Shown here: in pieces, positions 1 to 32,000 of the stretch
Layout: every line of letters starts with the position of its first letter
Position numbering within the stretch: position 1 is the stretch's first letter
NCBI RefSeq assembly: GCF_000354175.2
Contig: NC_022359.1
Coordinates: forward strand, 1,080,001-1,112,000
Length of the DNA: 32,000 bases
DNA from: Vibrio alginolyticus NBRC 15630 = ATCC 17749
GTDB taxonomy: Bacteria > Pseudomonadota > Gammaproteobacteria > Enterobacterales > Vibrionaceae
Direction of reading: 5' to 3'
Position numbers and translations under genes: made by a program
Notes under the pieces: generated by a model
What the model saw: the letters and a program-made list of their open reading frames with translations, nothing else
Told to the model about the DNA's origin: nothing
Database searches by the model: none

Positions 1-558
1 GATCTTCGCCCTACGGTTACGTTCTGCTTCTGCCTGACGGGCTAGGGCTCTGACCATGCTGTCATTTAAATCAACATGTTTGACTTCAACCGTAGCAATC
101 TTGATTCCCCAGTCATCAGTCTGTTGATCGAGAATGGATTGTAAATCCTTATTGAGGCGTTCTCGCTCTGATAGCAATTCATCGAGTTCATGCTGACCCA
201 ATACCGAGCGCAGCGTGGTTTGTGCTAACTGACTGGTGGCATCGCTGTAGCTTTCAATATTGTTAATCGCCATTTGAGGATCGACTACGCGAAAATAAAC
301 GACCGCGTTGACGCGCACAGAAACGTTATCTTTGGTAATTAAATCTTGTGTCGGCACATCCAAAACGACAGTACGTAAATCAACCCTCACCATTTGCTGA
401 ATAAATGGGATAAGGATGATCAAACCAGGTCCTTTGACTTCTTGAAATCGACCAAGAAAGAACACAACCCCACGTTCGTATTCTCTCAAAACTTTGAACA
501 TTTGGGTCGCTAGTGCGAACAGCAGCACCACGATCACCGCAACGGTATAGAGCATCAT
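1..558 (-). CDS. SPFH/band-7 (stomatin/slipin-like) membrane protein, N-terminal part only; the C-terminus lies beyond the window edge
   Basis: The reverse-strand frame stays open to position 1. The start is ATGATG (RC of 553-558), preceded by AGGAGG (RC of 565-570). My translation is [94 protein letters not shown]..., a TM anchor plus a typical PHB/SPFH core. It lies 10 nt downstream of an NfeD gene, which is the classic NfeD-SPFH operon arrangement. Confidence 0.85.
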
Positions 559-568
559 AAAGCGCCTC

Positions 569-1945
569 CTATTTATTTTGGCGGTCATCAGGCATCACAG
601 TTAAGGTCAGCCCTTTAACATTAACAATGGTGACGTGATCACCTTGTTTGAATTGTTGATGGTCTTTGGCTTTAGCTCGCCATAAAGCACCGTTGAGTTG
701 AACGCGTCCTTCGCCATCGATAAAGTCATCGCTTACCACAGCGACCTTCCCAGGGTAAGTCTCTAAACCCGTCGTTACACGCCGGCGGCGAATTTTGAGC
801 AGCAGGCCGACGGTCAGCACGATTAGAGCTACGGAAAATATGGCAATACCAAAAATCAAAGGAAGGGCGATCTGGAACCCTGGTAACTCACTGTCCATGA
901 GAAATATCGAACCGAGTACAAAGGCGACAACACCGCCTAAGCCCAAAATACCAAAGCTCGGGCTGAATGCTTCCGCTATCATTAGTGCAATACCGAGTAA
1001 CAGCAGACCAAGACCTGCGTAGTTGACGGGCATCATTTGTAATGCGTACATGGCAAGAAGCAGACAAATCCCACCTAGCACACCGGGTAAGCCAATTCCT
1101 GGGTTGTAAAATTCAAGAAGTAAACCGTAGATGCCGATGAGCATTAGAATGTAGGCAACGTTTGGATTGGTGATAACGGCTAACATTTCTGCTCGCCAAT
1201 CTGGCGTTCTTTCAACCCATGTTGGATTTTCAAGTGACAATGTCACAGTGCGATTGTTTACTTTAACTGTTTGCCCATCTATGGCTTTGACTAAGTCCTC
1301 TGGAGAATTGGCGACGTAATCGATCACGTTTAATTCTAATGCTTCTGTTGCATCCAAGCTCGCCGCTTCGCTTACTGCTTTCTCTGCCCATTCTGCATTT
1401 CGTCCATGAAGTTTTGCTAAGCCTTTAATGTAGGCTTTGGCGTCGTTAATTACCTTTTTCTCCATTGCGGTTTTAGCGGGAACTTTCTCTGAGCTTTCGT
1501 TGGTTCCTTCTGGCGTTTCTTCCGCGTTTTGATCTTTGCCATCATCCGATGAAGGAGGTTGAGGCGTACCACCTAACGCGACGGGCGTTGCAGCTCCGAG
1601 GTTTGTCGCTTCAGCCATGGCGGCTACGTGACTAGCGAGCAAGATGTATGTTCCTGCACTGGCAGCTCTAGAACCAGATGGGCCGACCCAAGTTGCAATG
1701 GGAGTCGAGGAGGTGGTAATCGCGTGAATAATATCTCGCATTGCGCTATCTAAGCCGCCTGGTGTGTCCATCTCTAAGATCACTAAACTGACACCGTTTA
1801 GTTGAGCTTCTTCTATTTCACGAGATAAATAGTCGCTAGTAGCAGGCCCTATAGCGCCTTTGACAGGAACAATCCAAACGGTATTCGCCAGTGCTTGACT
1901 GGCAATCAAGAGTAAAGGTAAGAACCATATCCATAGTCGTTTCAT
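569..1945 (-). CDS. NfeD-family membrane-bound serine protease (long form: ClpP-like domain, multi-TM region, C-terminal OB-fold)
   Basis: 458-aa ORF with a signal/anchor sequence ([20 protein letters not shown]). It has a ClpP/SppA-like segment ([35 protein letters not shown]), a hydrophobic multi-helix block, and a C-terminal NfeD OB segment ([37 protein letters not shown]). It is operonic with the SPFH gene. Confidence 0.85.
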
Positions 1946-2440
1946 GCAGTCCTCCTTGTGTGGTCACAGGGACTTTTTGAAATCCTAATTCAAGTATATC
2001 CAAATAACTTAGAGATGCTTGAGTATAGGTTCTAATGAATAAGTTGCCGAGGCTAATTAGGAGACTACTTTTTTATATATAAACGCTGTGTGAGATAGTA
2101 AACTAAAGCAAATTATTGGTAATTGTGATGTTTATGTTTATTGTTCAGCGTTTGATTAAGTTGGCCGTTATCTGTGCCGTTTTCTTTACTATTTTCGATC
2201 TGATCTCCTATGGAGAGGTGACTTGGTTTCAACGGTTTTTGGCTTTTCTACACTAAACTCAGATTTCAATACGTTAGCTACTCATAAGGCGATAGGTTTC
2301 TTCCTATTCGCCTTATTACTCCCTCTTCAACCAAAGCCTTAAACAAAGCAATACTTAACTCGTTTTTTCAACTTCCTGTCGGTGGAAAAAACGCCAAAAT
2401 GCAACTAAATTCATATCAATGACAAGTTTAAGGTATGTAG

Positions 2441-3412
2441 TTGATGAGGCAATTCAGCGCAATCGCACTAGCTGTTGTAACACTCATTTTGAGCCAAACA
2501 ACAACCGCAAGAAACGCGAAGATGTTAGGTGATATCTCCCTAGTTCAGCCCATACAGGGTGATCCTAATGTGGATATTAAGCTAGCGAGAATTGGCTGGC
2601 ATCTCTTCCGCGATCCTCAATTATCGTCAAATGGTAATGTCAGCTGTGCGACATGCCACAATCTGCAAACCAATGGCGCTGAAAATACACCTGTCTCTAC
2701 GGGGGTGAAAGGTGATGGAATTAGAAATTCTATAACAGTGTTTAATGCAGCGTTAAATTATCGTTTTTTATGGGATGGTACGGAAAACACCTTGATGGCT
2801 CAGATTGATGGTCCAATCCATAATCCAATGGAAATGGACTCAAACTGGCAAACAATAGAGCAATATGTAAAAGAGAGTGAACATTATCAAGCTCTATTTA
2901 ATCGTGACGGTGAATTGCCGATTAACGTTCATAATATCAAGTCCGCTATTGTGGAGTTTGTTGAAGGGCTGCAGACGCCTGGCGCACCATTCGATGCTTA
3001 CTTATTGGGTTACACGCATGTACTGAGTGAACAGCAAATCAGAGGTTGGAAAACATTTCAGACTTCAGGTTGTGTGCAGTGTCATCAGGGCAAAAATATC
3101 GGCGGAGCGATGATCCAAAGGTTCGCCTATTTCAAGGATAAGCCAGTAGTAGAGGACTCGGGCAGGCAACTCGTTACGATAGAAGATGAAGAGCGATTCT
3201 ATTTTAGAGTAGCCAGTTTACGCAATGTCGCGCTAACGAGTCCTTATTTTCATAATGGGCAAGTCGATAAGTTATCCGACGCGATACAAATCATGGCTAA
3301 AACCCAGCTCGGTATAACGATGAACGATGAGAATGTCGCGGACATTGAAGCATTCTTGCAGTCGTTGACAGCACCTAGACCCATAATTTTAGAGGTGTTG
3401 GAAAATGAATAA
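2441..3412 (+). CDS. Periplasmic di-haem cytochrome c peroxidase (CCP/MauG) family protein
   Basis: 323 aa with an N-terminal signal peptide (AIALAVVTLILSQTTTA). It has two CxxCH haem-c motifs: CATCH at nt 2645-2659 and CVQCH at nt 3071-3085. Family-typical segments GKNIGG and FRVASLRNVALTSPYFHNGQV..L..AIQIMAKTQLG are present. Confidence 0.85.
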   Translation: MMRQFSAIALAVVTLILSQTTTARNAKMLGDISLVQPIQGDPNVDIKLARIGWHLFRDPQLSSNGNVSCATCHNLQTNGAENTPVSTGVKGDGIRNSITVFNAALNYRFLWDGTENTLMAQIDGPIHNPMEMDSNWQTIEQYVKESEHYQALFNRDGELPINVHNIKSAIVEFVEGLQTPGAPFDAYLLGYTHVLSEQQIRGWKTFQTSGCVQCHQGKNIGGAMIQRFAYFKDKPVVEDSGRQLVTIEDEERFYFRVASLRNVALTSPYFHNGQVDKLSDAIQIMAKTQLGITMNDENVADIEAFLQSLTAPRPIILEVLENE

Positions 3413-5762
3413 ATTCAAACTGATCAACTTTTGCTTTTTTATTGGGATACTGACGTGCTGCACACTGGCGTATATGTCGTATATGAATTCAAAAAACGCT
3501 CAAGAATTTCATGCAGGGCTAATGAATATCGGACATGAGTTGATTGAAGAGCGTGATGTTATCGTGAACCGATATGCCGTTGAAGATAGGAAAAACTATG
3601 AGTTAACAACATCTTTAGTAGAGATAGAAATCGCAGCACAGGCACTGTTGGAATCATCAAAGGCATCAGTTTGGTTTCCCGTGACACCCAATCGTATAAA
3701 AGTTAGGGATACGCTTGAACAGTTTAAGGAGCGAGTGCTTCAAACAACGTTGAAGCTTGATATGTTAATTGGTGTTCAGGTAGAAAATCGGTATGCATTA
3801 CTCATGTTGTTCAATTTATATCAGCAAGAGGTTTCTACCGAGAGCGGTCAATCATTGGGTGGCAGTCGTTATTTTGAATTTCTCAACCAGTTGCTTCTAA
3901 CACAAACTGAAGTTGAGAGTGAAAAAGAAGCGAACTTCCTTAAACGGCTTCAAACGAGTGATAAAAGAATTGAATTGCTGACGAATGAACTGCTTGATCA
4001 CACTTATATTGAGTTTGTCGAAAGCTCAGAGCATCGGTTACTCAATATTGCTCAAAGTGAGGCGCGTTTTACGTGGTTGTTTGTATTTATCGCGGTGATG
4101 TTTCTAGTTAGCGCGTTTGTTTATCAGTCACATCACCGAATGCATAACTTAAAACAGTTGAATCTTGAAATTGAAGAGGCGAGAAACAAAGCCGAGCGAG
4201 CGGCAAAAGCGAAATCAAATTTTCTTGCTGCAATGAGTCACGAACTAAGAACGCCGATGAATGGCGTACTAGGGCTTTCTCAAATGATTGCAGAAGAGAC
4301 CAAAGAGCCGACGACGAAAGAGCACATTAGGGTTATTCTTGACTCTGGCCAGCATCTGATGACTATCCTCAACGATATTTTGGATTTTTCTAAAGTTGAA
4401 GAAAACAAACTGGAATTTGAGCAAGCTAAGTTTAAGCTCGATCAAGTGCTTTCTCCGGTGTGTAGCGCAATAAAACCACTTGTTGATGAAAAAAATATCG
4501 AGCTAATCTTGGAAAACGAGGTTTCTGAATATACTGAATTTACTGGGGATTGTGCGCGTTTACGACAGATCTTATTTAATCTCGCCGGTAACGCGGTGAA
4601 GTTTACCAATGAAGGGCATGTGCTGGTTAGAACCGAGTTAGATGAATCGAATCAGTTGTTGGTCATGTGCGTGAGCGACACCGGTATTGGTATTGCGCCA
4701 GACAAGCACGAGCATATTTTTAACTCGTTTGAGCAAGCAGACTCATCAACGACTCGAAGGTTCGGCGGAACAGGGCTTGGGTTAGCCATCGTCAAAAAAC
4801 TAACCGATTTGATGGGTGGCCATATTACTCTGAAGAGTATAGAAGGCGTTGGAAGTCAATTTATCGTTGAGTTGCCGATTCCTTGGGTAGAATCTGCTCC
4901 GAAAAAGCAGCAAGAAGCACCGAAACCTCGCGCAAAATCACACCATTTAAAGATACTACTTGCTGATGATAATCGTGTGAATGCCATTGTGGCAAAAGGG
5001 TTTTGCGAAAAGCTCGGGCATGAAGTGGATGTTGCAGAAAATGGATTAATCGCGGTTAAAAAGGCGAAAGAGAACGAGTACGACCTGATCTTGATGGACA
5101 ACCATATGCCCGAGATGAATGGCGTTGAGGCGACACGCGTTATCCGACAAGAGTTAGGTATTAAGACATTACTCTTTGCGTACACGGCAGACGTATTTCG
5201 TGAAGCTCACGATAGCTTTATTGAAGCAGGAGCAGACCATGTGCTGACAAAACCGCTACAGCATGAGAGCTTTTCAGACGCTCTCAAACAGTTTGCCGCC
5301 AGACTCGAACCGAAACAGAATCCGCCACTAACGAGTGACAGCAATGTGCTTCAATTGCAACGTAAGCCAATCGAGAACTTAAGGTTAACAGAGGAAGAAC
5401 TCTCCCGTTCAGGCATGTTTACTTCTTTACGAGATGAGCCAGAAGCGCTCGACGAGTTGCTAAAAAGCATTATTGTCGATTTTGAGACTTCTGTTGATGA
5501 ACTTATTGAATACTTTATGGCTGAAGACTTTGCTTCATTAGAGCTGACGTTGCACAAAACGAAAGGGATGGCACTGAACCTAAGTTTACCTATTTTGGCG
5601 AGCCAAACGGAGGCCCTGGAAACTCAACTTAAAGCCAACCAAAGTCCCGAGATTGAGCAGTTGCAGATGCTGATCAATCGGTTACAGGTCAACATCCATC
5701 AGTCTCATAGACTTTTGGATGATATCCAGAAGAACAATGCCGATCCTCAACAGATTTTATAG
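3405..5762 (+). CDS. Hybrid sensor histidine kinase (2 TM + periplasmic helical domain, HisKA, HATPase_c, REC, C-terminal HPt)
   Basis: 785 aa. TM1 is FKLINFCFFIGILTCCTLAYMSYM and TM2 is FTWLFVFIAVMFLVSAFVYQ, flanking about 190 aa of periplasmic sequence. The H-box is FLAAMSHELRTPMNGVLG. N/G boxes are NLAGNAVKFT and DTGIGI..GGTGLGLAIV. The receiver is KILLADDN...DLILMDNHMPEMNG. The HPt motif is HKTKGMALNLS. Its ATG overlaps the upstream stop (ATGAATAA, 3405-3412). Confidence 0.9.
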   Translation: MNKFKLINFCFFIGILTCCTLAYMSYMNSKNAQEFHAGLMNIGHELIEERDVIVNRYAVEDRKNYELTTSLVEIEIAAQALLESSKASVWFPVTPNRIKVRDTLEQFKERVLQTTLKLDMLIGVQVENRYALLMLFNLYQQEVSTESGQSLGGSRYFEFLNQLLLTQTEVESEKEANFLKRLQTSDKRIELLTNELLDHTYIEFVESSEHRLLNIAQSEARFTWLFVFIAVMFLVSAFVYQSHHRMHNLKQLNLEIEEARNKAERAAKAKSNFLAAMSHELRTPMNGVLGLSQMIAEETKEPTTKEHIRVILDSGQHLMTILNDILDFSKVEENKLEFEQAKFKLDQVLSPVCSAIKPLVDEKNIELILENEVSEYTEFTGDCARLRQILFNLAGNAVKFTNEGHVLVRTELDESNQLLVMCVSDTGIGIAPDKHEHIFNSFEQADSSTTRRFGGTGLGLAIVKKLTDLMGGHITLKSIEGVGSQFIVELPIPWVESAPKKQQEAPKPRAKSHHLKILLADDNRVNAIVAKGFCEKLGHEVDVAENGLIAVKKAKENEYDLILMDNHMPEMNGVEATRVIRQELGIKTLLFAYTADVFREAHDSFIEAGADHVLTKPLQHESFSDALKQFAARLEPKQNPPLTSDSNVLQLQRKPIENLRLTEEELSRSGMFTSLRDEPEALDELLKSIIVDFETSVDELIEYFMAEDFASLELTLHKTKGMALNLSLPILASQTEALETQLKANQSPEIEQLQMLINRLQVNIHQSHRLLDDIQKNNADPQQIL

Positions 5763-5861
5763 TCCCTGTGAGTGCGATGCTTTCCTTAACTCATTTTGTT
5801 GTGGTTTACTGTGGCAAGGACGGATAGTGTTGATTCGTCGTCGGAAAATCAGGGAGTTAGA

Positions 5862-6329
5862 ATGAGTAAGCATTCCGCTTTAATCAAATGGCATCGTAAA
5901 GCTGGCGAAGAGTTTAGTGATAATAAGTATAGTCGGGCACACATTTGGCAATTTGATGGAGGGTTGCAAGTCCCAGCATCTCCATCTCCCCACGTAGTAC
6001 CATTACCACTATCCGTAGAAGAAAACGTTGATCCAGAAGAAGCGTTTGTCGCGGCACTTTCTAGTTGTCATATGCTCGTTTTCCTGTCTATTGCAGCAAA
6101 GCGACGTTATGTTGTGGACAGTTACTTCGATGAAGCGGTAGGGGAGCTTGAAAAAGGCGAAAACGGAAAAGAGTGGGTATCAAAGGTAACGTTAAACCCT
6201 AAGATAACATTTTCAGGTGAAAAACAACCGACACCATCTCAATTAGAAAAACTGCACCACATGGCCCATGAGAATTGCTTTATCGCCAACTCCGTTAAAA
6301 CAGAAGTGACAACGCTTATTGCGAATTAA
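5862..6329 (+). CDS. OsmC/Ohr-family thiol peroxidase-like protein
   Basis: I prefer the ATG at 5862, which is preceded by GGGAG 5 nt upstream, over the TTG at 5796 in the ORF track. The product is about 155 aa and carries the two family-typical cysteines (ALSSCHMLVF and HENCFIANS). Size and pattern match the OsmC superfamily. Confidence 0.78.
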   Translation: MSKHSALIKWHRKAGEEFSDNKYSRAHIWQFDGGLQVPASPSPHVVPLPLSVEENVDPEEAFVAALSSCHMLVFLSIAAKRRYVVDSYFDEAVGELEKGENGKEWVSKVTLNPKITFSGEKQPTPSQLEKLHHMAHENCFIANSVKTEVTTLIAN

Positions 6330-6375
6330 GTGAAGCTCTTTATCAAAAGCGCGGCCTATTGCGGAGTTATATTAA

Positions 6376-6396
6376 GCCAGCAGTCATCCTGCTGGC
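6376..6396. terminator. Hairpin between convergent genes (OsmC-like + / gdhA -), a possible bidirectional terminator
   Basis: GCCAGCAG-tcatc-CTGCTGGC is a perfect 8-bp GC-rich stem in the 75-bp gap between two stop codons. The flanking U-tracts are weak. Confidence 0.5.
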
Positions 6397-6404
6397 TCGT
6401 TCAT

Positions 6405-7757
6405 CTAGACGACACCTTGCTCAATCATTGCATCAGCGACTTTTCTAAAGCCTGCAATGTTGGCGCCTAAAACTAAATTTCCAGGTTGGCCAAACTCTTT
6501 ACTGGTTTCGTTTGCATTGATGAAAATATTTTTCATGATGGTTTGCAACTGACTATCCACTTGTTCAAACGTCCAGTTTTGCATGCTGGCGTTTTGCGCC
6601 ATTTCAAGTTGACTGGTTGCAACGCCGCCTGCATTGGCTGCTTTGGCAGGCCCATAAGCTATGTCTGAGTCCACGATAATATTGGCAGCATCACGGGTGG
6701 TTGGCATGTTCGCCCCTTCACTAATCAAAATACATCCGTTTTCGATAAGAGCCAGTGCGTCGTCTGACGTTAGTTCATTTTGAGTCGCACAAGGGAAGGC
6801 AGCATCAGCCTGATATCGCCAAACAGCATGTCCTTCATTAGGATAGTCGCCCTCTGGTGTGTATTCTGCTTCAGGGTAAGTTTCTAAATATTCTTCTAAG
6901 CTTGCTCTTTTCACTTCTTTCAGTTGTTTTAGGAGCTTAAGATCAATACCGTGCTCATGATAGATCGTACCTCGAGAGTCGCTGCATGTAACTGGCGTTG
7001 CTCCCATATGGTACAGTTTTTCAATGGCGTAGATAGCCACGTTGCCAGCACCAGAAACGAGACAAGTTTTCCCTTTCAATGAATCGTTGCGGTCGTTGAG
7101 CATGCATTCTGCAAAATAGACGGCGCCATATCCTGTCGCTTCTTTTCTGGCGAGTGAGCCACCCCAAAGAAGACTCTTGCCTGTAAGCACACCTTCGTAG
7201 CGGCCCGTCAATCGTTTGTATTGACCAAACATATAGCCAATTTCGCGCGCCCCGACACCGATATCGCCTGCGGGCACATCGGTGGTAGGACCGATGTGAC
7301 GGTACAACTCGTTCATAAATGATTGGCAAAATCGCATGATCTCGCCGTCGGATTTTCCTTTAGGATCGAAGTTTGAACCGCCTTTGCCGCCACCGATAGG
7401 AAGGCCAGTCAGTGCGTTTTTAAAGATTTGCTCAAAGCCGAGAAATTTTATGATGCTCGCATTGACTGAGTGATGGAATCTCAATCCTCCTTTGTACGGC
7501 CCCAAAGCAGAGTTGAATTCAACTCGATAACCTTTGTTTACTTGTACATTTCCAGCATCATCAACCCAAGGAACTCGAAACATGATTTGACGTTCTGGCT
7601 CGACGATCCTCTGGATAATCGCTTGTTCCTTATATTTATTATTGCCTTCTATTACCGGCGCGAGAGAAGTTAATACTTCTTCTACCGCTTGGTAAAATTC
7701 TTTTTGCGCAGGGCTACTGTGTTGCAACGCAACAATAGTATCGTGTATGTATGACAT
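6405..7757 (-). CDS. gdhA: NADP-specific glutamate dehydrogenase
   Basis: 450 aa. It contains the Glu/Leu/Phe/Val dehydrogenase active-site region (LPIGGGKGGSNFDPKGKSDGEIMRFCQSFM) and the dinucleotide-binding GAGNVA motif. Length and N-terminal region match enterobacterial GdhA. Confidence 0.93.
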   Translation of the reverse strand: MSYIHDTIVALQHSSPAQKEFYQAVEEVLTSLAPVIEGNNKYKEQAIIQRIVEPERQIMFRVPWVDDAGNVQVNKGYRVEFNSALGPYKGGLRFHHSVNASIIKFLGFEQIFKNALTGLPIGGGKGGSNFDPKGKSDGEIMRFCQSFMNELYRHIGPTTDVPAGDIGVGAREIGYMFGQYKRLTGRYEGVLTGKSLLWGGSLARKEATGYGAVYFAECMLNDRNDSLKGKTCLVSGAGNVAIYAIEKLYHMGATPVTCSDSRGTIYHEHGIDLKLLKQLKEVKRASLEEYLETYPEAEYTPEGDYPNEGHAVWRYQADAAFPCATQNELTSDDALALIENGCILISEGANMPTTRDAANIIVDSDIAYGPAKAANAGGVATSQLEMAQNASMQNWTFEQVDSQLQTIMKNIFINANETSKEFGQPGNLVLGANIAGFRKVADAMIEQGVV

Positions 7758-8062
7758 AGATTTCTTCCTTGATGTGAATAAGCAATCAGTTTATATGAAT
7801 GTATTTCCATTAAATAGTGATTTTGACCAAGATTCAATGGTTGTAGTGGTCTTTCCTGCGGATGAGAATGTGCAGCTTCTAACCCAGGCAGTGTTGGTTG
7901 AGATAGGTAGGGCGAGCTAAGTAAGCGGGTGGTTGAGTGATCAGTTTCACATATAACAAGCAGAAATCACTTTAGTCGATGTTGTTGTGCAGTTACGCAA
8001 ATTGTTTATGTTAACGTCATGTTAAAGTTTGTGTGTGTGATAACTTGTGAAAAGACAACTAT

Positions 8063-9073
8063 ATGGATGAGCTTAAGGTTCTGAACTCGTTTATTCAGCA
8101 GAATGGTCTACCAGCGTTTGGCCACCTTGATGGAATTCCAACATCGTTACAGCTAGATAAATTTACTTACCTCGATGAGATGGATAAGCCAGTGTCTAAG
8201 TGGCGCCGTTACCGCGATTATAAGCAGTTTCAGTTCGTCAATTTGGTCACACCTGATTACGTCATTGGAGTAGCGATTGCTGATATACGGTATTTAGCAT
8301 CCGGCTTTTGCTACCTATTTGATATTAAAAAGAATAAGTTGATTGAGCAACAATGGTTGAAATCTTTTAATATAGGTTATCAAACTCAGCCTTCCAGTTG
8401 GTGCAGTCTTGCCCATCTTGCTAACAAAAGAGTTCAGTTTTCTATTAAGGATGGTATTTGGCACGTCCACTTTGTGACAGAGTCAGTCAATGCGGATCTC
8501 TATTTACGTCCAGAAAACATGAGTTTGCCATTAATGTTGTGTACGCCAACAGGTTATGCGGGTTGGACATATACTCAGAAGCACAATGCGTTAGCAGTAG
8601 ACGGTAACTTGTTCATATTAGGAAAAGAGCAAGATCTTTCAGAGGTGGCTGCTGGTTACGATTTTTCCGCTGGGTACATGCGGCGAGAAACAAGTTGGCG
8701 CTGGGCGAGTATCAATTGCTTTGAGGATGACAGGCGTCTGGGGTTGAACTTGGCAGCTGGCGTTAATGAAACTGGCTATTGCGAAAATGTATTGTGGATT
8801 AATGGTCAGCGTCACTTTTTGCAACCTGTGCAGTTTCAGTTTTCACGAAGTGATGAAGGACAAAAGTGGCATATTACGTCGGAAGATAAACGAGTTAACT
8901 TACAGTTCACGCCTTTGAATCGACGCTCAGAGAAGAAAAATTTTTGGCTTCTCAAAAGTAACTTTCGTCAGTACATCGGTTATTTCTCTGGCTATATTAT
9001 CGATGGAAATGGCATCAAACATCAGTTAGAAGAAGTTATGGGTCTTACTGAAGATCACTATGCAAAATGGTAG
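8063..9073 (+). CDS. Uncharacterised cytoplasmic protein (possibly DUF2804 family; the family name is from memory and unverified)
   Basis: 336-aa ORF with no competing frame, no signal peptide and no TM segment. It is Trp/Tyr-rich and looks beta-rich. It is tightly linked to, or overlaps, the following hydroxylase gene. Confidence 0.6.
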   Translation: MDELKVLNSFIQQNGLPAFGHLDGIPTSLQLDKFTYLDEMDKPVSKWRRYRDYKQFQFVNLVTPDYVIGVAIADIRYLASGFCYLFDIKKNKLIEQQWLKSFNIGYQTQPSSWCSLAHLANKRVQFSIKDGIWHVHFVTESVNADLYLRPENMSLPLMLCTPTGYAGWTYTQKHNALAVDGNLFILGKEQDLSEVAAGYDFSAGYMRRETSWRWASINCFEDDRRLGLNLAAGVNETGYCENVLWINGQRHFLQPVQFQFSRSDEGQKWHITSEDKRVNLQFTPLNRRSEKKNFWLLKSNFRQYIGYFSGYIIDGNGIKHQLEEVMGLTEDHYAKW

Positions 9074-9938
9074 AAACACAATGGATTGGACGCAGTTGAT
9101 GGACCGCCCAGAATTACTTCTGATGATTCTGGCTCCAGTTTTCTTTTTCTGCATGCTTGCCGAATATTGGTTCGGACAAAGAAGGGGACGCTTGCCTGAA
9201 AGCGCGACGTATTACTTCCCTGAAGTAGCGTGTAATTTTGTTCTTGCGGGCTTACACCAAGCGACAGACATACTCACGGGTTTACTGATTGCTCAGTTGT
9301 ATTTGTGGTGGCTCGATTGGCGTTTGTTTGATATCGAAATGAGCGTCTCAGCTTTTCTTTTACTTGTTGTCCTGCAAGATTTTTTCTATTACTGGTTTCA
9401 TCGGGCTAGCCATCGTATTCGTTGGATGTGGGCCGCGCACGTTGTTCATCACAGTTCGGAAAGAATGAACTTCAGTACCGCCTTTCGTCAAAGTTTAATG
9501 TATCCGCTAGCGGGGATGTGGATTTTTTGGTTGCCCTTGGTGATTATTGGTTTTGAGCCAAAATGGGTTGTCTTCGTTGTGTTGTTTAATCTGGGCTTAC
9601 AGTTTTTTGTTCACACCCAATCAATTCGTTCGCTCGGGCCACTAGAGTGGGTATTTAACACGCCGTCTCACCATCGCGTTCATCATGGTGTGAACCGTCA
9701 GTACATCGACAAAAATTATGCGGGTGTATTAATTATTTGGGATCGAATGTTCGGAACGTTTGAACCAGAGGTGGAAACGGTTCGGTATGGGGTTTCTAAA
9801 CCTGTAAACAGCTTTAATCCCATCCGCGTGACGTTTGCAGAATGGAAAGACATGTTTTATGACGTAACTCGACCAAACTTATCATGGAAACAACGCTGCC
9901 GCCGTTTGTTCGCTCCGCCATCGGATTTTTATGAGTAA
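9060..9938 (+). CDS. Fatty-acid hydroxylase / sterol desaturase superfamily integral membrane di-iron enzyme
   Basis: His-box motifs are present: HRASHRIRWMWAAHVVHHSSE (HxxxH ... HxxHH) and HHRVHH. There are multiple hydrophobic helices. The start is ambiguous: ATG 9060 overlaps the upstream gene by 14 nt, and ATG 9081 is the alternative. Confidence 0.85.
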   Translation: MQNGRNTMDWTQLMDRPELLLMILAPVFFFCMLAEYWFGQRRGRLPESATYYFPEVACNFVLAGLHQATDILTGLLIAQLYLWWLDWRLFDIEMSVSAFLLLVVLQDFFYYWFHRASHRIRWMWAAHVVHHSSERMNFSTAFRQSLMYPLAGMWIFWLPLVIIGFEPKWVVFVVLFNLGLQFFVHTQSIRSLGPLEWVFNTPSHHRVHHGVNRQYIDKNYAGVLIIWDRMFGTFEPEVETVRYGVSKPVNSFNPIRVTFAEWKDMFYDVTRPNLSWKQRCRRLFAPPSDFYE

Positions 9939-9954
9939 ATTGAGATAAAGAGAT

Positions 9955-10030
<76 letters not shown>

Positions 10031-10400
10031 CATCGATAGGACTCGGTTAATATGCCACACTGGACGAAAAAGAAAAGTCTTTTCTCATCAAATGTTTGTC
10101 AGTTGCCTAAAAAAGTAGCGGACTGATGTTAAAGTGTTCATTGTCTCTGGTTTTTTGTGGCACTCGCGATTTCGTTACTAAGCCTAGAGGCTTCCAATTA
10201 GGTCGTAAACACCGAATTCTTAGGTGTTTAGATGTTGATGATATTCAAGATTTTCTGTGTAAAGGTTAATCTCGTTTATTGAACAGTCACGTTTCATGGT
10301 CAAGACTAGATATTGAAATGATTACTTTTTACTGTTGATGCGTATGTATAACACAGGGTAATTCTGCTGAAACAGTCAGCTTAACCAAAGGAGATTTAAC

Positions 10401-10919
10401 ATGATGAGAGGTTTGATATTAGGGCTGGTGGTGATGCTGGTATCTGCTTGTACTACCGTTACAACCGATGTAGATAAACAAGCCGACTTTTCAGCTTACA
10501 GAACGTTTGACTTCGGTGCTCAGGCGGAAGCTCCTACCAGTATTGATGGTCGACGTATTGAGCAAGGGCTTGCTGAACAGCTTGAGGGTAAGGGTTTAAT
10601 TAAGGTAAATAGTGGCGGTGACCTTTACGTACATCATGATATCGTAGAAGAATCCGAGCTTGTTTCTTCAGGATCGTCGGTGAGCTTTGGCTATGGCTGG
10701 AATAGCTTTGGTGTGATCACTTCAAGCCCAGAAAGATATAAAGAACGTAAGTATGGGAAGTTGGTGGTTGAACTGGTTGATGCAAAGGCTAATCAAGTCG
10801 TTTGGAAAGGCGTTTCAAGTCGTAAACTGTCTGAGTCAATGAGCTCTGAGAAAAGAGAATCTCTCATCCAAGAAGAAATCGCGAAGATGTTTGAAAGCTA
10901 CCCTTACGGTGAAAAATAA
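10401..10919 (+). CDS. Lipoprotein, DUF4136-like
   Basis: A strong RBS (AAAGGAG) precedes the ATG. The lipobox is LVSAC. The pattern YRTFDF...GKLVVELVDAKANQVVWKGVSS...IAKMFESYP resembles the DUF4136 lipoprotein family as I remember it. Confidence 0.7.
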   Translation: MMRGLILGLVVMLVSACTTVTTDVDKQADFSAYRTFDFGAQAEAPTSIDGRRIEQGLAEQLEGKGLIKVNSGGDLYVHHDIVEESELVSSGSSVSFGYGWNSFGVITSSPERYKERKYGKLVVELVDAKANQVVWKGVSSRKLSESMSSEKRESLIQEEIAKMFESYPYGEK

Positions 10920-10948
10920 TTAGTATTCTTAACGATCAAGAATACTAA
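10920..10948 (+). terminator. Hairpin immediately after the lipoprotein gene stop
   Basis: TTAGTATTCTT-aacgatc-AAGAATACTAA is a perfect 11-bp stem that starts 1 nt after the TAA. It is AT-rich and has only a short T tail. Confidence 0.5.
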
Positions 10949-10988
10949 TTGCCAATAGTTACGCACAGGGTTAAAAGAACTTATTATT

Positions 10989-11444
10989 TTGGTTTTGGTT
11001 ACCTTTGTGCGTACGACCCTGATTGCTTTACTCGGACTACTTTTCTGCTTGTTGGCTCCGAGCATGAGCCTGGCGCACTCACACCCAAATTTTCTTTCCT
11101 TTCATAACCAGAATATTGCTGTTGACGCTAAGTCGAAGCACTTTTCAGAACATCCTATCTCTCCAATACAACTAGACTACCCGAGTTTAAACAGCCGGAA
11201 TGTATTGAGGGTTAGCCATGCTAAGGAAATGAGCTCGAACGACGATGTAGAACCCGAATGGTTTGAAATGCTTGATGTAGCATGGTGGGCGCATCGTTCG
11301 GCAATTTACTCGATGAAGCGGCTAAAACGCATCGGCAATGAGGCTTTAGGTTGTTGTATTGAAAGTATTTTTACTCACTTTAAATACAGAATCGGCGTGA
11401 GAAAAGAATCGAATTTGATATACCGCTTTATACATGCTCGCTAA
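10989..11444 (+). CDS. Hypothetical secreted protein, paralogue of 12711..13196
   Basis: The ORF has a signal-peptide-like N-terminus (..TTLIALLGLLFCLLAPSMSLA|HSH). The start is uncertain (TTG 10989 or GTG 11007; no clear SD). The C-terminal motif KYRIGVRKESNLIYRFIHAR is shared with the 12711..13196 product. Confidence 0.5.
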   Translation: MVLVTFVRTTLIALLGLLFCLLAPSMSLAHSHPNFLSFHNQNIAVDAKSKHFSEHPISPIQLDYPSLNSRNVLRVSHAKEMSSNDDVEPEWFEMLDVAWWAHRSAIYSMKRLKRIGNEALGCCIESIFTHFKYRIGVRKESNLIYRFIHAR

Positions 11445-11494
11445 CACATTCCATGTTTTTGCAACTTTTGGTTAATTATGCTTAGGAGCGGTTT

Positions 11495-12175
11495 ATGTTT
11501 GATTCGATCATTCAGGTCTTGAGTGCTTTTTGGCATCAAGATTTCACGGCGTTAATGGCGCCAGGCAGTGCAGGTTTGGTTTATTTTGTTGTTGCAGTGA
11601 TTATCTTTTTGGAAAGTGGTTTTATTCCTGCTGCACCTTTCCCATGCGACAGTGTCGTCGTATTATCCGGTACGCTGGCGGCGGTTGGCGTCCTTGACCC
11701 AATTATGATCATGTTGGTGATAGCTGTTAGTGCGGGGTTGGGAAGTTGGGCGGCTTATTTACAAGGCAAGTGGCTAAATCGCTTACCTAAGGTCCAAGGC
11801 TGGGTGAGTGCGGTTCCTCAAAAGCGTTTGGAACAAGTCGACGTATTACTCAGTAAACATGGATTGATTGCGCTTTTGTGCGCGCGGTTTATTCCGGTTG
11901 TTCGTTCCCTATTGCCATTAATGATGGGGTTGCGAGTGAAACGTATTAGTAAATTCCATTACTTTGCGTGGCTGAGTGCGATTTTATGGACGCTGATATT
12001 ATGCGGTTTTGGTTCATTACTTCCTTTGCTACCGGAAAATATGAGCAAAGCAATCACAATGCTATTAATGGCGGCACCAATAATTACTCTTGTGATAGGA
12101 GTGCTTAGTTTCTTGTTTGTTAAAGCACGTCGAGCGTTCTGTAAACCCAAGGATGTGTCAGAGTTTTCCCAGTAA
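11495..12175 (+). CDS. DedA/VTT-domain family inner-membrane protein
   Basis: 226 aa, preceded by an AGGAG RBS, with multiple TM helices. DedA-like segments are present: FLESGFIPAAPFPCDSVVVLSGTLAA and LLCARFIPVVRSLLPLMMG. Confidence 0.78.
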   Translation: MFDSIIQVLSAFWHQDFTALMAPGSAGLVYFVVAVIIFLESGFIPAAPFPCDSVVVLSGTLAAVGVLDPIMIMLVIAVSAGLGSWAAYLQGKWLNRLPKVQGWVSAVPQKRLEQVDVLLSKHGLIALLCARFIPVVRSLLPLMMGLRVKRISKFHYFAWLSAILWTLILCGFGSLLPLLPENMSKAITMLLMAAPIITLVIGVLSFLFVKARRAFCKPKDVSEFSQ

Positions 12176-12243
12176 GTTTACTTTGATTTGCACTTTTAAG
12201 CTTGTATGCAGATTAGACATCTAATCGACAGGTTTTTGTCAGT

Positions 12244-12278
12244 AAAAAGAAAGGCGCAATGTATGCGCCTTTCTTTTT
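12244..12278. terminator. Bidirectional rho-independent terminator between convergent genes
   Basis: AAAAAGAAAGGCGC-aatgtat-GCGCCTTTCTTTTT forms a 14-bp stem. The A-run and T-run give a U-tail on either strand. Confidence 0.8.
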
Positions 12279-12300
12279 GAGTGTCGTTAGGGTTTCGAAT

Positions 12301-12624
12301 TTAATAGCCAATGCTATATAGGTATTCGCCAACTTCTTTGCACTGAGACTTGTAGATGTTCTCTACTTCAGACTTATTCTTATCTGCTGCTTTAAATTCA
12401 AGTTCGGCAGACGATAGCTGGTCAAAGCTGTAGTCTCTCTCAGACATTAAGTAGTGTCTGAACATCGCTCTGTGTTCCGGAACTGCAATACGTGCGTTAG
12501 AAACGTTGGCACACTCTAACAGAGTGTCGTTACTCATTTCTTCTGGCTTAGTTTCTGTGTTTGCTAAGGTTGAGCCCGCTGAAAATAGTAATGCTAGTGC
12601 GATGGTTGTAGCGATTCTTGTCAT
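12301..12624 (-). CDS. Hypothetical small periplasmic protein (107 aa, two Cys)
   Basis: Clear Sec signal peptide (MTRIATTIALALLFSAGSTLA|NTE). The mature part is hydrophilic with two cysteines. A terminator follows the stop. I recognise no family. Confidence 0.6.
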   Translation of the reverse strand: MTRIATTIALALLFSAGSTLANTETKPEEMSNDTLLECANVSNARIAVPEHRAMFRHYLMSERDYSFDQLSSAELEFKAADKNKSEVENIYKSQCKEVGEYLYSIGY

Positions 12625-12710
12625 TATATGGACCTCAAATTGGTTCTAGTAACAATGAGCATATTGGCTCTTATCGTTACATTTTCGTGTTCTCTGTATG
12701 TCATAAAAAG

Positions 12711-13196
12711 TTAAACAACAGAGAAGGCGTTGCGACCATGAGTAAAGACGAACATTAAGTTCGCTTCCTTTCTTCCTGAGAGGCGATAAAGAGAGCGTTG
12801 ACTCATGAGTCCGCCATAACTGTCTAGAGGTAAGCGAGATGCTTGTTTTGCCAACTCCAGTAGTGGTGGAGAAGAGAAAGCAATAAGTAAAAAATAATCA
12901 GGAGTAAAATCTGATGATAAAACGCCATCAGTAGCTGATGTTCGGCGACAGGAAACAAGCCCGAACAACTCGCGCTTTATATGTAGGTAGTAACTTTCTG
13001 AACCCCAAGAGCTCAGAGAAGCTGAGGCATGAAAATCAGTGTGTGCTAGCTCAAAATCGTCTTGTTGAGAGAGTTTAAGTAGACGCTCGGAAGTGTAATG
13101 TTTGGTGTGGTGCCACTCATGCGCATATGAAGCTGTGATGAGCCCTGAAAGCAGGGACAAAGAAAGCATCAATAATATACGGTGTAGATAACGCAA
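12711..13196 (-). CDS. Hypothetical secreted protein, paralogue of 10989..11444
   Basis: A TTG start gives MRYLHRILLMLSLSLLSGLITASYA|HEWHHTKH, a good signal peptide. The C-terminal LYRLSGRKEANLMFVFTHGR matches 10/20 identical positions with the C-terminus of the 10989..11444 product in my hand alignment. Confidence 0.55.
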   Translation of the reverse strand: MRYLHRILLMLSLSLLSGLITASYAHEWHHTKHYTSERLLKLSQQDDFELAHTDFHASASLSSWGSESYYLHIKRELFGLVSCRRTSATDGVLSSDFTPDYFLLIAFSSPPLLELAKQASRLPLDSYGGLMSQRSLYRLSGRKEANLMFVFTHGRNAFSVV

Positions 13197-13447
13197 GAAG
13201 TAACCCTAAACATATAAAGCCACAGTTACCCACCATGATTAAGGAATCTTAGTGGAACTATGATAACGATGAAAGCCAGTGTCTGATGAACTCAGCGTAT
13301 ACTAACGAGATGGAAGGGGGATGAACAGAGTTTTCTGATCGCACTTAGGCATATGAGCGAATAACACAATAATTTTTCGCTTTCGAGTAAGCGAAAATGG
13401 AAAGAGAGTCGTTGCACAAGGACGATTAAGCTAACAGGATTATTACT

Positions 13448-13479
13448 GGGGAAGAAATAGAATCTTCTTTTTCTTCCCC
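13448..13479 (-). terminator. Strong hairpin about 20 nt downstream of the L,D-transpeptidase stop (possible terminator)
   Basis: GGGGAAGAAA...TTTCTTCCCC forms a 10-bp perfect outer stem (13448-13457 / 13470-13479) that extends inward. There is no clean U-tract on the minus strand. Confidence 0.4.
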
Positions 13480-13497
13480 ATATTCGTCGCATCGATA

Positions 13498-14139
13498 TTA
13501 TGCGCTTGCGTAAATAACGCTGCCGCCTTTTATGGTGTCAATGATCTCGCGAGACAACTTCTCTGGCAAAGCAGGGCAACCCCAACTGCGTCCGAGGTAT
13601 CCATTCTTCTTGATGAAGGAAGGGTTTGCGTAATCGGCACCGTGCACGACAATGTAACGCTCGCGAGCTTTGTCGTTTAATCCAGAGCTTAGCCCATCTA
13701 ATCGAAGTGAATAGCCATTTGAGCCGTAGTAAGTGGTATCAGTCAAAAAAGTGCCCAATGATGTTTTTCGCGAGTTCACGACATTTGAAAACTGTGTCGC
13801 TGTTTTCTTTCCGCTGTTCACGCCGTGAGAAACATACGTATTGTAAATTAGCTTCTTTTTATCTAAATCAACCACATAAAAACGCTTTTCAGTTGATGGT
13901 TTACTATAGTCGATGATCGTTAGTACCGACTTCTTTCTATCGGGTGTCTTCTGATAAGCGATGTAAGCGTCACTGAACAACTTAAAGTCTACTATGCCAT
14001 CTAGCTTGGCTTGTTTAAACACATGTTCAACTTGCTTTGGTCGTAAATGATCCCTGGGTTCGTTATCTGATTGTTTTGCAAAAGCAAAAGGTGAGACAGA
14101 CAACAGCGCACATGTAAATAATATAATTAACTTTTTCAT
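13498..14139 (-). CDS. L,D-transpeptidase catalytic-domain family protein (YkuD_2-like), secreted
   Basis: 213 aa with a signal peptide (MKKLIILFTCALLSVSPFAFA). The C-terminal catalytic-type segment is VVHGADYANPSFIKKNGYLGRSWGCPAL, a His ... SxGC motif. Confidence 0.8.
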   Translation of the reverse strand: MKKLIILFTCALLSVSPFAFAKQSDNEPRDHLRPKQVEHVFKQAKLDGIVDFKLFSDAYIAYQKTPDRKKSVLTIIDYSKPSTEKRFYVVDLDKKKLIYNTYVSHGVNSGKKTATQFSNVVNSRKTSLGTFLTDTTYYGSNGYSLRLDGLSSGLNDKARERYIVVHGADYANPSFIKKNGYLGRSWGCPALPEKLSREIIDTIKGGSVIYASA

Positions 14140-14922
14140 CTTGGCTAAATAAAACTCTATGGTGTTACAAATTTACCGATTGCTTCATGCACTCGTTAAA
14201 ACAACATGCACATCAATATAATTCTATTCCCAATGTTTCTTATTGCACGCTTAGGTGCTTGATATTGGGTTGACGATAATTTCTCGAGTTAAAAACTAAC
14301 TGTTTGAAACTTATATAAAATATGAAGTTTAACGATGGTTTCTATAAACTTCGGCGTAAATAATATCTGATATATGTAATTAATAAAACTGTGTTTAAGG
14401 ATATTTGTGAAGTTGCCAATTTATAAAAACGGCGTTTTATTTTTCGTACTTTAGAAACTCTTTTTATTTCAATGTGTTTTCTTTTTCTACGCTTTATCCA
14501 ATACCTCAAAAGTTTGTGATTTAACTCGTAACAAATCGTAACGCCGAATCGTTATGTGTATAAGTGCATTTATAATGTATGAATAAACAACAGGGTGGTA
14601 AGAAAAGGCAGTAAAACAGCGGTGAATCGGTTGTTTTTAATTCACGATTGACAAAGCTAAGTCTAAGTCGTACAAAAATTGAACTTGTGAATGTATCGTT
14701 TAAGTGAGAGTGATGAGCTCGACAAAAGTGAAGTGATGCGTGCTATTGTTTATTCTCTAATTTATTCGATTACATAAGGAAGGGTACATAGTAAAAATTG
14801 AAAAAATAATTCTATCGTGTGGATTAAAATATATAAATAATAAAACTTAGAAATTAAAAGATAAGAACGCCAGATATTGATTCATTAAATTTTTGAACAT
14901 GAAAGTAAACTCTATCTATTAT

Positions 14923-14947
14923 GTTTGGTTTGGTTTGGTTTGGTTTG
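14923..14947. repeat. Pentanucleotide microsatellite (GTTTG)x5
   Basis: Reads directly as gtttg gtttg gtttg gtttg gtttg, followed by gtg. It lies 56-80 nt upstream of the ATG at 15003. Confidence 0.95.
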
Positions 14948-15002
14948 GTGTGAAAGCGATCGTCTCATTAAGAAAAGCGCTCAAATTTATTTAAGGACGG
15001 TT

Positions 15003-15578
15003 ATGACAGCATTTAATAAAGTGTTTATTGTCACTCCCAATGTTAATGATTTTGCAATGTTGCAAGAGTCGCCATTGGAAATGTCTCTTCAAGTAACGGC
15101 AAGCAAACCTATCCAACTCTATGGAGAGTCTGTTAAAGCCAGTTGGAAAAGTATTGATATTGAATGGTTAGACGTTATGGGTGAAAAGCCATTGCCCAGG
15201 CCTGATATTGCAGCATGGGGATCTTTTACTCTTGCTGTATCCGCTTCTATTGCGGATAAGCTCGATGTGTTGAGCGAGAATGTCGAATTTTTACCATTAA
15301 ATCTACAAGGAAAGCCTTGGCGAGCATTAAACATTGTCACTCAAATTGATGCCATTGATACCTCTGCTACCGAGTATAATCTTCGTCATGATAAGCTAAG
15401 TCGTGCTAGACCGTTTAAGAAACTCGTTTTGAATAGAGAAGTCGTTAATGAATCTGACTTGTTCAGAGTAAAAGGTGCTGGGCTCAGAACGTTTTGCACG
15501 GACAAAAAAGGTGGCTTGTACGATAGCGTCAAAGCGCTGAATTTGACCGGTTTGGATTTCAAGGAAGTGCTGGTTTAA
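15003..15578 (+). CDS. Hypothetical protein, possibly Imm11/DUF1629-like immunity-type protein
   Basis: I prefer ATG 15003, which has an AAGGA RBS 6 nt upstream, over the TTG at 14925 that lies inside the microsatellite. The product is 191 aa, cytoplasmic, with no TM segment. The overall pattern (..PDIAAWGSFTLAVSASIADKL..NVEFLPLNL..WRALNIVTQIDAIDTSATEY..KKLVLNREVV..DLFRVKG..TFCTD..KALNLTGLDFKEV) resembles Imm11 proteins as I remember them. This assignment is unverified. Confidence 0.55.
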   Translation: MTAFNKVFIVTPNVNDFAMLQESPLEMSLQVTASKPIQLYGESVKASWKSIDIEWLDVMGEKPLPRPDIAAWGSFTLAVSASIADKLDVLSENVEFLPLNLQGKPWRALNIVTQIDAIDTSATEYNLRHDKLSRARPFKKLVLNREVVNESDLFRVKGAGLRTFCTDKKGGLYDSVKALNLTGLDFKEVLV

Positions 15579-15718
15579 AAACGAATAAATAGTGATTTAC
15601 TCAACTAAAGTCATAGATATAGGTATGGGGGAACAAAAGCTGAGCATCTATCAATGAAGCTCATATACAGCTAAATACAGCCGCCCACAGTTGTGACTGT
15701 TGTACTTCTCCCCTTAAC

Positions 15719-18079
15719 TTATGTTCTTGAAACCCTAATTGAGCTGACCATGGACGCATCAAATCGACGGTCGTCATTTGCCGATTGCCACCACAAGCTC
15801 AATTGTTCTTTAGTCATTGGTTTGCCAAATAAATAGCCTTGCATATAGTCGCAGCGGTATGCGGATAGCCATTCATGCATCATATTGTGTTCAATACCTT
15901 CTGCTGTAACCGTTTTATTTTGGGCATGGCATAGCTCAATGATAGGTTTGATCACATGGCCGTTGTTGGTGTTCATCAATGTAACGAGGAACTCTCGATC
16001 AAATTTGATTTTTTGAACCGGATACTGAACGAGCTGAGTTAACGATGTGTAACCAGAACCAAAGTCATCAATTGCAAGACGGTAGCCACGTTTTGATAGC
16101 TCATCAAGTAGAGCCGTGCCTTGTTGTTCTGCGGCAAAGGTTTCGGTTATTTCTATCTCAATACATTCTGGTTTAACACTGTGCAGTGTCGCTTGTTCAT
16201 GGATGTAGTTTGCCATTTCTATCGAGTTTAGCTCTGCTGATGAAAGATTGACCGAAAGAACAATATCCTTACCGAAAATATTCCTTAATTGATGGTATTC
16301 CGCCGTTGCATTGGCGAAAACCCAGCGGTCAATTTTATCAAATAATCCGGCTTGCTCTGCAATTGGAATAAACTCCTTTGGAGGGATAGGGCCGATACCT
16401 TCGGCTTCCCAGCGCAACAAGACTTCTAACCCCTCAATTTCGTTGCTTCGATTGTTCATATAGGGTTGAAAAACAAGGTGAAATTCTTCCTCTACATTGC
16501 TTTTTCGGAGCGCACGTTCAAGCTGACTTCGTCTTTGAGACTCAATATTGAGAGCGGCTGAATAATAGGCGTATTGATTTTTCCCTGCCCGTTTTGCTTG
16601 ATACATAGCCGCATCGGCACTGGAGAGTAACTTCGCGATGTCAGTACCGTCTTGAGGATATTGTGCAATACCTACGCTTGCCGTAACGGGAAATGAATTA
16701 CTCCAAGATGAACTGAGATTACTAATCGGTTTTAGTAACTCTGATGCAAGCAAATCAGGCAAGCGTTTTACCTCTTGATTTGAGCTCAGCAAAATTGCAA
16801 ATTCGTCACCAGATAACCTGGCGGCAAAGCAGGGGCTGTTGTAATCGTGCGAGAACTTTTGACAAGCATTCTTGATGTGTGATGAGAACACTTTTAATAA
16901 GTTATCTCCCAATTCATGCCCGTATTTATCATTCACGTATTTAAAGTTATCAAGATCGACGTAAACAACCCACAGAAACTGCGAAGGGGAGATAAGTTCA
17001 CGAGTGGCAAGCTCATGAAAACGATGGCGATTGGCGAGTTGCGTCAGGTGATCCGTTTCAGCTAGGCGTTTTGTCTTTTTATAGATGACATTAAGTTCCT
17101 CATACATATCAAAAAAGCGTGCAGAGAGGCGCCCTATTTCATCGTTTGTTTCTAGCTTTTCAATATTGTCACGTTGATTAGATTCAAGTTCGTTCAGCTG
17201 CTTATCAAGGCGAGAAACAGGGCGCAACACATAGCGGTACAACACCAAAATGATTAATGTGATGGTGAAAAACGCCGCTACGCCAAAGGAGAAAGCAAGT
17301 TCTAGCCACACTTTATCGACTTTATTCCACATTAAATATTCGGCAGGAGAAAGCACGGCATAAAAGTGCGGCAGCAGCTCAATGGTTTGAGCGAGAGGAA
17401 TATCAAGATAAATGGGTTTGTCGGCGAAAGTAATCACGCTGTGTGTGTCAAACTCGATGTCATGCTTAATCTCGTTAAAGGCTTCAAGTGATACGGAAAC
17501 TACCACAAAAAACACATTTTTCGAGTCAAAGCTCAAAGGGTGAGTCCCCGTTCTTTTGTCGACGACCTCATATTGAAGAAGAATGCTTTGTCCACTGGAG
17601 TTATAAATAAAGCCAGTGTGACTGAAAGCCTCTCTGTCATTGAAACTTCGTGATATGTACTCTAATACCTTTGGGTCGACCACGCCCGATGATTCGTAAT
17701 ATTTGTTTTCTGTGTAGTAGAGAAGGTTTTGTTTGCCGTCGAGGATCGCCATGCTCGCATCGCCTTTGTAACCATGGCTTAATACTTCAGCGGTCTCGTC
17801 TAATCGATTAAACAAGACTCGCTCACGATAGGGGTTGTTATGATTAACCAAATAGTCTTGTAATACATCACTTTTACTGAGCGTATAGGCATAGCTATTA
17901 AGAAAAATATTCGCTTGTCGAAACTGCCCGGCCAGCTTTTCCATCTGCAACTGAATATAGCTGTCTTCCCGCTTGATGAGCGTCACTTTTTGAATGCTAT
18001 AAATAATATAGCTAGATACTAACGCGCTTAATAAGATCACTGGCGCGACAAGCAAAATGACTCTATTGCTTAACTTCAT
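15719..18079 (-). CDS. Membrane-bound GGDEF-EAL c-di-GMP signalling protein with a periplasmic sensor domain and HAMP-like linker
   Basis: 786 aa. TM1 is VILLVAPVILLSALVSSYIIY, followed by a periplasmic region of about 230 aa and then TM2 AFSFGVAAFFTITLIILVLY. The GGDEF domain (DHLTQLANR...RLSGDEFAILL) has an SGDEF signature. The EAL domain has QPY...GLEVLLRW, EIEITE, DDFGSGYTSL, KFDREF, AEGIE and QGYLFGKP. Confidence 0.9.
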   Translation of the reverse strand: MKLSNRVILLVAPVILLSALVSSYIIYSIQKVTLIKREDSYIQLQMEKLAGQFRQANIFLNSYAYTLSKSDVLQDYLVNHNNPYRERVLFNRLDETAEVLSHGYKGDASMAILDGKQNLLYYTENKYYESSGVVDPKVLEYISRSFNDREAFSHTGFIYNSSGQSILLQYEVVDKRTGTHPLSFDSKNVFFVVVSVSLEAFNEIKHDIEFDTHSVITFADKPIYLDIPLAQTIELLPHFYAVLSPAEYLMWNKVDKVWLELAFSFGVAAFFTITLIILVLYRYVLRPVSRLDKQLNELESNQRDNIEKLETNDEIGRLSARFFDMYEELNVIYKKTKRLAETDHLTQLANRHRFHELATRELISPSQFLWVVYVDLDNFKYVNDKYGHELGDNLLKVFSSHIKNACQKFSHDYNSPCFAARLSGDEFAILLSSNQEVKRLPDLLASELLKPISNLSSSWSNSFPVTASVGIAQYPQDGTDIAKLLSSADAAMYQAKRAGKNQYAYYSAALNIESQRRSQLERALRKSNVEEEFHLVFQPYMNNRSNEIEGLEVLLRWEAEGIGPIPPKEFIPIAEQAGLFDKIDRWVFANATAEYHQLRNIFGKDIVLSVNLSSAELNSIEMANYIHEQATLHSVKPECIEIEITETFAAEQQGTALLDELSKRGYRLAIDDFGSGYTSLTQLVQYPVQKIKFDREFLVTLMNTNNGHVIKPIIELCHAQNKTVTAEGIEHNMMHEWLSAYRCDYMQGYLFGKPMTKEQLSLWWQSANDDRRFDASMVSSIRVSRT

Positions 18080-18328
18080 TATGGTTCTTAGTTTCCGTTT
18101 GTGTCCCTACAAACGTCGCGTACCAGGTAAGGTACTGAACGGATGATGTGTTTTGGCAAATTGTAACCAGATTGTAAGGTGAGCGTTCTCCAAAATCAGG
18201 CAGCTATCTAAGAATTGTGATGACGTGAAAGGTTTCGAGCTTATTAACTAGAGGTTTTCTCAGTAGTTGGACGTCTCTTTTCCTTCCTCCCTGTATAAAA
18301 CCTAACCGTAATGACAGGGAAATACCAT

Positions 18329-18346
18329 CATCGAAACGTTTCGATG
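18329..18346. promoter_or_regulatory. Distal RbsR (LacI-family) operator, perfect palindrome
   Basis: CATCGAAACGTTTCGATG is an 18-bp perfect palindrome. Its core CGAAACGTTTCG equals the known E. coli rbs operator core (AGCGAAACGTTTCGCT). Confidence 0.7.
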
Positions 18347-18456
18347 GTAAAGTGTGACTCAAGTGCACTTTTCCTATTCAATGACAATTGAATTACAGAT
18401 CATTCTCACACCTTATCGATCTCACACTGGTCAAATTGCGATGACGAATTATTATT

Positions 18457-18476
18457 TCATCGAAACGTTTCGATGA
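18457..18476. promoter_or_regulatory. Proximal RbsR operator, perfect palindrome, 77 nt upstream of the rbsD ATG
   Basis: TCATCGAAACGTTTCGATGA is a 20-bp perfect palindrome with the same core as the distal site. Confidence 0.78.
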
Positions 18477-18552
18477 GTTTTCTGTTAATAACGAAAACAC
18501 TTTAAGACAGGCGCTCATGGTTGTATGAACGTGTAACCGAAAGGTCGATGAG

Positions 18553-18972
18553 ATGAAAAAAAGTACCCTAATTAACTCAGATATTTCTTACTTGGTGGCG
18601 ACGCTAGGCCACACCGACGAGATCACGATATGTGATGCTGGTCTACCAATCCCAGAGCATGTTCAGCGAATCGATTTGGCGCTAACGCATGGGGTACCAA
18701 GTTTTCTTGATACTGTTCGCGTAATTCTATCTGAGTCCCAAATCGAAGGGGTCATCATTGCGGAAGAGTTCTCTGATGCAAGCCCAGTTTTGCATGAAGC
18801 GTTGCTCAACGAACTGAGCAAAGAGAGTGAAGAGACGGGCAAATCTATTGAGGTGAGCTACGTGTCACATGAAGCGTTTAAAGCACGCACGGCCCAAAGT
18901 CGCGCTATCGTAAGAACCGGCGAATGCTCGCCATATGCGAACGTTATTTTCCAAGCGGGCGTGGTTTTTTAA
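18553..18972 (+). CDS. rbsD: D-ribose pyranase
   Basis: 139 aa. The N-terminal MKKSTLINSDISYLVATLGHTDEITICDAGLPIP is typical RbsD. It is the first gene of the rbsDACBKR order. Confidence 0.92.
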   Translation: MKKSTLINSDISYLVATLGHTDEITICDAGLPIPEHVQRIDLALTHGVPSFLDTVRVILSESQIEGVIIAEEFSDASPVLHEALLNELSKESEETGKSIEVSYVSHEAFKARTAQSRAIVRTGECSPYANVIFQAGVVF

Positions 18973-18995
18973 GCCAGAGATATTGAGGACAGATT

Positions 18996-20501
18996 ATGAC
19001 TCAAGCCATTCTACAACTAAGCGAAATTGAGAAGGCGTTTCCGGGCGTAAAAGCACTCGACAAAGCAAGCCTGAATGTTTATCCAGGCCGTGTTATGGCG
19101 CTGATGGGTGAAAATGGAGCAGGCAAGTCAACGTTAATGAAGGTGTTGACAGGCATTTACCACATGGATGCGGGGAGCATTCAATATCAAGGTCAGCCGG
19201 CGGCCTTTAAAGGTCCACGCGATTCACAGGAAGCTGGTATTAGCATTATTCACCAAGAGCTGAACCTGATTCCTGAACTGACGATTGCCGAAAATATTTA
19301 CTTGGGACGAGAGTTCACTGGCTCCTTAGGGCGTATCCAGTGGGGCAAAATGTATGACGAAGCTGACAAGCTTTTAAAACGTCTGAATGTAAAGCACTCA
19401 TCAAAAACATTGCTTGGCGATTTAAGCCTTGGTGAACAACAAATGGTGGAAATTGCAAAGGCACTTTCGTTTGAGTCGAAAGTCATCATTATGGATGAGC
19501 CAACGGACGCATTGACCGATACCGAAACGGAATCACTATTTAAAGTGATTAATGAGCTTCGCGAGCAAGGATGCGGCATCGTATACATTTCGCATCGTCT
19601 TAAAGAAATCTTTGAAATCTGTGACGACATTACCGTGCTTCGTGATGGTAAGTTTATCGGTGAGTGCAAGGTGTCCGACACTGATGAAGATGGCCTAATT
19701 GAAATGATGGTTGGCCGAAAATTAGAAGAGCAATATCCACGTATTGATGTCCAACATGGCGAAACTTGTCTTGAAGTCATTGGTTTGACTGGGTCTGGCG
19801 TTCAGGATGTGAGCTTTACTCTCAAGCGTGGTGAGATTCTTGGAATTTCTGGCTTGATGGGCGCAGGCCGCACTGAACTCATGAAAGTCATTTACGGCGC
19901 ATTACCTAGTGAGCATGGTGTTATCAATCTTGATAACAAAACTATTAACCCGGTTAGCCCGCAAGATGGCTTGGCAAATGGTATCGCTTACATCTCTGAA
20001 GATCGCAAAGGCGATGGTTTGGTTTTAGGTCTTTCAGTTAAGGATAACATGTCACTTTGTTCGCTAAACCAGCTGACCAAAGGCTTCCAGATTCAACACA
20101 GCGACGAAGTGATTGCAGTGGAAGATTTTATTAAGTTATTCAACATTAAAACCCCAACGCGAGATCAAATCATCGGCAACTTATCTGGTGGTAACCAGCA
20201 AAAAGTTGCGATAGCGAAAGGGTTAATGACGAAACCTAAAGTTCTGATTCTGGATGAGCCGACACGTGGTGTTGATGTCGGAGCAAAAAAAGAGATTTAT
20301 CAGCTCATCAACAAGTTTAAGGCCGAAGGCATGAGCATCATCTTGGTTTCTTCCGAGATGCCTGAAGTGCTCGGCATGAGCGACCGTATTTTAGTGATGC
20401 ATGAAGGTCGTATCACCGGCGAATTTGATGCGAAAGACGCCGATCAAGAAAAATTACTCGCCTGTGCCGTAGGCAAAGAGATCAATGAGGAAGCAGCATG
20501 A
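18996..20501 (+). CDS. rbsA: Ribose ABC transporter ATP-binding protein (duplicated ABC domains)
   Basis: 501 aa with two ABC cassettes. Walker A is GENGAGKST, the signatures are LSLGEQQ and LSGGNQQK, and Walker B is IIMDEPT / [11 protein letters not shown]. Confidence 0.95.
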
Positions 20502-21481
20502 GTACGAATACCATGAGCAAACCAACCGAAACTGGCAACAAGAAGTTGTTCACAAAAGAGTGGCTGATTGAGCAAAAATCACTGATAGCTTTGATCTTTC
20601 TGATCGTTGTTGTGTCATTTTTGAACCCGAACTTTTTTACGGTCGACAACATTCTCAACATTCTTCGTCAAACCTCCGTGAATGCCATTATCGCAGTGGG
20701 TATGACATTAGTTATTTTAACAGCAGGCATCGACTTAAGTGTTGGTTCGGTATTGGCATTGTGTGGTGCCTTTGCGGCAAGCATGATTGCGCTTGAGGTT
20801 CCGGTGCTGGTGGCGGTTCCAACTGCTTTAGTCGCAGGTGCAGCGTTAGGTGCGATCAGCGGTATCATTATTGCGAAGGGTAAGGTGCAGGCATTTATCG
20901 CTACGCTGGTTACCATGACGTTACTACGCGGTGTGACCATGGTGTACACCGAAGGTCGACCAATCTCGACAGGCTTTACTGACACCGCGGATGCGTTCGC
21001 ATGGTTTGGTACTGGCTACGCGCTAGGCATTCCAGTTCCTGTTTGGTTAATGGTGGTTGTGTTCGCTGCGGCTTGGTATTTACTTAACCACACGCGCTTT
21101 GGTCGCTATGTTTACGCACTAGGCGGCAATGAGTCTGCGACTCGCCTATCAGGTATCAATGTAGACCGAGTGAAGATTGGTGTCTACGCCATCTGCGGTA
21201 TGTTAGCAGCGCTTGCAGGCATTATTGTAACGTCTCGTCTTTCTTCGGCGCAGCCAACAGCAGGTATGGGCTACGAGCTAGACGCTATCGCAGCGGTTGT
21301 TCTTGGCGGTACCAGCTTGATGGGCGGTAAAGGCCGTATCATGGGTACCTTGATTGGTGCGCTGATCATCGGTTTCTTGAACAATGCACTTAACCTACTT
21401 GATGTTTCTTCCTACTACCAAATGATTGCAAAAGCAGTGGTTATCTTGCTGGCGGTATTGGTAGACAACAAAAACAAGTAA
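20498..21481 (+). CDS. rbsC: Ribose ABC transporter permease
   Basis: 327 aa polytopic protein. Its start overlaps the rbsA stop (ATGA). It is a typical RbsC/AraH-family sequence (GIDLSVGS..., TSLMGGKG). Confidence 0.95.
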
Positions 21482-21568
21482 TTCATAACAATCTGTATAT
21501 ATAAAACAGTGAATACAAACCGAGTCAGGGGACGTGTACTGGCTCACCCTACACAAAGGACTAGAACG

Positions 21569-22447
21569 ATGAAAAAACTTGCAACTCTTATCTCTGCTGC
21601 ACTTCTTTCTTCAACCGTATCGGTAGCGGCGCAAGCTCAAGATACCATGGCGATTGTGGTTTCGACGCTAAACAACCCGTTCTTCGTAACGATGAAAGAC
21701 GGTGCGGAAGCAAAAGCGAAAGAATTGGGGTACGACTTAATTGTACTGGACTCGCAAAATGACCCGAGTAAAGAACTGTCGAACATCGAGGATTTAAGTA
21801 TTCGCGGCGTAAAAGCAATTCTTATCAACCCAACGGATTCTGATGCAGTGTCTAATGCAATTCGTATGGCGAACCGTTCTAAGATCCCTGTGTTGACATT
21901 AGACCGTGGTGCAAGCCGTGGTGAAGTTGTGAGTCACATCGCGTCGGACAACGTAATTGGTGGTGAAATGGCAGGCCACTACATCATGGAAAAAGTCGGC
22001 GAAAAAGCAAAAGTCATTCAACTTGAAGGTATTGCGGGCACATCGGCAGCGCGTGAGCGCGGTGAAGGCTTTATGAATGCCGTGAAGGGCAGCGATATGG
22101 ATCTTCTTGCTAGCCAACCAGCTGACTTTGACCGCACAAAAGGTCTAAACGTAATGGAAAACCTGCTAGCGGCTAACCCGGATGTACAAGCGGTATTTGC
22201 ACAGAATGATGAAATGGCGCTAGGTGCACTTCGCGCAGTTCAAGCTTCTGGCAAAGATGTCGTTATCGTTGGTTTTGATGGTACGGAAGACGGCATTGCA
22301 GCAGTTAACCGTGGCAAACTAGCGGCAACTATTGCTCAGCAACCAGACCTTATCGGTGCTTTAGGTGTTGAAACGGCTGACAAAGTTTTGAAAGGTGAAG
22401 AAGTAGAAGAGTACATCCCAGTACCACTAAAAGTAGTCACTAAGTAA
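21569..22447 (+). CDS. rbsB: Periplasmic D-ribose-binding protein
   Basis: ATG 21569 is preceded by AAGGA and gives [23 protein letters not shown]|[17 protein letters not shown], a signal peptide plus the canonical RbsB N-terminus. The ORF-track start at 21509 is an artefactual extension. Confidence 0.93.
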
Positions 22448-22471
22448 GTTTCAAGTTCCAATAAATCATCC

Positions 22472-22528
22472 TAAATTTTGCTCTCTCCTCCGTTTATATC
22501 TGTCGTTTAGGAGGTGAGGGCAAATTTA
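22472..22528 (+). other. Large intra-operon stem-loop in the 223-bp rbsB-rbsK gap
   Basis: Core pairing is TGCTCTCTCCTCC (22479-22491) with GGAGGTGAGGGCA (22510-22522): 13 positions with one mismatch and one G-U. It is extended by six A-T pairs with one bulge. The loop is about 18 nt and there is no U-tract after it. Confidence 0.6.
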
Positions 22529-22670
22529 CCCAAAATACTGCAAAGTGTGGGGTATAGATGCCTTTGGCTTTTTATCGAGACTCCTTCGTCAGGAAGAGAA
22601 GTTAAAGTCATCTAATGTATTTTCCTAAACAGTTTTTAAAAAGGGTTCATTCAGAACCGAGGATAACCGT

Positions 22671-23588
22671 ATGAATAAGTTAGTGGTGTTAGGTAGTGTA
22701 AACGCTGACCATGTTCTTCAAGTGCCTTCTTTCCCTCGCCCAGGCGAGACGCTGCATGGTCGCAACTATCAAGTTATCCCAGGTGGCAAAGGTGCCAACC
22801 AAGCCGTCGCGGCGGCGCGATTAAATGCAGACATCGGTTTTATCGCTTGTGTGGGCGACGACTCATTCGGCATTAACATTCGCGAAAACTTCAAAATGGA
22901 CGGCATCGATATCACTGGTGTGAAGATGCAGCCAAATTGCCCGACAGGTATCGCGATGATTCAAGTGTCGGACAGTGGGGAGAACAGCATTTGCATTTCA
23001 GCTGAAGCGAACGCCAAACTGACAGCAGAAGCGATTGAGCCAGATTTAGAGCGTATTCGCCAAGCAGATTACTTGCTAATGCAATTGGAAACGCCGATGT
23101 GCGGCATTGAGAAAGCTGCGCGTGTAGCGAAAGATGCCAAAACCAATGTCATTCTGAACCCAGCGCCAGCTCGTGAATTGTCAGATGAATTACTGTCTTA
23201 CATTGACGTGATTACGCCAAATGAAACGGAAGCTGAAGTTCTGACAGGTATTACTGTAACAGACAACGAAAGCGCGCAAGAAGCGGCGAATGTGCTACAT
23301 GGTAAAGGTATAGAAATTGTCATGATCACACTCGGTGCAAAAGGCGTTTGGCTAAGCCAAAACGGTCGAGGCGAAATCATCTCGGGTTTCCGCGTTGAAG
23401 CGACGGATACTACCGCAGCGGGCGATACATTTAATGGGGCATTCGTCACTGGTCTCCTAGAAGGTTTACCTTTAGAATCAGCGATTAAGTTTGCACATGC
23501 GGCGGCTGCAATTTCTGTGACCCGCTTTGGCGCGCAAACGTCGATTCCAACCCGCGAAGAGGTGGACGCGTTTCTCGCTGAACAATAA
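22671..23588 (+). CDS. rbsK: Ribokinase
   Basis: 305 aa in the PfkB family. It has VVLGSVNADHV, GGKGANQAVAAARL, and the C-terminal DTTAAGDTFNGAF anion-hole/catalytic motif. Confidence 0.93.
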   Translation: MNKLVVLGSVNADHVLQVPSFPRPGETLHGRNYQVIPGGKGANQAVAAARLNADIGFIACVGDDSFGINIRENFKMDGIDITGVKMQPNCPTGIAMIQVSDSGENSICISAEANAKLTAEAIEPDLERIRQADYLLMQLETPMCGIEKAARVAKDAKTNVILNPAPARELSDELLSYIDVITPNETEAEVLTGITVTDNESAQEAANVLHGKGIEIVMITLGAKGVWLSQNGRGEIISGFRVEATDTTAAGDTFNGAFVTGLLEGLPLESAIKFAHAAAAISVTRFGAQTSIPTREEVDAFLAEQ

Positions 23589-23623
23589 GGCGCACAACGC
23601 CTCATTAAAATAGGAGTAGTAAC

Positions 23624-24646
23624 ATGGCGACGATGAAAGACATCGCAAAACTGGCAGGGGTTTCCACTTCAACAGTGAGCCATGTTATTAACAAGACGCG
23701 TTTTGTGAGCGAAGAGATCTCTGAACGCGTTAACAATGCCGCAAAAGAGCTTAACTACTACGCGCCCTCTGCGTTGGCGCGTAGCCTCAAAGTCAATCGT
23801 ACCAAAACCATTGGTATGCTCGTGACAACCTCAACCAACCCATTCTTTGGCGAAGTCGTAAAAGGCGTCGAACGCAGCTGCTACCAAAAAGGCTACAGCC
23901 TCATTTTATGTAACACCGAGGGTGATAACGAACGTATGCGTCAATCCATTAATACGCTATTGCAAAAGCGTGTCGATGGTTTGATCTTGATGTGCTCGTC
24001 GCTAGAAGGAGAGCGTATCGATGTATTTGAGCGTTACCCAGATATCCCAGTTGTGGTAATGGACTGGGGGCCGATGCTATTTACAAGCGATAAAATCCAA
24101 GACAACTCACTTCGTGGCGGTTACTTAGCGGCGAAATACTTAATTGATTGCGGCCATACCGAAATTGGGTGCATCACTGGCCCTTTGATTAAACACCAAG
24201 CGCAAATGCGATACGAAGGTTATAAGCGAGCAATGAACGAAGCTGGCTTGGAATTTAATGCCAATTGGATCATTGAGTCTGACTTCGAATGTGAGGGTGG
24301 GTATCAAGCGTTCAAAAAAATGGCTCAGCGTGGCGCATTACCCAGCTCGATTTTCGTCTCTAACGATATGATGGCGATGGGTGTGATTAACGCCGCAAAT
24401 GAGCTCGGTATTAAAGTGCCGGACGACCTATCCATTATTGGTTACGATGACATCCATATCGCGAAATTTATGTCGCCATCGCTAACTACCATTCATCAGC
24501 CTAAGTACCGTTTGGGGCAGGCTGCCGTTGAGACTCTTGTCCGAAAGTTGGATGAAAAATCAACAGAGGCACAGGTCGTACAATTAGAGCCGACTCTAGT
24601 GGAACGAAAAAGCGTCAAGAGGTTAAAGTCAAACCTCACTAAATGA
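23624..24646 (+). CDS. rbsR: LacI-family ribose operon repressor
   Basis: 340 aa. The N-terminal HTH is MATMKDIAKLAGVSTSTVSHVINKTRFVSEE, followed by a periplasmic-binding-protein-like sugar domain. It sits at the end of the rbs operon, and matching operators lie upstream of rbsD. Confidence 0.9.
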   Translation: MATMKDIAKLAGVSTSTVSHVINKTRFVSEEISERVNNAAKELNYYAPSALARSLKVNRTKTIGMLVTTSTNPFFGEVVKGVERSCYQKGYSLILCNTEGDNERMRQSINTLLQKRVDGLILMCSSLEGERIDVFERYPDIPVVVMDWGPMLFTSDKIQDNSLRGGYLAAKYLIDCGHTEIGCITGPLIKHQAQMRYEGYKRAMNEAGLEFNANWIIESDFECEGGYQAFKKMAQRGALPSSIFVSNDMMAMGVINAANELGIKVPDDLSIIGYDDIHIAKFMSPSLTTIHQPKYRLGQAAVETLVRKLDEKSTEAQVVQLEPTLVERKSVKRLKSNLTK

Positions 24647-24760
24647 CGTGTGATGTTGAGCTAAAAAATTAAAAAAGTCGTTTCTCTTTATACGATAAAG
24701 CCTTACTATCGTCGTTGATTATAAATAAAACTATTAATTGTTGTCTGGCGGATTAGTCGA

Positions 24761-24979
24761 ATGTTATCAAAAGGTTACGCTAAGTTATCTGTAAAACACC
24801 CTTGGTTTCACCGAGTTAATGTTATTACAGTTGTATTGATTTTTTTTGTGAGCTGCTATCAGCTACTGGTTAATGAAGCATTTGAGTACGCAATTGGCTT
24901 TATTATTACACTTTTGGCGTCAGCTTTATTTGCATCAGCTTCTGCATTCAAAAAACGCTATCTAGGCTTGGACTCATAG
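24761..24979 (+). CDS. Hypothetical small membrane protein (72 aa, two predicted TM helices)
   Basis: The ORF has two hydrophobic stretches (VITVVLIFFVSCYQLLV and AIGFIITLLASALFASASAF). The RBS is weak and I recognise no family. Confidence 0.35.
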   Translation: MLSKGYAKLSVKHPWFHRVNVITVVLIFFVSCYQLLVNEAFEYAIGFIITLLASALFASASAFKKRYLGLDS

Positions 24980-25064
24980 GCACGTCTATTTCCAACACCG
25001 TTCAATAGCATCATTTATTGCTTTCAAGTAAACATTGAACTGAATTATGATCGAGTGCATCAAG

Positions 25065-25089
25065 AGGAGGACAAATGTCCTCCTTTTTG
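25065..25089 (+). terminator. Rho-independent terminator
   Basis: AGGAGGAC-aaat-GTCCTCCT followed by TTTTG. Confidence 0.75.
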
Positions 25090-25145
25090 TTGGGGATCAC
25101 GCTCTAATATAAGCGTATTCCAAACAAAATAATAAAGGACATGTT

Positions 25146-25877
25146 ATGGACCTCTTTGCCTTACTCGATATTAATAATACTCTCGTTAACATTCCGATTG
25201 GCGACGGCTACGCAATGAGCTGGATCGAAGCTTTCGGTACCGTTTTTGGACTGCTTTGCATTTGGTTTGCCAGCCAAGAAAAAACCATCAACTACTTATT
25301 CGGTTTGCTGAATGTCACGCTTTTTGCCGTTATCTTTTTTCAAATTCAGTTATACGGATTATTGCTTCTTCAATTGTTTTTCTTCTGTGCGAACATTTAC
25401 GGCTGGTATGCGTGGACTCGTCCAAACGCACAAGGTGAAACGCTGGAGGTTCGCTGGTTAAATAAACAGAAACTTATTACTACTGCCTCTATTAGCGTTG
25501 CATGTATCGCATTATTAACGATCTATATCGACCCATTTTTCTTTGCGCTAGCAAACATTGCTGTTGATAGCTTGAATCTCTTTGGTGCTGACTTGGCTGA
25601 ACCGGTGCTTGAACCTGACGCGTTCCCGTTCTGGGATGCAACCATGACAGTACTTTCTGTTGTTGCACAAATTCTGATGACACGTAAATACGTCGAAAAC
25701 TGGATTCTATGGGTTGTGATTAATATTATCAGTGTGGGTATCTACGCGACGCAAGGTGTTTACGCAATGTCTGTTCAGTACGCGATTCTTATGTTCATCG
25801 CTGCCAATGGCACGCGTGAGTGGGCTCGTAGCGCTAAGCGCAATGGCGATAAAACCTTAGCGCACGCTGCTGCGTAA
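25146..25877 (+). CDS. pnuC: PnuC-family nicotinamide riboside (or related nucleoside/vitamin) transporter
   Basis: 243 aa with about 7-8 TM helices. PnuC-like features are SWIEAFGTVFGLLCIWFASQEK..NYLFGLLN and the C-terminal NWILWVVINIISVGIYATQGVY (W..W...N motif). Confidence 0.8.
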   Translation: MDLFALLDINNTLVNIPIGDGYAMSWIEAFGTVFGLLCIWFASQEKTINYLFGLLNVTLFAVIFFQIQLYGLLLLQLFFFCANIYGWYAWTRPNAQGETLEVRWLNKQKLITTASISVACIALLTIYIDPFFFALANIAVDSLNLFGADLAEPVLEPDAFPFWDATMTVLSVVAQILMTRKYVENWILWVVINIISVGIYATQGVYAMSVQYAILMFIAANGTREWARSAKRNGDKTLAHAAA

Positions 25878-25887
25878 GGAACGAAAA

Positions 25888-26619
25888 ATGGCCAAACAAC
25901 CTCATATCGGAGTGGATGAAACACAAATCGCTCCCCTCGTTATTGTATGCGGCGAGCCAGATCGAGCGAATCGTATCGCGGTATTATTTGATGATGCAGA
26001 AATGGTGTCGGAAAACCGCGAGTACCGTGTGTTTACCGGCAACTACAAAGGCAAGCCTGTTTCAGTATGTAGTACAGGTATAGGTGCGCCATCGATGATC
26101 ATCGCAGTGGAAGAGCTAAAACAGTGCGGTGTGACTCATGTGGTACGCGTTGGATCGGCGGGGGCAATGCAATCAGGCATTCATCTTGGCGAGTTGATCA
26201 TTGCCGAAGGCGCGGTAAGAGATGAGGGCGGCTCTAAAGCGTATGTCGATTCGTCTTATCCAGCCTACGCAAGCTTTTCACTGTTAAAGGAAGTTGAGCG
26301 TTACTTGTCGATGCAAAAAGTGTATTATCATTTTGGTGTGGTGCGTTCTCACGACAGTTTCTATACCGATGACGAGGATGCAATATGCCAACATTGGAAC
26401 AAGAAAGGCATCTTAGGTGCCGATATGGAAACCTCTGCGCTGTTTACGGTCGGTCGACTACGAGGCCTTCATGTGGCTTCGATATTAAACAACGTGGTGC
26501 TGTATCAACAAGATGTGAAAGAAGGTGTTGGTCAGTACGTTGATGAGGCCAAAGTAATGATGCAAGGTGAGAAGAGTGCCGCGATTACGGCATTAGAAGC
26601 CTTGGTTGCTCAGCGTTAG
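25888..26619 (+). CDS. Nucleoside phosphorylase, PNP/UDP-1 family (uridine/purine nucleoside phosphorylase-like)
   Basis: 243 aa. It has GEPDRANRIA, CSTGIGAPSMIIAVEEL, VRVGSAGA and GADMETSALFTV, which are typical of the hexameric Udp/DeoD fold. It starts 11 nt after the pnuC stop. Confidence 0.8.
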   Translation: MAKQPHIGVDETQIAPLVIVCGEPDRANRIAVLFDDAEMVSENREYRVFTGNYKGKPVSVCSTGIGAPSMIIAVEELKQCGVTHVVRVGSAGAMQSGIHLGELIIAEGAVRDEGGSKAYVDSSYPAYASFSLLKEVERYLSMQKVYYHFGVVRSHDSFYTDDEDAICQHWNKKGILGADMETSALFTVGRLRGLHVASILNNVVLYQQDVKEGVGQYVDEAKVMMQGEKSAAITALEALVAQR

Positions 26620-26660
26620 CCAGTCTCTATCTCAGTAAGTCACATAAACAGAATAGATGT

Positions 26661-26687
26661 AAAGCGACAGGTCACTGTCGCTTTTTT
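26661..26687 (+). terminator. Rho-independent terminator of the pnuC-phosphorylase unit
   Basis: AAAGCGACAG-gtca-CTGTCGCTTT followed by TTTTATTT. Confidence 0.85.
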
Positions 26688-26753
26688 ATTTGGAGTTACG
26701 GGGTACAATCCACCTTAAATAGTTGTCCGTAACTTTTTCTGAGAGAGCAGAAA

Positions 26754-27434
26754 ATGAAAATCAGCCCTTATCCGACTGGTCGCTTCAAAACATACCTTGA
26801 AGAAAAGAGTGCCACCTTTCGCGATTTGATTTATCAATGCCAAATAAATTCGCGTTACTTTGATGCTGGGGAAGCAATTCTCCGCCAAGGTGAGCAACTT
26901 CAGTACTTGTATGTTGTGCCAGTAGGTCGAGTCTCGATGAACATATTGGCCGCAAATGGACGACGTTTTCAATTAGGGGAAGCTAACTGCGACTATCATA
27001 TTTATGGTGAAATGGAGTTCTTCACTCAGACTCCTTGTCAATGGAATGTGATAGCAGATGAACATATGCAGGTTGATGTTATCTGTATCCAAAAACTAAC
27101 CGAAGCACTGCAAAATCATCCCCAAATGATGGTGTTCTTCGCTTCAGCATTGGCTGAGGATTATCAAGACTCCATGGATATCTACACTAACCGTTTGTTG
27201 CATCCCATTACTTACAACATTGCCTATGATCTTCTCGTCCGTAATCAGACGGATAAGTTGCTTGGTGGTTTTGATAAAGTGAACCAAGAGGCTGAGCGGT
27301 TTGGTACCTCAGGCCGAGTCTATCGACGTGCAGTTAAGGACTTGATTGAAAAGGGATTGATTACAAAAACGGACAACGGTTTGGAGATTATTGATGAGCT
27401 GGCACTCAAAGCGTTTATTGAAGCGCATGAATGA
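26754..27434 (+). CDS. Crp/Fnr-family transcriptional regulator (cNMP-binding-like beta-barrel + C-terminal HTH)
   Basis: 226 aa. The effector-domain pattern is FDAGEAILRQGEQLQYLYVVPVGRVSMNILAANGRRFQLGE...IYGEMEF. The C-terminal HTH is ERFGTSGRVYRRAVKDLIEKGLI. Confidence 0.72.
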   Translation: MKISPYPTGRFKTYLEEKSATFRDLIYQCQINSRYFDAGEAILRQGEQLQYLYVVPVGRVSMNILAANGRRFQLGEANCDYHIYGEMEFFTQTPCQWNVIADEHMQVDVICIQKLTEALQNHPQMMVFFASALAEDYQDSMDIYTNRLLHPITYNIAYDLLVRNQTDKLLGGFDKVNQEAERFGTSGRVYRRAVKDLIEKGLITKTDNGLEIIDELALKAFIEAHE

Positions 27435-27527
27435 TACGCCCAGGTATTGGAACTGATGGGTTTTATAAGTCTTTGATATATCTAAGTCTTGAGTAAACGT
27501 AACTAATGTAAAGTACCTTAAATTTTG

Positions 27528-27587
27528 TTGAATGCATTAAAGAGTAGCGTTATATTGCGAACGCGTATGATAATAGATCTCATTAAG
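27528..27587 (+). promoter_or_regulatory. Candidate sigma-70 promoter with an overlapping Fur-box-like sequence upstream of the iron/siderophore ABC operon
   Basis: TTGAAT (27528-27533), a 17-nt spacer, then TATATT (27551-27556). GATAATAGATCTCATTAAG (27569-27587) matches 12/19 positions of the Fur consensus GATAATGATAATCATTATC in my hand alignment. Confidence 0.35.
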
Positions 27588-27597
27588 GCTTAACAAA

Positions 27598-28506
27598 ATG
27601 AAAAAATTCGTTGGTGCGGCTATGCTGTCGTTATTTACTGTTTCTCCTTCTTTCGCTGCTAAAGTTGTGATTGACCACTACATGGGTCAAACAGAGCTAG
27701 AACAATCCCCAGAGCGTGTGGTTGTGATTGGCTTTGGCCCGCTAGATGCGTTGGACAACTTTGGTATCGATCCTGTTGCAGTATCTAACTCTTCTAATCT
27801 TCCTAGTTACCTTTCAAAATACAGCAAAGATAACTACACCTCTGCGGGTAGTTTGTTTGAACCTGATTTTGAAACCATCTACATGCAAAAACCGGATTTG
27901 ATTTTGGTTGGTCCGCGAGCGTCTGCGAAATATGAAGAGCTGAGTGAAATTGCCCCTACAGTTGTTTTTGCGGCGAAAGAGAACCAAGGCTATTGGGAAG
28001 GCACGCAAGCGCAATGGCGCAATATTGGTAAGATCTTCAATATCGAAGAAAAAGTAGAGCAGAAAATTGAAGCGCTAGATGCTCAATTTAAAGCAATCCG
28101 TGACTACAACCAATCGAACAAAAATGATGCATTAACGATTTTGAGCATGGGTGACAACATCAGCGCGTTTGGTGCCCAGTCGCGATTTGGCGTCATTTAT
28201 AACGACTTTGGCTTCTTGGAAACGGTTGAGCACGTGAAAACGGGCACTCACGGAGATGTCATTTCTTATGAGTTTATTCGTGAAGCTAACCCGAAAAATA
28301 TTCTCGTGGTTGACCGAAATTCTCTGACAGGTACGCCGGATAACGATATTCGTAAATCCATGGATAACGACTTAGTCAAAGCGACTGCGGCATATAAAAA
28401 TCATAAAATCACTTATTTAGATGTGGACGCGTGGTACTTGTCGATGTCTGGTGTGACAGCAACAGAAAAAATGGTCAGTGAGATAAAGCAAACCGTTGAA
28501 CTGTAA
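27598..28506 (+). CDS. Periplasmic siderophore/iron-complex binding protein (cluster A-2 type SBP; VctP/YclQ/CeuE-like)
   Basis: 302 aa with a signal peptide (MKKFVGAAMLSLFTVSPSFA). The PBP pattern is PERVVVIGFGPLDAL...KPDLILVGPRAS. It is the first gene of an SBP-permease-permease-ATPase unit. Confidence 0.85.
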   Translation: MKKFVGAAMLSLFTVSPSFAAKVVIDHYMGQTELEQSPERVVVIGFGPLDALDNFGIDPVAVSNSSNLPSYLSKYSKDNYTSAGSLFEPDFETIYMQKPDLILVGPRASAKYEELSEIAPTVVFAAKENQGYWEGTQAQWRNIGKIFNIEEKVEQKIEALDAQFKAIRDYNQSNKNDALTILSMGDNISAFGAQSRFGVIYNDFGFLETVEHVKTGTHGDVISYEFIREANPKNILVVDRNSLTGTPDNDIRKSMDNDLVKATAAYKNHKITYLDVDAWYLSMSGVTATEKMVSEIKQTVEL

Positions 28507-28528
28507 TCCAAGATAGCAGAGGTTAACT

Positions 28529-29464
28529 TTGAAGAAGTTATTGCTAACCCTTGTGGTTTTAAGCACGGTTTCGTTATTTGTTGGGGTGGCAAACATGACG
28601 CCCCAACAACTCTTTTCAGGTGATGAGAAAGCATTAGAACTTTTCTTTACCAGCCGTATACCACGTTTATTTGCCATATTGCTTGCTGGTGCTGGCTTGA
28701 GTATTGCGGGTCTTGTCATGCAGCAAATCAGCCAGAACCGATTTGCGGCACCTTCTACAACTGGTACGATCGAATGTGCCATGCTGGGCTATGTACTGAG
28801 CGTGGTTTTCTTTGGTAATGATAATCACCTTTGGCTCGTGTTCGGCATCTCGGTATTTGGGACGCTAGCGTTTGTTTTCTTTATTCAGCGCATTCAATTT
28901 AAGAGCGTGGTTTTTGTGCCACTTGTCGGGATTATTTTCGGCAATGTCATCCAATCCATGACTACGTTTATCGCTTACAAATATGATGCACTTCAAAGTC
29001 TGAATGCTTGGACAGTCGCAAACTTCGCCAACATCTTGCGTGGTGATTTTGAACTGCTGTACATCGCGGTACCAATGGTTATCCTCAGCTATCTTTTTGC
29101 CGCAAGGATCTCTGCCGTAGGTATCGGAAAAGATTTCGCGATTAACTTGGGTTTGAATTATCAGCAGGTTGTGACGATTGGCGTGCTATTGGTGTCCATC
29201 ATGTCAGCAAGTGTCGTGATGATTGTTGGCCAGTTGCCATTCTTAGGGCTGATTGTACCGAATCTCGTGAGTCACTTTTATGGCGATAACCTCAAAAAGA
29301 ACATTCCGCTTACGGCCATGTATGGGGCCATTTTAGTGTTGTGTTGCGATTTGGTGAGTCGTTTAATTATTTTCCCTCATGAAATGCCAATCTCTATCGT
29401 GATTAGCATATTGGGTGGCGTGGTATTCATCGCAATGTTGTTGCGAGGTAAGCAACATGCGTGA
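28529..29464 (+). CDS. FecCD-family iron-siderophore ABC permease (VctD/YclN/CeuB-like)
   Basis: 311 aa polytopic protein. The TTG start has AGAGG 7 nt upstream. A typical FecCD N-terminal segment (RIPRLFAILLAGAGLSIAGLVMQ) and the C-terminal GGVVFIAMLLR are present. Confidence 0.88.
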   Translation: MKKLLLTLVVLSTVSLFVGVANMTPQQLFSGDEKALELFFTSRIPRLFAILLAGAGLSIAGLVMQQISQNRFAAPSTTGTIECAMLGYVLSVVFFGNDNHLWLVFGISVFGTLAFVFFIQRIQFKSVVFVPLVGIIFGNVIQSMTTFIAYKYDALQSLNAWTVANFANILRGDFELLYIAVPMVILSYLFAARISAVGIGKDFAINLGLNYQQVVTIGVLLVSIMSASVVMIVGQLPFLGLIVPNLVSHFYGDNLKKNIPLTAMYGAILVLCCDLVSRLIIFPHEMPISIVISILGGVVFIAMLLRGKQHA

Positions 29465-30407
29465 TTCAACGAAAATCCTGCTGCTAGGTGGCATTGCGAT
29501 TCTTTTCGCGTGTCTGTTTATTGGTATTGGGCTAACGGCTGACAACTACCAATATTTTTTGTCTCGTAGAGTTCCTAAAGTATTGGCGATAGTGCTAGCG
29601 GGTGTGGCCATTGCTCAGTCTTCACTTGTATTTCAAACCATTACGCACAACCGAATTTTAACGCCAAGTATCATGGGTTTTGATGCGCTGTATGTGTTAA
29701 CCCAAATTTTGATCGTGTTGATTTTTGGTGGGTTGAGTACCTTAGTTCTTAATTTGTACGTAAATTTCGCGATTGCAGTAATTGTAATGGTGTCGTTTTC
29801 GCTACTGCTGTTTGGGTTTTACTTTTCAAAAGGCAGCAAGAACTTGATTACGTTGCTATTGGTCGGCTTGATCTTTGGTCAGCTATTTTCCAATGCGGCG
29901 TCATTCTTTTCTTTGCTGATGGACCCAAACACATATGCAATTGTTCAGTCGAAACTGTACGCCAGTTTCAATAATGTCAAAGTGAACTTGGTTTATTTTA
30001 GTGCTCCGGCTTTGATGTTTGCATGTTGGTTGTTGTTTAGGATGCATCGCACTTTAGATGTGTTTTGGCTCGACCAAGACAATGCGAAAAGTTTGGGTGT
30101 TGATGTACCTAAAGTGACGAGAAATGTGTTTATTATCTCGGCGGTTTTGATTGCTATTTCTACGGCTTTGGTAGGGCCAATCATGTTCTTTGGTTTACTA
30201 GTGACCAACTTAAGCCGAGAAATGTTCCGAAGTTACCAACATAAAACGCTATTGGTCGGATGTTCGTTTCTATCCATCAGTTCATTACTTGCTGGGCAAT
30301 GGATAATCGAAAACGTGTTCAGTTTTGAGACGACGTTGAGTGTCGTAATTAACTTTATCGGCGGTGCGTATTTCTTATACCTGCTGCTGAAAAACAAAGT
30401 TGTATAA
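29457..30407 (+). CDS. FecCD-family iron-siderophore ABC permease (VctG/YclO/CeuC-like)
   Basis: ATG 29457 overlaps the upstream stop (ATGCGTGA) and gives MRDSTKILLLGGIAILFA.... The segment RVPKVLAIVLAGVAIAQSSLVFQTITHNRILTPSIMG is typical FecCD. The 29415 start in the ORF track is an extension into the previous gene. Confidence 0.88.
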   Translation: MRDSTKILLLGGIAILFACLFIGIGLTADNYQYFLSRRVPKVLAIVLAGVAIAQSSLVFQTITHNRILTPSIMGFDALYVLTQILIVLIFGGLSTLVLNLYVNFAIAVIVMVSFSLLLFGFYFSKGSKNLITLLLVGLIFGQLFSNAASFFSLLMDPNTYAIVQSKLYASFNNVKVNLVYFSAPALMFACWLLFRMHRTLDVFWLDQDNAKSLGVDVPKVTRNVFIISAVLIAISTALVGPIMFFGLLVTNLSREMFRSYQHKTLLVGCSFLSISSLLAGQWIIENVFSFETTLSVVINFIGGAYFLYLLLKNKVV

Positions 30408-30409
30408 AT

Positions 30410-31165
30410 ATGATAGTAATAGACAAATTAACGAAGGCTTTCGGTTCAAACAAAGTCGTAGACGAGGCCAATACTCAGTTTGAAAAGGGCAAGGTAACAT
30501 CGATTATCGGTCCAAATGGCGCGGGAAAGAGCACGCTGTTATCTATGGCCTCGCGCTTAACGGAGCGAGATGGCGGTAGTGTTATCATTGATTGCAAGGA
30601 AATCGCGGAATGGGACACAAAAGAGCTAGCGAAAAAACTGGCAGTACTTCGCCAAGCTAACTCGATTACAATGCGGTTTACCGTAAAAGAGTTAGTCTCT
30701 TTTGGTCGTTTCCCATACTCTAAAGGAAATCTGACTAAAGAAGATCATGAGGTCATAGAACAAGCGATCGACTACTTAGATTTGCAAGATATTCAAGACA
30801 AATACTTGGATGAATTAAGTGGTGGTCAGCGACAGCTTGCATTTATTGCTATGGTGATTGCACAAGATACAGATTATGTCTTTCTTGATGAACCTCTTAA
30901 TAACTTAGATATCAAACACTCTCTTCAGATCATGAAAGTTGTACAGCAGTTAGCCCATGACATGAATAAAGCCATGGTGGTCGTGATTCATGATATTAAT
31001 TTCGCGGCGTGTTACTCAGATGTCATATTGGCGCTTAAGAAAGGCAAGGTTGTGGCGAGTGGTGCGGTTGAAGAGGTTATTCAAGCGTCTACGCTAGAGG
31101 ACATCTATGAAACGCCATTTAACATCATAGAGTTAAACGGTAAGCGCATGTGTACCTATCATTAA
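30410..31165 (+). CDS. Iron-siderophore ABC transporter ATP-binding protein (VctC/FepC-like)
   Basis: 251 aa. Walker A is GPNGAGKST, the signature is LSGGQRQ, Walker B is VFLDEPLNNLD, and the H-loop is VIHDIN. It starts 2 nt after the permease stop. Confidence 0.92.
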   Translation: MIVIDKLTKAFGSNKVVDEANTQFEKGKVTSIIGPNGAGKSTLLSMASRLTERDGGSVIIDCKEIAEWDTKELAKKLAVLRQANSITMRFTVKELVSFGRFPYSKGNLTKEDHEVIEQAIDYLDLQDIQDKYLDELSGGQRQLAFIAMVIAQDTDYVFLDEPLNNLDIKHSLQIMKVVQQLAHDMNKAMVVVIHDINFAACYSDVILALKKGKVVASGAVEEVIQASTLEDIYETPFNIIELNGKRMCTYH

Positions 31166-31207
31166 GCGAGCTAGTTCGTTTTTAACGAGATCAATAGATA
31201 GGCGGGC

Positions 31208-31594
31208 TTACTTGGTGAGCTCGTCTATGATCGGGCATCGGCTCTCTGCATCTCCAGGACAAGAAGAAACCCAACCTTCAAGTTGTGTTTTGATCTCCAT
31301 GAGGTGTGCAATTTTTTCTTCAACCTCTCTCAGTTTGTCCATGGTTCTTGCTTTTACTTCGCTACTTTTGCGGTTGGGGTTATGAGCAAGTTGTACGAAC
31401 TCTTTGCATTCTTGCAATGAAAAGCCTGCGCTTTTTGCGCGTGATACCAAGTTAAGCTCTTGAATATGATTATCTGAATATTCGCGATAGTCAGAGTCGC
31501 TACGCGCTGGTGGAGATATGATCCCTTTGTCTTCATATAATCGAATCGACTTAGATGAAAGCCCTGTGAGCTTCGCGACAGCACCAATATTCAT
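31208..31594 (-). CDS. cueR: MerR-family Cu(I)-responsive transcriptional regulator
   Basis: 128 aa. The N-terminal HTH is MNIGAVAKLTGLSSKSIRLYEDKGIISPP. The C-terminal metal loop is CPGDAESRCPIIDEL, which matches E. coli CueR ACPGDDSADCPIIENL. The whole length aligns by eye to CueR. Confidence 0.85.
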   Translation of the reverse strand: MNIGAVAKLTGLSSKSIRLYEDKGIISPPARSDSDYREYSDNHIQELNLVSRAKSAGFSLQECKEFVQLAHNPNRKSSEVKARTMDKLREVEEKIAHLMEIKTQLEGWVSSCPGDAESRCPIIDELTK

Positions 31595-31681
31595 GTTTAA
31601 CCTCCATAACGTTTAAGGCGAGTATATACCGATGTTGTGGATAAGACACTCCTAAATAACAGTCAGTTACCTAGAGTCCCC

Positions 31682-32000
31682 TTACTCTTTAATCACTTCA
31701 TGTGGTGGCACACCAAATGCCTTTTTGAAGGCATAAGTGAAGTTAGAAGGGTGGTGGTATCCGGCTTCATAGGCGGCTTCTGTTATCGTCACTAGGCCAC
31801 GTTCCAAATGTTGCCTAGCAATCTCAAGACGTCGAAAACGAATGTAGCCGTTTATGGTCATATTAAGTGATTGTTTAAATCGGCGCTGCAGGTTTGAAAC
31901 ACTCATTGAGAATTGGCTCGCCAACTTTTCCAAGCGTAGTTCTTGATCAAGGTGAGTTTCAATATAGCTGACAATATCCTCAATCCGACCATCAATGTGT
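31682..32000 (-). CDS. AraC/XylS-family transcriptional regulator, C-terminal HTH domain; the N-terminus lies beyond the window edge
   Basis: The reverse frame stays open to the window end. Translation reads ..IEDIVSYIETHLDQELRLEKLASQFSMSVSNLQRRFKQSLNMTINGYIRFRRLEIARQHLERGLVTITEAAYEAGYHHPSNFTYAFKKAFGVPPHEV, the canonical double-HTH AraC signature. Confidence 0.8.
   Translation of the reverse strand, partial: HIDGRIEDIVSYIETHLDQELRLEKLASQFSMSVSNLQRRFKQSLNMTINGYIRFRRLEIARQHLERGLVTITEAAYEAGYHHPSNFTYAFKKAFGVPPHEVIKE

Follow-up and report, generated by a model that had tools for sequence, protein, structure and literature searches.

TorT-TorS and LuxP-LuxQ combine a separately encoded periplasmic ligand-binding subunit, a binding protein without cofactor, with a hybrid HisKA-HATPase-REC(-HPt) kinase. 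In H-NOX-HnoK/HqsK, NosP-NahK, and HbpS-SenS-SenR, it is a neighbouring haem protein that controls the kinase. H-NOX and NosP sense gases in the cytoplasm by a b-type haem, and HbpS is an extracytoplasmic, haem-degrading octamer that binds haem non-covalently and responds to Fe/H2O2 redox stress; none has the c-type di-haem peroxidase fold. The first-pass annotation of the locus described here, which proposed a di-haem CCP-like protein as the co-receptor of a kinase, knew of no characterised example of such an arrangement. That statement has to be qualified, HbpS-SenS being a characterised pair of accessory haem protein and kinase. The bCCPs undergo large conformational changes upon reduction of their electron-transfer haem. 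MauG and MbnH, which belong to the same Pfam family as the CCP-like protein, have an open five-coordinate haem without distal His, and each acts on an adjacently encoded protein (pre-MADH and MbnP, respectively).

A similar arrangement of genes is found in C. jejuni, where docA, coding for a CCP homologue, overlaps docB, coding for the founding DAHL receptor Tlp10 (PMC3156733, PMC13462783, PMC9303924); docA (Cj0020c) lies directly upstream of docB (Cj0019c) (PMC3156733, PMC13462783, PMC9796306). Both genes are required for chick colonisation, and the CCPs of C. jejuni make no contribution to H2O2 resistance (PMC3156733, PMC13462783, PMC9303924). One sentence of a 2026 paper speculates that DocA may signal peroxide to Tlp10 (PMC13462783), and this is the only hint of such CCP-receptor signalling that we found in the literature. 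The output of DocB/Tlp10 is chemotaxis, whereas that of the Vibrio kinase is a phosphorelay. DocA has been described as similar, and closer, to the tri-haem quinol peroxidases (PMC5656828), and its common descent with the Vibrio protein is only putative.

A CCP-like gene overlapping a kinase gene

The window (the whole 32-kb stretch of Vibrio alginolyticus DNA that was analysed) contains the following features.

2444..3412, + strand: di-haem CCP-like periplasmic protein, proposed co-sensor (Pfam CCP_MauG, E 1e-42)
2645..2659, + strand: first CxxCH (CATCH), peroxidatic (N-terminal) haem, computed from C69
2705..2707, + strand: Val89 codon, where canonical bCCPs encode the distal haem ligand His71
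3071..3085, + strand: second CxxCH (CVQCH), electron-transfer haem, then Gln216 (CHQG), computed from C211
3405..3412, + strand: 8-nt gene overlap ATGAATAA, kinase start within the CCP-like stop
3405..5762, + strand: orphan unorthodox hybrid histidine kinase, 785 aa (HisKA, HATPase, REC, HPt)
3486..4058, + strand: periplasmic sensor region, aa 28-218, between TM1 (aa 4-27) and TM2 (aa 219-243)
4209..4880, + strand: kinase core, HisKA (aa 269-333, H279) and HATPase_c (aa 382-492)
4953..5285, + strand: receiver domain REC (aa 517-627, D565)
5454..5687, + strand: HPt domain (aa 684-761, H717), Hpt domain match
5862..6329, + strand: OsmC-like protein, 155 aa, with Cys69 and Cys139, a neighbour outside the conserved module

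The CCP-like ORF spans 2441-3412(+) and codes for 323 aa if counted from TTG 2441. The ATG at 2444 is the likelier start, with AAGG 10 nt upstream, and a 99%-identical protein of V. alginolyticus has 322 aa. The signal peptide, both CxxCH motifs, and the SLRNV...PYFHNG region of the first-pass annotation are all present, the first as an N-terminal hydrophobic segment (aa 5-19) and the last complete (S259-G273). The match to Pfam CCP_MauG is strong (146.7 bits for a cut-off of 25.6). The protein stays below the cut-off of every curated NCBIfam family and is therefore not of a named enzyme family; its best similarities there are the MbnH and MauG models, all far under cut-off. Among solved structures it is closest to those of P. 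aeruginosa CcpA (1eb7, E 5e-58) and N. europaea CCP (1iqc). Together with S. oneidensis CcpA (3o5c), these share its fold, at about 35-41% identity, as well as two CxxCH motifs, a His/Met electron-transfer haem, an inter-haem Trp, both catalytic residues (Gln and Glu), and a Ca2+ site.

The annotated overlap was confirmed: since ATGAATAA occupies 3405-3412, the kinase ATG falls inside the final CCP codons and their TAA. The kinase has, as annotated, about 190 aa between two hydrophobic segments (about aa 4-27 and 219-243), followed by the complete HisKA-HATPase-REC-HPt series with intact phospho-sites (H279, D565, and H717). No response-regulator gene was found in the window. The description of the kinase as TorS-like holds for its cytoplasmic core, which is similar to TorS and LuxQ, but not for its sensor part. 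The TorS model covers residues 248-758 only (379 bits, cut-off 676), the LuxQ model matches residues 176-631 with 450 bits, under its cut-off, and the sensor domains of TorS and LuxQ are unrelated by sequence to that of the Vibrio kinase. Its partner also differs from TorT and LuxP in being a di-haem protein.

Distribution of the pair and of receptor outputs

A V. parahaemolyticus-like strain, Enterovibrio, Shewanella, and Thalassotalea have the conserved pair set among other neighbouring genes. Bacteroidota and Entotheonella have it too, with DAHL-SpoIIE or DAHL-HK as the partner. A genome scan gave at least 598 relatives, of which the best 80 loci were analysed together with 8 earlier ones. 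Among these the partner ORF starts between -25 and +46 nt from the CCP stop in 80 of the 81 called loci, which come from many phyla, and it overlaps the stop in 68 of the 81 (by 4 nt in 44 of these). Most apparent exceptions to the pairing are contig-end or ORF-calling artefacts. Hence the association, mostly by overlap, extends far beyond close relatives, and this coupling to a membrane receptor gene separates the CCP-like genes from those of bCCPs. The N-terminus of the partner is a Pfam DAHL domain in 63 of 82 cases (68 with an iterated HMM). Its outputs, in 79 scanned partners, are diverse: HATPase_c (48), GGDEF (17), EAL (16), SpoIIE (7), cyclase (3), and MCPsignal (2). Seen from the receptor side the association holds as well: of 74 DAHL receptors from metagenomes whose upstream DNA was long enough, 71 have a CCP-like gene abutting upstream, although this 96% is biased upwards because the DAHL query was derived from CCP-linked receptors. 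One DAHL kinase without a CCP partner (L137) has the gene of an HbpS-like haem protein in its place. The module is frequent in microaerophiles, Fe-oxidisers, and vent Campylobacterota.

A CCP-like gene and a sensor domain that stay together while the outputs swap are the signature of a sensor module. We regard the Vibrio gene pair as a member of a putative two-gene sensing module, widespread across many phyla and so far uncharacterised. The conserved pair, the swapped outputs, and the reverse association, all from comparative genomics, strongly support the proposal that the CCP-like protein acts as co-receptor of the kinase.

The sensor region of the Vibrio kinase is fast-evolving. It has no match in Pfam, an exhaustive phmmer search with it retrieved only 13 relatives, and it is predicted to be all-helical by a low-confidence model that is unusable as a structure (pLDDT 40). 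With hhalign, the Vibrio-type sensor matches the Shewanella type with 94.7% probability and the latter matches DAHL with 65%, whereas the Vibrio type matches DAHL directly with only 2-17%. The hallmark residues of DAHL (D48, FK..NS, and the invariant His186) are absent from the Vibrio domain, which may tentatively be viewed as a very diverged DAHL. Because it lacks both the direct match and the hallmarks, the findings on DAHL pairs may not transfer fully to Vibrio.

Active site and candidate signals

Residue conservation was scored in 87 genome members of the family. The first CxxCH (C69, C72, and H73) is kept in 86, the remaining sequence being gapped there, and the second (C211, C214, and H215) in all 87, as are the axial ligand Met285 and W111. 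Q121 is kept in 85 and E131 in 84, and the Ca-site residues are retained in the linked CCP-likes. Q216 is found in 83 members, giving CHQG where canonical bCCPs have Asn (CHNG). The major difference concerns the distal histidine. At the position of Val89, 1eb7, 1iqc, and 3o5c have His (His71, in 'GHxW'), whereas most of the 87 members have V, I, or F and none has His; nor has any of 61 metagenomic DAHL-linked homologues (148 scoreable linked CCP-likes in all). The residues for cleaving peroxide are thus retained in the linked CCP-likes though the distal histidine, with which canonical enzymes close their active site, is gone, and this loss probably leaves the sensing haem open at all times.

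The two overlapping genes probably form one sensory unit, in which the secreted di-haem CCP-like protein would be the signal-perceiving subunit. The signal would be periplasmic peroxide or redox state, most likely H2O2. The protein keeps what is needed to bind and cleave H2O2 (the peroxidatic haem, Gln121, Glu131, Trp111, and the Ca2+ site), along with the His/Met electron-transfer haem of the bCCP machinery, and its peroxidatic haem would always be accessible. Peroxide binding or turnover, or a change in haem redox state or ligation, would then give it a new conformation. We infer that the two proteins touch and that regulation runs in this direction: the kinase, by its periplasmic domain (predicted all-helical), would dock on the CCP-like protein, read the change, and shift the H279 -> D565 -> H717 phosphorelay between kinase and phosphatase activity, with an unlinked response regulator as its target.

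The same partnership could serve another signal: the open haem might bind some small ligand such as NO, O2, or sulfide, or the protein might report the redox poise of the periplasmic cytochrome c pool (electron-donor availability). Gas sensing by a haem partner is firmly established for the H-NOX and NosP systems, a five-coordinate c-type haem is able to bind NO or O2, and reduction of the electron-transfer haem strongly shifts bCCP conformation. The abundance of the module in microaerophiles, Fe-oxidisers, and vent Campylobacterota fits as well. One would not expect, however, a pure gas or redox sensor to keep the peroxide-heterolysis residues Gln121 and Glu131 in 84-85 of 87 members, and we consider this reading unlikely.

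The open haem without distal His also resembles that of MauG, and the CCP-like protein might be an enzyme that uses H2O2 or O2 to oxidise periplasmic residues of the receptor, for example into a cross-link or cofactor. The oxidation would be either a one-time maturation or the signalling event itself, and the receptor domain would be the true sensor. MauG and MbnH provide the precedent of CCP-family enzymes acting on the protein encoded next to them, and their models are the top NCBIfam similarities; tight gene pairing suits enzyme and substrate equally well, and the DAHL domain offers possible targets in its invariant His186 and near-invariant Tyr47. Yet those models all score far below their cut-offs, and the protein is much nearer to bCCPs than to MauG both in sequence (E 5e-58 versus 1e-13) and in fold, where bCCPs are the top matches (E 9e-18 versus 1e-9). 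Its second haem is ligated by His/Met, as in peroxidases (M285, 87/87), and that of MauG by His/Tyr; neither the invariant His nor the Tyr-Asp of DAHL is present in the Vibrio sensors. Such an enzyme is thus quite unlikely here.

The retained catalytic residues would fit an ordinary enzyme equally well. The CCP-like protein could be a periplasmic peroxidase or respiratory H2O2 reductase that is merely co-expressed with a kinase sensing otherwise, through its own domain. The E. coli CCP is a respiratory peroxidase according to Khademian and Imlay, as cited in PMC5656828, and small molecules reportedly bind directly to the DAHL domain of Tlp10 (work cited in PMC9303924), so that DAHL may sense alone. 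Mere co-expression leaves unexplained the pairing across phyla with non-transcriptional outputs (MCP, PP2C, cyclase, and GGDEF/EAL), the upstream CCP-like gene of nearly all sampled DAHL receptors, and the specific active-site change common to all linked CCP-likes. This makes it very improbable.

The OsmC-like neighbour

The OsmC-like gene most likely begins at ATG 5862, 99 nt past the kinase stop. No terminator-like site was called in between, and both cysteines (C69 and C139) are present, in agreement with the first-pass annotation; the gene may be co-transcribed with the pair here. The assignment to an OsmC-type peroxidase was right as to family, since the protein passes Pfam OsmC at 56 bits, but peroxidase is not established, as it scores far under the cut-offs that NCBIfam sets for three peroxiredoxin subfamilies (Ohr, OsmC, and SACOL1771). 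Its proposed role as linked output or companion of the pair was not borne out. By gene order it is a lineage-specific neighbour and no part of the module: among 87 other loci, an OsmC homologue follows the pair in a single close relative (L001).

Anatomy of the gene pair and a clade-specific active-site change

The CCP-like gene and the kinase gene overlap on the forward strand.

Overlapping CCP-like and kinase genes in the window
2441-3412, forward strand: CCP-like gene, ORF of 323 aa; ATG 2444 is the likelier start
3405-3412, forward strand: gene overlap of 8 nt, ATGAATAA; the kinase ATG at 3405 lies inside the last CCP-like codons and the stop
3405-5762, forward strand: hybrid histidine kinase gene, 785 aa

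The CCP-like protein belongs to the CCP_MauG family (Pfam, E 1e-42, 146.7 bits against a cut-off of 25.6). With a V. alginolyticus entry it shares 99% identity, as fits the origin of the window. As the first-pass annotation had read it, there is an N-terminal hydrophobic signal segment, followed by the two haem motifs C69xxC72H73 (CATCH, 2645-2659) and C211xxC214H215 (CVQCH, 3071-3085) and by an intact SLRNV...PYFHNG region, and the kinase gene starts inside the end of the CCP-like gene. The kinase has the two hydrophobic segments expected of its membrane helices (about residues 4-27 and 219-243), and the approximately 190 residues between them are predicted to be all-helical in a low-confidence model. 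Beyond the second segment, HisKA, HATPase_c, REC and Hpt all score above the Pfam cut-offs, and H279, D565 and H717 are intact in canonical motifs. The complete relay described earlier is hence confirmed, and with four domains in one chain the protein is an unorthodox hybrid histidine kinase of the ArcB/BarA/TorS architecture. The label "TorS-like" holds for the cytoplasmic core and fails for the sensor part, as the TorS model covers only residues 248-758 and stays below its cut-off (379.5 vs 676.5). LuxQ is rejected likewise (449.7 vs 1200, residues 176-631 only). No response-regulator gene is found within the 32-kb window.

By sequence, the CCP-like protein ranks closer to bacterial cytochrome c peroxidases (bCCPs), namely Pseudomonas aeruginosa CcpA (E 5e-58) and the Nitrosomonas europaea enzyme (5e-57), than to MauG (1e-13), and an AF2 model of medium confidence (pLDDT 69) gives the same ranking (bCCPs, E ~1e-17 and TM ~0.63; MauG, E ~1e-9). 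This comparison bears on a rival explanation of the pairing, in which a MauG-like enzyme oxidatively modifies the receptor domain. The protein does match MauG, over residues 45-232 only, and its scores fall short of the curated models for both MauG (TIGR03791, 99 bits vs 444) and MbnH (TIGR04039, 125 vs 363). In MauG and MbnH the second haem is His/Tyr-ligated, whereas the CCP-like protein has Met285, as in peroxidases. No curated NCBIfam family cut-off is reached by the protein.

The alignment of 87 genome-derived family members with three solved enzymes (1eb7, 1iqc, 3o5c) shows which residues are kept. Both CxxCH motifs are conserved, and so are the inter-haem tryptophan W111 (87/87), the methionine ligand M285 (87/87), the catalytic Q121 (85/87) and E131 (84/87), and the Ca2+-site residues N96, T266 and P268, all of them aligning with counterparts in the solved structures and kept in 84-87 of the 87 members. 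The distal histidine is another matter. His71 (P. aeruginosa CcpA numbering, motif S-x-G-H-x-W) is present in the three canonical enzymes, where it ligates the peroxidatic haem of the resting enzyme. Here the window protein has Val89, and most family members have Val, Ile or Phe; a histidine occurs there in none of the 87, nor in any of 61 scoreable metagenomic homologues linked to DAHL (PF19443), the periplasmic sensor domain of most partner receptors. Judged from these alignments, the CCP-like proteins have the residues of peroxidase chemistry in place and lack the histidine that closes the resting enzyme, and their ligand-binding haem would be permanently open. Because His71 is absent throughout and the curated NCBIfam cut-offs are unreached, the linked proteins are, by sequence, a distinct clade. 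Several Vibrio orthologs, CCP-like proteins of the Vibrio coralliilyticus type (P0029 and relatives), have a His-rich acidic linker, e.g. HSKHNDAEHDHASEPDHHDSHQHDHQHGE, that joins the N-terminal hydrophobic segment to the CCP domain (alignment A1, columns ~75-125). It may be a metal-binding tether, and the window protein is without it.

Conserved coupling, swappable outputs and reverse association

In exact-protein look-ups, the gene after the CCP-like gene encodes a hybrid kinase in a V. parahaemolyticus-like strain, Enterovibrio norvegicus, Shewanella piezotolerans (with PAS domains gained by the kinase), and Thalassotalea. The flanking genes differ among these four gammaproteobacterial lineages; in each of them the two genes overlap or are at most 6 nt apart. 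Further afield, a DAHL-SpoIIE protein is encoded directly after the CCP-like gene in Sediminitomix (Bacteroidota), and in "Entotheonella" the order is CCP-like gene, DAHL-HisKA-HATPase, then genes for a response regulator and for a PilZ protein. When one genome per species is scanned with peptide patterns specific to the family, at least 598 relatives emerge; the 80 best loci include Vibrionaceae, Shewanella, Pseudoalteromonas, Pseudomonas, Fe-oxidising Betaproteobacteria, Zetaproteobacteria, cyanobacteria, Myxococcota, Spirochaetota, Nitrospira, Planctomycetota, and Campylobacterota. The synteny check proposed with the co-receptor idea accordingly shows the pairing well beyond close relatives, across many phyla.

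Among the 81 loci with a callable partner ORF, 80 have its start between -25 and +46 nt from the CCP-like stop; the genes overlap in 68, by 4 nt in 44. Real exceptions are few: six loci initially scored as lacking a DAHL partner are contig ends or mispicked ORFs, with the DAHL ORF present, which leaves L041, where an OpuAC gene adjoins the CCP-like gene, and L023, with a partner of 299 aa and a weak DAHL match. The window pair has the parts by which the module is defined, a His71-less di-haem CCP-like gene immediately 5′ of, and overlapping, the gene of a membrane receptor with a helical periplasmic domain of ~200 aa. Its orthologs in Vibrio, Enterovibrio, and Shewanella grade into pairs with recognisable DAHL partners in Thalassotalea, Pseudoalteromonas, and beyond.

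Some loci differ in content. In the V. parahaemolyticus-like relative, a gene for a 907-aa CHASE4-PAS-GGDEF-EAL protein (L001:2652-5375) lies between nfeD and the CCP-like gene; its counterpart in the window (1946-2440) is only an AT-rich spacer of 495 nt. Two other Vibrio species have, directly after the CCP-linked kinase, a second large ORF with a receiver domain at its C-terminus (L009:8249-10231, 660 aa; L013:8399-10306, 635 aa); this ORF is absent from the window and may be a further phosphorelay component. In Moorena producens 3L (L031, ~4845-6849), another locus at first scored as lacking a DAHL partner, the CCP-like gene and the DAHL gene behind it are each split into several frames, which could reflect joint pseudogene decay or sequencing errors.

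At the N-terminus most partners are of one kind. Their first 300 residues match Pfam DAHL in 63 of 82 cases, and an iterated local HMM raises this to 68; among those gained are Thalassotalea (1e-13), Pseudoalteromonas (5e-25), and a Pseudomonadales MAG (3e-25). At the C-terminus they vary: the 79 proteins scanned include HATPase_c (48), HisKA (32), PAS (~30), REC (25), GGDEF (17), EAL (16), Hpt (11), SpoIIE (7), nucleotide cyclase (3), and MCPsignal (2) domains. One cyanobacterial partner (L019) is DAHL-HisKA-HATPase-REC-Hpt, the architecture of the window kinase. A constant input unit, here the CCP-like protein plus the periplasmic domain, joined to exchanged outputs is the pattern by which comparative genomics classically recognises a sensor module. 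A mere enzyme-plus-regulator operon is hard to reconcile with this pattern, since a chemoreceptor, a PP2C phosphatase, or a cyclase exerts no transcriptional control over the gene next to it.

The association also holds in reverse. The DAHL pattern FKSxN[AG][VIL][LV][KNR]N, derived from 11 sequences, retrieves 80 metagenome loci. In 74 of these the upstream sequence extends for 400 nt or more, and 71 of the 74 have a same-strand CCP-like ORF there, although this 96% is an upper estimate, the query alignment having been taken from CCP-linked receptors. The CCP-like ORF typically ends ~78 nt before the DAHL domain starts, i.e., against the start of the receptor gene. The rival explanation of an ordinary peroxidase simply co-expressed with a kinase is poorly compatible with these data, as it fits neither the swapped outputs nor the reverse association nor the shared loss of the distal histidine.

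The SenS kinase of Streptomyces reticuli has an extracellular accessory protein, HbpS, which binds haem and responds to Fe/H2O2 stress. Of the three DAHL receptors that lack an upstream CCP-like gene, one (L137) has a gene for an HbpS-like haem protein in its place.

HbpS-like gene upstream of a DAHL kinase
L137:748-1563: HbpS-like gene (PF03928, E 5e-10), upstream of the DAHL kinase at L137:1726-4323

This single case suggests a non-orthologous replacement of the haem partner. Conservation among 150 DAHL domains is highest at His186 (100%) and D48 (99%), followed by N109/S110 (96-97%), Y47 (93%), and F100/K101 (91-93%). As pure speculation, His186 of the receptor might approach or ligate the open haem of the CCP-like protein in trans, completing the vacated site.

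The sensor domain of the Vibrio kinase

The Vibrio sensor domain is the weak point of the argument. The periplasmic region of the window kinase has no Pfam match in hmmscan even at E 10, and against the iterated HMM it gives E 3.7. Exhaustive phmmer over 1.84 billion representatives finds 13 relatives of the region (a word-indexed search gave 3), too few for a bridge to DAHL to be built from them. Profile-profile comparison provides a stepwise connection: the Vibrio/Enterovibrio-type sensor matches the Shewanella type (94.7% probability, E 6e-8, 181 columns), and the Shewanella type matches DAHL (65%, E 6e-5, 176 columns). Directly, the Vibrio type aligns with DAHL at 0.2-17% probability (hhalign), in a consistent register. 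The DAHL hallmarks YD, ExFKxxNAxLxNS, and His186 are mostly absent from it, and it has conserved motifs of its own (GHE[VL][IL]ExRD, V72...E75, LD118-119, and E209). The two domains agree in position and in being predicted all-helical, and they are similar in size; an AF2 model of kinase residues 1-262, built on a 4-sequence alignment, is unusable (pLDDT 40). From these comparisons, we tentatively regard the Vibrio sensor as probably a strongly diverged DAHL derivative.

A periplasmic receptor and its neighbourhood

Our best estimate is that the CCP-like protein would be the signal-perceiving subunit, whose state would be read by the helical periplasmic domain of the kinase. In canonical bCCPs, large loop rearrangements are tied to the redox and ligation state of the haems, and such rearrangements offer a ready-made conformational switch. 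H2O2 would be the most likely signal, since the peroxide-specific catalytic Gln and Glu are retained; the rival here leaves the partnership unchanged and replaces peroxide by another haem ligand or by a redox-pool signal. The output in Vibrio would pass from H279 through D565 to H717 and on to a response regulator encoded elsewhere. Physical contact between the CCP-like protein and the kinase is something we infer, and so are their stoichiometry, the signal that they perceive, and the direction in which it regulates the kinase. Sensing through an accessory protein would place the pair with TorT-TorS, LuxP-LuxQ, the H-NOX and NosP kinases, and HbpS-SenS; what is new with respect to these is the partner, a derivative of a periplasmic c-type di-haem peroxidase.

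A parallel gene arrangement exists in Campylobacter jejuni, where docA (cj0020c, a CCP homolog) is immediately upstream of docB (cj0019c, Tlp10), both are chick-colonisation determinants, and resistance to H2O2 depends on neither of the CCPs of this species (PMC3156733). A 2026 paper describes docA and docB as overlapping and translationally coupled (PMC13462783), and according to another paper DocA is less like typical CCPs than like tri-haem quinol peroxidases (PMC5656828). The top 120 matches of a Campylobacterota CCP-like profile are all Sulfurovum-like metagenome proteins. One sentence of the 2026 paper, which suggests that DocA may signal peroxide to Tlp10, is the sole statement of the idea found in our literature search, and no description of the general CCP-DAHL module or of the Vibrio pair was found in the searchable literature. 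The module is large, phylogenetically broad, and essentially unstudied.

We tentatively propose, with slightly less than even credence, that DAHL-type domains, including the diverged Vibrio form, serve primarily to dock a sensor derived from a di-haem peroxidase rather than to bind small molecules, and that the pair is a periplasmic H2O2/redox receptor used in many phyla for phosphorelays, c-di-GMP, cyclic nucleotides, PP2C partner switching, and chemotaxis, including peroxide taxis by DocA-Tlp10 in Campylobacter. Peroxide sensors known from bacteria, e.g., OxyR, PerR, and OhrR, are cytoplasmic, and to our knowledge none has been characterised that is dedicated to H2O2 in the periplasm and feeds two-component, c-di-GMP, or chemotaxis pathways. 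If true, the proposal would give a function to hundreds of proteins now annotated as "cytochrome c peroxidase" or "cytochrome B6", provide the DAHL domain with a partner and a likely signal, and account for the importance of DocA in gut colonisation although it does not protect from peroxide. As the Vibrio pair occurs in organisms amenable to genetics, the idea can be tested directly.

The first-pass annotation had joined to the co-sensing pair an OsmC-type peroxidase, as linked output or companion. Comparative genomics supports the core of that idea, the pair itself, and not the OsmC part: a homolog follows the pair in the V. parahaemolyticus-like strain and at no other locus, and the gene was rejected as part of the module. 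Its likeliest start is ATG 5862, 99 nt after the kinase stop, and no terminator-like site is called in between, so that it may be co-transcribed in the lineage of the window. The product has two cysteines and is an OsmC-family protein by Pfam (56.2 bits against a cut-off of 27.5), and it reaches none of the curated peroxiredoxin subfamilies of NCBIfam (score/cut-off: SACOL1771, 29.9/166; OsmC, 20.6/86; Ohr, 17.8/89), which makes the product an OsmC-family protein and only a candidate peroxidase. An unrelated OsmC-family gene, missed by BLAST with the window protein, lies 2.4 kb upstream of the pair in Thalassotalea (L006:3215-3619), a second, weak case of the family occurring close to the module.

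Elsewhere in the window, a low-GC patch at 14001-15000 (0.31 vs ~0.43 elsewhere) adjoins an ORF with an Imm11 immunity-protein domain (14925-15578), and this region may be a small, horizontally acquired toxin-immunity remnant. The reverse strand at 15719-18079 encodes a 786-aa GGDEF-EAL protein whose ~340 N-terminal residues have no Pfam assignment, another sensor region.
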